From: an uncultured Actinomycetes bacterium
GTDB lineage: Bacteria > Actinomycetota > UBA4738 > HRBIN12
Direction: 5' to 3'
DNA: 64,000 nucleotides
Assembly: GCA_963704725.1 (NCBI GenBank)
Contig: OY969934.1
Coordinates: 1,280,001 to 1,344,000 of the forward strand
The number at the start of each line of letters is the position of its first letter. The stretch's first letter is position 1. Position numbers and translations under genes: made by a program. Below the pieces are notes generated by a model, which ran no database searches, was not told the DNA's origin, and saw only the letters and a list, made by a program, of their open reading frames with translations. Positions 1 through 64,000 of this stretch are shown here, one piece after another.

Positions 1-165
1 CTGGCCGGGACGCCGGAGCGGATCGTGGACCGCGCGGCGGCGTTCGCCGAGCTCGGCGTGACCGAGCTCGTGATCTCGCCGGCGCCGGTGTGGTTCGCCA
101 TGCCCGATCCCTCGATGCTCGACCTGCTCGCGGAGGCCGTCCTCCCGGGGCTGCGAGGGCTCTGA
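1..165 (+). CDS. C-terminal fragment of a probable LLM-class (luciferase-like) flavin/F420-dependent oxidoreductase, truncated by the window edge
   Basis: Frame 1 reads LAGTPERIVDRAAAFAELGVTELVISPAPVWFAMPDPSMLDLLAEAVLPGLRGL*, which matches the typical LLM C-terminus (GTPE...GV..LLAEAVLP). TGA at 163-165. Confidence 0.65.
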   Translation: MAGTPERIVDRAAAFAELGVTELVISPAPVWFAMPDPSMLDLLAEAVLPGLRGL

Positions 166-374
166 TGGAGTCGCTCGAGGCCGCGCTCGCCGTGCTGCGG
201 GAGGAGGGCGGGGCCCTGCACTGGACGAAGATCCAAGATCTCGCGCTCCGCCGGGGATACCTGGACCCGTTCGTGCAGTCCGATGTCCGGAAGGCGCTGC
301 TCGCGGCGCTCGCCGAGGGCGTCCGGTCGGGCGCGCTCGTCCGGGAGTCGACCGGCGTCTACCGGGTGCCGTGA
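165..374 (+). CDS. Small winged-helix protein (HARE-HTH-like), 69 aa
   Basis: ATG overlaps the upstream TGA (TGATG). MESLEAALAVLREEGGALHWTKIQDLALRRGYL...TGVYRVP resembles HB1/ASXL/restriction-endonuclease HTH domains. Confidence 0.6.
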   Translation: MESLEAALAVLREEGGALHWTKIQDLALRRGYLDPFVQSDVRKALLAALAEGVRSGALVRESTGVYRVP

Positions 375-394
375 GCCTGGGGGCGCCCCCGACG

Positions 395-1387
395 TCAGCG
401 CCGGTACGAAACGCCCGCGTACGCCTCGAGCTTGGCGAAGCTGTGCTCGGCCTCGACGTAGCGGACCGTGCCCGAGCGCGCCCGCATCACCATGGAGTGC
501 GTCGTGGCGCCGTCCTCGGCGTAGCGCACGCCCCGCAGCAGCGATCCGTCGGTGATCCCGGTCGCGGCGAAGAACACGTCGCTCCCGCTCACGAGGTCGT
601 CGATCGACAGGACCCGCTCGACGTCGTACCCGTCCTCGACGAGGCGAGCGCGCTCCTCGTCGGTGCGGGGGAAGAGCCGCCCCTGGATCGCCCCGCCGAG
701 GCACTTCAACGCGGCCGCGGTGATCACGCCCTCGGGCGTGCCGCCGATCCCCAGCAGGAGGTCGATCCCCGAGCGGCGCGTCGTGGCGGCGGCGATCGCA
801 CCGGCCACGTCGCCGTCGGTGATGAGGAAGACGCGCGCGCCGACCTCGCGGACGGCGGCGATCAGCTCCGTGTGGCGCTCGCGGTCGAGGATCATGACGC
901 CGATCTCCTCGGGGCGGACGCCCTTCGCCTTCGCCACCAGCCGCACGTTCTCCTCCGGCGGCGCGGTGACGTCGATCGCGTCGGCGGCCTCGGGGCCCGT
1001 CGCCACCTTCTCCATGTAGACGGCCGCGCCCGGGAAGAACATCGAGCCGCGCGCGGCGAGCGCGATGACGGCGAGGGCGTTCGGCTGCCCGAAGGCGGTC
1101 AGGCGCGTGCCGTCGATGGGGTCGACCGCGACGTCGCACGCGGAGCCCTGCCCGTTGCCGACGGACTCCCCGTTGTAGAGCATCGGCGCCTCGTCCTTCT
1201 CGCCCTCGCCGATCACGACGACGCCGTCCATCGAGACGCTGTCGATCATGAGCCGCATCGCGTCGACGGCGGCCTGGTCGGCCGAGATCTTGTCGCCGCG
1301 GCCGACCCATCGGCCGGCCGCGAGGGCGGCCGCCTCGGTGACCCGGACGAGCTCCATCGCCAGGTTGCGATCGGGGCGCTCGGTCAT
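395..1387 (-). CDS. glpX: Class II fructose-1,6-bisphosphatase
   Basis: [56 protein letters not shown] and GIGGTPEGV motifs. GGAGG SD before the ATG at 1387. Confidence 0.95.
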
Positions 1388-1424
1388 GTCGGAACCTCCT
1401 CCGGCCGGTGCTGGCCGCGCCATC

Positions 1425-2444
1425 CTACGTTCCGCGCTCGGCCCGGCGCGCGTCGCGAGGCCGCACCAGCCCCCGCTCGGCGTACCAGCTGAGCGTGCGC
1501 TCGAGGGTCTCGGCGACCGGCGTGTAACGCAGGCCGAGCTCGCGCTCCGCCCGGGAGCCGTCGTACCGGTGGCCGTGCAGGAGCGTTCGGACGGCCTCGC
1601 GGCAGACCGGGACGTCCCGGTGGGTGAGCCGGCCGAATCCCTCGACCGCGGCCCCGCCCGCGATCGCCAGCGACGGCGGGACCCACCGGACCCGTCGGGG
1701 GCGGCCCCACAGCCGGCGCAGGAGCGTCACCGCCTCCGCCGTCGAGAGCGTGGCGCCGTTCAACAGGTATCGCTGCCCGGCCTCGCCGCGGGTCTCGGCC
1801 AGCGCGTGCCCGGCCGCGCAGTCGGCGATGTCGACGAGCGAGATGGTGGTGGCGATCAGCACCGGCAGGCGCCCGTTCACGAGGTCGAGCAGGAGCCGCG
1901 CCGATCCCGTGGTCCGGCCGGGCCCCTGGACCGAGGACGGGTTCACGCAGACGACGTCGATGCCGAGCTCGGCCCCGAGCTCCAGAACGGTCCGTTCCGC
2001 GAGGTGCTTCGAGCGCTCGTACGCCGAGAGGTACGACCCGCGATGCGCGGAGTCCTCGCGCCCGGTCGTGCCGGCGGCCTCGCCGATCGCGGCGGCGGAG
2101 GACGTGTGAACGACGCGCGCCACGCCCGCGGCGGCCGCGGCGCGCACGACGTTGGCCGAGCCCTCGACGTTGGCGCGGATCATGGGCCGAGGATCGCGGC
2201 GGCACATCGCGTTCACCCCCGCGACGTGGAACACGGTGGTGCACCCGCGCGCCGCAGCGTCGAGGGAGGCGCGGTCGAGGACGTCGCCTCGAACCGGCTG
2301 CGCCCCCGCGGCGCGGACCGACTCCGCCCCCGCGTCGCTGCGCGCGAGGGCCCGCACCGCGCGGCCCTCGGCCACCAGGCGCTCCAGGACCGCCCGCCCG
2401 ACGAGCCCGGTTCCACCGGTGAGCAGGACGGGATCGGCGGGCAC
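1425..2444 (-). CDS. NAD-dependent epimerase/dehydratase (extended SDR, dihydroflavonol-reductase/HpnA-like)
   Basis: TGGTGLVG Rossmann motif, HTSS, YERSK catalytic motif, [10 protein letters not shown]. Confidence 0.85.
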
Positions 2445-2448
2445 GGCC

Positions 2449-3021
2449 CTACCGCTCGACGGTGATGGCGCTCCGCAGGCGCACGAGGTACTCGACCGCC
2501 GAGAGCACCGTGATCGCCGCCGCCAGGATCATGACCCACTCGTCCAGGAACATCGGTCCGAGCTCGTCGCCGGGGCGCAGGATGGCCAGGAAGATCGCGA
2601 CGAACTGCACGTTCGCCTTGGCCTTGCCCAGCACCGACGGCTTCACGAGGTCGCCGCCTGCGGCCGCCGCCCCCTTGAGACCCATGATCAGCAGCTCCCG
2701 CCCCACGATGATCACCGCCACCCAGGGCGAGGCCCGGTCGACGGCGACGAGGGCGATCAGCGCACCGGAGACGAGCAGCTTGTCGGCCGTCGTGTCCAGG
2801 AAGTTGCCGAACGCCGAGGCCTGCGCCCACCGCCGGGCCAGGAAGCCGTCGAAGAAATCGGTGACGGCGGCGAGCGCGAACAGGGCGCTGGCCACGCCGA
2901 ACGCGGAGCGGTGCTCCGGTCCCGCCAGGACCAGAGCCATGATCACCGGCAGCAGGACGACGCGCAGCCACGTCACGAACTTCAGGAACACAGCGGCGCG
3001 AAGGTCGGCGGAGGTCGTCAC
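2449..3021 (-). CDS. pgsA: CDP-alcohol phosphatidyltransferase (PgsA-like)
   Basis: TDFFDGFLARRW...FGNFLDTTADK signature (DxxDGxxAR...GxxLDxxxD); hydrophobic. Confidence 0.85.
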   Translation of the reverse strand: MTTSADLRAAVFLKFVTWLRVVLLPVIMALVLAGPEHRSAFGVASALFALAAVTDFFDGFLARRWAQASAFGNFLDTTADKLLVSGALIALVAVDRASPWVAVIIVGRELLIMGLKGAAAAGGDLVKPSVLGKAKANVQFVAIFLAILRPGDELGPMFLDEWVMILAAAITVLSAVEYLVRLRSAITVER

Positions 3022-3067
3022 GAGGGCCCGGGCCGCATCGTACCGGTTCGCCTTGGCGATGTGAGCC

Positions 3068-5548
3068 TCAATCGGGCACGGTCCGGTTCACGAGCTCCCG
3101 GACCTCGGCCCCTGAGGCGAGGGACAGGGCTTCGCGGGCCAGGTCCCGGGCGGCGGCCAGGTCGGTGCCGCGCACCGCGCGCTTGACGTGCGGGATGGCG
3201 GGCGCGCTCATCGAGAGCTCGCGCACGCCGAGTCCCAGCAGCAGCGCCGTGGCGTACGGGTCGCCGGCGAGCTCGCCGCACACGCCGGTCCATCGTCCGT
3301 GTGCGGCCCCCGCGTCCGCCGTCCGTGCGATCAGCGCGAGGACGGCCGGGTGCAGCGGGTCGGCCAGCGCCGCGACCCGGTCGTTGCCGCGCTCGGCGGC
3401 GAGCGTGTACTGCGTGAGGTCGTTCGTCCCGATCGAGAAGAAGTCCGCCTCCACCGCCAGGCGATCGGCGATCAGGGCCGCCGAGGGCACCTCGATCATC
3501 ACGCCGATCTGGACGCGCTCCGGGACCCCGCCGATCGCCGCCCCAGCCCGCTCGACCGCGTCCCGGCCCCGGCGGAGCTCGTCGAGCGTGGCGACCATGG
3601 GGAACATCACCCGGATCGGGTGGTCGGCCGCGACGCGGAGCAGGGCGCGCAGCTGCGCTTCGAGGAGCTCGGGCCGCTCGAGCCCGAGCCGGAGACCTCG
3701 CACGCCGAGGTAGGGGTTGGCCTCCTCGGCCTGCGCGAGGTAGGGAAGGGGCTTGTCCGCCCCGGCGTCGAGCGTCCGCACGACCATGGGGCGGCCCTGG
3801 AGCGCCTCGGCGGCGGCGCGGTACGCGGCCTCCTGCTCGTCCTCGCCCGGCATCGCCTCGCGCGACATGAACAGGAACTCCGTCCGGAACAGCCCGACCC
3901 CGTCGCAGCCGGCCGCCACGGCCGCGGCCACGTCCCCCGGCGTTCCGACGTTCGCGGCGACCTCGACCGTGGCCCCGTCGCGCGTCGTGGCCGGCGCGTG
4001 CGACTCGGCCCGGGCCGACCGATCGGCCTCCGCCGCCGCGAGCCGCCGCGCCCGGTATCGCGCCCGGACGTCCTCGGTCGGGTCGATCGCGAGCAGGCCC
4101 CGGTCGCCGTCGAGCGCGAGCGGGGTGCCCTCCGCCACGTCCAGGACCTCGGTTCCCAGCCCGACGACCGCAGGGATCCCCAGGGACCGGGCGAGCACCG
4201 CCGCGTGGGACGTGGGCCCGCCGAACGCGGTCGCCACCCCCAACGCGGTCTCCGGGTCGAGGGCCGCCGCTTCGGCCGGGACGAGGTCGGCGGCCACCAG
4301 GATGCCGGGCTCGGCGAGCGCCGGTCGGGGCACCTCCAGGCCGAGGATCCTCGCGAGCACCTGCGTCCCGACGCTCCGCAGGTCGGCCGCCCTCGCCCGC
4401 TGGTACTCGTCGTCGATCGCCTCCCACTCCCGGACCTCCCCGTCGATCGCGTCGCGCCAGGCCTTGGCGGCCGGCTCCCCGGCGTCGATCGCGGCGATCG
4501 CCGGCCCCACGAGCGCCTCGTCGTCGAGGAACAGCAGGTGCGCGTCGAAGATCGCGGCCCGGTAGGCGCCCGCCCGCCCCGCCACCGACCGCCGCTGCGC
4601 CTCGACGTCCCGCCGCGTCGCCTCGATGGCCGCCTCGAACGCGCCCCGCTCGAGCTCGGGACCCCGCCCCGGATCGTCCGGGACCTCGAGCTCCGGCGTC
4701 CGGAACCGCCGGGCCGGCCCGACGGCGACGCCTGGGGAGGCGGGGAGGCCGGTCATGGCGCCGTCGGCGGCGGGTGCGACCGTGGCCGCTGAGGGCGCCG
4801 GCTCCTCGTCCGTCTCCTCGTCGAAGTCGCGCTCGGCCAGGGCGCGCAGGGCCTCGATCGCGTCGCGGGCCCGGACTCCCGTCGCCGAGACCACGATGCG
4901 GTCCCCGCGTCCGACGCCGAGCGTCGCCACCGCGTTCAGGCTCCGGGCCGAGACCGGTCCGCGGCCGGACGAGGCGTTGGAGACCCGGACGTCGGCGTCG
5001 AAAGCCGCGGCGGTCCGCACGAGCTGGGCGGCCGGCCTCGCGTGCAGCCCGTGGGCCGTCCGGACGAGGAGCTCGGCGGTGGCGCTCCCCCCCGCGTCGT
5101 CACCCGCCGGCGCGGCGGGTGACGGCGGCTCGGGTTCGGGGCTTCCCAGGTGCGCGGCCTTGGCCGCCAGGGCGCCGCGGGCCTCCGTGGCGACGTCGTC
5201 GATCGACGCTCCGATCCGGGCCGTCACGGCCGCCGCGACCGCGCCCTCCACGAAGGGCGCCGCGATCAGCATGACGCGATCGCGGCGCTCCGGCGGAAGG
5301 AAGTCGAGCGCCATCTCCGTCGACAGGACGGCGCTGCCGAGATCCATCAGCACCAGGACCCCGTCCTCGGACCAGGCGCGCTCGATGGCCTGCTGGACGA
5401 GCATCGCGTCGGTGCCGATCGCGTGGTCGGGCCCGTCGAGACCGCCGGCGGTCTCGATCCGAAGGTCCTCGCCACCCATCTGGCGAGCCAGCTCGGCGGT
5501 GCCCTCGGCGATCCGGTGGCTGTGCGAGACGAGGACGATGCCGATCAT
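3068..5548 (-). CDS. dhaM: Fused DhaM (EIIA-Man-like) - HPr - complete enzyme I; PEP:DHA-kinase phosphotransferase
   Basis: N-terminal MIGIVLVSHS...DLGSAVLS (DhaM), HGLHARPA (HPr), TSHAAVLAR (EI His), GVGLFRTEFLF, FFSIGTNDLTQY and GVCGELAGDP (EI PEP-binding domain). Confidence 0.93.
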   Translation of the reverse strand: MIGIVLVSHSHRIAEGTAELARQMGGEDLRIETAGGLDGPDHAIGTDAMLVQQAIERAWSEDGVLVLMDLGSAVLSTEMALDFLPPERRDRVMLIAAPFVEGAVAAAVTARIGASIDDVATEARGALAAKAAHLGSPEPEPPSPAAPAGDDAGGSATAELLVRTAHGLHARPAAQLVRTAAAFDADVRVSNASSGRGPVSARSLNAVATLGVGRGDRIVVSATGVRARDAIEALRALAERDFDEETDEEPAPSAATVAPAADGAMTGLPASPGVAVGPARRFRTPELEVPDDPGRGPELERGAFEAAIEATRRDVEAQRRSVAGRAGAYRAAIFDAHLLFLDDEALVGPAIAAIDAGEPAAKAWRDAIDGEVREWEAIDDEYQRARAADLRSVGTQVLARILGLEVPRPALAEPGILVAADLVPAEAAALDPETALGVATAFGGPTSHAAVLARSLGIPAVVGLGTEVLDVAEGTPLALDGDRGLLAIDPTEDVRARYRARRLAAAEADRSARAESHAPATTRDGATVEVAANVGTPGDVAAAVAAGCDGVGLFRTEFLFMSREAMPGEDEQEAAYRAAAEALQGRPMVVRTLDAGADKPLPYLAQAEEANPYLGVRGLRLGLERPELLEAQLRALLRVAADHPIRVMFPMVATLDELRRGRDAVERAGAAIGGVPERVQIGVMIEVPSAALIADRLAVEADFFSIGTNDLTQYTLAAERGNDRVAALADPLHPAVLALIARTADAGAAHGRWTGVCGELAGDPYATALLLGLGVRELSMSAPAIPHVKRAVRGTDLAAARDLAREALSLASGAEVRELVNRTVPD

Positions 5549-5593
5549 CGGCGGGTCATCGCCCTTCTGGCACGGGCTCGGGGCGGCGGCCGC

Positions 5594-6832
5594 TCACCCG
5601 TCCAGGCCGTACGCCCGGTACAGGACCTCGATCGGATGGACCGATGGCACGCCGGTCGCCTTGGCGATCTGCCAGCGACACGTCTCGCTGTCGCAGGCCG
5701 CGAGGTCCGGGCCGGCGTCCCGGACGTGCCGGAACAGCGGTTCGCCGACGGCCATCGCGATGTCGTACTTCTCCGCCTTCAGCCCGTAGGTCCCGGCGAT
5801 CCCGCAGCAGGCCACGTCGCTTTCGTCCACCTTCAGCTCGGGGATGAGGGCGAACAGCTCGAGCGCCGGCTTGCCCATCCAGTGCCCGGCCTGCTGGCAC
5901 GGCGCGTGGTAGGGGACGGTGATCGGCAGCGGCCGGAAGTCGGTCCGCAGCGCGCCCCGTTCGTGGAGGTTCACCAGGAACTCGCAGATGTCGTAGGTGT
6001 GCGACGACACGATCTGCAGGTCCTCGTCGCCCTCGAGGTCCAGCATCTCCATGGCCTCGCGCTTCAGCATGAGGCCGCAGCTGGTCGACGTGGCAACGAT
6101 GTCGTAGCCCCGACGGGCGTAGGGGACGAGGGCCCCCGCCAGCCGCTTCACGTACCGGCGGGCGTCGTCCAGCAGGCCGTTGGACTGCAACGGCAGCCCG
6201 CAGCAGTCCTGCTTCGGCACGAGCACCCGGATCCCGTTGTGCTCGAGGACGGCGACCGTCATCTCGCCCAGCCGGGGCTCGTAGTAGTTGGTGCTGCAGC
6301 CGTGGAAGTACACGACCGCGCCGGTCGCGGCGGCCGGCGGCTGGTGCCGGCGCGCCCAGGCCCGGAACGTCCGCCCGGCGAACCTGGGCATCGGCGCGGC
6401 GCGGTGGATCCGCATGGTGCGTTCGAGGAGCCGCCGGAACGTTCGGTTGGCGAGGAACCAATTGGCGATCGGCGCGACCGGGGTGCCGAGCTTCCCGGTC
6501 AGGCCCGAGCGGGCGATGACCTTGTCCCGCATGGGAACGCCCCGCTCGATCTTCATGGCGGCGCGGGCGTGCGCGTTGATCTCGGCGATCTTCACGCCCT
6601 GGGGGCAGACGGTCGTGCAGATGCCGCAGCCCGAGCAGTAGTCGAGCGAGCTGTCGGGCGTCCCCTCGTGCGTCCGGAAGCGCTCGGCCTGGGGGCCGAC
6701 GTACTTCGGCCCGGGGAACAGCGGAGTGACGTTCGACACAGGACAGAACGTCTCGCAGATCGTGCACTTCACGCAGTGGTCGAGGGAGCCCCGGACCCAC
6801 TCCATCTTGTCCCCGCCCACCCGGGTCTCCAT
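5594..6832 (-). CDS. glpC: Anaerobic glycerol-3-phosphate dehydrogenase subunit C
   Basis: Two ferredoxin motifs (CVKCTICETFCP, CSGCGICTTVCP) and two CCG domains; FPGPKYVGP; start overlaps the glpB stop. Confidence 0.92.
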   Translation of the reverse strand: METRVGGDKMEWVRGSLDHCVKCTICETFCPVSNVTPLFPGPKYVGPQAERFRTHEGTPDSSLDYCSGCGICTTVCPQGVKIAEINAHARAAMKIERGVPMRDKVIARSGLTGKLGTPVAPIANWFLANRTFRRLLERTMRIHRAAPMPRFAGRTFRAWARRHQPPAAATGAVVYFHGCSTNYYEPRLGEMTVAVLEHNGIRVLVPKQDCCGLPLQSNGLLDDARRYVKRLAGALVPYARRGYDIVATSTSCGLMLKREAMEMLDLEGDEDLQIVSSHTYDICEFLVNLHERGALRTDFRPLPITVPYHAPCQQAGHWMGKPALELFALIPELKVDESDVACCGIAGTYGLKAEKYDIAMAVGEPLFRHVRDAGPDLAACDSETCRWQIAKATGVPSVHPIEVLYRAYGLDG

Positions 6833-8097
6833 CACGACGCTCCCTCCAGGATCTCCGATGCCGCCGCGTAGCCGGTGGCCAGGGCGAGGCCGTTGCCCGA
6901 CTGCTCCCGCCACGGCTCCGCCCCGCCGATCACGGCGCCGGCAGCGAAGAGGTTGGCGAAGGCGGGTCGGCCCTCTGCGCCGATCGGCCGGAGGTGCTCG
7001 TCCACCGCGACGCCGGCCCTCGCCATGGGGTGATCGTCGAAGTACCCGGGCAGGAACCTCGGCGCGTCGACCGCAGGGACGCCGGCCACGGGGAGCCCGA
7101 GCACCGTCTCGTGGACCTCGCCGTAGGAGTCGAGGAGGATCGCGCCCGAGGCGAATCCGCCCGAGGCCAGGACGAAGGAGCGAGCCTCGTACCGCTCGGT
7201 CCGGTTGGCGGCGGCCCGGACCTGAACCGCGCTCATGGCGCCGTCGACCCCGGGCTCGGCGCCGATCGCCGCCGGGCCGATCAATAGACGGCCGCCGGCC
7301 CGGCGAAACGCCGCCCGGAGCGCCCGGAACAGCCGGATGCCCGACACCGACGGCGGCAGCGCCGGGACCTCGAACACGGGCCGCTCGAGCTGGTCCTCGA
7401 GCTCCCGCCGAACCTCCTCATGGCGATCGAGCCCGAGCACGGAGGGGAACCCCACCGACTCGCCCACCTCGAGAAGGGGCAGGAGCTCGCGCGCCACGGC
7501 CCGGCGGAACTCCGGCTCCTCGAACAGCCTCGCGTAGCCCAGGGGGTTCACGTCCGGTTCGGACCCGGGATCGGAGAGCGCGACGCCGCGGGCCTGTACC
7601 GTCGCGCCCGAGGGGAGCTTGGCCTGGTGGAGGTTCTCCGCCAGGTAGGCCGGATAGAAGTCCTTGAGGGCTCGGAGGCCGACGAAGACGAACCGCCCGC
7701 CGGCGCGCAGGTCGCCGGCGGCCATCGCGGCCGGCACGAGCGCGGTCGGCTTGGCCACGCCCACCGCCGTCGGCACGAGCAGGTTCTCGTCGAGGGACCC
7801 GGTGTACCCGAGATCCGGCACGTGCTCGCGGAGCCACGACAGGCTCGCGGCGACGGTCTCCACCGGCACGCGGGCATAGGGGTGCCCGGGATGCTCCGCT
7901 GCGAATGCGGGCAGCTCGCGGGCCGGGCTCTCGACGGGATCGGGGGCGTAGCCGAGGACGTCGATCGTGGCGGGCGCGAGGTGCGTGGCTCCCACGCCCT
8001 GCGCGACGATCGTCGTGCGGAGGCCGCCCTCGGCCAGGCGGGTCCCCGCCACGAGCCCGGACAGCCCGGCTCCGATGACCACAGCGTCGGGGCTCAC
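6832..8097 (-). CDS. glpB: Anaerobic glycerol-3-phosphate dehydrogenase subunit B
   Basis: DAVVIGAGLSG FAD motif, EVPALPPSVSGIRL, VLASGGF, SGNGLALATG; GTG start overlaps the glpA stop. Confidence 0.92.
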   Translation of the reverse strand: MSPDAVVIGAGLSGLVAGTRLAEGGLRTTIVAQGVGATHLAPATIDVLGYAPDPVESPARELPAFAAEHPGHPYARVPVETVAASLSWLREHVPDLGYTGSLDENLLVPTAVGVAKPTALVPAAMAAGDLRAGGRFVFVGLRALKDFYPAYLAENLHQAKLPSGATVQARGVALSDPGSEPDVNPLGYARLFEEPEFRRAVARELLPLLEVGESVGFPSVLGLDRHEEVRRELEDQLERPVFEVPALPPSVSGIRLFRALRAAFRRAGGRLLIGPAAIGAEPGVDGAMSAVQVRAAANRTERYEARSFVLASGGFASGAILLDSYGEVHETVLGLPVAGVPAVDAPRFLPGYFDDHPMARAGVAVDEHLRPIGAEGRPAFANLFAAGAVIGGAEPWREQSGNGLALATGYAAASEILEGAS

Positions 8098-9683
8098 GTC
8101 GCCACCTCCGCGGGCTCGGCGCTCCGCGCCTCGTCGCCGGGCAGGTGCCCCACGTCGAGGAGTCCCTGGAAGATCCATTCGTCGAATCGTGCCTGCCGGA
8201 GCTGGTCCCCGTACAGGATGGGCTGTCCGCCCTTCCACCGTTCCTGGACGAAGTCGAGCAGCGAGCGGTTTGCGACGAGCGAGGGAACCTTCTCCAGCTG
8301 ATGGAGGATGCCGGTGGCTCGGAAGATGCAGAACCCACCCTGGCACGGACCCATCCCAAGGCGGATCGTGCGGCGGATGTCGTCCAGGCTCGTCGTGTCG
8401 CGCCGCTCCATGACGGTCTCGAGGTCGCGGCGGGGAACGAACTCGCACTCGCAGATGAGCTGGTCGTCGTGCAGGGTCTCCTCGCGCTGGGCCACGCGCG
8501 CCCCGAGCCAGTAGTAGCGGCGGTCCTCGGAGTCGGGCAGCGGCTCGTCGGCGGTGCGGCACGACCGCTCGGTGCCGAGCTCCGCGCAAACGGCGTCCAC
8601 CGTCTCCTCGGCCATGAGCCGGAACGTGCAGAACTTGCCGCCGGTGATCGTGACGAAGCGCTCGACGCCGTCGCGGACGCGGTGGTTGAGCAGCGCGTGC
8701 GCCCGCGTGACGTCGCGCGTGTCGGCGCCGGCGCTCTTCTCCTGGTAGAGCGGGCGGACCCCGCCCCACACCCGGAGGGCTCTCGCCTGGCGGAACCCCG
8801 GCACGAGGTTCTCACCAGCGTCGAGCATCTTCTGCACCTCCTCGCGGGTGATCTCCCACACGTCGGGGTCGGGCACCTTGACGTCGGTGGTGCCGATCAC
8901 GGAGACGGTCCTCGCCGGCACGATGATGTCGCCGTCGGAGGGCATCGAGCACCGGTTCACCACCGTGCTGACGAGCAGGTGGTTCATCGCCACCATGATC
9001 CCCTTGCCCGGGAACACCGTGACCTCGCACCCGGCCATCCCGGCGATGCGTCCCGCCCACGCCCCGGAGGCGTTGACCACGAAGTCCGCGCCGATCTCCA
9101 CCTCTTCGCCGGAGTGGTTGTCGCGAAGGACGGCGCCCTTCACCGTGCCGTCCTCGACGATCAGCCGAAGCACCTCGTGGTACGTGAGGATCTTCGCCCC
9201 GCTCGCCTCGGCGGAGCGGGCCACCGCCCAGACCATCTTCCACGAGTCGACGGAGCCGTCGGGCACCGTGAACGCCCGGGAGATCCGAGGGTTCAGCCGG
9301 GGCTCGCGGCGCAGGGTCTCGGCGACCGGGATCTCCTCGACGTCGATGTGGACGCCCCGGCAGGCCTCCGCGAACCGGTCGGCGTACGCCGGGTCGTCGA
9401 TGGGGGTGGTGACGAACAGGCCGCCCGTATCCTCGATGCAGTCGGCCGCGATCTTGCGCAGGATGCGGTTCTCGTGGATGCACTCCTCGGCGGCCTTGGG
9501 GTCCTTCACCACGTAGCGGCCCCCCGAGTGCAGGAGGCCGTGGAACCGTCCCGTGGTCCCGGTGGCGAGGTCCCCCCGGTCGACGAGGGTCGTGGCGAAC
9601 CCGCGCATCGCGGCGTCGCGAACCACGCCGAGGCCGGTGGATCCGCCGCCGATCACGAGCACTTCAGTCTGGAGCTTGGTCAT
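8094..9683 (-). CDS. glpA: Anaerobic glycerol-3-phosphate dehydrogenase subunit A
   Basis: VLVIGGGSTG, GTTGRFHGLLHSGGRY, ITGGK; C-terminal BFD-like ICECE...GMGPCQGGFC. Confidence 0.95.
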   Translation of the reverse strand: MTKLQTEVLVIGGGSTGLGVVRDAAMRGFATTLVDRGDLATGTTGRFHGLLHSGGRYVVKDPKAAEECIHENRILRKIAADCIEDTGGLFVTTPIDDPAYADRFAEACRGVHIDVEEIPVAETLRREPRLNPRISRAFTVPDGSVDSWKMVWAVARSAEASGAKILTYHEVLRLIVEDGTVKGAVLRDNHSGEEVEIGADFVVNASGAWAGRIAGMAGCEVTVFPGKGIMVAMNHLLVSTVVNRCSMPSDGDIIVPARTVSVIGTTDVKVPDPDVWEITREEVQKMLDAGENLVPGFRQARALRVWGGVRPLYQEKSAGADTRDVTRAHALLNHRVRDGVERFVTITGGKFCTFRLMAEETVDAVCAELGTERSCRTADEPLPDSEDRRYYWLGARVAQREETLHDDQLICECEFVPRRDLETVMERRDTTSLDDIRRTIRLGMGPCQGGFCIFRATGILHQLEKVPSLVANRSLLDFVQERWKGGQPILYGDQLRQARFDEWIFQGLLDVGHLPGDEARSAEPAEVAT

Positions 9684-9754
9684 GGCGCCCTTCCCGGACT
9701 CGCGATCTGGCGGATCCGGGCCGGACGGCCGGCGGTCAGGACGCCGAGCCGCGA

Positions 9755-9804
9755 GATCCGCGGCGCGTGGGCGTTCGCGAGCGACGTCCCATGCGCCGCG
9801 GATC
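9755..9804 (-). terminator. GC-rich hairpin downstream of the repeat-peptide gene (terminator or RNA stabiliser)
   Basis: gatccgcggcgcgtggg (9755-9771) and cccatgcgccgcggatc (9788-9804) form a 17-bp inverted repeat with one imperfect pair; no U-tract. Confidence 0.55.
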
Positions 9805-9815
9805 CCGAGGGTGCT

Positions 9816-10034
9816 TCAGCTCTCGGATCCGGATTGGCCCTCGGCGAACGTTCCCTCTTCGTGCTCGTGGTCCTCCGAGGTCTCCTGTCCCTCGGCGAAG
9901 TCGCCGTGCTTGCCCTCCTCGGGGTGAGGATGGTCCTCGGACTGCCCCTCGGCGAAGGAGCCCGAGTGGTGCTCGTGCTCCTCGTCCTCCTCCTGTCCCT
10001 CGGCGAAGTCGCCGTGCTTGTGCTCCTTCTCCAT
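9816..10034 (-). CDS. 72-aa acidic His/Glu-rich protein with four G[DST]FAEGQ repeats; function unknown
   Basis: AAGGGAGG SD 4 nt before ATG; G/C-ending codons; the repeats are conserved at the protein level. Confidence 0.85.
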   Translation of the reverse strand: MEKEHKHGDFAEGQEEDEEHEHHSGSFAEGQSEDHPHPEEGKHGDFAEGQETSEDHEHEEGTFAEGQSGSES

Positions 10035-10090
10035 GGCGCCTCCCTTCGACGTCGTCCCCCCTCCGTACCCGGGCGGGCCCGTTTCGTTTC

Positions 10091-10128
10091 ACGCGAGGTT
10101 CCGCCCGCATCCGGGCGGAACCTCGCGT
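10091..10128 (-). terminator. Perfect 17-bp hairpin just downstream of glpK
   Basis: acgcgaggttccgcccg-catc-cgggcggaacctcgcgt, 19 nt after the glpK stop. Confidence 0.7.
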
Positions 10129-10147
10129 CCCCTGCCTCGCGTCTCTC

Positions 10148-11644
10148 CTACTCGACCCAGTCGAACGTGCGCGTGACCGCCTTCTTCCACAGGGCGTACT
10201 CGCGCTCGATCTCGGATGCGTCCATCTGGGGCGTCCACGTCTTGTCCATACCCCAGTTCTGGCGCAGGTCGTCGTACGAGCCCCAGAAGCCGACCGCCAG
10301 GCCGGCCGCGTAGGCCGCGCCCAGGGCCGTGGTCTCGGCCACCTTCGGCCGGACGACGGGCACTTGGAGCGAGTCCGCCTGGAACTGCATCAGCAGGTCG
10401 TTGTAGACCATGCCGCCGTCGACCTTGAGCTCCTTCAGCTTGACGCCGGAGTCGGCCTCCATCGCGTCGAGCACCTCGCGGGTCTGCCACGCGGTCGCCT
10501 CGAGGGCGGCGCGCGCGATGTGGCCCTTGTTGACGTAGCGGGTCAGTCCGACGAGGACGCCGCGAGCGTCGCCGCGCCAGTACGGCGCGAACAGGCCCGA
10601 GAACGCCGGCACGAAGTACGCGCCGCCGTTGTCCTCGACCGTCTTGGCCAGCTCCTCGATCTCCGGCGAGCTCTTGATGAGCCCGATGTTGTCGCGCAGC
10701 CACTGCACGAGCGCGCCGGTGATGGCGATGGCGCCCTCGAGGCAGTAGACGGCCGGCGCGTCGCCGAGCTTCCATCCGAGCGTGGTGAGCAGGCCGCTCT
10801 TGCTCTGGACGGCCTCGGTGCCGGTGTTGAGCAGCATGAAGTTGCCGGTGCCGTAGGTGTTCTTCGCGTCGCCGACGTCGTAGGCGGCCTGTCCGAACGT
10901 CGCCGCCTGCTGGTCGCCGAGGTCGCCGGCCACGGAGATGCCGTTCAGCGTGCCCTTGGCCGTCCCGTACACGGCCGAGGAGGGCATGATCGCCGGCAGC
11001 ATCGAGCGGGGCACGCCGAACGCGGCGAGCTGTCCCTCGTCCCAGTCGAGCGTGGCGAGGTCCATCAGCATCGTGCGGCTGGCGTTCGACACGTCGGTGA
11101 CGTGCACGCCGCCGTCGATCCCTCCGGTGAGGTTCCAGATGACCCAGGTGTCGATCGTGCCGAACATCAGGTCTCCGGCCTCTGCCTTGGCCCTGGCGCC
11201 CTCGACGTTCTCGAGCAGCCACTTGGCCTTCGTGCCCGAGAAGTACGTCGCGAGCGGGAGCCCGACCTTGGCCCGGAACCGGTCCTGGCCTCCGTCGGCC
11301 GACAGCTCGTCGACGACGCCCTGCGTCCGCGTGTCCTGCCAGACGAGCGCGTTGTAGATCGGCTTGCCGGTCTTGCGGTCCCAGACCACGGTCGTCTCAC
11401 GCTGGTTCGTGATGCCGACCGCGGCGAGGTCGGCGAGGGTGATGCCGGCCTTCTTCAGCGCGCCCTCGACCACCTCGTTGGTCCGGGTCCAGATCTCCAT
11501 CGGGTCGTGCTCGACCCAGCCCGGCTTCGGGTAGATCTGCTCGTGCTCCTTCTGCTCGACCCCGACCACCGCACCGGCGTGGTCGAAGATCATGAATCGG
11601 GTGCTGGTCGTCCCTTGGTCGATCGCACCCACGTAATCTGCCAT
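10148..11644 (-). CDS. glpK: Glycerol kinase
   Basis: [56 protein letters not shown]; AGGAGG SD. Confidence 0.97.
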
Positions 11645-11667
11645 CGGGGAAGCCACCTCCTTCGTCG

Positions 11668-12306
11668 TCAGCTCTCGCCGTTCCAGGTCTCGGCGACCGT
11701 CTTCATCAGCAGCCAGCTGGACGTCGCGCCCGGGTCCTGGTGTCCGGCGCTGCGCTCGCCCAGGTAGCTCGCGCGCCCCTTGCGCGCGACGAGCGGGATC
11801 GTTGCCTTCATCCCTTCCTCCGCCGCATCGGCGGCTCGTTGCAGGGCGTCGGAGAAGGACGCGCCTTCGCCGATCGCCGTCGTGTACGCGTCGCGAGCGG
11901 GCGCGAGCGCGTCGACCATGGTCTTGTCCTCGAGCACGGCCTTCCCACGGGCTTGCACTCCCGCGACGGCCGCCTCGAGCGCGGCACCCCAGTCCGCCGG
12001 CTCCACCTCGCTCTTGCCCGCGGTCGCGGTTCCGAGCTGGAGGAACAACGTCCCGTACAGGGGACCGCCCGCGCCCCCGACGGTGGAGACGAGGGTCATC
12101 CCGATCGTCTTGAACAGCGCGCCGACGTCTCCGGCGGCCTGGCCGTCGAGCTTGCCCAGGACGGCCTGGAACCCCCGGTTCATGTTGATCCCGTGGTCGG
12201 CGTCGCCGATCGCCGAGTCGAGCTCCGTCAGGTATTCCTTGTTCTCGGCGACGACGTCCGCGAACCGCCGCACCATGCGGACGGCATCGTCGTAGCTGGC
12301 GCTCAA
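11668..12306 (-). CDS. dhaL: Dihydroxyacetone kinase ADP-binding subunit
   Basis: [50 protein letters not shown]; TTG start. Confidence 0.95.
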
Positions 12307-12368
12307 CCCTCACCCCTTCGGATCGGGGTGAGGTGCGGGCCGCGGGCGGCCCGCACCTTCACCGCCGT

Positions 12369-13370
12369 TCAGACGCCCCAGCGAAGGCCCGGCGTCTTGA
12401 CCGGCGCGTCCCACAGCCGGATCAGGTCGTCGGTCGTCTTCAGGAGCGTGATCGAACACCCCGCCATCTCGAGCGACGTGATGTACGGGCCGATGAGGTT
12501 CCGGGCGATCGTGATGCCCCGCCCCTTCAGGAACTTCGCCAGCTCGTTGTAGACCACGTACAGCTCGATGAGCGGCGTTCCGCCCATCCCGTTCACGAAC
12601 GCCAGGACGTTGTCGCCCTGCTTGAACGGGAGGTCGTCGACGACGGCGGTCGCCATCATCTCCACGATCTCCGAAGCGGGCTTGAGCTTCATCCGCTCGC
12701 GGCCCGGCTCCCCGTGGATGCCGATGCCAATCTCCATCTCGTCCTCGCCCAGCTCGAACGTCGGCTTGCCCGCCGCCGGGACGGTGCACGAGGTGAGCGC
12801 CATGCCCATGGTGCGGCCGTTCGCGTTCACCTCGCGGCAGACGTCCGCGACCTCCTTCAGCGGACGCCCCGCCTCCGCGGCGGCGCCGGCGATCTTCTCC
12901 ATCAGGACGGTGTCGCCGACGCCCCGACGTCCGGCCGTGTAGAGGCTGTCCTGCACCGCCACGTCGTCGTCGACCAGCACGGACTCGACCTCGATGCCCT
13001 CCGAACGGCACAGGTCCGCCGCCATCTCGAAGTTCATCACGTCGCCCGTGTAGTTCTTGACGATGTGGATGACGCCGGCGCCGCCGTTCACGGCCTTGGT
13101 GGCCGCCTCCATCTGGTCCGGCGTCGGCGAGGTGAAGACCTCGCCGGGGCAGGCGGCGTCGAGCATGCCCATGCCGACGAATCCGCCGTGCATGGGCTCG
13201 TGACCCGAGCCGCCGCCGGAGATGAGCGCGACCTTGCCCTGCACGGGCGCGTCGGCCCGGACGATGATGTTCGGGTCGTAGGAGACGCGCACCAAGTCCG
13301 CGTGCGCTTGCTCGATCCCCGCAAGCTCTTCCCGAACCACGTCCTCCGGCTTGTTGATCAGCTTCTTCAC
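12369..13370 (-). CDS. dhaK: Dihydroxyacetone kinase DHA-binding subunit
   Basis: [45 protein letters not shown]. Confidence 0.97.
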
Positions 13371-13420
13371 TCGGGCCTCCTCTCGTCACCTCGTACCGAT
13401 GATCGCGAGATGCGCCCCTG

Positions 13421-14149
13421 TTAGAACCCCTTCATGACCGCGTACGCGATCCATCCACCGAGCACGCCGCCGATGATCGGTCCCACGACGGGAACCAAGG
13501 CATAACCCCAGTCCGAATCGCCCTTGCCCGCGATCGGCAGGACGAAGTGCATGATGCGCGGACCGAGGTCGCGAGCCGGGTTGATGGCGTATCCGGTTGG
13601 ACCGCCGAGTGACATGCCGATGGCGAACACGAGCAGCGCGACGAAGAAGTACCCGAAGTCGCTGACGCCCGCCCCGAAGCCGCCGATCGCGACGACGCCG
13701 AACACCAGCATCGCCGTGCCGATGATCTCGGTGATCATGTTCGCCGTCATGTTGCGGATCGCCGGTCCGGTCGAGAAGACCGCGAGCTTGAGTCCCGGGT
13801 CCTCGGTCTCCGACCAGTGCGCCAGATAGGCGAGCCACACGAGCGTGGCTCCGAGCATCGCCCCGAGGAACTCGCCGGCGATGATCTGGGGAACGTCGCC
13901 CCAGGTGAACCCGAACTTCTCCGGCCCGACCGCTGCCAGCCCGATCGTCACGGCCGGATTCAGGTGGGCGAGGCCACCGGAGACCGCGAGGCTCGACAAC
14001 ACGCCGAAGAGCACGCCCATGGCCCACGCGAACGTGATGACGATCCATCCGGAGTTCTGGGCCTTCGACTTGTTGAGCAGCACCCCGGCGACCACGCCAT
14101 CGCCGAGCAAGATCAGGACACACGTTCCGACAACTTCGCCCAGGAACAT
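13421..14149 (-). CDS. glpF: MIP-family aquaglyceroporin (glycerol uptake facilitator)
   Basis: AHLNPAVT and GYAINPARDLGPR (NPARD glyceroporin signature). Alternative GTG start at 14161. Confidence 0.93.
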   Translation of the reverse strand: MFLGEVVGTCVLILLGDGVVAGVLLNKSKAQNSGWIVITFAWAMGVLFGVLSSLAVSGGLAHLNPAVTIGLAAVGPEKFGFTWGDVPQIIAGEFLGAMLGATLVWLAYLAHWSETEDPGLKLAVFSTGPAIRNMTANMITEIIGTAMLVFGVVAIGGFGAGVSDFGYFFVALLVFAIGMSLGGPTGYAINPARDLGPRIMHFVLPIAGKGDSDWGYALVPVVGPIIGGVLGGWIAYAVMKGF

Positions 14150-14266
14150 GTTGCGGACCACCCCCTTGCCGTGCCCGTGCGGGCACTCCGCCCGTAAGCA
14201 GAACCCCGTTCGGGTTCACTAGTCAAATCGGCGACTTGACCGTCGGAAGACTGGAATCCTCGTCCC

Positions 14267-14287
14267 CCGTTCGGTATGGTCGAACGG
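14267..14287. promoter_or_regulatory. Candidate IclR-family operator between divergent glpF and dhaL2-iclR
   Basis: ccgttcg-gtatggt-cgaacgg: perfect 7-bp inverted repeat with a GTTCG...CGAAC core of the kind described for IclR-family sites. Confidence 0.55.
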
Positions 14288-14321
14288 CCCTATGGTGTAG
14301 GGACACCGGAGGGTCAACGGG

Positions 14322-14981
14322 GTGGCGCGGGTGGTGCAGGCTGAACAGCTCGACGGCGCGTTCGTCACGCGCTGGTTCCAGGAGGCGGCCCGGGCCATCC
14401 ACGAGCAGCGGGACTACCTGACCCAGCTCGACGCCGCCATCGGCGATGCCGACCACGGGCTCAACATGGACCGCGGCTTCACGTCCGTGCTGGCCAAGCT
14501 CGAGGACGGTCCCGGAGGCGGCCCCGGCGAGCTGCTCGAGCTCGTCGGGACCACGCTCGTGCTGTCCGTCGGGGGCGCCTCCGGGCCCCTGTACGGGTCC
14601 GCGATCCGGCAGATGGGACGGGGCCTGGACGCGCAGACGTTCGACGGCGAGGCCCTGCTCGTCCTGCTCCGCGCCGGGCTCGAGGAGATCCAGCGGCTCG
14701 GCGCCGCGCAGGTCGGCGACAAGACCATGGTGGACGCCCTGGTTCCCGCGATCGCCGCGTTCGAGCGCGGCCTGCGGACCGGCGATTCGCTGGCCGGCGC
14801 GGCCCGCCGGGCCCGGGTGGCCGCCGAGGAGGGGATGCGCGCGACGATCCCGCTGCAGGCCCGCAAGGGACGGGCGTCGTATCTGGGCCCCCGCAGCGTG
14901 GGCCACCAGGATCCCGGCGCGACGTCGACGGCCCTGCTGATGGCGGCGCTGGAGCGCGCGGCCGAAGGGGTGTCGGCGTGA
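14322..14981 (+). CDS. dhaL: Second DhaL paralogue (DAK2 domain)
   Basis: [51 protein letters not shown]; stop overlaps the IclR start (GTGA). Confidence 0.92.
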   Translation: MARVVQAEQLDGAFVTRWFQEAARAIHEQRDYLTQLDAAIGDADHGLNMDRGFTSVLAKLEDGPGGGPGELLELVGTTLVLSVGGASGPLYGSAIRQMGRGLDAQTFDGEALLVLLRAGLEEIQRLGAAQVGDKTMVDALVPAIAAFERGLRTGDSLAGAARRARVAAEEGMRATIPLQARKGRASYLGPRSVGHQDPGATSTALLMAALERAAEGVSA

Positions 14982-15751
14982 TCCAGTCGGTCCGCAGGGC
15001 CGCCGCGATCCTGCGCGAGCTCGGATCCGGGCACCCCCGGCTCGGGGTCACGGAGCTCTCGGAGCGGCTCGGGTTGGCCAAGGCGACCGTGTACGGATTG
15101 GTGCGGTCGCTCGAGGAGGACGGCCTCGTGGAACGGGACGCGGAGACGGGGAAGTACCGGCTCGGGCCCGAGCTGTTGCAGCTCGGCAACGCGTTCCTGG
15201 ACGGGCACGAGCTCCGCGCCCGCTCGCTCCTGTGGGCGGACTCCCTGGCCACCCGGACCTCGGAGGCGGTGCGGGTGGGGGTCCCGAACGGGCGGAACAT
15301 CCTCATCGTCCACCACGTGTTCCGTCCCGACGACTCGGTGCAGATCCTCGAGGTGGGTGCCGCGATCCCGTGGCACGCCAGCGCCCTGGGCAAGGCGGTG
15401 GCCGCCTACCGGACCGACGAGATGCTCCGCGACCTGCTCGGTGGCCCGCTCTCCCGGCTGACCGGCCGCACGATCGTCGAGCCCCGGGATCTCCGCCGGG
15501 CCCTGGCCTCGATCCGCCGCGACGGGGTGGCCGTCGAGGACCAGGAGGCCGTGATCGGCGAGGCCGAGGTGGCCGCCCCCGTCCTGGACAACGACGGGCA
15601 TCCGGTCGGTGCGATCGGGGTGGCCGGACCCGTGGAGCATCTGCTGCCGGAGGGCCGGGCCAGGGACGACGTCGTCACCGCCGTGAAGCTGACGGCCCGG
15701 GGGCTCTCGCGCGACCTGGGCGGGGGCCGCCGCTTCGCCCGGAACCGGTAG
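14978..15751 (+). CDS. IclR-family transcriptional regulator (GylR-like glycerol regulator)
   Basis: MIQSVRRAAAIL...LGVTELSERLGLAKATVYGL HTH, KYRLG, HHVFRPDDSVQILEVG (Streptomyces GylR-like), HASALGK. Confidence 0.92.
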   Translation: MIQSVRRAAAILRELGSGHPRLGVTELSERLGLAKATVYGLVRSLEEDGLVERDAETGKYRLGPELLQLGNAFLDGHELRARSLLWADSLATRTSEAVRVGVPNGRNILIVHHVFRPDDSVQILEVGAAIPWHASALGKAVAAYRTDEMLRDLLGGPLSRLTGRTIVEPRDLRRALASIRRDGVAVEDQEAVIGEAEVAAPVLDNDGHPVGAIGVAGPVEHLLPEGRARDDVVTAVKLTARGLSRDLGGGRRFARNR

Positions 15752-15833
15752 GCGCGCCGCCGGGTTCCTTGTCCGGAATCGCTGCCCCCACCTCGGTGCC
15801 GGCGTCCCAACTCCGACGCGCTAGTCTCGGCCG

Positions 15834-16856
15834 GTGATGCCCGGCGAACGACGTTTCGTGACCGTCGACGACTACGAGCCGGTGGCGCGCGAGCGACTGC
15901 CGCCGGACGTCTACGACTACTACGCGGGGGGAGCCGGGGACGAGCGGACCCTGGCCGAGAACCGGCGGGCGTTCGACCGATGGGCGATCCGGCCCCGCGT
16001 GCTCGCCGGCGCCTACCCCCCCGATCCGTCGACGGAGGTGCTCGGCACGCGCATCTCGTTCCCGGTGCTGATCGCTCCATGGGCCTACCAGCGCAAGGCC
16101 CATCCGGACGGCGACGTGGCGACCGCGCGCGCCGCCGCCCGGGCCGGGACGATCATGGCGGTCTCCTCGACGGCGCTGGAGCACCTCGAGGACGTGGCCG
16201 CGGCGTCCTCGTTCACCAAGTGGTGGCAGCTCTACGTCTTCACCGAGCGCGCCCGGTCCGAGGACATGCTTCGACGGGTGGTGGCGGCCGGCTTCGGCGC
16301 GATCTGCTTCACGGTGGACTTCCCGGTGGCCGGGCTCCGGCACCGGGACACGCGGAGCGGCTTCGACATGCCGATGGGCCTGCCCCAGGACGAGCTCGTG
16401 TACGACCCCCACATCGACTGGGACGACCTGGCGTGGATCCGGGAGCGGGCGCCGCTGCCACTCCTGGTGAAGGGCATCCTGACGGCCGAGGACGCGCGGA
16501 TCGCCGTCGAGCTCGGCGCGGACGGCATCGTGGTGTCCAACCACGGCGGCCGGCAGCTCGACGGCGCGGTGGCGGGGATCACCGCGCTCCCCGAGGTCGT
16601 CGAGGCCGTCGGCGGGCGGGTCCCGGTGCTCGTCGACGGCGGCGTCCGCCGGGGCATCGACGTCTTCCGGGCCCTCGCGCTCGGCGCCTCGGCGGTGATG
16701 GTCGGCCGTCCGACCTGCTGGGGCCTGGCGGTGGCGGGGGAGGAGGGCGTCCTCGACGTCCTGGGGATCCTGCGGGCGGAGCTCGAGAACGCCATGGCGC
16801 TCGCCGGCACGCGATCCGTGGCCGACATCACCCGCGCCTTCGTCACGCCGGTCTGA
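15834..16856 (+). CDS. FMN-dependent alpha-hydroxy-acid oxidase/dehydrogenase
   Basis: WWQLY, LLVKGI, VSNHGGRQLDG, DGGVRRGID; TAGTCT -10 element 6 nt upstream. Confidence 0.93.
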   Translation: MMPGERRFVTVDDYEPVARERLPPDVYDYYAGGAGDERTLAENRRAFDRWAIRPRVLAGAYPPDPSTEVLGTRISFPVLIAPWAYQRKAHPDGDVATARAAARAGTIMAVSSTALEHLEDVAAASSFTKWWQLYVFTERARSEDMLRRVVAAGFGAICFTVDFPVAGLRHRDTRSGFDMPMGLPQDELVYDPHIDWDDLAWIRERAPLPLLVKGILTAEDARIAVELGADGIVVSNHGGRQLDGAVAGITALPEVVEAVGGRVPVLVDGGVRRGIDVFRALALGASAVMVGRPTCWGLAVAGEEGVLDVLGILRAELENAMALAGTRSVADITRAFVTPV

Positions 16857-16889
16857 CGCCCCGGCCCCGGTCTGCGACCATGGGCCGGC

Positions 16890-17720
16890 ATGCCCGGGAT
16901 CGACCTGCACACGCACACGAACCGGTCGGACGGCACCTTCGAGCCGGACGAGCTGGTCCGCCACGCCGCCGAGCGCGGCCTGGCGACGATCGCCGTCACC
17001 GACCACGACACCACCGCCGGCCTGGAGACGGCCCTCGCCGAGGGCGAGGCGACCGGCGTCCAGGTGGTCCCCGGCGTCGAGTTCTCGGCCGAGTTCGAGG
17101 GCACCAGCGTCCACGTCCTGTGCTACTGGATGGACGTCGGCGACGCCGAGTTCCAGGCCGAGCTGATGCGCCTGCGGGACGACCGGTTCCGCCGGGGCGA
17201 GCTCATGGTGGGCAAGCTCCAGGAGCTGGGGTTCCCCATCACGTTCGAGCGCGTCCGGGAGATCGCCAAGGGCGGGAACATCGTGCGCCCCCACGTCGCG
17301 CAGGCCATGGTCGAGGCCGGCGTGGTCGCCTCGGAGGAGGAGGCGTTCGAGAAGTGGATCGCCGACGGCATGCCGGCGCACGTGCCCAAGCACGCCCTGG
17401 ACCCGGTGGACGCCGTCCGCCTGATCCGCGGCGCGAAGGGACTGTGCGTCCTGGCCCACCCCGGCATGTGGGGGGACCAGACGGCCGTTCCGGACGAGCT
17501 CATCGAGTCCATGGCGGACGCGGGGATGGTCGGGCTCGAGGTGGACCACACGGACCACGGGCCGGAGCAGCGGGAACGGTACCGGGCGATGGCGCACCGC
17601 CTGGACCTGATCCCCACGGGGGGCTCCGACTGTCACGGGACGCGGTACGACCCGATCCGACTCGGCACGTCGCTCTGCGAGCCGGCGAGCTTCGAGGCGC
17701 TGCGGGCCCTCGCCCGCTGA
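16890..17720 (+). CDS. PHP-domain metal-dependent phosphoesterase (TrpH/YciV-like)
   Basis: DLHTHTNRSDG, AVTDHDT, PGVEFS, VLAHP, TGGSDCHG. Confidence 0.92.
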   Translation: MPGIDLHTHTNRSDGTFEPDELVRHAAERGLATIAVTDHDTTAGLETALAEGEATGVQVVPGVEFSAEFEGTSVHVLCYWMDVGDAEFQAELMRLRDDRFRRGELMVGKLQELGFPITFERVREIAKGGNIVRPHVAQAMVEAGVVASEEEAFEKWIADGMPAHVPKHALDPVDAVRLIRGAKGLCVLAHPGMWGDQTAVPDELIESMADAGMVGLEVDHTDHGPEQRERYRAMAHRLDLIPTGGSDCHGTRYDPIRLGTSLCEPASFEALRALAR

Positions 17721-17745
17721 GGGGCGCGACCCGTAGCATCGGAGG

Positions 17746-19059
17746 GTGACCGGCAAGCGCATCCTCGTCGTGGGCGCCGGGTTCGCCGGCCTATATGCCG
17801 CCATGGGAATGAAGTCGCTCGCCCGCGCCGGGCACCGCGTCACGGTGGTGAACGCCGAGAGCTTCATGAAGTACCAGCCGTTCCTGCCCGAGGTAGCCTC
17901 GGGCACGATCGATCCGCGGGCCGTCGTCGTGCCGCTCCGCTCGGTGCTGCGTCACTGCGAGATCGTGATCGGGGAGGTCGAGCGGGTCGACCACGGGGCC
18001 CGTCGCGCCCGGGTGCGTCTGCCCGACGGGCGCGAGCGCGAGCTCGAGTACGACATCGCGGTGCTCGCTCCGGGATCGACCTCCCGGGTGGTGCCGATCC
18101 CGGGGCTGGCCGAGCACGGGGTCGGCTTCAAGACCGTGGAGGAGGCGATCTTCCTCCGCAACCGGGTGCTGTCCCAGCTCGACGTCGCGGCGATCGCGGA
18201 GGACGCCGACGCACGTCGCGCGGCGCTGACGTTCGTGTTCGTGGGGGGCGGGTACGCCGGGGTGGAGGCGCTCGGCGAGCTCGAGGACCTCGCGCGCGAC
18301 GCGATGCGGCACTACCCGACGCTCCGCCCGCGAGAGATGCGGTGGGTCCTGGTCGACATCGCGCCCCGCATCCTGCCCGAGCTGGGTGAGGACCTCGCCG
18401 CCTACGCCGCCGGGCTCCTCGAGGTCCGCGGCATCGAGATCTCGGTGCGCACCGGGCTCGAGTCCTACGAGGGTGGCACGGTCCGGCTCTCGGACGGCAG
18501 GGCGTTCCGCGCCGACACCCTGGTGTGGACGGCCGGTGTTCGCCCCTCGCCGCTCGCGCGTGACTCCGGCCTCCCGGTCGACGAGGCCGGCCGCCTGCCG
18601 ACCGACGAGTACCTGCGGGTGGTCGGCGTGCCGGACCTGTGGGCGGCGGGCGACGCGGCGGCCGTCCCGGACCGCATCGGCGGCGGCCTGATGCCTCCCA
18701 CCGCCCAGCACGGCCTGCGGCAGGGCAGGGCCGTGGGCCGCAACCTCACGGCGTGGCTCGAGGGCGGGACGCTCGCGCCGTTCGCCCATCGCAACCTCGG
18801 GTGGGTCTGCTCGCTCGGCCGGTACAAGGGCGTGGCCCAGGTCTTGGGGATCAAGCTGCGCGGCTTCCCGGCGTGGTTCGCCCACCGGACGTACCACCTG
18901 TACGCGATGCCCACGATCACCCGGCGGGTCAAGATCGCGGCGGACTGGACCGTGGCCCTGCTGTTCCCGCGAGACCTCGCGCAGCTCGGATCGCTCGAGC
19001 ACCCCCGGCGCCCGTTCGAGCAGGCCGCGGGGTCGAAGAGCCCTACGACTCCTGGTTGA
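17746..19059 (+). CDS. ndh: Type II NADH dehydrogenase family FAD oxidoreductase
   Basis: VVGAGFAG, YQPFLPEVASG, VGGGYAGVE, WAAGD, PPTAQHG. Confidence 0.85.
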   Translation: MTGKRILVVGAGFAGLYAAMGMKSLARAGHRVTVVNAESFMKYQPFLPEVASGTIDPRAVVVPLRSVLRHCEIVIGEVERVDHGARRARVRLPDGRERELEYDIAVLAPGSTSRVVPIPGLAEHGVGFKTVEEAIFLRNRVLSQLDVAAIAEDADARRAALTFVFVGGGYAGVEALGELEDLARDAMRHYPTLRPREMRWVLVDIAPRILPELGEDLAAYAAGLLEVRGIEISVRTGLESYEGGTVRLSDGRAFRADTLVWTAGVRPSPLARDSGLPVDEAGRLPTDEYLRVVGVPDLWAAGDAAAVPDRIGGGLMPPTAQHGLRQGRAVGRNLTAWLEGGTLAPFAHRNLGWVCSLGRYKGVAQVLGIKLRGFPAWFAHRTYHLYAMPTITRRVKIAADWTVALLFPRDLAQLGSLEHPRRPFEQAAGSKSPTTPG

Positions 19060-19495
19060 TCTGCGCCGCCGCCGAGAGCGCCGTGTGGCTCCGCTGGAGG
19101 TCGGGCAGCTCGTGCCCGCCCGTGAGCTCCTCGACCGCCCAGTTGGTGAGGTCGCGGATCGAGATGATCCCCACGAGCCGGTCGTCGTCGACGATCGGCA
19201 GGTGCCGGATCCGCCGGTGGGCCATGTGCTCGGCCGCCTCGGCGATGTCGGTCCTCGAGCCGACGGTGTCCAGGTTGGTGCTCATGCGCTCGGAGACCGC
19301 CGTCGTGCGCGGGTCCTTGCCGTCGGCGACGAGGTACACCAGGTCGCGCTCGGTCACGATGCCGGCCAGGCGGTCGCCGTCCATGACGACGACGGAGGAG
19401 ATGGCGTTGTCGTGGAGCAGCGTCGCGACGTGCTCGAACGTGTCCTGCGGGGACGTGGTCTGCACGTCGGCGTTCATGATGTCCTTCACCTGCAT
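19043..19495 (-). CDS. CBS-domain pair protein
   Basis: VKDIM, GIVTERDL, IRHLPIVDDDRLVGIISIRDL. Confidence 0.9.
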   Translation of the reverse strand: MQVKDIMNADVQTTSPQDTFEHVATLLHDNAISSVVVMDGDRLAGIVTERDLVYLVADGKDPRTTAVSERMSTNLDTVGSRTDIAEAAEHMAHRRIRHLPIVDDDRLVGIISIRDLTNWAVEELTGGHELPDLQRSHTALSAAAQINQES

Positions 19496-19585
19496 CGGGA
19501 TACCCTCCGGTCGGCCAGGCCCGGCAGTCTATCCTCCGGGCCTCGTCACCGGCCCGGCGCGCTCCGCATCCAGGAGGGACCACGC

Positions 19586-20083
19586 ATGACCGAACCCACG
19601 CCCGGCGCATCGGATCAGCCGCCCCCCGAGGTTCGGCTGCGGGACGTCGAGGAGGCGGACCTCCCCGTCTTCTTCGAGCACCAGCGGGACCCCGAGGCCT
19701 GCCGGCTGGCGGCGTTCGCGCCGCGTGACCGGGAGGCGTTCGACGCGCACTGGGCGAGGATCCTCGGCGACGACCGCGTCGTGGCGAAGACGATCCTGGC
19801 CGGCGGCGTCGTGGCCGGCAACGTCGGGAGCTGGGGGCCGCCCTCGGATCGCCTCGTCGGCTACTGGGTGGGGCAGGACCTGTGGGGGCGGGGGATCGCC
19901 ACCCGGGCGCTCACCGCCTTCCTGTCGCACGAGGACGTGCGGCCGCTGCGGGCCATCGTCGCCCGGCACAACGTGGGCTCGATCCGTGTGCTCGAGAAGT
20001 GCGGCTTCGTCGTGGTCACGGAGCGGGTGGCCGAGGACGGCGTCGAGGAGCTCCTCATGGAGCTGCCGGGCGGCGCGCGCTGA
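19586..20083 (+). CDS. GNAT acetyltransferase (RimJ/RimL-like)
   Basis: GYWVGQDLWGRGIAT, HNVGSIRVLEKCGF; GGAGGG SD. Confidence 0.88.
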   Translation: MTEPTPGASDQPPPEVRLRDVEEADLPVFFEHQRDPEACRLAAFAPRDREAFDAHWARILGDDRVVAKTILAGGVVAGNVGSWGPPSDRLVGYWVGQDLWGRGIATRALTAFLSHEDVRPLRAIVARHNVGSIRVLEKCGFVVVTERVAEDGVEELLMELPGGAR

Positions 20084-20095
20084 TCGGGCGCCGGC

Positions 20096-21445
20096 CTAGT
20101 GGTCCGACGCGCCGCTGAAGTTGAAGGACTCGATCCGAAGACCGGGGACCCGCGAGGCGCTGAAGAAGAACTCGCTGGCGAGCTCGGTGTCGCGTCCGAC
20201 CGCGGTCGTGTTGGACAGCGCCTCGAGGACCGACTGCGTGAACCGCAGGTTCTTCACCGGGTGGGCCACCTCGCCGTGCTCGATGAGGAACGTGCCGTCG
20301 CGGGTCATGCCCGTGATCGTCGACTCGACGGGGTGCACGACGTTCGTGTAGTGGAACCGCGTCACGAGCACGCCCCGCTCCGTGTCCGCGATCATCCGCT
20401 CCACGTCGGAATCGCCCGGCTCCATGAACAGGTTGAGCGGGAACGGGCCCTCGGGGTTGGGGGCGGGCAGGGCGTGGCCCGTGGTCGTCGCGCCCGACTG
20501 CTTCGCCGTGCGCAGGTCGTGGACCCCGCCACGGAACACTCCCCGCTCGACGATCATCACGCGGGCTCGCGGGACACCCTCGAAGTCGAAGGGGATCCCG
20601 AGCGTCCCTTCCTGCCGAGCGTCGTCGTAGATCGTGATGCCCTCGGCGGCCACCCGTTGCCCCTCGCGACCAGACAGGCACGAGCGGCCCTCGAGTAGCA
20701 GCCGGCCTCCGAAGCCGATCCACGCGAGGAGCCCAGCCAGCGTCGAGGTGGCCGACGGCTCGAGCACGACGGGGTACCGCCCGGGCGCCAGATCGCGCGG
20801 GGCCTGGGACGCGACCGCCTTGTCCGCCGCTCGCCGCCCGATCGCGGAGGGGTCGAGCTCCGCCACGGCGGGAGCGAAGACCTCCGCGAAGCCGCTCCCG
20901 CCCTCCCCGCCGCCCACGACCGTCGTCAGCGAGGCGAGGGTCGTGGGGGCCCAGCAGAACTGACCCTCGGTGTTGGCGACGGCGACCTCGCTCGCGGTCG
21001 TCTCGAGCGCGCCCGATGCCGTGAAGCCCCCCGGGCACGCCGCGACGAGCTCGGCGACCCCCGCCGCCCGTCGCTCCGGGCCGACCGTCGCGGTCGCCTC
21101 GTCGAACCCGGACGCGTCCTCGAGCGGCGCGGCCGGGGCGAGCCCCGGGAACATCGGGTCGGGCGCGGCGACCCCCGCCATCTCCCTGGCGCTCTCGGCC
21201 GCCGCGCGGGCGCCCCGCGGGGAGAAGTCGTTGGTCGCGGCGATCCCCGTCCGCCCCCCGGCGACGACGCGGACGCGCAGCTCGGTGTCCTCCCGCCACG
21301 TGCTCTGGTGGATCGCGCTCGAGGCGAAGCGCGTGAGCCCTCCCCATTCGTGCAGGAAGAGGACCTCGACGCCGTCGGCTCCCGGGATCTCGAGCGCGGC
21401 GTCCGCCACGCGGCGGATCTCGTCGGGGCCGACGACGCCCGGCAT
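20096..21445 (-). CDS. TldD/PmbA family protein (TldE-like, non-catalytic partner)
   Basis: LTRFASSAIHQ, PGRYPVVLEP, FDFEG, TGMTRDG, PVKNLRF; no HExxxH motif. Confidence 0.88.
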   Translation of the reverse strand: MPGVVGPDEIRRVADAALEIPGADGVEVLFLHEWGGLTRFASSAIHQSTWREDTELRVRVVAGGRTGIAATNDFSPRGARAAAESAREMAGVAAPDPMFPGLAPAAPLEDASGFDEATATVGPERRAAGVAELVAACPGGFTASGALETTASEVAVANTEGQFCWAPTTLASLTTVVGGGEGGSGFAEVFAPAVAELDPSAIGRRAADKAVASQAPRDLAPGRYPVVLEPSATSTLAGLLAWIGFGGRLLLEGRSCLSGREGQRVAAEGITIYDDARQEGTLGIPFDFEGVPRARVMIVERGVFRGGVHDLRTAKQSGATTTGHALPAPNPEGPFPLNLFMEPGDSDVERMIADTERGVLVTRFHYTNVVHPVESTITGMTRDGTFLIEHGEVAHPVKNLRFTQSVLEALSNTTAVGRDTELASEFFFSASRVPGLRIESFNFSGASDH

Positions 21446-22887
21446 CAGCCCCGGACCCCCACCTGTACGCGGCGGAACCTCGCCGGCGACGCGCCGTGGC
21501 CCACGCGGGCCGTCTGCCCCGGCTGCCCCTTGCCGCAGTTCGGCGTGCCCCACAACGTCCAGTCCTCGCGCCCGCCCACGGCGTCGCACGAGCCCCAGAA
21601 CTCGGTGGTGATCCCGGTGTAGTTGGGGTTGCGGTACATCTCGACGAGCTTGCCTCCGCGGATCCGCCAGGCCACCTCGCACCCGAACTGGAAGTTCACG
21701 CGCTTGTCGTCGATCGACCACGACGTGTTCGTCGACATGAAGATCCCGTCGTCCGTGTCGCCGATGATGTCGGCGAGCGTTCCCTCCCGGGGCTCGATCG
21801 AGATGTTCGTCATGCGGATCAGCGGCAGGTTCTGCCAGCCGTCGGCGCGCATCGCCCCCGAGCTGGGAAGGCCGAGGACGCTGGCCGTCTCGCGGCTCGA
21901 GATGAAGTCCTGGAAGATGCCGTCGACGATGATCGGGGTGCGCTGCGCCGGAACGCCCTCGTCGTCCCACCCGAACGTCCCGAGGCCGCCGGGGAGCGTC
22001 GCGTCCGCCGTGATCGAGACCAGGTCGCTCGCGTAGCGAAGCCGGCCTCGGTCCTCCGGCCGGACGAACGACGAGCCGGCGTAGGCCTCTTCCATCCCCA
22101 GCACCCGGTCGAGCTCCACGGGATGGCCGATCGACTCGTGGACCTGCAGCTCGACCTGGCCGGAGTCGAGCACCAGCGTCGTCACCTCGCTCGGGCACTC
22201 CTTCGCGCCGAGGAGCCGTACGGCCTCGGCGGCGGTGCGCTCGGACTCCTCGATCAGGCCGAGCTTGCGGATGTGCTCCCATCCGGCCGCCGAGATGTGG
22301 CCGCGGAAGGAGTTGGGGAACGACCGGCGCTGGAGCTCCCCGTCGCCGAGCGCCGTCGCCTCGATGCCCCCGCCCGAGTGCACGGAGGTCTGCTCGACCG
22401 CGGTCCCTTCGCTCGTGGCCAGCCACGTGCGACGGCGGAACAGGTCGATCCCGCCCTCCGCGAACGCGAGGCCCTCGACGCCCTGCATCCGCCGGGTCGC
22501 CTCCATCAGGAGCGCGATCTTCTCCTCGAGCGGGACGTGGAACGGGTCCTCCTGCATCGGCGAGTGCCACGAGCCGCTGACGGGCTCGACCTCGGCCAGG
22601 CGGACCGGCTCCATGGGTAGCCGCGAGGCCGCCCGGGCGATCTCCACGGCGAGCTTGGCCGTGCGATCGATCTCGGCGGGCTCCAGGCGCGCCGTGGCGG
22701 CGAAGCCCCAGTACCCGCCGGCCAGGACCCGGATCCCGATGCCCTCCGACGAGGACCGGTCGATGCCCTCCATCACCTGGTTGCGAACGGTGAGCGACTC
22801 GGAGTCGTCGGCGACCACGCGCCCGTCCGCGTAGTCCGCCCCCGCGGCCTTCGCCGCGTCGACGGCCTGCCTCGCGACGTCGAGCAC
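21445..22887 (-). CDS. tldD: TldD metalloprotease
   Basis: HESIGHPVELDR (HExxxH), WDDEG, PLIRMTN, CGKGQPGQ. Confidence 0.92.
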   Translation of the reverse strand: MLDVARQAVDAAKAAGADYADGRVVADDSESLTVRNQVMEGIDRSSSEGIGIRVLAGGYWGFAATARLEPAEIDRTAKLAVEIARAASRLPMEPVRLAEVEPVSGSWHSPMQEDPFHVPLEEKIALLMEATRRMQGVEGLAFAEGGIDLFRRRTWLATSEGTAVEQTSVHSGGGIEATALGDGELQRRSFPNSFRGHISAAGWEHIRKLGLIEESERTAAEAVRLLGAKECPSEVTTLVLDSGQVELQVHESIGHPVELDRVLGMEEAYAGSSFVRPEDRGRLRYASDLVSITADATLPGGLGTFGWDDEGVPAQRTPIIVDGIFQDFISSRETASVLGLPSSGAMRADGWQNLPLIRMTNISIEPREGTLADIIGDTDDGIFMSTNTSWSIDDKRVNFQFGCEVAWRIRGGKLVEMYRNPNYTGITTEFWGSCDAVGGREDWTLWGTPNCGKGQPGQTARVGHGASPARFRRVQVGVRG

Positions 22888-22992
22888 CCGCGCCCCCTCT
22901 TCCCCGATGGACGGCCCGAGCCCCGGGACCGCCGGACAGCCTACCGTGAGGCGCATCCCTCGGGTCCGTCGCGGCGATAGCCTCTTCCCGGC

Positions 22993-23445
22993 GTGAACTG
23001 GTACCTGTTCTGGCGGCTGGTGCACTTCTCGGGAATCGTCGTCTTCGTCGCCGGCCACGGCGTGTCGGCGTCGGTCACGCGGTCCCTTCCGAGGGAGCGC
23101 GATCCGGTCAGGCTCGAGACGCTGCTGCGGCTCTCGCGCTCCACGATCGTGTGGTCGAACGCCGGGCTCGTGGTGCTCGTCGTCGGCGGCGTGGGCAACT
23201 GGATCCACGTGGGGTACTCGCCGAACGGCTGGCTGTGGACGGCCGTCGCAGTGCTGACGCTCCTCGCGGCGCTGGGCCTCGGGGTCGCGTCGCCCTACTT
23301 CCGCCGGATCCGGGCCGCGCTCTCGGCGGGAGACGAGTCGGGGCTCCACACGGCCCTCGCCTCGCCCTTGCCGTGGATGCTGTTCTGGGTGGAGACGGCG
23401 GGCGTCGGCGTGATCCTGTGGCTCATGGTGTACAAGCCGTACTGA
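22993..23445 (+). CDS. Four-helix membrane protein (DUF2269-like)
   Basis: Four hydrophobic segments, an N-terminal His and C-terminal LMVYKP. Confidence 0.65.
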   Translation: MNWYLFWRLVHFSGIVVFVAGHGVSASVTRSLPRERDPVRLETLLRLSRSTIVWSNAGLVVLVVGGVGNWIHVGYSPNGWLWTAVAVLTLLAALGLGVASPYFRRIRAALSAGDESGLHTALASPLPWMLFWVETAGVGVILWLMVYKPY

Positions 23446-23491
23446 GGGATCGGCCCGGGCGCCGGGTCCGGGCCGGAGGGGAGCTGAGCGC

Positions 23492-24685
23492 ATGGCGACG
23501 TACTTCGCGAACGTCACGCTGTTCGACGGACGGACCCTGCGAACCAAGGCGGGCGTGCTCGTCGCCGACGGCCACGTCGACTGGGTCGGGGCGCACGCGC
23601 GGGCTCCTCGGGTCTCGCGCGCCGCGATCGAGGTCGACGGCACCGGCAAGACGCTCTCGCCCGGGCTGATCGACTGCCACGTGCACCTGTGCTTCGACGG
23701 CGGTGCGGACTTCGCGGCCGAGGCGCGAGAGATGACCTCGGACGCCGCGGCCACGGTCAAGGCGGTGCGCAACGCGGCGCGGACGCTCGAGCACGGCGTG
23801 ACCACGGTTCGCGACCTCGGCGGCCGGGGCGACGCCGCGATCCAGGTCGCCCGCGGCGTCGAGCGCGGACTCATCGCGGGCCCCCGGATCCTCGCGGCGG
23901 GGCGCGCCCTCACGATCACCGGCGGTCACGGACACAACGTCGGGATCTCGCGCGAGGTCGACGGCCCGGACGGCGTTCGCAAGGCGGTGCGCGAGGAGAT
24001 CCGCGCCGGCGCCACGGCGATCAAGGTGATCGCCACCGGCGGCGTGCTCACGCCCGGCATCACGCACGACTTCACGGCGTTCACGCAGGAGGAGCTCGAC
24101 GCCGCCGTCGACGAGGCCCACTCGTGGGGACGGGTGGTCGGCGCGCACGCCATCGGCCCGGAGGGGATCCTGCGATCGATCCGGGCGGGCGCGGACTCGA
24201 TCGAGCACGGCTCCATGCTCACGACCGAGGGCGCCCGGCTGATGAAGGAACGGGGGACCTTCCACGTGCCGACGATCTCCGCGATCCGGGGCATGGTCGA
24301 TCACCCCGACGAGGTGCCGGCCTACGCCGTCGAGAAGGCGACGAAGCTCGTGGACGTCGCGCGCGACGCGTTCCGTCGGTCGATCCGCGCCGGCGTTCGG
24401 ATCGCGTGCGGGACCGACGCCGGGACGCCGTTCAACCCCCACGGGAACACGACGCACGAGATCGTCCGCATGGTCGAGTGGGGGCTCACGCCGCTCCGCG
24501 CCATGCAGTCGGCCACCTCGGTCGCCGCGACACTGCTGCAGCTGGAGGGAGCCGGCCGGGTCGAGGCGGGGGCCGACGCCGACCTCGTCCTGTACGACGC
24601 GAACCCCCTCGAGCAGGTCGACGTCGTGCTGAAGCCGGCGATGGTGATGCGGGCCGGCGCGGCGGTTGCCGGGGCCCCGCTCTAG
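23492..24685 (+). CDS. Metal-dependent amidohydrolase (Xaa-Pro dipeptidase-like subgroup)
   Basis: PGLIDCHVH, GVTTVRDLG, ITGGHG, IKVIATGG, AHA, SIEHG, GTDAG. Confidence 0.9.
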   Translation: MATYFANVTLFDGRTLRTKAGVLVADGHVDWVGAHARAPRVSRAAIEVDGTGKTLSPGLIDCHVHLCFDGGADFAAEAREMTSDAAATVKAVRNAARTLEHGVTTVRDLGGRGDAAIQVARGVERGLIAGPRILAAGRALTITGGHGHNVGISREVDGPDGVRKAVREEIRAGATAIKVIATGGVLTPGITHDFTAFTQEELDAAVDEAHSWGRVVGAHAIGPEGILRSIRAGADSIEHGSMLTTEGARLMKERGTFHVPTISAIRGMVDHPDEVPAYAVEKATKLVDVARDAFRRSIRAGVRIACGTDAGTPFNPHGNTTHEIVRMVEWGLTPLRAMQSATSVAATLLQLEGAGRVEAGADADLVLYDANPLEQVDVVLKPAMVMRAGAAVAGAPL

Positions 24686-25773
24686 GCGACGGCCCGGCCG
24701 GCCGCCGAGAAGCGGTGCTCCTGCTCGACCGAATCGCACGGGTTGCCGCGGCCGAAGCGCACCGCCATCTCGGTGAGGTCGGCCACCCACCAGAACGTCG
24801 TCGCCGAGTCGTTCGGGCCCGGCGTCCGTTCGGGGTGGCGGCAGAGACCGTCGGGCTCGTCCCGGTGGTCGGACAGGAACGCGCGCAGGGTCTCGGGGCC
24901 GACGGTGCCGGGCTCGGAGGCCGCGAGGAGCTCGGCGGCGCGCGCGTATCGCCTCGCCGAGTGGACGGCGTACCCGGGGTCGCCCTCGTACCGGCGCATG
25001 CGATCGCAGACGTAGTGGTTGGTGTGCACGAGATGTCCCCGTTCGTCGACGCCGGTGAGCTCGGCGTCGGTGGCCGAGCCCTCGACGTTCACGACCTCGC
25101 CCCCCCTCGTCACGAGCACCTGGTTGTAGCTGGACGCGCGGTCGTGGCGCAGCGCCTCGCCCACCGCCCGGTCGAGCGTCGGCTGGCGGAGCATCGCCCG
25201 GTACTGCACCTCGCGGGGGATGCCGATCCGCTCGTCGAGCGGGGCGAGCTCGTTGCCGCTCATCGAGATGCCGGCGTCGTTCCAACCGCAGCTCACCCAC
25301 ACCCCGTTGCCGATCGAGAAGACGGCCGGCTCGCCCGGCACGGAGACCTCGATCCCGACGAGCTCGTTCTGGTAGGTCCGAGGCATGTCGTTGTTGTGGG
25401 CGACCAGGACGTGGTCGTCGCGCGTGGCGGGGGGGACCGCGACGAGGTCCGTGCACCGGCCGGTCAGCCGGCGGGCGTACGGGACGTACCAGATCTCCTC
25501 GGTGGTGCAGGCGAAGACCGCGAGCGGGTCGACGCCGGCGGACTCGGCCAGACCCTCGAGCTCGTCCGCATACCAGGGGTAGGCAGCCGCCGTGACCTCC
25601 AGGTAGCGCTCGGCCAGCGCGAGCTGCTCGGCCCGCGTCCGCCCCTGGGGGATCTCCTCGCCCTCGAACGCCGCACCGCGGCGGATCGTCTCTGCGCAGA
25701 GCTCGCCGATCCGTGCGCCGATCTCGCGATGCGTGCCGGCGACGCGATGGACCGGGATCGGCAGAGAGGCCAT
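24682..25773 (-). CDS. C45-family autoproteolytic Ntn peptidase/acyltransferase
   Basis: GRCTDL (Cys nucleophile), AHNND, GWNDAG, HTNHY, LSDH, LCRH; TAGACT -10 element 8 nt upstream. Confidence 0.85.
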   Translation of the reverse strand: MASLPIPVHRVAGTHREIGARIGELCAETIRRGAAFEGEEIPQGRTRAEQLALAERYLEVTAAAYPWYADELEGLAESAGVDPLAVFACTTEEIWYVPYARRLTGRCTDLVAVPPATRDDHVLVAHNNDMPRTYQNELVGIEVSVPGEPAVFSIGNGVWVSCGWNDAGISMSGNELAPLDERIGIPREVQYRAMLRQPTLDRAVGEALRHDRASSYNQVLVTRGGEVVNVEGSATDAELTGVDERGHLVHTNHYVCDRMRRYEGDPGYAVHSARRYARAAELLAASEPGTVGPETLRAFLSDHRDEPDGLCRHPERTPGPNDSATTFWWVADLTEMAVRFGRGNPCDSVEQEHRFSAAGRAVA

Positions 25774-25882
25774 CGGCCGGGAGTCTAGGTGGCCTCGCGG
25801 TGGAGGGTCGTCCGTCCCTCTCGGGTCGGGTGCCGGGGCCGAACACTGGTTCCGTAGGGCAACCGGAGGTGACATCGTGGGC

Positions 25883-26401
25883 ATGGAGATCAGGACTGAG
25901 GAAGGTCGCGTTCGGGTCGGCACCGAGGAGTGCTACCGGAACCTCGTCGAGGGGCTGAGGGACGAGCGTGTGCACGTCCGGCTGCTCGCGGTCTGTGGGC
26001 TCGCGGCGTCGGGCGACCCCCGCTCGGTCGAGCACCTCATCGGAGCGCTTCGCGACGAGCACGTCGAGGTCCGCACCCGCGCCGCGTTCGCCCTGGGCCG
26101 GCTGGGCGAGGCCCAGGCCGCGCCGTACCTGATCGAGGCCGCCCGCTCGGACGATCCCGAGCTCCACTGCGCCGCGATCACGGCGCTCGGCGAGCTCGGC
26201 GAGGTCGCGGTGGGTGTCCTGGCCGAGGAGCTGCGGACGGGCGGTCCGGCCGATCGCGTCCGAGCGGCGATCGCGCTCGGCGAGACCCGGACGATCGCGG
26301 CGCTGGAGCATCTGACGGCGGCCCTTGAGGACGAGGACCCGACCGTTCGCGCCCGGGCCCGGGAGGCCGTCGAGAAGATCCGCGAGACGCCGGTCTTCTG
26401 A
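25883..26401 (+). CDS. HEAT-repeat (PBS lyase-like) protein
   Basis: Repeated LRDE.VxVR.xAA.ALG.LG units. Confidence 0.85.
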   Translation: MEIRTEEGRVRVGTEECYRNLVEGLRDERVHVRLLAVCGLAASGDPRSVEHLIGALRDEHVEVRTRAAFALGRLGEAQAAPYLIEAARSDDPELHCAAITALGELGEVAVGVLAEELRTGGPADRVRAAIALGETRTIAALEHLTAALEDEDPTVRARAREAVEKIRETPVF

Positions 26402-26444
26402 ACGAGCCCGGCCGGGTCCCCCCGGACCCGTCTCGCCGCGAGCG

Positions 26445-26960
26445 CTACGCGACCGGCGCGCAGGCGCCGAGCTCGGTGGCGATGGCGTCCGCCCAAGCCC
26501 GGACGTGGCCGAAGTCCCGGAAGTCCTTGCCCAGCCCGGCGTCGATCATCCGCTTCACGACGAACCCCTCCGGGTGCTCGGCGTCGATCCGCCCACCGAA
26601 CGTGGCGTGCGCGTGGAACCCGATGTGATCGGCGTGCGCCCGAACACGCTTGGGAAGCGGGATGTCGCGACGCTCCGCGGAGTCGTCCAAGGGACCGCTC
26701 TGGAACAGCCACACGTCCCGCTCGGCCAGCTCGGCGTCGAATCGGCGCAGGAACGTGAGCGCCTCGTGCCGCCACCGATCCATGTACACCGCGCTGCCGA
26801 GCACGACGGCCCGATAGGGCTCGACGCTGAGGACGTCCTCGACCCGTTCGCGGTCCACCTCCAGGCCCGCCGCGACGAGGCGCTCGGCCACCGCGTCGGC
26901 GATCCCGGCCGTCGAACCCATCTTGCTCGCGAACGCCACCAGCACCTTGGTGCTCTCCAT
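26445..26960 (-). CDS. Flavodoxin-domain protein (HemG-like)
   Basis: VAFASKMGST, VVLGSAVY, WLFQSGP, FGG, DFRDF..VRAWA. Confidence 0.85.
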   Translation of the reverse strand: MESTKVLVAFASKMGSTAGIADAVAERLVAAGLEVDRERVEDVLSVEPYRAVVLGSAVYMDRWRHEALTFLRRFDAELAERDVWLFQSGPLDDSAERRDIPLPKRVRAHADHIGFHAHATFGGRIDAEHPEGFVVKRMIDAGLGKDFRDFGHVRAWADAIATELGACAPVA

Positions 26961-27091
26961 CGGCCCCTCCTCGAGTCCGTCTCAACCTTCGCTCCCCGGG
27001 GGGCGCGCCTGGAGGGACCGTGGTCCGTCCCCGTCGGGGCCGGACGGCCCCGCGGTCGGGGCGTGTCGGAGGGGGCCCCTACGCTGGCCGC

Positions 27092-28102
27092 ATGCAGACG
27101 CTGGGGTACGTGGCGCTCGCGCTGGCGGCCGGGGCCGCGCTCGGTGCGGTGCTGGCGCGAGCCGGTCGCCGACCGGGGGAGGACGACATCGGCGGCGCCG
27201 GGACCCAAGCTCGGATCGAGGCCCGGCTCGAGGTCCAGGCCGCCGAGCTGCGGCGTCTGGCCGACGGCTCGGCCGCCCGGGACGGTGGGGCGCAGGAGGT
27301 CCGCCGCGAGCTCGCGTCCGCGCGGCAGGCGCTCGAGCGGCTCGCCCTGAGCGAGGAGGACCGCAGGGAGCGCGAGCGCGAGTCCTGGGACGTGGTTCGC
27401 CGCTTGTCCACCGTGCTCGCCGGCGGCGCGTCGAAGGGCCGGGCCGGCGAGAACGTCCTCCGCGAGCATCTCGCGCAGCTCCCACCGGGCATGCTGGTGA
27501 CCGACCTCCGCGTGAACGGCAAGGTCGTCGAGTTCGGCCTGGAGCTGCCCGACGGACGGCGTCTGCCGGTCGACTCCAAGTGGACGGCCGTGGCGGAGCT
27601 CGAGGCGCTCGAGGCCTGCGAGGAGCCGGGGGAGCGCGAACGCATCGCCCGCGAGATCGAGCGGCACGTCGCCCACCGCGCCCGCGAGGTCGCGCAGTAC
27701 CTCGATCCTGCGATCACGGCGCCGGTCGCGGTCGCGGCGATCCCGGATGCGGCCTACGCCGTCCTGCGTCGCGCGCACGCCGACGCGTTCGCGCGGGGCG
27801 TCGTCATCGTGCCGTACTCGACGGCCCTGCCCGTGCTCCTGTTCCTGTACCGGCTCGTCTATCGGCTCGGCGACGCCGACGACGCCCGCGCCGCGCTCGA
27901 GGAGGTGGCCGCGCTGCTCGACGCGCTGGAGGGCGTGCTCGAGAACAAGGTGGCCCGGGCCGGCGCGATGATCGCGAACGCGGCCGACGAGCTGCGGTCG
28001 GGCATCGGCAAGGCGCGAGGCTCGGTCGCTCGGGGGCGGGTCCTCACCCGCCCGGCACAGGCGCCTCCGCTTGCCGAGGGGGTCCTGAAGGCGGTTCCCT
28101 AG
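27092..28102 (+). CDS. rmuC: RmuC-family protein
   Basis: N-terminal TM, coiled coil, KGRAGE, VEF..LPDG..LPVDSK nuclease-like motif; TACGCT -10 element 6 nt upstream. Confidence 0.8.
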   Translation: MQTLGYVALALAAGAALGAVLARAGRRPGEDDIGGAGTQARIEARLEVQAAELRRLADGSAARDGGAQEVRRELASARQALERLALSEEDRRERERESWDVVRRLSTVLAGGASKGRAGENVLREHLAQLPPGMLVTDLRVNGKVVEFGLELPDGRRLPVDSKWTAVAELEALEACEEPGERERIAREIERHVAHRAREVAQYLDPAITAPVAVAAIPDAAYAVLRRAHADAFARGVVIVPYSTALPVLLFLYRLVYRLGDADDARAALEEVAALLDALEGVLENKVARAGAMIANAADELRSGIGKARGSVARGRVLTRPAQAPPLAEGVLKAVP

Positions 28103-28131
28103 TCGTTCGGACGGACGAGGAGGCGAGCCGC

Positions 28132-28449
28132 ATGATCGCGAGGACCTGGCGGGGATGGACGAGCACATCCGACGCGGACCGGTACGTCGAGTACCTGCAG
28201 GAGACCGGCGTGAAGGAGTACCGGGAGACGCCGGGGAACCGCGGCGTGTTCATGCTGCGCCGCGTCGACGCAGACCGGGTGGAGTTCCTCCTCCTCACGC
28301 TGTGGGACTCGATCGAGGCGGTTCGGGCGTTCTCGGGACCGGACGAGCGCGTCGCCGTGTTCTACCCGGAGGACGACGCGTTCCTCGTCGATCGCGAGCG
28401 CCACGCCGACCACTTCGAGGTGCTCGCGTCGCCGGACGATTTCCGCTGA
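28132..28449 (+). CDS. Antibiotic-biosynthesis-monooxygenase-like (dimeric alpha/beta barrel) protein
   Basis: MIARTWRG, TPGNRG, TLWDSIEAVRAFSG, AVFYPEDD. Confidence 0.8.
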   Translation: MIARTWRGWTSTSDADRYVEYLQETGVKEYRETPGNRGVFMLRRVDADRVEFLLLTLWDSIEAVRAFSGPDERVAVFYPEDDAFLVDRERHADHFEVLASPDDFR

Positions 28450-28705
28450 CCACGCCGACGGTCTTGGACGAGGTGCTCGGGAGGCTCGATTCGTCAAGGA
28501 TCGGAGCGCCTGCACCGCGACCTCCAGCTGTTCGTGGCGCAACCGGACCAATGCCTGAGCTGGCCGTCCAGGGATTCGAGGACGGGACCGCGGAGTTCGC
28601 GGTCGGGCGTACCTTTCCACGACGGTTCCCATTCGGCTCCGACGCAACGCAGAATCTCTTCACAACCAGGGTTCGCGAGGAGTTCATCGGCTCACCGTCA
28701 CGACG

Positions 28706-28745
28706 CGAAGGCGTTGCTCCGGCACGAAGGCGTTGCTCCGGCACG
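28706..28745. repeat. 19-bp direct tandem duplication
   Basis: cgaaggcgttgctccggca occurs at 28706-28724 and again at 28725-28743. Confidence 0.9.
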
Positions 28746-28857
28746 GAGGGTGAAGGAATCCGGGTGCAGTCGTGCAGCCTCGCAATGGCGGGAGCCCGCC
28801 GTCACAAATGAGCTTGCTTCGTACGGACGTCCTCGGGTTCGAACGATGCTGGCGCCG

Positions 28858-29151
28858 TCACCCAAGCGGGGGCGAGGAGGTCGGTCCGTCATCCAGAACC
28901 CGGCGATACGGTGGACGCCGGCTCTGACCGAGTGGCCGGTCCTTGTTGGCGTACATGACGGCGGCCACGGCGGCGACTGGCCCAACGTAGATGGCGCCGA
29001 CGCCAACCCCCCAGACGACGATGACGAAGAGGACATGGCTGGCTTCGACGGGGCCCCATATCAGCGCAACGAGAAACGAAACGGCGACGGTGAAGGAAAG
29101 GCCAACGAGCCATCCGAGGGCGGCGTATCGGACCGTCCTCCATCCACCCAT
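28858..29151 (-). CDS. Small hypothetical membrane protein in the AT-richer islet
   Basis: 97-aa ORF with two long hydrophobic segments; atypical codon usage. Confidence 0.45.
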   Translation of the reverse strand: MGGWRTVRYAALGWLVGLSFTVAVSFLVALIWGPVEASHVLFVIVVWGVGVGAIYVGPVAAVAAVMYANKDRPLGQSRRPPYRRVLDDGPTSSPPLG

Positions 29152-29253
29152 ATCCCAAGCATGGGGGACCGGGGCGTGAGCGGCAAGGGATGAACGGCCA
29201 GAAGTCCTCCGATGGATGGCCAGTTCTCGGACGCCGCCAATGGAACGGGAACG

Positions 29254-29805
29254 CTATGGATCGGAGAGGTCGGCCGGCGTCGTGGTCGAGGTCTCCCAGT
29301 CCCCGCGCAGGATGGCGTAGCCGAGCCCGTCGAGCCGGACGCCGTCGGCGTCCGGGGGCCACGCCTGCCGGTAGACCGCCTCCTTCGTCCATCCCGCGCG
29401 GACGAACGCGTGCCGCATGGCGAGGTTGTCGCGGCGGGTCTGACCCTCGATCCGCCACCGATCGGGATGACGCCGGAAGAACTCGTCGGTGATGAAGCGG
29501 ATGGCGGCGACGCCGAGGCCGCGTCCGCGCCAACGTTCTCGGATCCGGATGTCGAGGGAGGGGTCTTCCCACGGCTCGGCGACGGCGTCGAGGCGCACCA
29601 GCCCGGCGTCCTCGCCCTCGGTCTCGACGAAGAACGTCAGATCGTTGCCGCCGCCGTAGTCGCCGTCGGCGATCAAGGCCAGCACGTCCTCCCGCGTGAA
29701 CGACGTCTTCACCCGCCGGGGCCACGGCTCGCTCGTCAACAGCTCGACGAGCGCCTCGTCGTCCCGGCCGGGCACGTACTCCCGGAACGTGGTCGGGTCC
29801 GCCAT
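29254..29805 (-). CDS. GNAT acetyltransferase (RimL-like)
   Basis: DIRIRERWRGRGLG, TRRDNLAMR, KEAVYRQAWP. Confidence 0.88.
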   Translation of the reverse strand: MADPTTFREYVPGRDDEALVELLTSEPWPRRVKTSFTREDVLALIADGDYGGGNDLTFFVETEGEDAGLVRLDAVAEPWEDPSLDIRIRERWRGRGLGVAAIRFITDEFFRRHPDRWRIEGQTRRDNLAMRHAFVRAGWTKEAVYRQAWPPDADGVRLDGLGYAILRGDWETSTTTPADLSDP

Positions 29806-29841
29806 GGACCGAATCTTCTACCACGGTCGCCGGAGAGGCGG

Positions 29842-29880
29842 TTGACGTTTCCATGCATTGTTTGCATAAATACTCGGCAT
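29842..29880 (+). promoter_or_regulatory. arg operon promoter with ARG-box-like ArgR site
   Basis: The most conspicuous AT-rich patch in the window: TTGACG followed by ATGCATTGTTTGCATAAATACT, matching the TGCAT/TGAAT-AAA-TAT ARG consensus, directly before the argC GTG. Confidence 0.75.
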
Positions 29881-29881
29881 C

Positions 29882-30928
29882 GTGCCGGATCCGGTCGTCC
29901 GCGTGGGGGTCCTCGGCGCCTCGGGGTTCACCGGGGGCGAGCTGATCCGGCTGCTCGTCGCCCACCCACGGGTCGAGGTGGCCTTCCTCGGAGGCCGCGA
30001 GAGTGCCGGGCGCACCCTGGCCGAGATCCACCCCTTCCTCGCCGGGGTCCCCTCCGCCACCGAGCGTGTCCGCCCGGTCGAGGAGGCGGGCGACCTGGAC
30101 GTCGCGTTCCTTGCCCTCCCACGGGGCGAGAGCGCGGCGGTCGCCCCCGACCTCCTGGACCGGGGTGCCCGCGTGATCGACCTCGGCGGCGACTTCCGCC
30201 TCCCGGCCCCCGAGTATCCGGCGTGGTACGGCTTCGAGCACCCCGCGCCCGCTTGGCTGGGCAAGGCCGTGTACGGGCTGCCGGAGCGCTTCCGCGACCG
30301 GATCCGCCCCGCGCACCTGGTGGCGAACCCGGGGTGCTTCCCCACGCCGGTCGTCCTGGGGCTCGCGCCGCTGCTCGAGGCCGGCCTCCTCGAGCCCGGG
30401 CCGGTCGTCGTCGACGGCAAGACGGGACTGTCCGGCGCCGGGCGGACCGGCGCCGATGCCGCGAGCCACGCTGCCACGGAGGAGAGCGTTCGGCCCTACC
30501 GGTTCCCGGCCCATCAGCACACGCCGGAGATGGAGCTGGCGCTCGCGGACGCCTCGGGGGTGCGCGTTCCCGTGTCCTTCGTGCCGCATCTGGTTCCGGC
30601 CGTGCGCGGGGTGCTCGTGACGTGTTCGGCTCGAGCCGCCGCCGGCGTCACCACGGAGGACCTCGTGGGGGCCCTGTCCGCCGCGTACGCCGGCGAACCC
30701 TTCGTTCGGGTGCTCGAGCCCGGCGCGATGGCGGACACGAAGCGCGTGCGGGGGTCCAACGTCGTCGAGCTGCAGGCCGCCGTCGACGGCCGGACCGGCA
30801 CCGCGATCGTGATCGGGGCGATCGACAACCTGATGAAGGGCGCCGCCGGGCAGGCGGTGCAGAACCTCAACCTCCTGATCGGCTGCGACGAGTCAACCGC
30901 GCTGCCGTCGGTGGGGGTGTACCCGTGA
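29882..30928 (+). CDS. argC: N-acetyl-gamma-glutamyl-phosphate reductase
   Basis: GASGFTG, DLGGDFRL, YGLPE, ANPGCFPT, SGAGR, HQHTPEM, IDNLMKGAAGQAVQN. Confidence 0.96.
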   Translation: MPDPVVRVGVLGASGFTGGELIRLLVAHPRVEVAFLGGRESAGRTLAEIHPFLAGVPSATERVRPVEEAGDLDVAFLALPRGESAAVAPDLLDRGARVIDLGGDFRLPAPEYPAWYGFEHPAPAWLGKAVYGLPERFRDRIRPAHLVANPGCFPTPVVLGLAPLLEAGLLEPGPVVVDGKTGLSGAGRTGADAASHAATEESVRPYRFPAHQHTPEMELALADASGVRVPVSFVPHLVPAVRGVLVTCSARAAAGVTTEDLVGALSAAYAGEPFVRVLEPGAMADTKRVRGSNVVELQAAVDGRTGTAIVIGAIDNLMKGAAGQAVQNLNLLIGCDESTALPSVGVYP

Positions 30929-32106
30929 GCGTGACGTTCCCCCGTGGGTTCCGGGCCGCCGGCGTGACGGCGGGGATGAAGCCCTCGGGCCGGGCCGACC
31001 TCGGGCTGCTCGTCGCCGACGAGGCGTGGAGCGCCGCCGGCCTGTTCACGACGAATGCGTTCGCCGCGGCCCCGGTCGTGCTGTCGAAGCTCCGGTTGGC
31101 CGAGGACGTGTCGAGGGCCGTGCTGGTGAACAGCGGGCAGGCCAACGCCGGCACCGGCGCCCGGGGCGATCGCGACGCCGAGACCACGACCGGGGCCGTG
31201 GCCAGCGCCCTGAACCTCGATCCCTCGGCGGTGATCGCCTGCTCGACCGGTGTGATCGGCGAGCCGCTGCACGTCGAGGAGCTCGTGGCGGCGGTGCCGT
31301 CGCTCGTGGGGGCGCTGTCGACCGAGGGCGGCGAAGCGTTCGCCGAGGCCATCCTCACGACGGATACCGTGACCAAGCAGGCCGCGGCGGAGCGCGGCCC
31401 CTACCGCGCCGGCGGCTGCGCCAAGGGCGTCGGGATGATCGCGCCCGATCTCGCCCTGGCCACGATGCTCGCGTTCCTCACGACCGACGCGCCGGTGCCA
31501 AAGGCGGAGATCGGACGCCTGGCGACGGAGGTGCTCGAGCCGAGGTTCGAGTCGCTCACCGTCGACGGCTGCACGAGCACGAACGACACCGTCCTGCTGT
31601 TTGCGAGCGGCGCGGCGGGGGGCGACCCGGTGGTGCCCGGCACGCCGGCGTGGGACGCCCTGGCCGAGGCGCTCGACGAGGTGGCGTCGTCGCTGGTGCT
31701 CCAGCTCGCGAGCGACGGCGAGGGGGCCACCCACGTCCTCATCGTCGACGTCACCGGGGCCCGGACCGAGGCGCATGCGCGCGTGGTGGCGAAGGCGGTG
31801 GCGAACTCGTTGCTCGTCAAGACCGCGGTCTTCGGCGGCGATCCGAACCCGGGTCGAATCCTGCAGGCGGTCGGATCGTCCGGGGTGCCGTTCGACCCGC
31901 GGGACGTCGACGGGTCCATCGGCGGGATCCGGGTGATCGCGGGCGGAGCCATCGCCGGCGGCGGGATGGAGGCGGCGCGAGCGGCGCTCCAGGAGCACCA
32001 GGTGGCGATCGCCGTCTCGATCGGGGACGGGCCGGGCACGAGCCGCGCCCTGGGGGTCGACCTGTCGTACGACTACGTGAAGATCAACGCGGAGTACACG
32101 ACGTGA
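30925..32106 (+). CDS. argJ: Ornithine acetyltransferase / N-acetylglutamate synthase
   Basis: NSGQANAGTG, STGVIG, KGVGMIAP..ATML, TSTND, DGEGAT, DLSYDYVKINAEYTT. Confidence 0.95.
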   Translation: MSVTFPRGFRAAGVTAGMKPSGRADLGLLVADEAWSAAGLFTTNAFAAAPVVLSKLRLAEDVSRAVLVNSGQANAGTGARGDRDAETTTGAVASALNLDPSAVIACSTGVIGEPLHVEELVAAVPSLVGALSTEGGEAFAEAILTTDTVTKQAAAERGPYRAGGCAKGVGMIAPDLALATMLAFLTTDAPVPKAEIGRLATEVLEPRFESLTVDGCTSTNDTVLLFASGAAGGDPVVPGTPAWDALAEALDEVASSLVLQLASDGEGATHVLIVDVTGARTEAHARVVAKAVANSLLVKTAVFGGDPNPGRILQAVGSSGVPFDPRDVDGSIGGIRVIAGGAIAGGGMEAARAALQEHQVAIAVSIGDGPGTSRALGVDLSYDYVKINAEYTT

Positions 32107-33011
32107 CGCCGGCGCCGCTGCCGCCGCAGGTCCGGGCCGGCACCGTGGCCAAGGCCCGCACGCTGCTCGAGGCGCTGCCGTTCATGCAGGAGCACCGCGG
32201 GACCGTCGTCGTCATCAAGATCGGCGGTGCGGTGATGGAGCGGTCGCCGCTGTCACGCTCGTTCGCCGAGGACGTCTCGCTGCTGCAGCACGCCGGCATC
32301 CACCCGGTGATCGTCCACGGCGGCGGACCACAGCTCACCCAGGTCTCGGAGCGGCTGGGGCTCGAGACGAGCTTCGTCGACGGCGTCCGCGTGACCGATC
32401 GCGAGACGCTCGACGTCGCGACGATGGTGCTGGCCGGGAAGCTGAACACGGAGGTGGTCGGCCTGCTCGTCGCCGGCGGCGTGGCGTCGGTCGGCCTGTC
32501 GGGCGTGGACGGCGGGCTCGCGCTCGTGCGGCGCCAGGCCGAGCCGGATCTCGGCTTCGTCGGCGAGATCGTGCGGGTCGACGCGAACGTGGTGCGGACG
32601 CTGCTCTCGGCAGGGTTCGTGCCGGTCGTGGCGTCGATCGCCGCGGACGCAGACGGGCATCCGTACAACGTGAACGCCGACGTGATGGCGTCCGAGCTCG
32701 CGATCGGGCTGGGGGCGCGCAAGCTCGTCTACGTCAACGACGTGGCCGGGGTGATCGGCCCGGGGGGCGAGCTCCTGTCCGAGCTCTCCGTCGCCGAGGC
32801 CCGAGACCTCCTCGGACGGGACGGCGTCGTCGGGGGCGGGATGATCCCCAAGCTCGAGAGCGCGGTCCGGGCGCTGGAGGCCGGCGTCTCGCGCGTCCAC
32901 CTCCTCGACGGTCGGGTCGACCACGCCGTGGTCCTGGAGCTCTTCACGCCGGAGGGCATCGGGACCATGGTCACGCCGCCGGCGGAAGCGGCGCCCGGGG
33001 GATCGCCGTGA
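32103..33011 (+). CDS. argB: Acetylglutamate kinase
   Basis: LLEALP, VIKIGG, VHGGGPQ, RVTD, YNVNAD, GGMIPKL, ELFT..GIGT. Confidence 0.96.
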   Translation: MTPAPLPPQVRAGTVAKARTLLEALPFMQEHRGTVVVIKIGGAVMERSPLSRSFAEDVSLLQHAGIHPVIVHGGGPQLTQVSERLGLETSFVDGVRVTDRETLDVATMVLAGKLNTEVVGLLVAGGVASVGLSGVDGGLALVRRQAEPDLGFVGEIVRVDANVVRTLLSAGFVPVVASIAADADGHPYNVNADVMASELAIGLGARKLVYVNDVAGVIGPGGELLSELSVAEARDLLGRDGVVGGGMIPKLESAVRALEAGVSRVHLLDGRVDHAVVLELFTPEGIGTMVTPPAEAAPGGSP

Positions 33012-33502
33012 ACCGCAACGGCGGCGCGACGAAGCCCCGGCGCCAGCAGGCGATCCTGTCGCTCGTCGCCCGGGAGCGGCTCGGCAGCCAGGAGGAGATC
33101 CGGGCCCGCCTGCGGGCGCTCGGCCTCGACGCCACCCAGTCCACGATCAGCCGGGACGTCGAGGAGCTCGGGCTGGCGCGCGTGCACGATGCGCGAGGCC
33201 TCCGCTACGTCGTCCCCGGCCACGCGGACGTCTCGGCCCCGGCGGCGCAGCTGCGACACGCGCTCGAGGAGTTCGCGCTCTCGATCGCCGAGGGGGCCGG
33301 AGGCCTCCTCGTGATCCGCACGCCCGCCGGCGCGGCGAACGCCCTCGGCGAGGTGCTCGATCGCGCGGCGCTGCCGCAGATCGCCGGCACGATCGCGGGC
33401 GACGACACGATCCTCGTGGTGCCCGGCAAGAGGTCCAGTGGCCGCGCCGTTCAGGCGGCCCTGGCGCGGATCCGCGACGGGCACGACGAGGAGCACGCAT
33501 GA
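33008..33502 (+). CDS. argR: Arginine repressor
   Basis: SQEE, ATQSTISRD, IRTPAGAA, GTIAGDDT. Confidence 0.95.
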   Translation: MNRNGGATKPRRQQAILSLVARERLGSQEEIRARLRALGLDATQSTISRDVEELGLARVHDARGLRYVVPGHADVSAPAAQLRHALEEFALSIAEGAGGLLVIRTPAGAANALGEVLDRAALPQIAGTIAGDDTILVVPGKRSSGRAVQAALARIRDGHDEEHA

Positions 33503-33545
33503 GGGGGCCGTCGTGGGATGAGCCCCGAGCGAGAGGAGACGGAGC

Positions 33546-34736
33546 ATGAAGCGCGCGGCCCTGGCCTACTCGGGCGGTCTCGACACCTCGGTCACGATCC
33601 GGTGGCTCGCCGAGCGCGGCTACGAGGTGCACGCCGTCGCCGTCGACGTCGGCCAGCAGGAGGACTTCGAACGGATCCGCCGCCGCGGCGAGGCGGCCGG
33701 AGCGGCGTCGGTTCGGGTCGTGGACGCGGTGGATCGGTTCGCGCGGGAGTTCCTGACGCGGGCGATCCGGGCGAACGGCCTCTACGAGCACAAGTACCCC
33801 ATGGTCTCGGGACTGGCCCGTCCGCTCATCGTCGACGAGGTCGTGCGGGTCGCCCGCGAGGTCGGTGCCGGAACCGTCGCGCACGGCTGCACCGGCAAGG
33901 GCAACGACCAGGTCCGGTTCGAGGTCTCGTTCGGCGTGCTGGCGCCGGAGCTCGAGATCCTCGCGCCGGTGCGCGATCCGGGGATCCCGCGGGACAAGGC
34001 CGTGGCGCTGGCGGACGAGTGGGGCATCCCCATCGCCGACGTGGCGGCGGCGTACTCCGTCGACGAGAACCTGTGGGGGCGCACGGTGGAGTGCGGGCCG
34101 CTCGAGGACCCGTGGGCGGCGCCGCCGGAGGACGCGTTCGAGCGCACCGCCGCGCCGCCCGCCCGCCCGGCCGAGCCCACCGAGACCGGCGTGACGTTCG
34201 AGCGCGGCCTGCCCGTGGCGCTCGACGGCGCGCCCACTGCCCTCCCCGAGCTGATCCGTGCGCTCGATGCGCTCGGCGGCCGGTACGGGTTCGGGAGGGT
34301 CGACATGATCGAGAACCGCCGGGTCGGCATCAAGTCGCGCGAGCTCTACGAGGTGCCGGGGGCGCTCGCCCTGATCGCCGCGCACCAGGCCCTGGAGGAC
34401 CTCACGCTCGAGCGCGAGGTGGCGCACTTCAAGCCGGGCGTCGAGCAGCGGTGGGCCGACCTCGTGTACGACGGGCTGTGGTTCAGCCCGCTGCGCGAGG
34501 CGCTCGACGCGTTCGTCGAGGCGACGCAGGCCCACGTGAGCGGCGAGGTCCGGCTGGCGTTCTCGCCGGGGGCGTGCACGGTCGTCGGGCGGCGGTCGGA
34601 GGCCTCGCTCTACGACCTGTCGCTCGCCACCTACGGACACGACGACGCGTTCGACCAGCGCCACGCCGAGGGCTTCGTGAAGCTGTGGGGCCTGCCGCTC
34701 AAGGTGTGGTCGGCCAAGCAGGGCGGGGTCCGGTGA
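33546..34736 (+). CDS. argG: Argininosuccinate synthase
   Basis: LAYSGGLDTS, AHGCTGKGNDQVRFE, YSVDENLWGR, ENRRVGIKSRE. Confidence 0.97.
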   Translation: MKRAALAYSGGLDTSVTIRWLAERGYEVHAVAVDVGQQEDFERIRRRGEAAGAASVRVVDAVDRFAREFLTRAIRANGLYEHKYPMVSGLARPLIVDEVVRVAREVGAGTVAHGCTGKGNDQVRFEVSFGVLAPELEILAPVRDPGIPRDKAVALADEWGIPIADVAAAYSVDENLWGRTVECGPLEDPWAAPPEDAFERTAAPPARPAEPTETGVTFERGLPVALDGAPTALPELIRALDALGGRYGFGRVDMIENRRVGIKSRELYEVPGALALIAAHQALEDLTLEREVAHFKPGVEQRWADLVYDGLWFSPLREALDAFVEATQAHVSGEVRLAFSPGACTVVGRRSEASLYDLSLATYGHDDAFDQRHAEGFVKLWGLPLKVWSAKQGGVR

Positions 34737-36118
34737 CGGAGCGGGACGAGCCGGTCTGGTCGGGACGTTTCTCGAGACCGCCGGCGCCGGAGGCGATCGC
34801 GCTCGGGCGGAGCCTGTCGTTCGACGTCCGGCTCGCGCCGCACGACGTGGAGGCCTCGGTCGCGCACGTCCGCGCCCTGGAGCACGCGGGTGTGCTCGAG
34901 GGCGACGACGCCGCGCGGCTGGAGAAGGCGCTGCGGGAGGTGGGGGAGGAGATCGCGTCCGGGGGCTTCGCGTTCCACCCCGCCGACGAGGACGTCCATT
35001 CGGCGATCGAGCGCGGCGTCACGGCGCGGCTCGGCGACCTCGGCGCGAAGCTCCACGCCGGCAGGTCGCGCAACGACCTCGTCATGGCCGACCTCCGGCT
35101 GTGGCTGCTCGACGCGCATCGCCGGATCGAGGACGGTCTCGTTCGGCTCGTTCGGGCGCTCGTGTCCCACGCCGCCGACCACGCCGAGACCGTGATGCCC
35201 GGCACGACGCACGGTCGGCTCGCGCAGCCGGTGACGCTCGGCCACCATCTCCTGGCCCACGCGTGGGCGCTCCTCCGCGACCTGGACCGGTTCCACGGAT
35301 GGCGCGGCCGGGCGAGCGTCTCGCCGCTCGGGGCCGGTGCGCTCGCCACGTCGACCCTGAACCTCGACGCGACGCGGACGGCCGGGCTCCTCGGCTTCGA
35401 GGACCGCTTCGAGAACTCGATCGACGCCGTGAGCGACCGCGACGTCGTGCAGGAGTTCCTGGCGGACGCGTCGATCTGCGCCACGCACCTCTCGCGCCTC
35501 GGCGCCGACCTGGCGCGGTTCTCGGACGAGTCCCTGGGATGGGCGATCCTCGACGAGGCGTACTCGACCGGCTCGAGCATGATGCCCCAGAAGCGGAACC
35601 CCGACGTCGCCGAGCTGGCCAGGGCCAAGGCAGGCCGGGTGCTCGGCGACCTCGTGACGCTCTCGACGGTCCTGCACGGGCTGCCGCTCGGCTACCAGCG
35701 GGACCTGCAGGAGGACAAGGAGGCGGCGTTCGACGCCGCGGACACGCTCGAGACGACGCTCGCCGCGGTGGCCGGCTGCGTCGAGACGATCGCCTTCCGG
35801 CCCGACGCGATGCGGGAGGCCACCCGCGCGGGCGGGCTCTACGCCACCGACCTCGCGGAGGCGCTCGTGCGGACGGGCGTCCCGTTCCGCGAGGCGCATC
35901 GACGTGTGGGCGAGCTGCTCCGGCGGCTCGAGGCCGAGGGCCTCTCGCTCCTCGCCCTGTCTTCGGACGGCTGGGCCGCCCTCGGCCTCCCGGACGGCGC
36001 GGGTCTCCTGGACGCGGACCGCGCCGTCCGGGCCCGCGCGACCCCCGGCGGGCCCTCGCCCGACAGCGTGCGAGCCCAGATCCGGGCGCTCGAGCGCCGG
36101 CTCGCAGCCCGGCCGTGA
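34733..36118 (+). CDS. argH: Argininosuccinate lyase
   Basis: WSGRF, EDVH, HAGRSRND, GSSMMPQKRNPD, YQRDLQEDK, PFREAH. Confidence 0.96.
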   Translation: MTERDEPVWSGRFSRPPAPEAIALGRSLSFDVRLAPHDVEASVAHVRALEHAGVLEGDDAARLEKALREVGEEIASGGFAFHPADEDVHSAIERGVTARLGDLGAKLHAGRSRNDLVMADLRLWLLDAHRRIEDGLVRLVRALVSHAADHAETVMPGTTHGRLAQPVTLGHHLLAHAWALLRDLDRFHGWRGRASVSPLGAGALATSTLNLDATRTAGLLGFEDRFENSIDAVSDRDVVQEFLADASICATHLSRLGADLARFSDESLGWAILDEAYSTGSSMMPQKRNPDVAELARAKAGRVLGDLVTLSTVLHGLPLGYQRDLQEDKEAAFDAADTLETTLAAVAGCVETIAFRPDAMREATRAGGLYATDLAEALVRTGVPFREAHRRVGELLRRLEAEGLSLLALSSDGWAALGLPDGAGLLDADRAVRARATPGGPSPDSVRAQIRALERRLAARP

Positions 36119-36558
36119 CCGTCGAGATCCGCCCGGCGGACCTCGTCGAGGTCCGAGAGCTCCGCCACCTGTTGCTTCGCCCGCATCAGCGGCCTGAGGA
36201 GCTCGTCTACGAGGGGGACGACGCGCCCGAAGCACTTCACCTCGGTGCGTTCGAGGGCGAGCTGCTGGTCGGGATCGCGTCGATCACGAGGGAGCCGCCG
36301 CCCGGCGCCGGGGATCCGGCCGCGTGGCGTGTCCGAGGCATGGCCACCGTCCCCGAGCGCCGGGGCTGGGGGATCGGCGGCGAGCTGCTCGAGGCCTGCA
36401 TCGACCACGCCCGCTCCCACGGCGCCTCCATCGTGTGGTGCAACGGGCGCCTGCCGGCGAGATCGTTCTACGAGCTCCACGGGTTCGCGGTGGAGCGAGG
36501 GCCGTTCGAGGTCGCCGGCATCGGGCCGCACGTCGAGCTCCGCCGCCTCATTCGATAG
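36115..36558 (+). CDS. GNAT acetyltransferase coupled to argH
   Basis: WRVRGMATVPERRGWGIG, VWCNGR; GTGA overlap with argH. Confidence 0.85.
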   Translation: MTVEIRPADLVEVRELRHLLLRPHQRPEELVYEGDDAPEALHLGAFEGELLVGIASITREPPPGAGDPAAWRVRGMATVPERRGWGIGGELLEACIDHARSHGASIVWCNGRLPARSFYELHGFAVERGPFEVAGIGPHVELRRLIR

Positions 36559-36646
36559 CGTGCTCCGCGGAAGGGGCGCCCGATGCGTGGCCGAGCGTCG
36601 TGCGGCCCGAGCAGCGTGAGGTACTCGGCCCGCTCCGCGAATCCGC

Positions 36647-37030
36647 TCACGAGCGCGGATCAATCACCGGAGCCCGGAGCCGCCACAGGGCCGCCCGCGC
36701 GAGCACCATCACGCCAGCGACGATCGCCGCCCCGATCACGCCGGCCGCCGGCGCGATCCACCAGTGGTTCGCCGACAGGTCGAAGGTCCGGCCGGCCAGC
36801 ACCTCCGCCCGCCGGATGCCCCAGAGCACCGCTCGGACGGGGAGGAGGGCGAGCGTCCCGCCGAGGCTCTGGACGAACGGCCGGTCGACGCCGACGGGAA
36901 CGCCCTCCCACAGGATCGCGTAGCCGAGGAGGCCCCACGCGGCCCCCAGGCCGGTCGCCACGCCGGCCGTCGAGAGTCGCGGCGGGGTCTCGTCGCGCAG
37001 CCCGCGGGTCCCGGGTCCGGGCTCGTCCAT
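36647..37030 (-). CDS. Hypothetical membrane protein
   Basis: Two to three hydrophobic segments; fills the gap between convergent and divergent genes. Confidence 0.55.
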   Translation of the reverse strand: MDEPGPGTRGLRDETPPRLSTAGVATGLGAAWGLLGYAILWEGVPVGVDRPFVQSLGGTLALLPVRAVLWGIRRAEVLAGRTFDLSANHWWIAPAAGVIGAAIVAGVMVLARAALWRLRAPVIDPRS

Positions 37031-37080
37031 GGCAGGAGTGTCCGACATCGGTGTCCGGACCGTTCGGTACCCTTCCCGAG

Positions 37081-37776
37081 GTGGGGTTCGCCAGCGCGCT
37101 CGTGATCTTCGCCCATCCCGACGACGCCGAGTTCATGTGCGGCGGCACGGTGGCGGCCTGGGCGAAGGAGGGGACCGAGGTGCACTACTGCGTGGTCACC
37201 GACGGTTCGGCCGGCTCGAACGAGCCGGGGGTGACGCGCGAGCAGCTGATCCCCGTCCGCGAGCGGGAGCAACGCGCCGCCGCGGACGTCCTCGGCGTGG
37301 CGAGCGTGACCTTCCTCGGGTTCGTGGACGGGGAGCTCGAGGTGAACCTGGAGACCCGCCGGGCCGTCACCCGCGTCGTCCGCCGGGTCCGCCCCGAGGT
37401 CATCGTGGCGCCGGACCCGTCGCGGCTGTGGTCGGGCAGGGGCTACATCAACCACTGGGACCACAAGCAGGCCGGGACCCTGGCGCTCTGCGCCGTGATG
37501 CCGGATGCTCCGAGTCGCCCTCAGTTCCCCGAGTTGCTCGAGGAGGGCCTCGAACCCTTCGAGGTCCCGAACCTTTGGCTCTCGGTCGAAGAGCCCGATA
37601 CCTACGTGGACATCACCAAGACGATCGACCTCAAGCTCGAGGCCCTTCGGGCCCACGAGTCCCAGGGCGTGGACGACGCCGAGCCCTGGGTGCGGGAGCG
37701 GGCGAAGGAGCTCGGACAGCAGGCCGGCGCGGAGTACGCGGAGGGGTTCCACGCCTTCGCGTTCACGGAGGACTGA
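37081..37776 (+). CDS. PIG-L/LmbE-family deacetylase
   Basis: AHPDDAE, TDGSAG, R.REQ, NHWDH, YVDIT, HESQ; TACCCT -10 element 7 nt upstream. Confidence 0.92.
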   Translation: MGFASALVIFAHPDDAEFMCGGTVAAWAKEGTEVHYCVVTDGSAGSNEPGVTREQLIPVREREQRAAADVLGVASVTFLGFVDGELEVNLETRRAVTRVVRRVRPEVIVAPDPSRLWSGRGYINHWDHKQAGTLALCAVMPDAPSRPQFPELLEEGLEPFEVPNLWLSVEEPDTYVDITKTIDLKLEALRAHESQGVDDAEPWVRERAKELGQQAGAEYAEGFHAFAFTED

Positions 37777-38294
37777 TGGAGGACCCGACCGGCGGCGAGG
37801 AAGAGCAGGAGCCCCTCGGCCTCGAGCCCGAGGAGGAGGAGAACGTCCGCGCCGACCTCGACGACCTCGGCGGCATGCGCCAGGTCTTCGAGACGCAGGG
37901 GGTGAAGGGCGTCGTGATCGCCTGCCCCGACTGCGGCGAGAACCACTTCTACGAGTGGGAGCTGTTGAAGGAGAACCTCGAGCACATGCTCGACACCGGC
38001 GAGCCCCGCCTGCACGAGCCGGCCTACGAGGTCCGCGAGGACCAGTACATCCAGTGGGACTACGGCAAGGGCTACATCGACGCCCTCGCCGACACCGGGC
38101 TCGAGCCCGACAGCCAGATCCAGCTCACCCAGTGCGCGTGGTGCCACACGCCGCTCGAGCACCACTTCCAGTTCTGCCCCAAGTGCGGGCGCTCGCTCGG
38201 ACCGGTCCGCCTGTACCGCGAGCTCCTCCAGCGCGGCATCGACGAGCGCGAGGTGCGCGCCATGCTCGTCCGCGCCGGCTTCGAGCCCTTCTAG
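37776..38294 (+). CDS. DUF5319-like protein with additional C-terminal zinc ribbon
   Basis: ADLDDL, GVKGVVIACPDCGENHFYEWELL..NL, HEPAY, WDY.KGY, followed by CAWC...CPKC. Confidence 0.75.
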   Translation: MEDPTGGEEEQEPLGLEPEEEENVRADLDDLGGMRQVFETQGVKGVVIACPDCGENHFYEWELLKENLEHMLDTGEPRLHEPAYEVREDQYIQWDYGKGYIDALADTGLEPDSQIQLTQCAWCHTPLEHHFQFCPKCGRSLGPVRLYRELLQRGIDEREVRAMLVRAGFEPF

Positions 38295-38440
38295 CGGCTC
38301 GGCCCGACCATCCACGGGGCCGCATCGTCGAACGCCGGACCGGGCCGGACGGGCCGCCGTCGACGGGCCGCAGGGCCGTGGGCGCGCGCCGATCGACGCG
38401 GTGCACTGGGCTGGATCGACCCCGAGGGAAGGAGTGGCCG

Positions 38441-39745
38441 GTGAGCGTCCGCTTCCACGTCCTGCCGGTCGCGTCGCCGCTCCACGATCCGGCGGCCCTG
38501 GCGAGCATGACCGAACGGTTCTCCGAGGCATTGGGTGGCATCGGCGGGGTCCTCGGGGGCGAGGCCGATCTCGAGGGCCCGGAACCGGTCCTGTTCCTGG
38601 TGCTCACCGGGGGGACCGAGGGCAGGCTGATCGACCTGTGGCGCCGGCGCGCGGCCACGCCGCACGCGGAGCCCGTGCACCTGCTCGCTCACCCGGGCCA
38701 GAACTCCCTGCCGGCCGCGATGGAGGCGCTGGCCGGGCTCCGGCAGCTCGGCGCGAGGGGCAGGATCCTCCCGCTGCCGGCCGAACCGGACGCCGAATCG
38801 GTGGCCGCCGTCGATCGCGCCGTTCAGGACCTCGAGGTTCGCTCGTGGCTCCGTCGGGGTCGGCTCGGACTCGTCGGTGCGCCGTCCGACTGGCTGGTCG
38901 CGAGCTCGCCCTCAGCCGCGGTCGTTCGCGGAACCTGGGGGCTCGAGGTCGTCCCGGTGGACATCGCGTCCGTCGCCGGGCGGTACCGGGCGGGCGACCC
39001 GGTCGAGGCCGAGCCGCTCGCCGAGTCGGTCTCCAGCGGTGCCCTCGAGGCGCTCGAGCCCACGCCCGAGGAGGTCGCCGAGGCGTCGCGGCTCTACCCC
39101 GCGCTGGAGGGCGTCGTGCGCGAGGAGGGACTGGACGCCGTCACCGTGCGGTGCTTCGACCTGCTCGGGGAGCTGAAGACCTCGGGGTGTCTGGCCCTGT
39201 CCCAGCTGCTCGACGACGGCGTGGTTGCGGGGTGCGAGGGCGACCTCGCGTCGGCCGTGGCGATGATCTGGACCCAGCGACTCCTGCACGCCGTCCCCTG
39301 GATGGCGAACCCGGCCTGGATCGATGGGGACGGCGGCACGGTCGTGCTCGCCCACTGCACCGTGGCGCGATCGCTCGTCGGACGATATCGACTGCGGTCC
39401 CACTTCGAGTCCGGGATCGGCGTGGGCATCCAGGGCGAGCTGCCGGCGGGCGACGTCACCCTGGTCCGCGTCGGCGGGCTCGAGCTCGAGCGGCTGTGGG
39501 TGGCCGACGGGGAGGCGCTCCCCGCACCGGCCCGGGAGGGCCTGTGCCGGACCCAGCTCACCGTGCGCCTCGACGCGCCGAGACTCGCGGAGCTGCTCCG
39601 GGACCCGCTCGGGAACCACATCGTCGCGGTCGCGGGGCACCACGCGGATCGGCTGCGCGAGTGGTGGGAGCTCATGGTGCCGGTGAGCGCCGATCGTCAA
39701 GCTCCGCTCGAGCCGGCTCGTCTGCCCGTTCCGGCCGCGCGCTAA
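38441..39745 (+). CDS. L-fucose/L-arabinose isomerase-like protein
   Basis: TGGTE, NSLPAAME, PSDWL, TVRCFDL, GCEGD, MANP, AHCT, CRTQ, GNH. Confidence 0.7.
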   Translation: MSVRFHVLPVASPLHDPAALASMTERFSEALGGIGGVLGGEADLEGPEPVLFLVLTGGTEGRLIDLWRRRAATPHAEPVHLLAHPGQNSLPAAMEALAGLRQLGARGRILPLPAEPDAESVAAVDRAVQDLEVRSWLRRGRLGLVGAPSDWLVASSPSAAVVRGTWGLEVVPVDIASVAGRYRAGDPVEAEPLAESVSSGALEALEPTPEEVAEASRLYPALEGVVREEGLDAVTVRCFDLLGELKTSGCLALSQLLDDGVVAGCEGDLASAVAMIWTQRLLHAVPWMANPAWIDGDGGTVVLAHCTVARSLVGRYRLRSHFESGIGVGIQGELPAGDVTLVRVGGLELERLWVADGEALPAPAREGLCRTQLTVRLDAPRLAELLRDPLGNHIVAVAGHHADRLREWWELMVPVSADRQAPLEPARLPVPAAR

Positions 39746-42246
39746 CGCCCTCGCGGCCGCTCGAGGACGCATTCGTCCGGGAGCTTGTCGTCGCGCAGGC
39801 CCTTGAAGCTCGGGGCGCGCATCTTGTGGGTGCTCTTCGTGAGCTCGAGGTACTCGACCTCCGCGACGAGCTGCGGCTCGACGAAGGTGGCGCCCTTGAC
39901 CTTGCCGAGCTCCGGGTCGTCGCCGGCCGGGGTCTTCCGGACGAGCGGCTGGAGCGCGGCCATCAGCCGGTCGAGCGTCTGGTGCGTGAAGCCGGTCCCG
40001 ACCTGACCGACCCACAGCAGCTTGCCGTCGTCGTACGCGCCGACGAGGAGCGCACCGAAGGACCCCGACCGGCCGCCCTGGCCCGGGGTCCATCCGAGCA
40101 CCACGCAGTCCAGCGTGTTCGTGAGCTTGATCTTGCGCCAGTCGGGGGAGCGTCGGCCTGGCTGGTACCGCGATCCCTTCCGCTTGGCCACCACGCCCTC
40201 CAGGCCGAGGTCGCGGGCCACGCCGGCGAAGCGCTTGCCGTCGTGCTCCACGTGCGTGACGAGCTGGAGGCGCTCGTCGGTCTCGACCACGGCCAGGAGG
40301 AGCTCGCGGCGGTCCTCGAGGGGGAGGTCGACGAGGGGGCGTCCGTCGAGCCACAGGAGGTCGAAGGCGACGAGCGCCACGGGGATCTTGGCCGAGGCCC
40401 GCTTGATCTCCCGCTCGTTCGCCAGGTTCATCCGCTGCTGGAGGGCCTCGAACGAATTCCTGCCGTCGTCGTCGAACGCCACGATCTCCGCGTCCACGAC
40501 GGCGTTCACCTGATCGACCAGCTCGTGGATCATGTGGAGCTCCGGGTACTGGTAGGTGACGTCGCGCCCCCGGCGGGTCATCAGACGCGTGAGGTCGGTC
40601 GACAGGTACGTGGTCGAGCGGATCCCGTCGAACTTCGGCTCGAACCACCACTTCGCGTCGTCGAACGCCTTCCACCCGCCCTCCGCGAGCATCGGCTGGA
40701 TCGTCGGCGGCACGTCGATCAGCGGTGCCTCCTGGTGCGAGGCCAGGAACGCGAGCCAGTCGGTCCGGGTCTTCACGAAGTGGAACTCGAGCCCCGGGTA
40801 GCGCCGGCCGTGGAGCCGGAAGCTCACCTTCTTCTCGGTCCACTCGATCGGCTCGTACCAGCCGTCGTCGAAGATGCGGACCTCGCCGGCGCCGTAGTGG
40901 CCCTTCGGGATCGTGCCGCTGAAGCTGCCGTACTCGAGGGGGTGGTCCTCGGTGCGGACGGCCAGCCGTTTGTCGCGGTGTTGGACGGGGAGCCCGCGAG
41001 GGACCGCCCAGGAGGGGAGCGCCGCGTCGCGCTCGAGGCGGACGTCGTAATGCAGGCGGGTGGCGCGGTGCTTGTGGATCACGAAGGAGTTGCCCTGTCC
41101 CTCGGCGCCGCCGGGCGGTGGCTCCGTGGTCCCCTCCGGACCGAACGTGCGCTTGCGCAGGTACTCGCCGAGCTTCGGGTCCTTGGAGGCGGCGATCACC
41201 TCTTTGGAGGTCCGGGTGCGCTCCGGCTTCGAGGGCGCCGCGAAGGCCCTCGCGCTCGGGAGGCCGACCGCCTCGAGCGCCTGGGTCAGGTCCTGGGGCT
41301 CGGTCCGAACGCCCTCGAACAGGTCGCCGAGGCGGTCGAACCGCCCCCACACGTTCTCGATGCGGAAGTCCTGCGGCGTGAGCCCCGCCTCGACCTCGTC
41401 CCACCGCAGCGGCGTCGAGAGCGTGGCCCGGGCCTCGGGGCGCAGGGAGTAGGCCGCCGAGATGTTCGCTCCCGGGCGGTTCATGTTGTGGTCGATGAAC
41501 ACCTTGCCGGTGCGCTTGCTGATCTGCCAGGCCATCGTCACGCGGTCGCGATCGGCTCGCTCGATCATCCGTCCCACCGCGCCGACGAAGTCCCGGACCT
41601 GGTCGTAGGAGTAGCCGGGCACCACCGGCACGTAGATCTGCACGCCGGTCGCGCCGCTCGTCTTCGGGTACGTCACCAGGCCGAGCGCGTCGAGCGCCGC
41701 CTTCACGTGGATCGAGACCGCGAGCACGTCCTCGAAGCTCGCTCCCATGGGGTCGAGGTCGAAGAACAGGTAGTCGGGCTCCTGGAGGGAGGCGCAGCGG
41801 GAGTGGAGCGGGTGCATCTCGATGCAGCCGAGGTTCGCCACGTACAGCAGGGTCGAGAGGTCCTGCACCATCAGGTAGCCGATCACGCCGGTCTTCGCGT
41901 CGTCGCTCTCGACGTGGCAGCGCTCCACCCAGTCCGGGGTGTGGGAAGGCGCCGTCTTCTCGTAGAAGAAGCCCTCGCCGATGCCGTCGGGCATCCGCTT
42001 CATCGTGAGCGGCCGGTCGCGCAGGTACGGCAGGATCAGGTCGGCGACGTTGAAGTAGTAGGCGATGAGGTCACCCTTCGTGTAGCCCTCGTCGGGCCAG
42101 AACACCTTGTCCAGGTTCGACAGGCGGAGCTCGCGCCCGTCCGCCTCCATCCACCAGGCGTCGCCTCGCCGCTCGGCCTCGAGCGGTCGCGGGAACTCGA
42201 CCGTGAACGCGGGTCCCCCCGAGCGCCTCTGTCTCCTCGCCGGCAT
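39742..42246 (-). CDS. ligD: NHEJ DNA ligase D (polymerase - phosphoesterase - ligase)
   Basis: SNLDKVFWP, FDLDP and KTSG (POL); HRATRLHYDVRLE, SWAVPRG and EDHPLEY (PE); EPKFDG, EGVVAK and MRAPSF (LIG). Confidence 0.96.
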   Translation of the reverse strand: MPARRQRRSGGPAFTVEFPRPLEAERRGDAWWMEADGRELRLSNLDKVFWPDEGYTKGDLIAYYFNVADLILPYLRDRPLTMKRMPDGIGEGFFYEKTAPSHTPDWVERCHVESDDAKTGVIGYLMVQDLSTLLYVANLGCIEMHPLHSRCASLQEPDYLFFDLDPMGASFEDVLAVSIHVKAALDALGLVTYPKTSGATGVQIYVPVVPGYSYDQVRDFVGAVGRMIERADRDRVTMAWQISKRTGKVFIDHNMNRPGANISAAYSLRPEARATLSTPLRWDEVEAGLTPQDFRIENVWGRFDRLGDLFEGVRTEPQDLTQALEAVGLPSARAFAAPSKPERTRTSKEVIAASKDPKLGEYLRKRTFGPEGTTEPPPGGAEGQGNSFVIHKHRATRLHYDVRLERDAALPSWAVPRGLPVQHRDKRLAVRTEDHPLEYGSFSGTIPKGHYGAGEVRIFDDGWYEPIEWTEKKVSFRLHGRRYPGLEFHFVKTRTDWLAFLASHQEAPLIDVPPTIQPMLAEGGWKAFDDAKWWFEPKFDGIRSTTYLSTDLTRLMTRRGRDVTYQYPELHMIHELVDQVNAVVDAEIVAFDDDGRNSFEALQQRMNLANEREIKRASAKIPVALVAFDLLWLDGRPLVDLPLEDRRELLLAVVETDERLQLVTHVEHDGKRFAGVARDLGLEGVVAKRKGSRYQPGRRSPDWRKIKLTNTLDCVVLGWTPGQGGRSGSFGALLVGAYDDGKLLWVGQVGTGFTHQTLDRLMAALQPLVRKTPAGDDPELGKVKGATFVEPQLVAEVEYLELTKSTHKMRAPSFKGLRDDKLPDECVLERPRGR

Positions 42247-42410
42247 GCCGAGGAATGGTAGTGGCACGGCTGAGGAGCCCAGGGGCGGGACCGTGGGCCC
42301 CTGAGCGTTGCCCGGGGGGGCTCCGGGTATGTCTCCCGGGACGGCTACAATCCTGCCTCCCTGGTATCGGGCCTGGCCAGCGGGCGCGACCTCGACCGAA
42401 GGAGAACGCC

Positions 42411-43307
42411 ATGCCGCCGAGAGCGATGTGGAAGGGAGCCATCTCGTTCGGCCTCGTGACGATCCCCGTCGCCGTCTACCCGGCGACGGAGGAGAAGGGG
42501 CTGAAGTTCAACCAGCTCCACGACGAGGACATGGGCCGGATCCGCTACAAGCGGGTCTGCTCGGTCGACGGCGAGGAGGTCGACTACGAGCACATCGTGA
42601 AGGGATATGAGATCGAGAAGGACCGCTACGTCGTGCTCACGGACGAAGACCTCGACGCCGTGCCGGTCGAGTCCTCCCGGGCCATCGACATCCAGCAGTT
42701 CGTCGACCTGGACGAGATCGACCCGATGCTGTTCAAGAAGTCCTACTACCTGGTGCCCGAGGAGACGGGGGCACGCGCGTACGCGCTCCTGCGCAAGGCG
42801 CTGGCCGAGGAGAGCAAGGTCGGCATCGCCAAGGTGAGCTTCCGCGACAAGGAGCACCTGGCGGCGCTGCGGTTCAAGGACCAGGTCTTCGTGCTCGAGA
42901 CCATGTTCTGGCCGGACGAGGTGCGCGCGGCCGAGTTCGACACGGTCGACGCCGACGAGAAGATCCGCTCGAATGAGATCGACATGGCCAAGGCTCTGAT
43001 CGAGAACCTCTCGGAGCCCTGGAACCCGGAGGCGTTCCGGGACGAGTACCGCGAGGCGCTCCTCGAGATCGTCGAGAAGAAGGTGGCCGGTGAGCCGATC
43101 GAGGCGCCCACGGAGGCCGCACCGGCCCGCGTGGTCGATCTCATGGAGGCGCTGAAGGCCTCGGTCGAGGCGGCGAAGAAGAAGACGCCGTCGGCCGGGG
43201 GAGGGGCCGCCCGTCGGACGCCGAAGAAGACGACCGCCAAGCGCTCGACCGCCAAGACGGCGGCGAAGAAGGCGCCGGCGCCCCGCAAGCGGGCCGCCGC
43301 AGGGTGA
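42411..43307 (+). CDS. ku: NHEJ Ku protein with basic C-terminal tail
   Basis: WKGAISFGLV, IVKGYE, FRDEY, VVDLMEALKASV, Lys/Ala-rich tail. Confidence 0.96.
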   Translation: MPPRAMWKGAISFGLVTIPVAVYPATEEKGLKFNQLHDEDMGRIRYKRVCSVDGEEVDYEHIVKGYEIEKDRYVVLTDEDLDAVPVESSRAIDIQQFVDLDEIDPMLFKKSYYLVPEETGARAYALLRKALAEESKVGIAKVSFRDKEHLAALRFKDQVFVLETMFWPDEVRAAEFDTVDADEKIRSNEIDMAKALIENLSEPWNPEAFRDEYREALLEIVEKKVAGEPIEAPTEAAPARVVDLMEALKASVEAAKKKTPSAGGGAARRTPKKTTAKRSTAKTAAKKAPAPRKRAAAG

Positions 43308-44227
43308 GGCTTCCCGCCGGCTACGCCTCGCGCCCGGCCGGCTGGGACGATCTCGACGCGATCGTCGCGCTGTCCAAGGCGTGCGATCTCGTCGACGCCG
43401 GCGTGGAGGATCCCGTCCGCGAGCACATCGAGGACGACTGGCGCGTGCCGGGGGTCGACCTCGAGCGTCAGACGTCGCTCGTCCTCGCGCGAGACGGCTC
43501 GGTCGCCGCGTATGCGAACGTCTTCGGGCTGAATCCGCATCTGTCGGTCGAGGCGTGGGTGCGGGTCCATCCGGCCCATCGCGGCCGGGGGATCGGCGGG
43601 TCGGCGATCGACTGGACCCAGGAGCGGGCGCGGGAGCTCGTGCCGGCCGGAGCGGCCTCGAAGCTCTACAACTCCGTGCCCTCGACGGACGAGGCCGCGC
43701 GGCGGCTCCTGGCGGATCGGGACTACCGGCAGGTGCGGATCTTCTGGCACATGGAGCGTGAGCTCTCGGGGACGATCGAGCCCGCCCGTCCGCCCGAGGG
43801 GATCGAGCTGCGCACGTACCGGCACGAGGAGGACGCCGACGCCTACTTCGACGCGATCGAGGAGGCGTTCGCGGACCACTGGGGGTTCGAGCCGTATCCC
43901 CGCGAGGTCCACATGGACGAGATCCTCCGGTACGACCGGGACCTCCTCTGGCTCGCGCTCGACGGGGTCGAGATCGCCGGTGGGCTGATGGCCAAGACCG
44001 TCGAAGGGCGGGGGTGGGTGGACATGGTGGCGGTGCGACGCCCGTGGCGGGGCCGGGGGATCGCGCGATCGATGCTGCTCACCTCGTTCGCGGCGCTCGC
44101 CGGCCGGGGACTGGGCTCCGTGGCCCTCAACGTGGACTCGGAGAGCCGGACGGGGGCGACCCGCCTGTACGAGTCGGTCGGCATGCACGTGCGGCGGGCC
44201 TGGGACCTGTTCGAGCGGCCCCTGTAG
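43304..44227 (+). CDS. Tandem GNAT acetyltransferase (MshD-like architecture)
   Basis: Two motif-A sites (VHPAHRGRGIG, VRRPWRGRGIA), AFADHWG, TGATRLYESVG. Confidence 0.85.
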   Translation: MRLPAGYASRPAGWDDLDAIVALSKACDLVDAGVEDPVREHIEDDWRVPGVDLERQTSLVLARDGSVAAYANVFGLNPHLSVEAWVRVHPAHRGRGIGGSAIDWTQERARELVPAGAASKLYNSVPSTDEAARRLLADRDYRQVRIFWHMERELSGTIEPARPPEGIELRTYRHEEDADAYFDAIEEAFADHWGFEPYPREVHMDEILRYDRDLLWLALDGVEIAGGLMAKTVEGRGWVDMVAVRRPWRGRGIARSMLLTSFAALAGRGLGSVALNVDSESRTGATRLYESVGMHVRRAWDLFERPL

Positions 44228-44242
44228 GCGGACGTAAGCTAG

Positions 44243-44608
<366 letters not shown>

Positions 44609-44613
44609 CCCCC

Positions 44614-47097
44614 ATGCGAGATCCGGCCGAACGCCCGGCCCCCGTCGTCCGGCTCACCGAGGAGCTCCGCGCGCTCGAACGGGCCTATTCGCCCGGGCAT
44701 CAGGGGAGGTGGTCGGCCCGGCGCCGGTCCGAGCTCGTCGACGCGTGCCTGGTGGAGCTGTACGAGAGCGCCGAACCCCCGGGCGGGGTGGCTCTGGTGG
44801 CGCTGGGCGGGTACGGGCGCGGGCGGCTCTCCCCGCTGTCCGACGTCGACCTGCTGATCGTCCACGAGCGTCCCGGGGACGAGCACGTGGCCGAAGTGGC
44901 GCAGCGCGTGCTGTATCCGCTGTGGGACGCCGGCCTTCGCGTCGGGCACGGCGTCCGCACGCCCGACGAGTGCGAGCGGCTCGCGGCCGAGCGCCTCGAC
45001 GCTCGCACGGCGATGCTCGACGGCCGTGCCATCGCCGGCGACGCCATCCCGTGGGTCGATGCGCTCAGCCGGGTCGCCGCGTCCGTGCGGGCGGACCCCC
45101 GCGCGTTCGCCGAGGCCTTGCGGGAGGACGCCGAGGCCCGCCGGCAGCGTCACGGCTCGGTCTCCTGCCTCCTCGAACCCGACCTGAAGGAGGGGGCCGG
45201 AGGGCTGAGGGACGTCCAGCTCGTCCGGTGGCTGGAGTCGGCCGTGGGGGAGCCGCTCGAGGAGCGGGGTCTCCTGCGAGCGGCGGAGCGAGAGGACGTC
45301 GACGAGGCCGACGAGTTCCTCGAGCGGGTGCGCGGCGCGCTCCACCTGGCGACCGGACGGCCGGCCGATCGCCTCGTCCTCGAGCAGCAACCCCAGATCG
45401 CTCGCGACCTCGGCTTCTCGGACGAGCCGGGCCTCATGGCCGTGGACGGGCTGATGCGATCCGTGTTCGAGCGGGCCAGGTCGGTGGAGCACGCCACCCG
45501 CTCGATGCTCGACCGATGCCTGCGGGGGACGACCGCGGCGATCGAGGTCGAGCCCACGCCCGAGGGTGTCCTGCGCGCGTTCCTCTCGGTGGCCCGCGAC
45601 GGCGGGGTGATGCCGGCGGCGATGCTCGACGCCGTGGCGGCGGCGCCGGTCGCGGATCCGGTGATGTGGACCGACGGGGTGCGCGAGGCGTTCCTCGAGC
45701 TCCTAGCGGCGGGGGCCGAGGGCGTCCGCTCGCTGGACGCCCTCGACCGCATCGGGTTGCTCGGGAGGTACCTCCCTGCCTGGTCGGCCGTGCGGTGCCG
45801 GCCCCAGCGCGATCCCTACCACCGGTTCCCGGTCGACGTGCATCTGCTGGCCGCCCTCGAGTCCGTCTCGGAGCTCCTGGACCGCCCCGCCGCGGATCCC
45901 CTCGTCGGGGCGGCGATCCACGCGGTCGGCGACGTGGACGCCCTGCGCCTCGGGGCGCTGCTGCACGACATCGGCAAGACCGGAACCCCCGGCCACGTGG
46001 CGCAGGGGGCCGGGATCGCCGGCGAGGTGCTGGGAGCGATGGGGCTCCCGGACGCGACGAGGGAGCTCGCCGCGTTCCTGGTGCGGGAGCATCTCCTGCT
46101 CGCCGACGTGGCGACCCGTCGAGATCTCGAGGCGGAGGAGCTCGTCCACGACGTCGCCGCCCGTATCGGCGACCCCGAGCGCCTCGCGGCCCTGTACCTG
46201 CTCACGATCGCCGACGCCGCCGCCACGGGCCCGCTCGCGTGGACGCCGTGGCGAGCCACGCTCGTCCGAGAGCTCGTGGCCAAGGTCCAGCACGTGCTGG
46301 AGCGCGGCGAGGTCGGGGCCGACACCGCCTCCCGGCTGACCGAGCGCGCCGACGCGATCCGGGCCGCGCTCCCCGTCGAGGACCCCGAGGCCGTCGAGCG
46401 GTTCTTCCTGCGCATGCCCCGCGGATACCTGCTCGGCCAGCCCGTCGAGCAGATCGCGTCGCAGTACCCCCTCGTCGCGCCGAGGCTTGCCGCGCAGGAG
46501 GTCCGGACCCACGTCGCCTCCGGCACCCGCCCGGCCACCTACGCCTTGACCGTGGTCGTCGCCGACCGGCACGGGCTGCTCTCGATGATCGCCGGCGCGC
46601 TCTCGCTGGCGGGGCTCTCGATCCTCACCGCGCAGGCGTTCACCACCGACGACGGCGTCGCGGTCGACGTCTTCGAGGTCGAGGGCGCGTTCGCGGAGGA
46701 GGTGGAGGAGGAGCGGTGGAGGGAGTTCCGCCGCACGCTCCGGCGGGCCATCGAGGGCCGGCTCTCGCTGCCGTACCGGGTCGAGGAGAAGCGGCGCCGC
46801 TACCCGGCGCCCCGCGGTGACGTCTCGGTTCGCGCGGTCGTCGACAACGACGTGTCGGACTTCTTCACGGTGATCGAGGTGGGCGCGCCCGACCGGATCG
46901 GGCTGCTGTTCGACATCACGCGGACCCTCGCCGAGCTCCAGCTCGACGTGCACCTGGCGAAGGTGGCCACGTACGGCGGCCGGGTCGTCGACGCGTTCTA
47001 CGTGCGGGACGAGCTCGGCCGCAAGGTCGACGATCCGGAGCGGATCGCCGAGCTCGAGCGCGCGCTCCGGGCCCGCGTGGAGGGGCCCGCGGCCTAG
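44614..47097 (+). CDS. glnD: [Protein-PII] nucleotidyltransferase
   Basis: ALGGYGR..LSPLSDVD, EPDLKEGAGGLRD, HD domain (LLHDIGK), two ACT domains. Confidence 0.95.
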   Translation: MRDPAERPAPVVRLTEELRALERAYSPGHQGRWSARRRSELVDACLVELYESAEPPGGVALVALGGYGRGRLSPLSDVDLLIVHERPGDEHVAEVAQRVLYPLWDAGLRVGHGVRTPDECERLAAERLDARTAMLDGRAIAGDAIPWVDALSRVAASVRADPRAFAEALREDAEARRQRHGSVSCLLEPDLKEGAGGLRDVQLVRWLESAVGEPLEERGLLRAAEREDVDEADEFLERVRGALHLATGRPADRLVLEQQPQIARDLGFSDEPGLMAVDGLMRSVFERARSVEHATRSMLDRCLRGTTAAIEVEPTPEGVLRAFLSVARDGGVMPAAMLDAVAAAPVADPVMWTDGVREAFLELLAAGAEGVRSLDALDRIGLLGRYLPAWSAVRCRPQRDPYHRFPVDVHLLAALESVSELLDRPAADPLVGAAIHAVGDVDALRLGALLHDIGKTGTPGHVAQGAGIAGEVLGAMGLPDATRELAAFLVREHLLLADVATRRDLEAEELVHDVAARIGDPERLAALYLLTIADAAATGPLAWTPWRATLVRELVAKVQHVLERGEVGADTASRLTERADAIRAALPVEDPEAVERFFLRMPRGYLLGQPVEQIASQYPLVAPRLAAQEVRTHVASGTRPATYALTVVVADRHGLLSMIAGALSLAGLSILTAQAFTTDDGVAVDVFEVEGAFAEEVEEERWREFRRTLRRAIEGRLSLPYRVEEKRRRYPAPRGDVSVRAVVDNDVSDFFTVIEVGAPDRIGLLFDITRTLAELQLDVHLAKVATYGGRVVDAFYVRDELGRKVDDPERIAELERALRARVEGPAA

Positions 47098-47124
47098 GAC
47101 CCCGCGGGGTCCCTCCTCACGCCG

Positions 47125-47156
47125 GCCGTCGCGACCCCGGCGGGGGTCGCGACGGC
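47125..47156. terminator. 14-bp hairpin between convergent genes (probably bidirectional terminator)
   Basis: gccgtcgcgacccc-ggcg-ggggtcgcgacggc. Confidence 0.75.
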
Positions 47157-47177
47157 GGCGTGCGGCGAACGCGATCC

Positions 47178-48893
47178 CTACGGGATCTGCGTGGTGAAGA
47201 TGAACTGGAAGTACTGCGGCGGGTTCCCCGCCCTCGGCCACGGCCTTCGCATGTCCGTCCACGCCACGTGCGCGGCTCCGTCCGGTCCGTAGGCCAGCCG
47301 GTTGTAGTCACCCATGAACGTGGCGCACGCGAAGCAGCCGGCCACCTTGGACTTGAAGAAGACGGACCGGGTGGGATCGGACGGCGCGCTCGACACCTGG
47401 GCGATGGTGAAGGCTCCGGGGAGCCCGGTGGCGACGGCGGTGTTGTACAGCGCCGGGTCCGCGTCGTTCCGGGTCTGGTACACGATCCCGAGCCGGCCCG
47501 TCGTCGGGTCGAAGTCCACCCACGGGAACCACTGGTCGCCCGGGCCGGCGTCGACGGCCGAGGGTGTGCTCCAGGTGGCGCCGCCGTCGATGGAGCTCGT
47601 GATGAACACGTCCGTGTTCGTCACGGGCAGGTCCGGGTCGCTCGTCCCGTTCCGGTTGTCCGACCACACGAGGTACAGCGTGCCGGCGGGACCGGCGACG
47701 AGGTTGCCGGCGGAGTTCACGCGCACCTGGTACCCGGTGAGCGTCTGCCGCTCGTTCCCGTTGAGCGGGTAGTTCGTCGGGCCGTCCTCGAGCGTCGCGG
47801 CGATGACCGGGGCGGACCACGTCACGCCGCCGTCCGTGGAGCGGACGACGAGGTACTGGTTGTCGTGGATCTTCTGATCGTTGCCGAACTCCTCGCCCGG
47901 CTCCTGGAGGGTGGAGTTCTGCTCGTTCTCGAACGCGACGTACACCGTGCCGTCCGTCCCGACGGTCGGCACCGAGAACTGGTTCTCGTCGCACTCGCCG
48001 GCGGGACCGTCGTACTGGATGTCGCAGAACGATCCGGATCCGTCGATCTCCTGCGGAGCGCTCCACGTGACGCCCCCGTCGTCGCTGTGGGCCTCGAAGA
48101 TCGGCGACTCGGCGTACTCCGCGGTGTGGCTGAGGAAGCGCGACCACGTCACGTAGGTCCGTCCGTAGAACGGCGAGGCCGGGTTGGTGTCGACGACGAT
48201 CCACTCCTTGTCGTTGAAGTACTGCGTGGGGTCCTCGTCGTCCCCCTGCCCGTCCGAGATCACGACGGGGCGACCCCACGTCAGGCCGCCGTCGTGCGAG
48301 ATCGAGACGACGAGATCCCCGTCCCTGGCCAGGCCCTGCTTCGTGATGATGAAGTTGAGCGAGGCGTGGATCACGTTGCCGGTCCTCGGCTCGAACACCG
48401 TCACCGGGTCGCTGCCGGTCCGGTGCGTATCCTCCGCCGACATGTTGCCCACCGCCCACGTCTGGCCGCCGTCGAAGGTCGTGTAGAAGGCGTCGCAGCA
48501 CGAGTCGTAGTCGTTGGAGCTCGCGACGATGTGCTGCGGATCCAGCGGGTCCACCTCGACGTCCGGCTCGTTGTTCGGCAGGACGCTGTCGCAGTCGAGG
48601 CGGGAGTCCGGCCTGGTGGTCGAGGCGGTGGCGGTGCACTCGACGAGCGAGTGGAGGTACGCGGCACCGGCCGGTGCGACCGAACGCCCTCTCGCCCACG
48701 CCTTCAGCTCCCGGGGCGTGAGCCCGCCGAGGCGGGCGAGGCCCGCACCGCGCGAGGGAGCGGCGAAGTGGGCGGTCGAACGCCCGACCTCCACCGTCCG
48801 TCTGGAGGACGCCGTACCTCCCGCGCCGGCGGACACGGCCGGCACGAGCAGCACGACCGCGACGCCGATCGTGCCGATCCAGCGTGTTCTCAT
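47178..48893 (-). CDS. Secreted BNR/Asp-box beta-propeller protein (sialidase-like)
   Basis: Signal peptide; five SxDGGxTW-type repeats; NEP, DKEW, DQWFPW, FMGDY. Confidence 0.85.
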   Translation of the reverse strand: MRTRWIGTIGVAVVLLVPAVSAGAGGTASSRRTVEVGRSTAHFAAPSRGAGLARLGGLTPRELKAWARGRSVAPAGAAYLHSLVECTATASTTRPDSRLDCDSVLPNNEPDVEVDPLDPQHIVASSNDYDSCCDAFYTTFDGGQTWAVGNMSAEDTHRTGSDPVTVFEPRTGNVIHASLNFIITKQGLARDGDLVVSISHDGGLTWGRPVVISDGQGDDEDPTQYFNDKEWIVVDTNPASPFYGRTYVTWSRFLSHTAEYAESPIFEAHSDDGGVTWSAPQEIDGSGSFCDIQYDGPAGECDENQFSVPTVGTDGTVYVAFENEQNSTLQEPGEEFGNDQKIHDNQYLVVRSTDGGVTWSAPVIAATLEDGPTNYPLNGNERQTLTGYQVRVNSAGNLVAGPAGTLYLVWSDNRNGTSDPDLPVTNTDVFITSSIDGGATWSTPSAVDAGPGDQWFPWVDFDPTTGRLGIVYQTRNDADPALYNTAVATGLPGAFTIAQVSSAPSDPTRSVFFKSKVAGCFACATFMGDYNRLAYGPDGAAHVAWTDMRRPWPRAGNPPQYFQFIFTTQIP

Positions 48894-49043
48894 CGCTTCC
48901 CCCCCGTCCCTTGGGTATCCGGCGGGGCTGTTGCCCGGCCGGAACTGTGCGAACGATGCCCCGAGTCGCCCTTGCGCGCAACTCGGCCCCTCACCCGCCG
49001 CATCGTTGTACGGAAGGGCGTGCGCCGCGGGACGGGGAACGAT

Positions 49044-49760
49044 TCAGGAGCCGTCGACGGCGGCGCGGAGGCGATCGGCCATGCGCGTGCTCGCGCCCTC
49101 GTCCTCGTGCTTGAGGTAGCAGTAGATGTCGCCGCCCGCCTCGAGGCAGGGGCGGATCCGTTCGGCCCAGGCTCCGAGCTCCTCGTCGGAGTACTCGGTC
49201 TTGCGCAGCCGGAGGTACCCGAACGGCTCCCACGACAGGTCGTCGGGACCGGGGTCCTTCTCGTCGGTCTCGGCCACGCACCACGCGACGCCCTGCTCGA
49301 GCAGGAGGTCGCGAGCCTCCACCCACGACGGGTGGCGGAACTCCATCGCCGTGCGCGGCTGCGGCGGCAGGTACCCGACGAAGGCCTCGATCAGGGCGCG
49401 GTCGTACTGCAGGGTCGGCGGACATTGGTACAGCACCGTGCCGAGCCGGTCGCCGAGGATCTTCGCCAGGTCGAGGAAGGCGCGGACGTCCTCGTCCACG
49501 TCGGCCAGGCGCTTCCAGTGGGTGATCCGCTGGTTGGCCTTCAGGGTGAAGCGGAACGACTCCGGCGTCTGATCCCGCCAGGTGGTCAGGGACTTCTCCG
49601 TGGGGTAGCGGCGGAACGTGTAGTTGATCTCGACCGAGGGGAACCGGCTCGCGTAGTACGAGAGCATCTCCCGGCTCTTCAGGCCCTCGGGGTAGAAGAC
49701 GCCGTGCTTCCACTGATCGTACGCGAACCCCGAGGTCCCCACGTAGAGCGTTCCCGCCAT
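49044..49760 (-). CDS. DUF72 (YecE) family protein
   Basis: YVGTSGF, VEINYTF, KANQRITH, LYQCPP, EFRHPSW, YLRL. Confidence 0.92.
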   Translation of the reverse strand: MAGTLYVGTSGFAYDQWKHGVFYPEGLKSREMLSYYASRFPSVEINYTFRRYPTEKSLTTWRDQTPESFRFTLKANQRITHWKRLADVDEDVRAFLDLAKILGDRLGTVLYQCPPTLQYDRALIEAFVGYLPPQPRTAMEFRHPSWVEARDLLLEQGVAWCVAETDEKDPGPDDLSWEPFGYLRLRKTEYSDEELGAWAERIRPCLEAGGDIYCYLKHEDEGASTRMADRLRAAVDGS

Positions 49761-49777
49761 CTGCGAGGATTCTAGGC

Positions 49778-50452
49778 ATGGCGGCACCGGAGCAGCGCGG
49801 CGAGCTCGGCGAGAGCCGGAGCGCGGTCTCCGCGGTGTGGATCGCGCCGCCCGATGCGATCGCCTGGCTGGTCGTGGGCCACGGCGCCGGCGCGGGGATG
49901 GATCATCCGTTCCTGGCGGGGTTCTGCCGCGCCATGGCCGAGGAGGGCGTCGCCACGGCGCGGTTCAACTTCCACTACGCGAACGCGGGCCGGCGCTCGC
50001 CCGACGCCGAGCCGGCGCTCCGGGCGGCGTGGACGGAGGCGTTCGAGGGTGCGAGCGAGCTGGCCTCGGGGCTGCCCGTGCTCGCGGGGGGAAAGTCGCT
50101 CGGCGGGCGGATCGCCTCGATGTGCGTCGCCGACGGGATGGCGGCGGCCGGCCTGGTGTTCCTCGGCTACCCGCTGCATCCGCCCGGCAGGCCGGAGCGG
50201 ATCCGCGACGAGCACCTGTATCGGATCCGGGTGCCGATGCTGTTCCTGCACGGGACGAGGGATGCGTTCGCGCAGCCCGACCTGCTCGCGAAGGTCGTCG
50301 CCAAGCTCGGCGCGATGGCCGCGCTCGAGGAGATCGAGGGTGGCGACCACTCGTTCAACGTCCGCGGCCGCAGGGCCGACCCCGCCTCGGTCGGCGCGAG
50401 CCTCGCGGAGCTCGCGGCTCCGTTCGTCCGCGACGTCGCGGAGGGAGCCTGA
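49778..50452 (+). CDS. Alpha/beta hydrolase (KANL3/Abhydrolase_11-like)
   Basis: HGAGAGMDH, GGKSLGGR, GYPLHPPG, GTRD, GDHSF. Confidence 0.9.
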   Translation: MAAPEQRGELGESRSAVSAVWIAPPDAIAWLVVGHGAGAGMDHPFLAGFCRAMAEEGVATARFNFHYANAGRRSPDAEPALRAAWTEAFEGASELASGLPVLAGGKSLGGRIASMCVADGMAAAGLVFLGYPLHPPGRPERIRDEHLYRIRVPMLFLHGTRDAFAQPDLLAKVVAKLGAMAALEEIEGGDHSFNVRGRRADPASVGASLAELAAPFVRDVAEGA

Positions 50453-50730
50453 TGCCGAGGAAGAACCGTCGCGCCGCCGAGGACCCCGCGCCGCAGCCGC
50501 GGATGCCGCAGTCGGCCGCGCCGATGTGGGCGATCGTGCCGGGGTACGACGTGCGCCGCGTCTTCGCGGAGAAGCCGTATCGATGCCCCGGCTGCGACCT
50601 CGAGGTCCGAACGGGCGTCTGGCATCTCGTCGTGGTGCCGCAGGACTCCCCCGACGAGCGCCGCCATTGGCACGAGGGCTGCTGGCGCATCGAGCTGAAC
50701 CGGACGCGCGGCCGTCGTCGGGGCCCCTGA
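50452..50730 (+). CDS. Small actinobacterial Cys/His protein (Rv1322-like)
   Basis: KPYRCPGCD...H.V...ERRHWH..CW; TGATG coupling to the hydrolase gene. Confidence 0.8.
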   Translation: MPRKNRRAAEDPAPQPRMPQSAAPMWAIVPGYDVRRVFAEKPYRCPGCDLEVRTGVWHLVVVPQDSPDERRHWHEGCWRIELNRTRGRRRGP

Positions 50731-50834
50731 CGGCACGCGCTTGCTAGGCTCCCACGGCCGCGCATGCGCTCCTCCTGCCGGTCGGTGGTGAGCGCGGCGA
50801 GTCCGAGCGCATCCGGTCGAAGGAGGGACTCACG

Positions 50835-51113
50835 GTGGGCGAGACGACGCTCGGCGTCCTGGCGGCTTCCTGGGGCGTGGTCATGGCGCTCTCGCCGGTC
50901 CTGCAGATCCGCAGGATCGTGCGGCGCCGCTCCTCCGAGGACGTCTCGCTCGGCTATCTCCTGGTGGTGACCGTCGGCTTCACCGTCTGGATCGCGTACG
51001 GCGCGGCCCTCGGGAACGCGGCGCTCATCGTCCCCAACTCGGTCGCGCTGGTCGTCGGGATGACGACGATCCTCGTCGTGCTCCGCTATCGATCGCTCGA
51101 CCGCAGGGGTTGA
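50835..51113 (+). CDS. SemiSWEET/PQ-loop family transporter
   Basis: SPVLQ...SSEDVS, WIAYG, PNSV; three TM helices. Confidence 0.82.
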   Translation: MGETTLGVLAASWGVVMALSPVLQIRRIVRRRSSEDVSLGYLLVVTVGFTVWIAYGAALGNAALIVPNSVALVVGMTTILVVLRYRSLDRRG

Positions 51114-51123
51114 GGGCCGTGCG

Positions 51124-51768
51124 ATGACCGAGCGCGTGGTGTACCTCGTCCGGCACGGCGAGTCGGATTTCGACTCGCGCGAGTTCGCGGTCACCCCTCG
51201 GGGGCGACAGTGGGATCCGCCGCTCGGCGAGCGCGGCCGGGAGCAGGCGGAGCTGCTCTCGCGGCGGCTCCTGGCGATGGATCCGCCCGCCGCGGTCTAC
51301 GCCTCGCCGCTGCGCCGCACGAGGGAGACCGTCGCGCCGTACGCGAGGGCGGCGGGGATCGAGGTCCGGTACGAGGATGGGCTGGCCGAGGCCCACATCG
51401 GCCAGTGGGAGGGCAGGCCGTTCGAGGAGATCCTCTCCGGCGACGAGCGGCTCCTGCGCCGCGTGCGGAACCAACAGCCGATCTGGCGCCAGGCCCCCGG
51501 AGCCGAGCAGCTGGAACCGTTCCGGGCGCGCGTGCGCGACGCGATCGAGGGCATCCTGTCCCGGCATGCCGACGGCAACGTCGTGGTGATCTGCCACGGC
51601 GGGGTGATCAACGCCTACCTGGCACCGATCCTCGGCGTCGACCACGAGATGTTCTTCCTCCCCGAGAACACGTCGATCAACTCGGTCGTCGCCGACGGCG
51701 AGGTCCGGCGCATCCGGTTCCTCAACGACACGTTGCACCTCACGGACCCGCACTACTTCGAGATCTGA
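51124..51768 (+). CDS. Histidine phosphatase family protein
   Basis: LVRHGE, SPLRRT, CHGGVI, NTS, NDT.HL. Confidence 0.92.
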   Translation: MTERVVYLVRHGESDFDSREFAVTPRGRQWDPPLGERGREQAELLSRRLLAMDPPAAVYASPLRRTRETVAPYARAAGIEVRYEDGLAEAHIGQWEGRPFEEILSGDERLLRRVRNQQPIWRQAPGAEQLEPFRARVRDAIEGILSRHADGNVVVICHGGVINAYLAPILGVDHEMFFLPENTSINSVVADGEVRRIRFLNDTLHLTDPHYFEI

Positions 51769-51844
51769 CACCACCGCGCCTGAGCCCAGCGGCGGCCCCC
51801 GCCTATACTCGCGGGACGCCCGAACCCGACCTATGGAGGCTCAG

Positions 51845-52228
51845 ATGCCCGTCCCGTTCCTGTCCGACGAATGGACCGTGGAGCTGCGTGAACGGCTGAA
51901 CCGGAGCGACTCGTTCAAGAAGGCGGCGGGAGGAGCCACCGCGACGATCCAGAACGTCATCGCGACGCCGGACGGACCGAAGCGGTACTGGGTCAAGTTC
52001 GACGCCGGCGCCGTCGACATGGGCGCGGGCGAGGCCGACCAGCCCGACGCGACGATCGAGCAGGACTACGAGACCGCGGCGGCGCTCGCTCGCAGCGAGC
52101 TCAATCCCGTCAGCGCGTTCATGACGGGCAAGATCCGCATCAACGGGTCGATGATGCTGCTCATGCAGCTCCAGGGCGCGCTCACCGAGCTCGCCAAGGA
52201 GATGCAGGAGATGGACGTCGACTACTAG
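51845..52228 (+). CDS. SCP2 sterol/lipid-binding domain protein
   Basis: FLSDEW, LNPVSAFMTGKIRINGSM; TATACT -10 element upstream. Confidence 0.85.
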   Translation: MPVPFLSDEWTVELRERLNRSDSFKKAAGGATATIQNVIATPDGPKRYWVKFDAGAVDMGAGEADQPDATIEQDYETAAALARSELNPVSAFMTGKIRINGSMMLLMQLQGALTELAKEMQEMDVDY

Positions 52229-52695
52229 GCTCGCCCGGCCGGGTCGTCCACGGGCCGGATCAGGAACGACGCAGTCGCTCGAGCGATGAGCGTTCCGTCC
52301 GAGCGGACGACGTCGGCCTCCGCGTAGCCGAACCTGCGCCCCCGCTTGACCACCCGTCCCCGCGCGACCACCCGGTCGCCGAGCCCGCCCGGCGCGAGAA
52401 ACGTGAGCTGCAGCGACGTCGTCGCGTGCGTCCACCCCTCGTCGAGGGCCGCATGCATCGCGACGCCGGTCGCCATATCGGCGAGGCTCGAGATCACGCC
52501 GCCGTGCAGCGCGCCCATGAGGTTCAGGTGGTCGTCGCGGACCTCGATCGCGAGGTCGGCCTCGCCCGCCTCGAGCCGTTCGAGCCGCATCCCCATCCAC
52601 GCCGGGAAGCGACCGTGCTCGACGCGCTCGCGGATCGCGGCGATCCGCTCCGGGCTCGTCCCCCCGGCCGCCCGGTCCTTCGCCGCGCCGCTCAC
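52225..52695 (-). CDS. PaaI-family (hotdog) thioesterase
   Basis: HLNLMGALHGGVISSLAD, VKRGRR; GTGA overlap with the larE stop. Confidence 0.88.
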   Translation of the reverse strand: MSGAAKDRAAGGTSPERIAAIRERVEHGRFPAWMGMRLERLEAGEADLAIEVRDDHLNLMGALHGGVISSLADMATGVAMHAALDEGWTHATTSLQLTFLAPGGLGDRVVARGRVVKRGRRFGYAEADVVRSDGTLIARATASFLIRPVDDPAGRA

Positions 52696-53552
52696 CGCCG
52701 CGTGGGGGGCGCGATCGGCAGCTCGAGCCGGTCGACGCGCCAGTCCGCTCCGCCCTGGCGGTATCCGGTGGGGTCGATCTCGACGCTCCGCCAGCCGAGC
52801 CCGCGGATCTCCGCCATCGCCGACGTGAGCCGGGGATGGTCGCGGAGGCGCCGCACCTCCTCGGCTTCGACCTCGATCGTCGCCGCCTGCCCCCGGTGGC
52901 GGACCCTGACGATCTCGAACCCCAACGCCCGCACGATGCGTTCGGCGCGGTCGATCCGTCGCAGGAGCTCCGGCGTGACGCGGATGCCCTGCTGGATCCG
53001 CGACGACAGGCAGGCCAGAGCCGGCTTGTCCGCCGTCGGCAGGCCGAGCGCACCCGCGATCGCCCGGACGTCGGCCTTGCCGACCCCTTCCTCGAGGAGC
53101 GGGTTGCGGACGCCGGCCCGCTCTCCCGCCCACAGCCCCGGCCGGAAGTCCTCGAGGTCGTCGGCGTTCGCTCCCGCCAGGACCGTCGAGCCGGGCGACG
53201 CGATCGAAACGACGCGTGAGAGCGTCGCGTACAGCTCGGCCTTGCAGTGATAGCACCGCATCGCGTCGTTCCGCGCGTACGCCTCTCGCTCGACCTCGTG
53301 CGTCCGGACGACGCGGTGGACGACGCCGAGGCCGTCGGCGACGCGCGACGCGCTCGCGAGCTCGCCGCCAGCGAAGCTCGGCGACACGGCCGTGACCGCG
53401 ATCACCGAGGCGGGCTCGAGCGCCCGGGCCGCGAGCGCGACGACGACGGACGAGTCCACGCCGCCGGAGAGCGCCACGACGGCGCGGCCACCGTATCCGT
53501 GGATGCGCGCCTCGAGCGCGGCCATCAGGGCGGTGAGCTCTCCGGCGCTCAC
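52692..53552 (-). CDS. larE: NPN cofactor sulfur transferase
   Basis: PP-loop SGGVDS, RCYHCK, NADD..DFRPG, DKPALACLSSRI, VRVRH. Confidence 0.93.
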   Translation of the reverse strand: MSAGELTALMAALEARIHGYGGRAVVALSGGVDSSVVVALAARALEPASVIAVTAVSPSFAGGELASASRVADGLGVVHRVVRTHEVEREAYARNDAMRCYHCKAELYATLSRVVSIASPGSTVLAGANADDLEDFRPGLWAGERAGVRNPLLEEGVGKADVRAIAGALGLPTADKPALACLSSRIQQGIRVTPELLRRIDRAERIVRALGFEIVRVRHRGQAATIEVEAEEVRRLRDHPRLTSAMAEIRGLGWRSVEIDPTGYRQGGADWRVDRLELPIAPPTRR

Positions 53553-54745
53553 GCGTCCCCCTCCATCAGACGCCGGGCGAGCGCGGAGGCCTCGGCGTGG
53601 ACCGAGCGCACGGGTCGGCCCAGCTTGCGCGCCGCCTCCACCACGTCCTCGTGCTCCGGCTTGGCCGAGACCGGCCGCCCGTCGAGCAACCCGACCTTCA
53701 CCCGGATCCGGGGCCCCCCGTCGGGCATGCCGATCTCGACGACGTGTCGATCGAGCTCCGGCCGGACCACCGAGTGCATGCGAACGCCGAGCGTGGTCGT
53801 GTTCTCGAAGAACGCGCGCCGGACCTCACGCTCCGCCTCCGGCACGCAGAGCGCCGCGGCCACCAGACCCGGCCTGCCCCGCTTCATGATCACCGGCGTG
53901 ACCCAGGCGTCGAGAGCCCCGGCCTCCAGGAGCGCCTCGACGGCGTCCGGGACCAGCTCCGGCGACAGGTCGTCGACGTTCGCCTCGAGGATCAGGAGCT
54001 CACGATCCGGCACACCGTCCGAGGCGTCCGGGGCGCCGATGAGCACCCGGACGACGTTCGCCACGCCGGCCGGGTCCCGGCGCCCTGCGCCCGTCCCCAC
54101 GGCCTCGAGGATGAGGCGAGGGAGCCGCGGCGTGGGTTCGGCGAGGGCCGCGAGCACTGCGGCGCCGGTGGGGGTGACGGTCTCGTGCGAAGCGTCCGCG
54201 TCGGACGGCCGGAGCCGGAAGCCTCGCAGGAGCTCGAGGACGACCGGCGCGGGCACGCCGTGACCGCCCGGCCCCGGGTGCCCCTGCGGCATGGGCAACG
54301 GGATCGACGACACGCCGATCCGGTCCACGCCGAGCGCGTCGAGCGCCGACGCGATCCCCACGACGTCGAAGAGCGTGTCCTCCTCTCCGAGCTCCTCGAG
54401 CTCGAGGTCGTCGACGAGGATCCCGTGGACGCGGGCCTCGGCGGCGAAGAGCCGTTCGAGCACCTCGCGGGCCCGGGTGCGCACGTCCTCGGCGAGCGCG
54501 TCGTTCCCCACGGCCGAGAGCTGCTCCTGCGCGGTGCGGCGCCCGGTCCCGTCGAGCCCGTCGAGCGCCAGCGCGCGCAGCCCGGCCCGGCGGACCTCCC
54601 GGGTGCCGATCGTCACGTCCCGGCCGAGGACCGTCGAGACGGCCGCCTCGATCCGGTCGCGCGGCGCCCCGCCGTCGATGAGCGCCGATAGCAGCATGTC
54701 GCCGGAGACGCCGCCGACGGCGTCGACGATCAGCGTCCTCAGCAC
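53549..54745 (-). CDS. larC: NPN cofactor nickel insertase
   Basis: GVSGDMLLSAL, AEARVHG, VTPTGAA, LEANVDDLSPE, MKRGRPG, TTTLGVR, KPEHEDV. Confidence 0.9.
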   Translation of the reverse strand: MLRTLIVDAVGGVSGDMLLSALIDGGAPRDRIEAAVSTVLGRDVTIGTREVRRAGLRALALDGLDGTGRRTAQEQLSAVGNDALAEDVRTRAREVLERLFAAEARVHGILVDDLELEELGEEDTLFDVVGIASALDALGVDRIGVSSIPLPMPQGHPGPGGHGVPAPVVLELLRGFRLRPSDADASHETVTPTGAAVLAALAEPTPRLPRLILEAVGTGAGRRDPAGVANVVRVLIGAPDASDGVPDRELLILEANVDDLSPELVPDAVEALLEAGALDAWVTPVIMKRGRPGLVAAALCVPEAEREVRRAFFENTTTLGVRMHSVVRPELDRHVVEIGMPDGGPRIRVKVGLLDGRPVSAKPEHEDVVEAARKLGRPVRSVHAEASALARRLMEGDA

Positions 54746-55527
54746 GGCGCCGGGCGGGCGGCGCGAGCGATCAGCCCCGCGGTGTAGCCGGCGCCCACGC
54801 CGTCGTCGATGTTCACGCACGCGACGCCCGGGGCGCACGACGAGAGCATGGAGAGCAGCGCGGCGAGCCCGCCGAGCGACGCGCCGTATCCGACGCTCGT
54901 CGGGCACGCGATGACCGGCACCGCGGCGAGGCCGCCGACCACGCTCGCCAGCGCCCCCTCCATCCCGGCGACCACCACGATCGCGTCCGCCTCCGCGAGT
55001 CGGGGGCGGGCCGCGGCGAGCCGGTGCAGCCCGGCGACGCCGACGTCCGCGACGATCGACGCGTCCGCCCCGAGGAGCGAGGCCGCGAGCTGCGCCTCCT
55101 CGGCCACCGGGAGGTCCGCCGTCCCTGCCGTGAGCACCAGGACACGCCCGCCCGAACGCTGCACGTTCCGGAGCAGCGCGACACAGCGGGCCCGAGGGCG
55201 CTCCACGAGGTCCGCGGAGGCGCCGTTCGAGGCCGCGCGGACGGCGGCGACGTGCTCGGCCGACGCCCGAGTGACGAGGATCGGCCCGTCGTTGCCCGAG
55301 ATCAGCCGTCCGACGATCGCGCCGACCTCCTCCGGCTCCTTCCCGTCCGCGAAGACGATCTCGCACACGCCCTGCCGGAGCTCGCGATGGTGATCCACCT
55401 TGGCGAACCCGAGATCGCTGAACGGCAGGTCGCGGAGCCGCTCGACCGCGGTGTCCGGCGAGAGCGCTCCGTCCGCCACCCCTGCCAACAGCTCCTGGAG
55501 GCGAACCTCGAATGCGGAGGTAGCCAT
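54739..55527 (-). CDS. larB: NPN cofactor carboxylase/hydrolase (PurE-like)
   Basis: DLGFAKVDHHR, AGTADLPVAEEA, DVGVAGLHRL, AGMEGAL, PTSVGYG, VNIDDG; TATGGT -10 element 8 nt upstream. Confidence 0.94.
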   Translation of the reverse strand: MATSAFEVRLQELLAGVADGALSPDTAVERLRDLPFSDLGFAKVDHHRELRQGVCEIVFADGKEPEEVGAIVGRLISGNDGPILVTRASAEHVAAVRAASNGASADLVERPRARCVALLRNVQRSGGRVLVLTAGTADLPVAEEAQLAASLLGADASIVADVGVAGLHRLAAARPRLAEADAIVVVAGMEGALASVVGGLAAVPVIACPTSVGYGASLGGLAALLSMLSSCAPGVACVNIDDGVGAGYTAGLIARAARPAPC

Positions 55528-55571
55528 GGAACGGCACCATACCCGGCCCGGCGCGCTCGCGTGCCCGGCGG

Positions 55572-56699
55572 TCAGCGGTAGTCCGCGGGATCCACCGAGA
55601 CCGAGCCGTCGATGATGGCCTGCGTCAGCTGCTCGATCCGGGTCTTCAGCTCCGCCGGTACCTGGTCGTCGTACTCGTGGAAGGGGGCGATGCCCACGCC
55701 GCCGTTGCCCAGCGTCCCCCGATACGGGCCGCCGACGAACCTCCCCTCGACCATCGCCTTCACCTGCTCGAAGACGGCGAGGTCGATGTTCTTCACGACC
55801 GACGTGAGGAACTGCGGGCAGAACTCGGACGCGGACACACATCCGTCGGTGTCGATCCAGATGACCTTGACGTCGCCGGCGTCCTGCGCCACGGCCGCGG
55901 CGCCGATGCCGACCGGACCGGCGACCGGCAGGATGACGTCCGCCCCCTCGCCGATGAGGCGCTCGGCCGCGGTTCGACCGGCGTCCAGGTTCACGAAGTC
56001 GCCGGTGAACAGCCCGGCCGCCGGGTTGCTCGGATCCCAGCCGATGAGGCGGACGTTCCCTCGGCCGTCGAGGACGTACTTCGCGATGCCGGCCCAGAAA
56101 CCGTCCATGAATCGCGTGACGGGAGGGATGTCCTGCCCGCCGAAGGTTCCGATCGTGCCGGTCGCCGACATGCCCGCGGCGAGGTAGCCGGCGAGGAACG
56201 CCGCCTCGTCGGTCGCGAAGCCGAGCTCGCGGACGTTGTCGAGCTCGACCCGCTCCTGCGTCTCCGGGTCGATGGGGCCGACGTCGACGATCGCGAACTT
56301 CTGGTCGGGGTGCTCCCGCGCCGCCTGGAAGGTGGCGCCGGCGATGGGGAACCCGATCGTCACGATCAGGTCGCACCCCTTGTCGATCAGCATGTCGATG
56401 TTGGGCGCGTAGTCGCTCTCGGACTGTGACTCGATGACCGAGGGTTCCACCCCCAGCTCGGTCTGGGCCCGGGTCAGGCCGGCATAGGCACTCGCGTTGA
56501 AGCTCTTGTCGTCGATGCCGCCCGCGCTCGTCAGCTCGCAGGCCGTGAATCCGGCGCCGGGCAGCTCGGTGGCGCTCGGGGTGGCGCCCCGGTCGCCGGG
56601 GGGCTCCTCCTGACAGGCCACCACGAGCAGTGCGACGACGGAGGCGATGAGCGACAGCCGGACCCTCAGGTGGTCTTCACGGGACGGGAACGGATGCAC
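55572..56699 (-). CDS. BMP-family ABC substrate-binding lipoprotein (second copy)
   Basis: Lipobox LVVAC, DKSFN, FLAGYLAA, VAGPVG, TSVVKN; start codon uncertain. Confidence 0.88.
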   Translation of the reverse strand: MHPFPSREDHLRVRLSLIASVVALLVVACQEEPPGDRGATPSATELPGAGFTACELTSAGGIDDKSFNASAYAGLTRAQTELGVEPSVIESQSESDYAPNIDMLIDKGCDLIVTIGFPIAGATFQAAREHPDQKFAIVDVGPIDPETQERVELDNVRELGFATDEAAFLAGYLAAGMSATGTIGTFGGQDIPPVTRFMDGFWAGIAKYVLDGRGNVRLIGWDPSNPAAGLFTGDFVNLDAGRTAAERLIGEGADVILPVAGPVGIGAAAVAQDAGDVKVIWIDTDGCVSASEFCPQFLTSVVKNIDLAVFEQVKAMVEGRFVGGPYRGTLGNGGVGIAPFHEYDDQVPAELKTRIEQLTQAIIDGSVSVDPADYR

Positions 56700-56716
56700 G
56701 CGCGGCCTCGGGCCGG

Positions 56717-58003
56717 TCAGCCCGTCTCCTCGCCTCGGCGGTACGTGATGCCGTCCGCCGCCGGCGGTCGCAACCGCTGCGAGGCGACGGCGAGCACGAG
56801 CAGCGTCGAGACGTAGGGCGTGATGTAGATGAACTCGCGGGCGACCGTGTCCGTGACGCCGTACCACACGAGCACGGCGGCGCCGATCGCCAGGACGGCC
56901 GCGCCGACGGTGGCGTGCCGCCGCCACAGATACCACATGCCAAGCCCGACCAGGGCGATCCCGATGAAGAGCAGGAGCGCGTGCACGGCGTCGTCCGACC
57001 GCAGGTTCAGCGCGTCCGTGTAGCCGAACAGCCCGGCGGCCGCGGCCGTGCCCGAGGGACGCCAGTTGCCAAAGATCATCGCGGCCAGGCCGATGAACCC
57101 GCGTCCGCCGGTCTGGCCCTCCCGGTAGATCCCCGCCGCCTCGAGCACGAGGAACGCTCCGCCCAGACCGGCGAGCGCGCCGGAGATCAGCACGCCGAGG
57201 TACTTCATCGTGTAGACGCGGACGCCGAGCGACTCGGCGGCGACGGGGTTCTCGCCCGCGGAGCGCATCCGCAGGCCGAGGCGGGTCCGCCACAGGAAGA
57301 AGAAGGTGAACGGCACCAGCAGCATGGTGATGACGGTCAGGACCGAGAGGTTGACCGTCAGCCCGTGCGCGAACGCTCCGAGGTCGCTCACGAGGAACCA
57401 CCGCTGCCGCTCCAGCCAGCCTGTCAGGTCCGGCGTCCTCCAGCCCATCAGGTCTCCACCCGAGACGAAGGGGAGGGTGAAGCTCGGCAGGCTCACGGTC
57501 ACCTGGGGAGACTGCGTCGCCCCGCCGCCCATGTCCGTGAAGATGATGACGGACAGGAAGCGCGCGACGCCGGCCGCGATGATGTTGATCGCGACGCCGG
57601 AGACGATCTGGTTCACGCCGAACGTCACGCTGGCGATGGCATGGACGAGCGCGCCGAGCATCCCGCCCGTGATCCCCAGGACCACGCCCCACCACGGACC
57701 GAACTCGACGCCGCCCCACGCCCCGAACCAGGTCCCGAGGATCATCATGCCCTCGAGGCCGATGTTCACCACGCCGGTTCGCTCCGCGTACAGGCCACCC
57801 AAGGCGGCGAGCAGGATGGGCACGGCCAGCCGAAGGGCGGCCCCGAACGTCCCGCTCGAGGTAAGGTCGTCGGCGCCGGTGAAGACCCGAACGCCGGAGA
57901 CGAGCAGCATCACTCCCCCCGCGAGGATGAGGATGCGCCGTGTGTCGATGCGGCGGGTCGCGGTCGCCTCGGCGAGGGCCCCCTCCGGTCCGACCCAGCT
58001 CAT
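56717..58003 (-). CDS. Nucleoside-type ABC transporter permease
   Basis: ERTGVVNIGLEG, RSAGENP, GRGFIGLAAMIFGNW. Confidence 0.92.
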   Translation of the reverse strand: MSWVGPEGALAEATATRRIDTRRILILAGGVMLLVSGVRVFTGADDLTSSGTFGAALRLAVPILLAALGGLYAERTGVVNIGLEGMMILGTWFGAWGGVEFGPWWGVVLGITGGMLGALVHAIASVTFGVNQIVSGVAINIIAAGVARFLSVIIFTDMGGGATQSPQVTVSLPSFTLPFVSGGDLMGWRTPDLTGWLERQRWFLVSDLGAFAHGLTVNLSVLTVITMLLVPFTFFFLWRTRLGLRMRSAGENPVAAESLGVRVYTMKYLGVLISGALAGLGGAFLVLEAAGIYREGQTGGRGFIGLAAMIFGNWRPSGTAAAAGLFGYTDALNLRSDDAVHALLLFIGIALVGLGMWYLWRRHATVGAAVLAIGAAVLVWYGVTDTVAREFIYITPYVSTLLVLAVASQRLRPPAADGITYRRGEETG

Positions 58004-59103
58004 GCCGGCACCCGCTCCTTCTCGGCCTCCAGCCGGCGGGTCTCCTCGGCCGCCACCTTGACCTCCTGCGCCAGCACGATCCGGCGGACCACCGCGTAGG
58101 CGATGACGACCGACAGGATGATCGCGCCCTTCGTGATGACGATGACCTCCTTGGGGATCCCCTGCAGGTCGAGGATCTGCGCCGCGCGATCGACCCACCC
58201 GAAGAGCAGGGCGCCGACGGCGATGCCGACCGGGTGGTTGAGTCCGACCAGCGCCACGGCGATGCCGTCGAACCCCAGCCCGGCGGGGAAGTCGAGCGTG
58301 TACGCGTGGAAGAACCCGAACAGGTCGCTCATCCCGATCAGCCCGGCGACGCCGCCGGAGATGAGCATGGTCGTGATGATCATCCGCCCCGGGCCGACCC
58401 CGGAGGCCTGGGCGGCGCCGGGGTTGATGCCGGTGGCCCGGAGGTCGAACCCGAAGCGGGTCCGCCAGATCAGCACGTAGACCAGGATGCCGAGGATCAC
58501 CGCGAAGATCACGAACGAGCGGAGGTCCTCGCCGCCGATCGTCGTGATGGGGGGAAGCTGGCCCGACGGCGCGATCTGTCGCGTGGCGATGATGAGCTCG
58601 GATCCGGAGTGGGGCTTGCGCAGGTAGTTGGCGAGCAGGTACGCGCTGATGCCCGTCGCGATGAAGTTCAGCATGATCGTCGACACGACCTCGTGGACGC
58701 CGCGCTTGACCCGCAGCACGCCGGCCACGCCGGCCCAGCCGGCCCCCACCACCATGGCGACGATCATGATCAGCGCGATGTGGAGCGGCGCCGGCAGGGT
58801 CAGCGCCGCGCCGACCGTCGCGGCCATGAGCGCGGCCAGCCGGTACTGGCCCTCCACGCCGATGTTGAACAGGTTCATCTTGAACCCGATGGCCACGGCG
58901 AGGCCGGCGACGTACAGCGGGACGGCCCGGTTCACCATCGACGCGAGCGAGTTCCCCTGGCTCCCGTAGTCGAACATCGAGCGGAACGCATCGAGCGGGT
59001 TCTCCCCGATCGCGATGAGGGCGATCGAGGACACCACGAAGGCGAGCACGATCGTCGAGATCGGGACCAGCAGCCACAGCAGACGGATGCGGAGGCGACT
59101 CAC
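58000..59103 (-). CDS. Nucleoside-type ABC transporter permease
   Basis: FNIGVEGQ, EVVSTIMLN, GFDGIAVAL. Confidence 0.92.
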   Translation of the reverse strand: MSRLRIRLLWLLVPISTIVLAFVVSSIALIAIGENPLDAFRSMFDYGSQGNSLASMVNRAVPLYVAGLAVAIGFKMNLFNIGVEGQYRLAALMAATVGAALTLPAPLHIALIMIVAMVVGAGWAGVAGVLRVKRGVHEVVSTIMLNFIATGISAYLLANYLRKPHSGSELIIATRQIAPSGQLPPITTIGGEDLRSFVIFAVILGILVYVLIWRTRFGFDLRATGINPGAAQASGVGPGRMIITTMLISGGVAGLIGMSDLFGFFHAYTLDFPAGLGFDGIAVALVGLNHPVGIAVGALLFGWVDRAAQILDLQGIPKEVIVITKGAIILSVVIAYAVVRRIVLAQEVKVAAEETRRLEAEKERVPA

Positions 59104-60626
59104 GCCGGCACCGCCGACCTCGCGCCGGTCATGTACGACCCCAGCTCCTCGGGCGTGACGGTCGCCGGGTCGAGCCTCGCCACGAGCTGTCCGCGCAGGA
59201 TCACGAACAGCGTGTCGGACAGGCCGATCAGCTCCTCCAGGTCCGCGGAGACCAGCAGCAACGCCAGCCCCGCGGCTCGCGCCTGACGGATCTGCTCCCA
59301 CACGGCCGCCTGCGCCCCGACGTCGATCCCACGCGTGGGGTGGGCCGCGATCAGCATCTTGGGCAGCGCCACCATCTCGCGACCGACGATGAGCTTCTGT
59401 TGGTTGCCGCCGGACAGGGCGAGCGCCGAGGTGTCCGCTCCCGGCGTCGAGACGTTGAACTCGTGGATCACCTCGTCGGTCCGATCGTGCGCTCCGTGTC
59501 GATCGATCCACGGCCCGCGCGCGAAGGGTGTCTGGGTCTGATGGCCGAGCATCGTGTTCTCCCACAGCGGCGAGGCGAGCAGGAGGCCCCGGGCGTGGCG
59601 GTCCTCCGGGATGTAGCCGATGCCGGCCTCCCGCCGCTTCCGCGTCGGCCAGGCGGCCATGTCCACGCCGTCGAGCAGGATCGCGCCGGCGTCGGGGACG
59701 ACGAGGCCGAGGAGCGCGTCGATGAGCTCGGCCTGGCCGTTGCCCTCGACCCCGGCGATGCCGACGATCTCCCCGCGGTGGATCTGGAAGCTCACGTCCT
59801 TGAGCGCGGACCGCTCGCCGGCGCGAAGGGAGAGCGCGCGCACCTCGAGCACGGTCTGGTCCGTGACCGTCGATTCGCGCGTCTCGGGGGTGGGGAGCTC
59901 GCTCCCGACCATCAGCTCGGCCAGGTGGTGCGCGTCGACGTCCTCCGGCCGCACGGTCGCGACCGTGCGGCCCGCGCGGATCACCGTGATGACGTCGGCG
60001 ATCGCGAGCACCTCGTCGAGCTTGTGCGAGATGAAGATGATCGTGACGTTGCGGCTGGCCAGCTCGCGGAGGTTTCGGAAGAGCTCGTCGACCTCCTGCG
60101 GCACCAGGACGGCCGTGGGCTCGTCCAGGATCAGCGTGCGGGCGCCGCGATAGAGGACCTTCACGATCTCGACCCGCTGGCGTTCGCCGACGGCCAGGTC
60201 CTCGACCCGCTCGTCGGGGTCGAGCGGCATCCCGTAGGTGTCGGCCAGCTCCCGGATCCGGGAGCGAGCGCGATCGAAGTCCAGCATGCCCGCCCGGACC
60301 GGCTCCGATCCCAGCACGATGTTCTCCAGGACCGTGAGGTTCGACGCCAGCATGAAGTGCTGGTGCACCATGCCGATCCCCGCCGCGATCGCGTCCTTCG
60401 GCGAGCGGAAGTGCGTCGGGCTCCCGTCGATCGAGATGGTCCCGCGGTCCGGACGCTGCATCCCGTAGAGGATCTTCATCAGCGTCGACTTCCCGGCGCC
60501 GTTCTCGCCGACGATCGCGTGGATCTGGGCGGGCCGCACGACGAGCTCGATGTCGTCGTTGGCGACGACGCCGGGGAAGGTCTTGGAGATGCCCTTCAGT
60601 TCGATGGCTGGCGGTCGCTCCTGCAC
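59100..60626 (-). CDS. ABC transporter ATP-binding protein (tandem NBD, NupA/YufO-like)
   Basis: GENGAGKSTL, MVHQHF, LDEPT, LSGGNQQK, HPTRGID. Confidence 0.95.
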   Translation of the reverse strand: MQERPPAIELKGISKTFPGVVANDDIELVVRPAQIHAIVGENGAGKSTLMKILYGMQRPDRGTISIDGSPTHFRSPKDAIAAGIGMVHQHFMLASNLTVLENIVLGSEPVRAGMLDFDRARSRIRELADTYGMPLDPDERVEDLAVGERQRVEIVKVLYRGARTLILDEPTAVLVPQEVDELFRNLRELASRNVTIIFISHKLDEVLAIADVITVIRAGRTVATVRPEDVDAHHLAELMVGSELPTPETRESTVTDQTVLEVRALSLRAGERSALKDVSFQIHRGEIVGIAGVEGNGQAELIDALLGLVVPDAGAILLDGVDMAAWPTRKRREAGIGYIPEDRHARGLLLASPLWENTMLGHQTQTPFARGPWIDRHGAHDRTDEVIHEFNVSTPGADTSALALSGGNQQKLIVGREMVALPKMLIAAHPTRGIDVGAQAAVWEQIRQARAAGLALLLVSADLEELIGLSDTLFVILRGQLVARLDPATVTPEELGSYMTGARSAVPA

Positions 60627-60648
60627 CGGCTCCCCGCTCCGGACGCAC

Positions 60649-60687
60649 GGCGAGGGCCCGAGAGCGTTCCCGCCTCGGGCCCTCGCC
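60649..60687 (-). terminator. 14-bp hairpin after the BMP gene (mRNA stabiliser or partial terminator)
   Basis: ggcgagggcccgag ... ctcgggccctcgcc; typical position after an ABC binding-protein gene. Confidence 0.7.
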
Positions 60688-60703
60688 TACGCTGCGTCGT
60701 CCT

Positions 60704-61855
60704 CTAGCTCGTCGGCACCACGATGGTTCCGTCGATGATCTGCTGCTTCAGATCGTCGAGCTGGGACGCGATGTCATCGACGAAGCCGCCGGACGTCGCG
60801 TATCCCACACCGTCGACCGACAGGTCGAAGACGTGGTAGCCGCCCGTGAAGGTGCCCTCGACCTGGCTCTGGATCGTGTTGTACACGGCCACGTCCACCC
60901 GCTTGAGCATGGACGTCAGCACGTAGGGCTGCAGCTCGGGCGGGACCGTCTGGTACTGGTCCGAGTCCACGCCGATGCCCCACACGTGCGTGCCGCTCGA
61001 GTCCTCGTACTCCTTGGCCGCCTGGAACATGCCGAGGCCCGAACCGCCGGCCGCCGCGTACACGACGTCGGCCCCGGACTCGAACATGCTCGTCGCGATC
61101 TCCTTGCCCTTGGCCGGGTCGTTGAACCCGCTGAAGTCCGGGGGCTGGGAGATGTACTTGATGTCGATCTCGATGTCGGGGTTGATCTGCGTGGCCCCCG
61201 CCACGAAGCCGGCCTCGAACTTGTGGATGAGGTCGATGTCGACGCCGCCGATGAACCCGACGTGCCCGGTGGTGGACTTGAGGGCCGCCGCCGCGCCGAC
61301 CAGGAACGATCCCTGCTCCTCGGCGAAGAGCAGCGACGCCACGTTGTCGCTGTCGGTCAGGTTGTGAGCCTTGGGACAGTTCGCCGTGTTCTCGTCGATG
61401 AACCCGTCGATGTCACCGAAGTTGACGTCCGGGTACTGGTTGCCCGCCGCGCAGACCGTCTCCGCGAACAGGAATCCGACGCCGATGACCAGCGACGCGC
61501 CCTGCGTCGAGAGCAGGCTGAGCAGCTCGGCGCGGTTCGTTCCGCCCTGGTTGGGCTCGAGCTCCTGCGGCGTGATGCCGAGGTCGGTCACCGCCTTGTC
61601 CAGACCCGCCGCGGCGGAGTCGTTGAACGACAGGTCACCGCGACCACCGATGTCGTACACGAGGCCGATCGTGATGCCTTCACCCGGGAGTGCGGCGGTC
61701 GTGCCGGTCGGACCCGTGGTACCGGTGGTTCCGGTCGTTGCGGTGGTCCCGCCCGTCGTGCCGCTGCTGCCGGTGTCGCCCCCGTCATTCGAGCATGCCG
61801 TCGCGACGACGGCGAGGACAGCCAGCACGGCGAACAGCCGCGTCCATTTGTTCAT
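60704..61855 (-). CDS. BMP-family ABC substrate-binding lipoprotein
   Basis: Lipobox ATAC, Thr/Gly linker, GGRGDLSFND, FAEEQGSFLVG, GVDSDQ, TSMLKRVD. Confidence 0.94.
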   Translation of the reverse strand: MNKWTRLFAVLAVLAVVATACSNDGGDTGSSGTTGGTTATTGTTGTTGPTGTTAALPGEGITIGLVYDIGGRGDLSFNDSAAAGLDKAVTDLGITPQELEPNQGGTNRAELLSLLSTQGASLVIGVGFLFAETVCAAGNQYPDVNFGDIDGFIDENTANCPKAHNLTDSDNVASLLFAEEQGSFLVGAAAALKSTTGHVGFIGGVDIDLIHKFEAGFVAGATQINPDIEIDIKYISQPPDFSGFNDPAKGKEIATSMFESGADVVYAAAGGSGLGMFQAAKEYEDSSGTHVWGIGVDSDQYQTVPPELQPYVLTSMLKRVDVAVYNTIQSQVEGTFTGGYHVFDLSVDGVGYATSGGFVDDIASQLDDLKQQIIDGTIVVPTS

Positions 61856-61997
61856 GCCCCCTCCTTCCCCATTCAGGGTGCCCCCTCCTGGTACGTCCCC
61901 CGGCAGCCGAGTGGATGCCTCCTGGGATGCACCGGGGAGAATCTACTCGTTCGCTCCGAAGCCCGCTCGGCGCCGTACGGCCCGCGACCTCCGGGTC

Positions 61998-62615
61998 TCA
62001 CTCGGTGCCGAAGAGCCGGTCCCCGAAGTCGCCGAGGCCGGGCAGGATGTACCCGTGATCGTTCAGCTGACGATCCACGGCGGCCGTGTAGATCGGCACG
62101 TCGGGGTGATCGGCCTGCATCTTCTCGATCCCCTCGGGGGCGGAGACCACGCAGACGAACCGGATCGAGGCCGGCTCGCCGAGCTTCACGGCGGCGGTCG
62201 CGGCCGAGCCGGACCCGCCGGTCGCCAGCATCGGGTCGAGCACGAGCACGTGACGGCCCTTCACCGGGGGCAGCTTCCGGTAGTAGGACTGTGGCTGGAG
62301 CGAGGCCTCGTCGCGCTCGAGCCCGATGTACCCGACGGCCACCTCGGGAAGGAGCTCGGTCACGGCCTCGAGCATCCCGAGCCCTGCCCGCAGGATCGGG
62401 ACGGCCACGAGGTCTCCCAGCACCCGGCCGGTCGCCGGCTCGAGCGGCGTCGCCACGCCGATCTCCGAGGTCGGCAGGTCCCGGATGGCCTCGGCCGCGA
62501 GCACGAGGGCGAGGCGCTTGGCGAGGGTTCGGAACACCGGCGGTGGGGTTCGGGCGTCCCGGAGCTGGGTCAGCAGATGCGCCGCCAGCGCGTGGTCGAC
62601 GAGCGTGACCGACAT
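61998..62615 (-). CDS. upp: Uracil phosphoribosyltransferase
   Basis: PILRAGLGM, LDPMLATGGS, YILPGLGDFGDRLFGT; TAGGAT -10 element 7 nt upstream. Confidence 0.96.
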   Translation of the reverse strand: MSVTLVDHALAAHLLTQLRDARTPPPVFRTLAKRLALVLAAEAIRDLPTSEIGVATPLEPATGRVLGDLVAVPILRAGLGMLEAVTELLPEVAVGYIGLERDEASLQPQSYYRKLPPVKGRHVLVLDPMLATGGSGSAATAAVKLGEPASIRFVCVVSAPEGIEKMQADHPDVPIYTAAVDRQLNDHGYILPGLGDFGDRLFGTE

Positions 62616-62662
62616 CGGGCGCATCCTAATGCGGCGCCGGGCGCCCCGCGTCCGGCCGGGGG

Positions 62663-62691
62663 TTGCCATGCGGAGCGCGTGCTGGCACGAT
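62663..62691 (+). promoter_or_regulatory. Sigma70-type promoter for the aroF leader
   Basis: TTGCCA (62663-62668) - 17 nt - CACGAT (62686-62691), 9 nt before the leader ATG. Confidence 0.6.
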
Positions 62692-62700
62692 GGCGCTTCG

Positions 62701-62754
62701 ATGCACGCGTACTTCGGCTTCGGGTCCTTCTACTTCGGGCGCCGCCCGGGGTAG
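62701..62754 (+). CDS. Phe/Tyr-rich attenuator leader peptide MHAYFGFGSFYFGRRPG
   Basis: 17 codons with 4 Phe and 2 Tyr, upstream of a DAHP synthase; overlaps the attenuator segments. Confidence 0.85.
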   Translation: MHAYFGFGSFYFGRRPG

Positions 62755-62810
62755 TCGCCTGAGGCGACCGATCAGACGACCCCGGGCGAGGAGCCCGGGG
62801 TTTTCCGTCT
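62731..62810 (+). terminator. Attenuator with mutually exclusive 1:2, 2:3 (antiterminator) and 3:4 (terminator) hairpins
   Basis: Terminator accccgggc-gagga-gcccggggt followed by ttt; antiterminator cgcccggggt (62743-62752) with accccgggcg (62779-62788). Confidence 0.85.
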
Positions 62811-62842
62811 CCGGGGCGCGGGCCGGGAACGGAGGGATCCCC

Positions 62843-63874
62843 ATGGTCGTGGTGATGAAGCGGGAGGCCACCGAGGCCGACGTCGAGGCGATCGCCGAGC
62901 GCGTTCGGGCCTCCGGGGGCGAGGCGTTCGTGTCGCGCGGGACGGTGCACACGGTCATCGGGCTGGTCGGCGACACCGAAGCGTTCGAGGCGGTCGACTG
63001 GCAGCTCATGCCGGGCGTCGAACGGGTGATCCCGATCGGCAAGCCCTACAAGATGGTCGCGGCCGACCTGCACCCCCAGCCGACCACCGTGAACGTCGGG
63101 ACCACGCCGGTCGGGCGGAGCACCTTCACCATCATCGCCGGGCCCTGCGCCGTCGAGAGCGAGGAGCAGGCCCTGATCGCGACGAAGGCCGCGAAGGCCG
63201 CCGGCGCGACGATCCTTCGAGGCGACGTCTACAAGCCGAGGACGTCGCCCTATTCGTTCCAGGGGATGGGGGAGCGAGGGATCGAGATCCTGCGGGAGTG
63301 CCGGCGGCAGACGGGCCTGCCGATCGTCGTCGAGGTCGTCGACGCCTCGCACGTGGAGCAGGTGGCCGAGGTCGCGGACTGCATCCGCGTCGGGACGCGC
63401 AACGCCCAGAACTTCGAGCTGCTGAAGGAGGTCGGCCTCGTCCGCAAGCCGGTGATGCTGAAGCGCGGGCTCGCCATGACGATCGACGAGTGGCTGCAGG
63501 CGGCCGAGTACGTGGCCCAGCGGGGGAACTCCGACATCATCCTGTGCGAGCGGGGCATCCGGACGTTCGAGCCGTCGACGCGCAACACGCTGGACCTCGC
63601 GGGGATGGCCGTGGCGCAGGCCGAGTCCCACCTACCGGTGATCGTCGATCCCTCTCACGCGGTCGGGAAGCGACACCTCGTCGCGCCGATGGCGCGAGCC
63701 GCCGTGGCCGCCGGGGCCGACGCCGTGATGATCGACGTGCATCCCGACCCCGAGACCGCCTACTGCGACGGCCCCCAGGCGCTCACGCCCGACCAGATGC
63801 TCGATCTCGGCCGGGACCTCGAACGGCTGGCGGCGGCGATCGGCCGCACGCTCAACCGGCCCGACTCGAAGTAG
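62843..63874 (+). CDS. aroF: Type I-beta DAHP synthase with N-terminal ACT/ferredoxin-like regulatory domain
   Basis: MVVVMK...IGLVGD N-domain, IAGPCAVES, KPRTSPYSFQG, LKRG, CERGIRTFE, VDPSH, DGPQAL; GGAGG SD. Confidence 0.95.
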   Translation: MVVVMKREATEADVEAIAERVRASGGEAFVSRGTVHTVIGLVGDTEAFEAVDWQLMPGVERVIPIGKPYKMVAADLHPQPTTVNVGTTPVGRSTFTIIAGPCAVESEEQALIATKAAKAAGATILRGDVYKPRTSPYSFQGMGERGIEILRECRRQTGLPIVVEVVDASHVEQVAEVADCIRVGTRNAQNFELLKEVGLVRKPVMLKRGLAMTIDEWLQAAEYVAQRGNSDIILCERGIRTFEPSTRNTLDLAGMAVAQAESHLPVIVDPSHAVGKRHLVAPMARAAVAAGADAVMIDVHPDPETAYCDGPQALTPDQMLDLGRDLERLAAAIGRTLNRPDSK

Positions 63875-63877
63875 AGC

Positions 63878-64000
63878 TCAGCCGACGAGCGGCGTCAGCT
63901 CGGCGATGTCGCACGTCCCGCGCCAACGCTTGAGGGAGTCCTCCGGCGGCCCGACGCGGCTCCGGCGGCGATCGACGAGGGCCTTGGCCGCGTCCTCCCA
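63878..64000 (-). CDS. C-terminal fragment of a hypothetical protein, truncated by the window edge
   Basis: Open frame WEDAAKALVDRRRSRVGPPEDSLKRWRGTCDIAELTPLVG* with G/C-ending codons, converging on aroF. Confidence 0.5.
   Translation of the reverse strand, partial: WEDAAKALVDRRRSRVGPPEDSLKRWRGTCDIAELTPLVG

Follow-up and report, generated by a model that had tools for sequence, protein, structure and literature searches.

Directly upstream of a DAHP synthase gene in an uncultured Actinomycetes bacterium, we identified a short aromatic-rich open reading frame (ORF) followed by a series of alternative RNA helices, and to judge from the sequence and its relatives this element most likely controls the gene by transcription attenuation of the classical, ribosome-mediated (leader-peptide) kind. 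It was analysed within a window of 64,000 nucleotides, the whole stretch of contig OY969934.1 under study (features in Table 1). We observed the anatomy of such an attenuator, its conservation, constraints at both the codon and the nucleotide level, and some covariation. The comparative evidence thus supports the original prediction of a Phe/Tyr ribosome-stalling attenuator before an N-terminally regulated type I-beta DAHP synthase, with termination and the starvation response as its predicted parts. The parts on which that prediction was built (promoter boxes with a 17-nt spacer, a 17-codon ORF with 4 TTC and 2 TAC codons and no Trp, the 1:2, 2:3 and 3:4 pairings, and a U-run) are all in the sequence.

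Table 1. Features of the aroF leader and its gene, in positions of the window.
Feature	Position	Strand	Basis or remark
-35-like box TTGCCA	62663-62668	+	sequence; conserved in alignment A1
-10-like box CACGAT	62686-62691	+	17 nt after -35 box, 9 nt before leader ATG
Leader ORF MHAYFGFGSFYFGRRPG, 17 codons + TAG	62701-62754	+	ATG 62701, TAG 62752-62754
Segment 1 CUACUUCGGGC	62730-62740	+	codons 11-13 with one flanking base each from codons 10 and 14
Segment 2	62743-62754	+	last codons + TAG stop; partner is segment 1 or segment 3
Spacer hairpin, apical antiterminator part	62754-62778	+	GUCGCC/GGCGAC or GUCG.CUGA/UCAG.CGAC; per-sequence folds
Segment 3 ACCCCGGGCG	62779-62788	+	partner is segment 2 (antiterminator) or segment 4 (terminator)
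Segment 4 GCCCGGGGU + U-run UUUU	62793-62804	+	terminator hairpin 3' arm + tail
Segment 5 CUCCGGGGC	62809-62817	+	complementary to segment 4
Shine-Dalgarno GGAGGG of DAHP synthase gene	62831-62836	+	sequence; ATG 6 nt downstream
DAHP synthase, type I-beta, N-terminal regulatory-type domain, 343 aa	62843-63874	+	NCBIfam + PDB matches

The controlled gene product matches NCBIfam NF006421 (456 bits, cut-off 335), and its residues 1-337 match PDB entries 1rzm/3pg9, 1vr6 and 4grs over their full length (E about 1e-100). The enzyme makes the precursor of Phe, Tyr and Trp, that is, of the residues enriched in the leader, and it is likely to be under allosteric control through its N-terminal domain besides attenuation. 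I-beta is the only class of DAHP synthase in the source genome, which also encodes a second, barrel-only I-beta enzyme that lacks this leader; the earlier statement that the attenuator gates entry to the shikimate pathway was therefore too strong. A Trp-rich mini-ORF, MTMWAWPAWVP, lies upstream of this second paralogue; as a candidate leader it was kept in 0 of the 4 relatives looked at, and for that reason is probably a chance occurrence. Upstream of the aroF leader, the neighbouring gene upp is divergent and on the opposite strand, so we rejected the reading of the hairpin as a terminator of that gene.

The promoter of the leader is conserved in alignment A1 (28 sequences), in which T8, T9, G10 and C12 of the -35-like box are invariant and C11 and A13 nearly so; in the -10-like box, hexamer positions 2 (A), 5 (A) and 6 (T) do not vary. 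The leader ATG is not preceded by a Shine-Dalgarno sequence, and transcription probably starts near it, giving a leaderless or near-leaderless mRNA. A generic promoter and terminator scan of the leader gave 0 hits of either kind because its consensus rules misfit this promoter and the short U-run.

The ORF itself, with TTC at codons 5, 7, 10 and 12, TAC at codons 4 and 11 and TGG nowhere, devotes 6 of its 17 codons to Phe or Tyr and is thus enriched in codons for products of the pathway that it would control. Such a composition is rare: among the source genome's 2489 first-ATG ORFs with a length of 12-25 codons, only 3 have at least 6 aromatic residues, in a scan that leaves out the leader itself (in-frame ATGs lie upstream of it). 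Several features are consistent with the predicted translation of the ORF: the reading frame is intact in all 78 distinct matches to the model described below, the ATG stands at the aligned place in 77 of these, Phe is kept through changes between TTC and TTT, and the promoter ends 9 nt before the ATG.

Judged from sequence comparison, the element is well conserved, far above chance. A covariance model, R1, was built from the 28 relatives in alignment A1, and it matched 125 of the 151 genomes that were sampled from the class and that all fall within a single order of uncultured Actinomycetota (R1 tallies take in 6 unpublished genomes). By family, matches were found in 108/115 (f1), 6/6 (f6), 3/3 (f2), 2/2 (f3) and 1/1 (f5) genomes, with 4/13 weak matches in f8 and 0/10 in f7. 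At the loci examined, a strong R1 match always lies directly 5' of the DAHP synthase orthologue. A conserved F/Y-rich micro-ORF upstream of orthologues, which had been put forward as the first check of the prediction, was recovered at 30/30 orthologous loci (2 from unpublished genomes) as well as in every distinct model match. Its length is 17 codons in 65/78 copies and its stop codon is TAG in 77/78, the GUAG of the stop pairing with the CUAC of a Tyr codon. Phe is present in 78/78, Tyr in 77/78 and Trp in 56/78 distinct leader ORFs, with residue shares of 19.0%, 8.3% and 4.2% (31.5% for aromatics together). Dual sensing of Phe and Tyr, as originally proposed, accordingly describes the window's copy but not the family, most members of which also carry Trp.

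At the level of single codons (64 sequences), codon 9 is aromatic in 59 (TTC 41, TTT 11), a synonymous alternation that indicates that Phe is kept; codon 11 is aromatic in 59 (Tyr 55), codon 8 in 42 (Trp 41), and codons 4, 5, 7 and 10 in 38-42. Codon 8 reads TGG in 41 copies, CGG in 12, GGG in 8, GGT in 2 and TTC in 1, a prevailing NGG pattern by which Trp at this position may partly reflect nucleotide constraint. At codon 15 the bases keep to NGC or GAC while the residue varies (Gly 24, Asp 14, Ser 13, Arg 8, Cys 5), which places the constraint on nucleotides, not residues; codon 16 is CCG in 64/64. Downstream of the stem, the tail is T-rich: across 78 sequences its first 8 nt contain 4.59 T on average, and the source genome has 71.3% G+C.

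A sister element is found in the same genome, in which a Trp leader, MTERAHRWSWRRGV, precedes trpE and is followed by the same terminator module and a T-rich tail; Trp leaders before trpE also occur in 3 relatives. The hairpin motif is present at 7 sites in the source genome, and the T-rich tail accompanies it only at the aroF and trpE leader copies. One relative (G005) has the same hairpin type at the end of an ordinary gene.

These data bear on a rival reading that gives the aromatic codons no sensing role and takes the ORF to code for a working micropeptide, or the RNA to be a binding site for some protein or ligand. The strong conservation of the ORF, with G6, G13 and P16 nearly fixed, would fit such a role, but conservation toward the C-terminus is at the nucleotide level, with residues 14-15 varying widely, and aromatic identity is maintained across the family while F, Y and W interchange. 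Moreover, the controlled gene supplies the precursor of just these amino acids, a Trp-rich sister leader stands before trpE, and the RNA matches no Rfam family: a cmscan of positions 62300-63200 at E <= 10 returned hits to unrelated families at chance level and nothing more, led by SorX (20.6 bits, gathering score 46.6). We regard this reading as scarcely credible, and continue with the attenuator model.

The first of the helices of that model pairs 62730-62740 with 62744-62754 in an 11-bp hairpin (-16.8 kcal/mol folded alone) that spans codons 11-13 and the stop, overlapping the end of the ORF; the shorter segments 1 and 2 first described (62731-62740 and 62744-62753) are present within it. 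The antiterminator pairs 62743-62752 with 62779-62788. This perfect 10-bp pair had been anticipated and exists, but in a register one base 5' of the segment 2 then given; with its apical extension, which includes an inner stem of 62754-62759 with 62763-62768, it reaches -30.1 kcal/mol folded alone. The antiterminator shares the segment 3 strand with the terminator, whose 3:4 stem is 9 bp long, G+C-rich and worth -20.7 kcal/mol folded alone; the segment 4 arm occupies 62793-62801 and the U-run 62801-62804. The U-run is short and interrupted, with 4 U in the window's copy and a tail that starts with C in some relatives.

Within the family, the 1:2 helix is 87.5% paired in 78 sequences, its pair 43-59 varying in a compensatory manner (GC 51, UG 15, UA 2, CG 1, other 9), and the 3:4 stem is 97.1% paired and almost invariant. 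The 2:3 antiterminator forms in 26/28 isolated folds. The two apical helices comprise 7 pairs, every one of which varies on both sides, and the share of paired cells is 79-84% and 55% in an alignment that, like the one behind all pair counts, was fitted to the model. The last base (62787) of the segment 3 core CCCCGGGC covaries with its partners in both segment 2 and segment 4, the segment 2/3/4 triples being G/C/G 45, A/U/A 8, G/C/A 14, A/C/G 4, G/U/G 2, A/U/G 1 and others 4. Covariation scores (0.085 vs 0.051 for the terminator state and 0.093 vs 0.056 for the antiterminator state) were reached by 0/500 shuffles in either state, and slid controls were lower. Most other pairs are uninformative either way because the terminator and antiterminator core is nearly invariant. 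On a tree of the DAHP synthase (77 rows, 1 of 78 being left out because its protein was short), the covarying bases changed at least 5-8 times and the partner base never shifted in the opposite direction; a tree-aware test has no power here since only 2 independent contrasts fall on supported branches. Of the covariation expected in the 2:3 and 3:4 stems, the pair counts show one base of segment 3 that changes with both its partners.

Folding of the window's copy adds modest support when taken alone (whole-leader z = -2.37; 1/200 shuffles equally stable), and with the generic scan blank, the case that the structure exceeds chance rests on conservation. At equilibrium, the antiterminator (-30.1 kcal/mol) and the terminator plus spacer hairpin (about -30 kcal/mol) are nearly tied. 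In an equilibrium stall scan of the window's copy, the terminator probability dropped only for stalls at codons 7-9 and stayed at 0.97-1.00 for stalls at codons 10-12, and the family median was at least 0.86. The scan was dropped as a test, the states being almost iso-energetic and the choice between them kinetic in this model; with equilibrium folding failing to separate the states, the attenuator model leans on co-transcriptional kinetics.

In the mechanism that we propose, the conserved promoter would yield an mRNA beginning at the leader AUG or no more than a few bases from it. With Phe-tRNA and Tyr-tRNA in good supply, the ribosome would reach the UAG, and since this codon lies inside segment 2 it would cover that segment, allowing 3:4 to pair and RNA polymerase to terminate at the U-rich tail (about 62801-62806). 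An untranslated leader is predicted to form 1:2 and 3:4, and would likewise terminate. When charged tRNA is short, the ribosome would stall at the aromatic codons just before or inside segment 1, at codons 10-12 (F-Y-F) in the window's copy and codons 8-11 (W-F-F-Y) in most relatives; codons 4, 5 and 7 lie so far upstream that, by simple geometry, a stall there would not uncover segment 2. A stalled ribosome would cover segment 1 and free segment 2, which could pair with segment 3 once this is made, and the long antiterminator with its apical extension would preclude the terminator and let the DAHP synthase gene be transcribed. Most likely, a shortage of aromatic amino acids would in this manner switch on the first gene of their synthesis. 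Four soil or rhizosphere metatranscriptome contig sets each contained a 0.05 share of the sampled words, in contigs of relatives (85% likeness) that cover parts of the coding region only, with none over 62560-62831.

The short, interrupted U-run may indicate a weak intrinsic terminator, which raises the option of Rho- or coupling-dependent polarity: once the leader ribosome is released at the UAG, the RNA would be exposed to Rho, and the hairpins would only modulate the outcome. Rho-dependent attenuation is a known mechanism, but the spacer and tail here are structured and rich in G+C, unlike a C-rich, unstructured loading site, and the T-rich tail and the three mutually exclusive helices, all conserved, would suffice for intrinsic attenuation. 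We judge this option highly improbable.

A further alternative, which we consider unlikely, is attenuation at the level of translation, instead of or atop termination: a stall would refold the leader into 2:3 and 4:5 and free the DAHP synthase gene's Shine-Dalgarno sequence, with 3:4 at best a weak terminator. A precedent is offered by the mycobacterial leaderless poly-Cys short ORFs, which the cited part of that report (bioRxiv 10.1101/834739) describes as un-sequestering a ribosome-binding site. Segment 5 is conserved and sits after the U-run, a position from which it is unable to affect termination, and its duplex with segment 4 is more stable family-wide than shuffles (mean -14.7 vs -10.3 kcal/mol; p <= 0.05 in 43/79), but the window's own duplex is not (-13.8 vs -11.8 kcal/mol, p = 0.165). 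For this Shine-Dalgarno sequence, computed accessibility is 0.44 with a stalled ribosome against 0.38 for the free leader and 0.35 when the ribosome sits at the stop, shifting in the predicted direction in 55/79 and 57/79 sequences; the effect is small and the sequences are kin. Two relatives (G042 and G057) keep the promoter and hairpin and have lost the ORF, a configuration in which a strong terminator would silence the gene, and the weak U-run points the same way. Against the translational reading stands the conserved T-rich tail that directly follows the 9-bp G+C stem, an arrangement that a terminator requires. Pairing of the pyrimidine-rich tail with the Shine-Dalgarno sequence, striking in single folds, proved no better than that of shuffled tails (mean z 0.03; 2/74 at p <= 0.05), and we rejected it as anything beyond base composition.

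Taking the transcriptional attenuator together with segment 5 and the trpE leader, we tentatively suggest, as a broader picture that may well prove wrong, that deep-branching and mostly uncultured Actinomycetota share an old, modular system of attenuators. It would combine a leaderless ORF sensing all three aromatics with five alternating segments (1:2 and 3:4 versus 2:3 and 4:5), segment 5 would couple read-through to translation of the DAHP synthase, and at trpE the terminator module would serve a second time, behind a Trp leader. In that picture, the related aromatic leaders that precede this enzyme in at least five further families of the phylum would go back to one ancestor.

The mechanism is an ordinary, known one, and what is new is an uncatalogued RNA family as a member; our understanding of attenuation itself is unchanged. 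For uncultured soil Actinomycetota, the element would put the committed step of aromatic synthesis under tRNA-charging control, atop the likely allostery, and it appears to have relatives in other families of the phylum. It should help annotation, because gene callers miss a 17-codon ORF and Rfam has no model for the RNA, and its natural variants (ORF-deleted copies and copies without any attenuator) are suited to tests of mechanism.

Among known systems, the E. coli pheL-pheA and trpL-trpEDCBA leaders share with this element a short ORF with regulatory codons, the 1:2/2:3/3:4 helices and an intrinsic (here predicted) terminator before a biosynthetic gene. Their Rfam families are Phe_leader, which we take to be RF01859, and Trp_leader (RF00513), and the window's leader matches neither these nor any other family. 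Unlike them, it is (near-)leaderless without a Shine-Dalgarno sequence, compact, and has its stop inside segment 2; it also mixes two or three aromatics and would control the common first step instead of a terminal branch.

Also close is the aroR-aroF system of Corynebacterium glutamicum, a published attenuator that overturns the earlier statement that no aromatic attenuator of a DAHP synthase was known from Actinomycetota. Its aroF leader holds Phe-Tyr-Phe, according to the part of Mentz et al. 2013 cited here (PMC4046766), and the relevant section of a review (PMC11802643) credits its characterisation as aroR to Neshat et al. 2014 and states that transcription of the aroF operon rises under Phe limitation, Tyr availability being without effect. 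The two systems share phylum, logic and target step, and F-Y-F recurs at codons 10-12 of the window's leader. They differ in enzyme class, so that the leaders do not precede orthologous DAHP synthase genes: C. glutamicum, one of our control genomes, has matches to TIGR00034 (aroFGH, I-alpha) and PF01474 (type II) and none to TIGR01361 (I-beta), and the source genome shows the reverse. Furthermore, most members of the window's family carry Trp too.

The mycobacterial poly-Cys attenuators (Canestrari et al. 2020, bioRxiv 10.1101/834739), as presented in the part of that preprint drawn on here, are likewise from Actinomycetota and rely on a sensory leaderless ORF, with stalling at cognate codons refolding the downstream RNA; they act on translation by freeing a ribosome-binding site, whereas the hairpin and T-rich tail point to transcription termination here. 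For the Actinobacteria available in 2005, the portion of the survey by Seliverstov et al. 2005 (PMC1262725) that we cite reports that Phe and Tyr genes had no RNA structure conserved upstream of them. The same portion describes actinobacterial trpE leader attenuators, which the Trp leader of the source genome resembles, with the same hairpin module and T-rich tail before trpE as in our aroF element. For other, mostly uncultured lineages, the aroF leader would fill the Phe/Tyr gap left by that part of the survey.

Comparison among relatives argues that the leader upstream of the type I-beta DAHP synthase gene is a real and strongly conserved feature. The promoter boxes, the 17-codon ORF, the three alternative pairings and the U-run of the original prediction are all present in the window sequence; its segment 2 pairs as described, and the sole correction is a one-base shift in the position of the 10-bp 2:3 helix. 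Taken alone, the fold of the window copy is modestly unusual (z = -2.37), and neither a generic promoter/terminator scan nor an Rfam search of the leader region gave a report. We also considered the hairpin as the terminator of the uracil phosphoribosyltransferase gene upstream of the leader, a reading ruled out because that gene lies on the opposite strand.

Elements of the DAHP synthase leader, in window coordinates
Feature	Position	Strand	Remarks
-35-like box TTGCCA	62663-62668	+	sequence
-10-like box CACGAT	62686-62691	+	sequence; 17 nt from -35-like box
Leader start codon ATG	62701	+	9 nt 3' of -10-like box; without Shine-Dalgarno
Leader ORF MHAYFGFGSFYFGRRPG, 17 codons	stop TAG 62752-62754	+	4 TTC, 2 TAC, 0 TGG
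Segment 1	62730-62740	+	11-bp hairpin with segment 2 (62744-62754), -16.8 kcal/mol
Segment 2 : segment 3 (antiterminator)	62743-62752 : 62779-62788	+	perfect 10 bp; -30.1 kcal/mol including apical extension
Segment 3 : segment 4 (terminator)	62779-62788 : 62793-62801	+	9 bp, -20.7 kcal/mol, then UUUU
Shine-Dalgarno GGAGGG	62831-62836	+	ahead of DAHP synthase gene
DAHP synthase gene	start 62843	+	

A protein search of 40 relatives returned 30 loci, two of them (L002 and L030) from unpublished genomes and left out of the analyses after this tally; unpublished genomes also contribute to the 151-genome, phylum-wide model and 301-genome counts below. The conserved F/Y-rich micro-ORFs that had been suggested as a check were found upstream of the orthologues in 30/30 loci, where they start with ATG, span 17 to 20 codons and end 78-140 nt before the gene, and in 78/78 distinct model matches. 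Promoter boxes, ORF, TAG, spacer hairpin, CCCCGGGC/GCCCGGGG hairpin and pyrimidine-rich tail align across 28 sequences from six families. Built from these leaders, a covariance model for the terminator state matches 125 of 151 genomes sampled from the class (six unpublished genomes included), all of one order, with family counts of 108/115 (f1), 6/6 (f6), 3/3 (f2), 2/2 (f3), 1/1 (f5), 4/13 (f8, weak matches only) and 0/10 (f7). Close relatives with named public records are without exception MAGs of uncultured Actinomycetota or "Actinomycetes". Points against an attenuator, or unexplained by one, are two genomes of different genera (G042, locus L160; G057, locus L144) that keep the promoter and terminator hairpin but lack segments 1-2 together with the leader ORF, and G053 (L164), from a small-genome genus (g33) with 0/3 model matches, in which the same promoter stands directly before the DAHP synthase gene with no attenuator. 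The upstream regions fetched from families f7 and f8 of this order show no aromatic leader, and there the DAHP synthase gene follows another gene.

The 85 strong model matches represent 78 distinct sequences, and the leader frame is intact in every one (aligned ATG in 77, the remaining copy having an ATG further upstream), ending in TAG in 77 and TAA in one, with lengths of 17 (65 copies), 16 (9), 18 (3) and 20 codons (1). Phe occurs in 78/78 and Tyr in 77/78. Codons 8-11 are the most conserved aromatic codons: among the 64 ATG-started 17-codon leaders, codon 9 is aromatic in 59 (TTC 41, TTT 11), codon 11 in 59 (Tyr 55) and codon 8 in 42 (Trp 41), while codons 4, 5, 7 and 10 are aromatic in 38-42. 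If the footprint is assumed to extend about 12 nt beyond the A-site codon, a ribosome stalled at codons 8-11 would, on geometric grounds, occlude segment 1 while segment 2 stays available. The best explanation of the element is classical ribosome-mediated attenuation in response to Phe and Tyr, and in most relatives to Trp too. The Phe and Tyr sensing first proposed suits the window copy, with its four TTC and two TAC codons, but is too narrow for most relatives, whose leaders also hold Trp (56/78).

In the last codons of the leader, nucleotides are conserved and residues are not. Codon 15 is NGC or GAC (Gly 24, Asp 14, Ser 13, Arg 8, Cys 5; n = 64), codon 16 is CCG in 64/64 and codon 13 is GGG in 57, and the TAG stop is held constant by the pairing of GUAG with CUAC in the codon for Tyr-11. 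In the model-fitted alignment, which leans towards the model and in which most stem pairs are invariant, the terminator-state structure is paired at 84.5% (81.3% in shuffles) with covariation of 0.085 versus 0.051, a value reached by 0/500 shuffles (slid controls 0.010-0.057); the antiterminator structure is paired at 77.9% versus 74.4%, with covariation of 0.093 versus 0.056, again reached by 0/500 shuffles. The 1:2 helix contains a compensatory pair (GC 51, UG 15, UA 2, CG 1, other 9). Most telling is the last base of the segment-3 core, where segments 2/3/4 read G/C/G in 45, A/U/A in 8, G/C/A in 14, A/C/G in 4, G/U/G in 2, A/U/G in 1 and other combinations in 4, the pattern that alternate pairing of segment 3 would predict. 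On a quick DAHP synthase tree (77 rows, one having been dropped for a short protein), these columns require no fewer than 6, 5 and 8 changes, with only two independent contrasts on supported branches. The covariation of the 2:3 and 3:4 stems that the original prediction called for exceeds 500/500 shuffles, but no tree-aware significance can be claimed because there are only these two contrasts. Against the attenuator reading, equilibrium folding does not separate the terminator and antiterminator states.

A further point against it is that the U-run after the terminator stem is short. The 8 nt 3' of the stem contain on average 4.59 T (n = 78; 3 T in 4 copies, 4 in 26, 5 in 40, 6 in 7 and 0 in 1), in a genome of about 14% T, and among seven genome sites of the form CCCCGGG-N3-12-CCCGGGG, a T-rich tail occurs at only two, the aroF leader and a second site outside the window (L032 1501-1634; G000:C1:2292410-2292543, +). 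This second site is a sister Trp attenuator, with a promoter-like TTGACG-N17-CGACCAT, the frame MTERAHRWSWRRGV and a CCCCGGGC/CCCGGGG hairpin with T-rich tail, followed by a Shine-Dalgarno sequence and a trpE-like gene. Weak model hits revealed further Trp leaders ahead of trpE in G014 (L142), G078 (L143) and G127 (L147). In the relative G005 (L146; G005:C5:155574-155672), a CCCCGGG...CCCGGGG hairpin with a pyrimidine-rich tail immediately follows the stop codon of an ordinary gene, a placement indicating that the module also works as a plain terminator in this lineage. The T-rich tails, the trpE Trp leaders and this gene-end copy support the view that the hairpin serves this lineage as its terminator and that the device is a modular attenuator. 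Separately, a 16-codon Trp/Phe-rich frame, MLWAFRFSWTWLFAKL, occurs twice in the genome outside the window (G000:C1, about 902118, -, and 1652097, +), probably inside a repeated element.

Downstream of the U-run, segment 5 (62809-62817 in the window) is conserved and complementary to segment 4; the family mean for the 4:5 duplex is -14.7 kcal/mol versus -10.3 kcal/mol shuffled, with 43/79 copies at p <= 0.05 and the window copy at p = 0.165. Because it lies 3' of the U-run, segment 5 cannot affect termination. Computed Shine-Dalgarno accessibility rises slightly with a stalled ribosome, from 0.38 to 0.44, and a tail:Shine-Dalgarno pairing seen in folds was rejected, as shuffled tails pair equally well. 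Metatranscriptome contigs of relatives, in four soil or rhizosphere sets, reach parts of the DAHP synthase coding region and none of 62560-62831.

For the 343-aa downstream protein, NCBIfam NF006421 (3-deoxy-7-phosphoheptulonate synthase) scores 456 bits, above its cut-off of 335, and PDB chains 1rzm/3pg9, 1vr6 and 4grs, which we take to be the Tyr/Phe-inhibited Thermotoga-type enzyme, align to its residues 1-337, N-terminal domain included (E about 1e-100). Profile searches of the genome (3.45 Mb, 71.3% G+C) found neither a type II (PF01474) nor an I-alpha (TIGR00034) DAHP synthase. A second I-beta enzyme, reduced to the catalytic barrel, is present (270 aa, 368.9 bits), so the leader controls the regulated isozyme, and the first proposal that it gates entry to the shikimate pathway is too broad. 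The barrel-only gene, outside the window (L230; G000:C1:2831500-2836500), adjoins a divergent 545-aa paralogue that scores below the cut-off; a Trp-rich mini-ORF about 300 nt upstream (MTMWAWPAWVP) is not conserved in four relatives, two of which (L232 and L234) share a conserved non-coding stretch directly before the paralogue.

Across the phylum, 199/301 sampled genomes (unpublished included) encode DAHP synthase orthologues at E <= 1e-60, and outside the order the model gave 13 weak matches in sampled genomes (families f16 7/10, f18 4/10, f24 1/2 and f31 1/5). About 40 further families were sampled for upstream regions, at one to nine loci per family, and in most no aromatic leader was found. 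Aromatic leaders occur in f18 (8/8 loci plus two other loci; type MQRYYWFFG..., MQRYYWFFGTSGRPGAEAV), f16 (2/3 loci plus L153; type MKT.NGWYFFFGAF..., MKTNNGWYFFFGAF...), f15 (2 or 3 of 4 loci), f11 (1/1, MKVWVGQRFWFYAPGRPAG...) and f40 (1/1, MRARNFFFGFWYWFGGSPAD...); these families supply examples among loci L153-L155, L170-L179 and L181-L188, where a related aromatic leader with the same hairpin stands ahead of this enzyme. A different type of upstream ORF, with a C-terminal ...[YW]WRF[ST]-stop, precedes DAHP synthase in 4/4 loci of f35 and f46 (L221-L224). In some records of other phyla, aromatic-rich ORFs such as MFTLYFWWYYFVPHRG and MGIFYFGYYYWFFGPVGPGRVRRTRQ lie upstream of I-beta DAHP synthase at L112, L117, L134, L137 and perhaps L119 (records labelled Proteobacteria, Desulfomonilaceae, Longimicrobiales, Syntrophobacterales and Clostridiaceae).

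Within the full text covered, the literature on leader-peptide attenuation of DAHP synthase yielded no description of the present element; judged by titles and the starts of abstracts, most of these papers deal with E. coli or C. glutamicum, and the present lineage is named in none. The survey of Seliverstov et al. 2005 (PMC1262725) reports no RNA structures upstream of Phe/Tyr genes in the Actinobacteria then available, and another study describes leaderless cysteine-sensing short ORFs in Actinomycetota that act on translation (10.1101/834739). The statement that no such attenuator had been described in Actinomycetota is contradicted by C. glutamicum aroF, for which an attenuator with a Phe-Tyr-Phe leader is listed (Mentz et al. 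2013, PMC4046766), its leader reportedly encoded by aroR, with transcription raised by Phe limitation and Tyr without effect (Neshat et al. 2014, as summarised in the review PMC11802643). The mechanism is ordinary and its kind has precedent in the phylum. The C. glutamicum enzyme belongs to another class than the I-beta DAHP synthase of the window, and the two devices are therefore analogous and probably not homologous; what is new here is the family itself, the class of its target enzyme, its compact, (near-)leaderless architecture and its wide occurrence in uncultured Actinomycetota.
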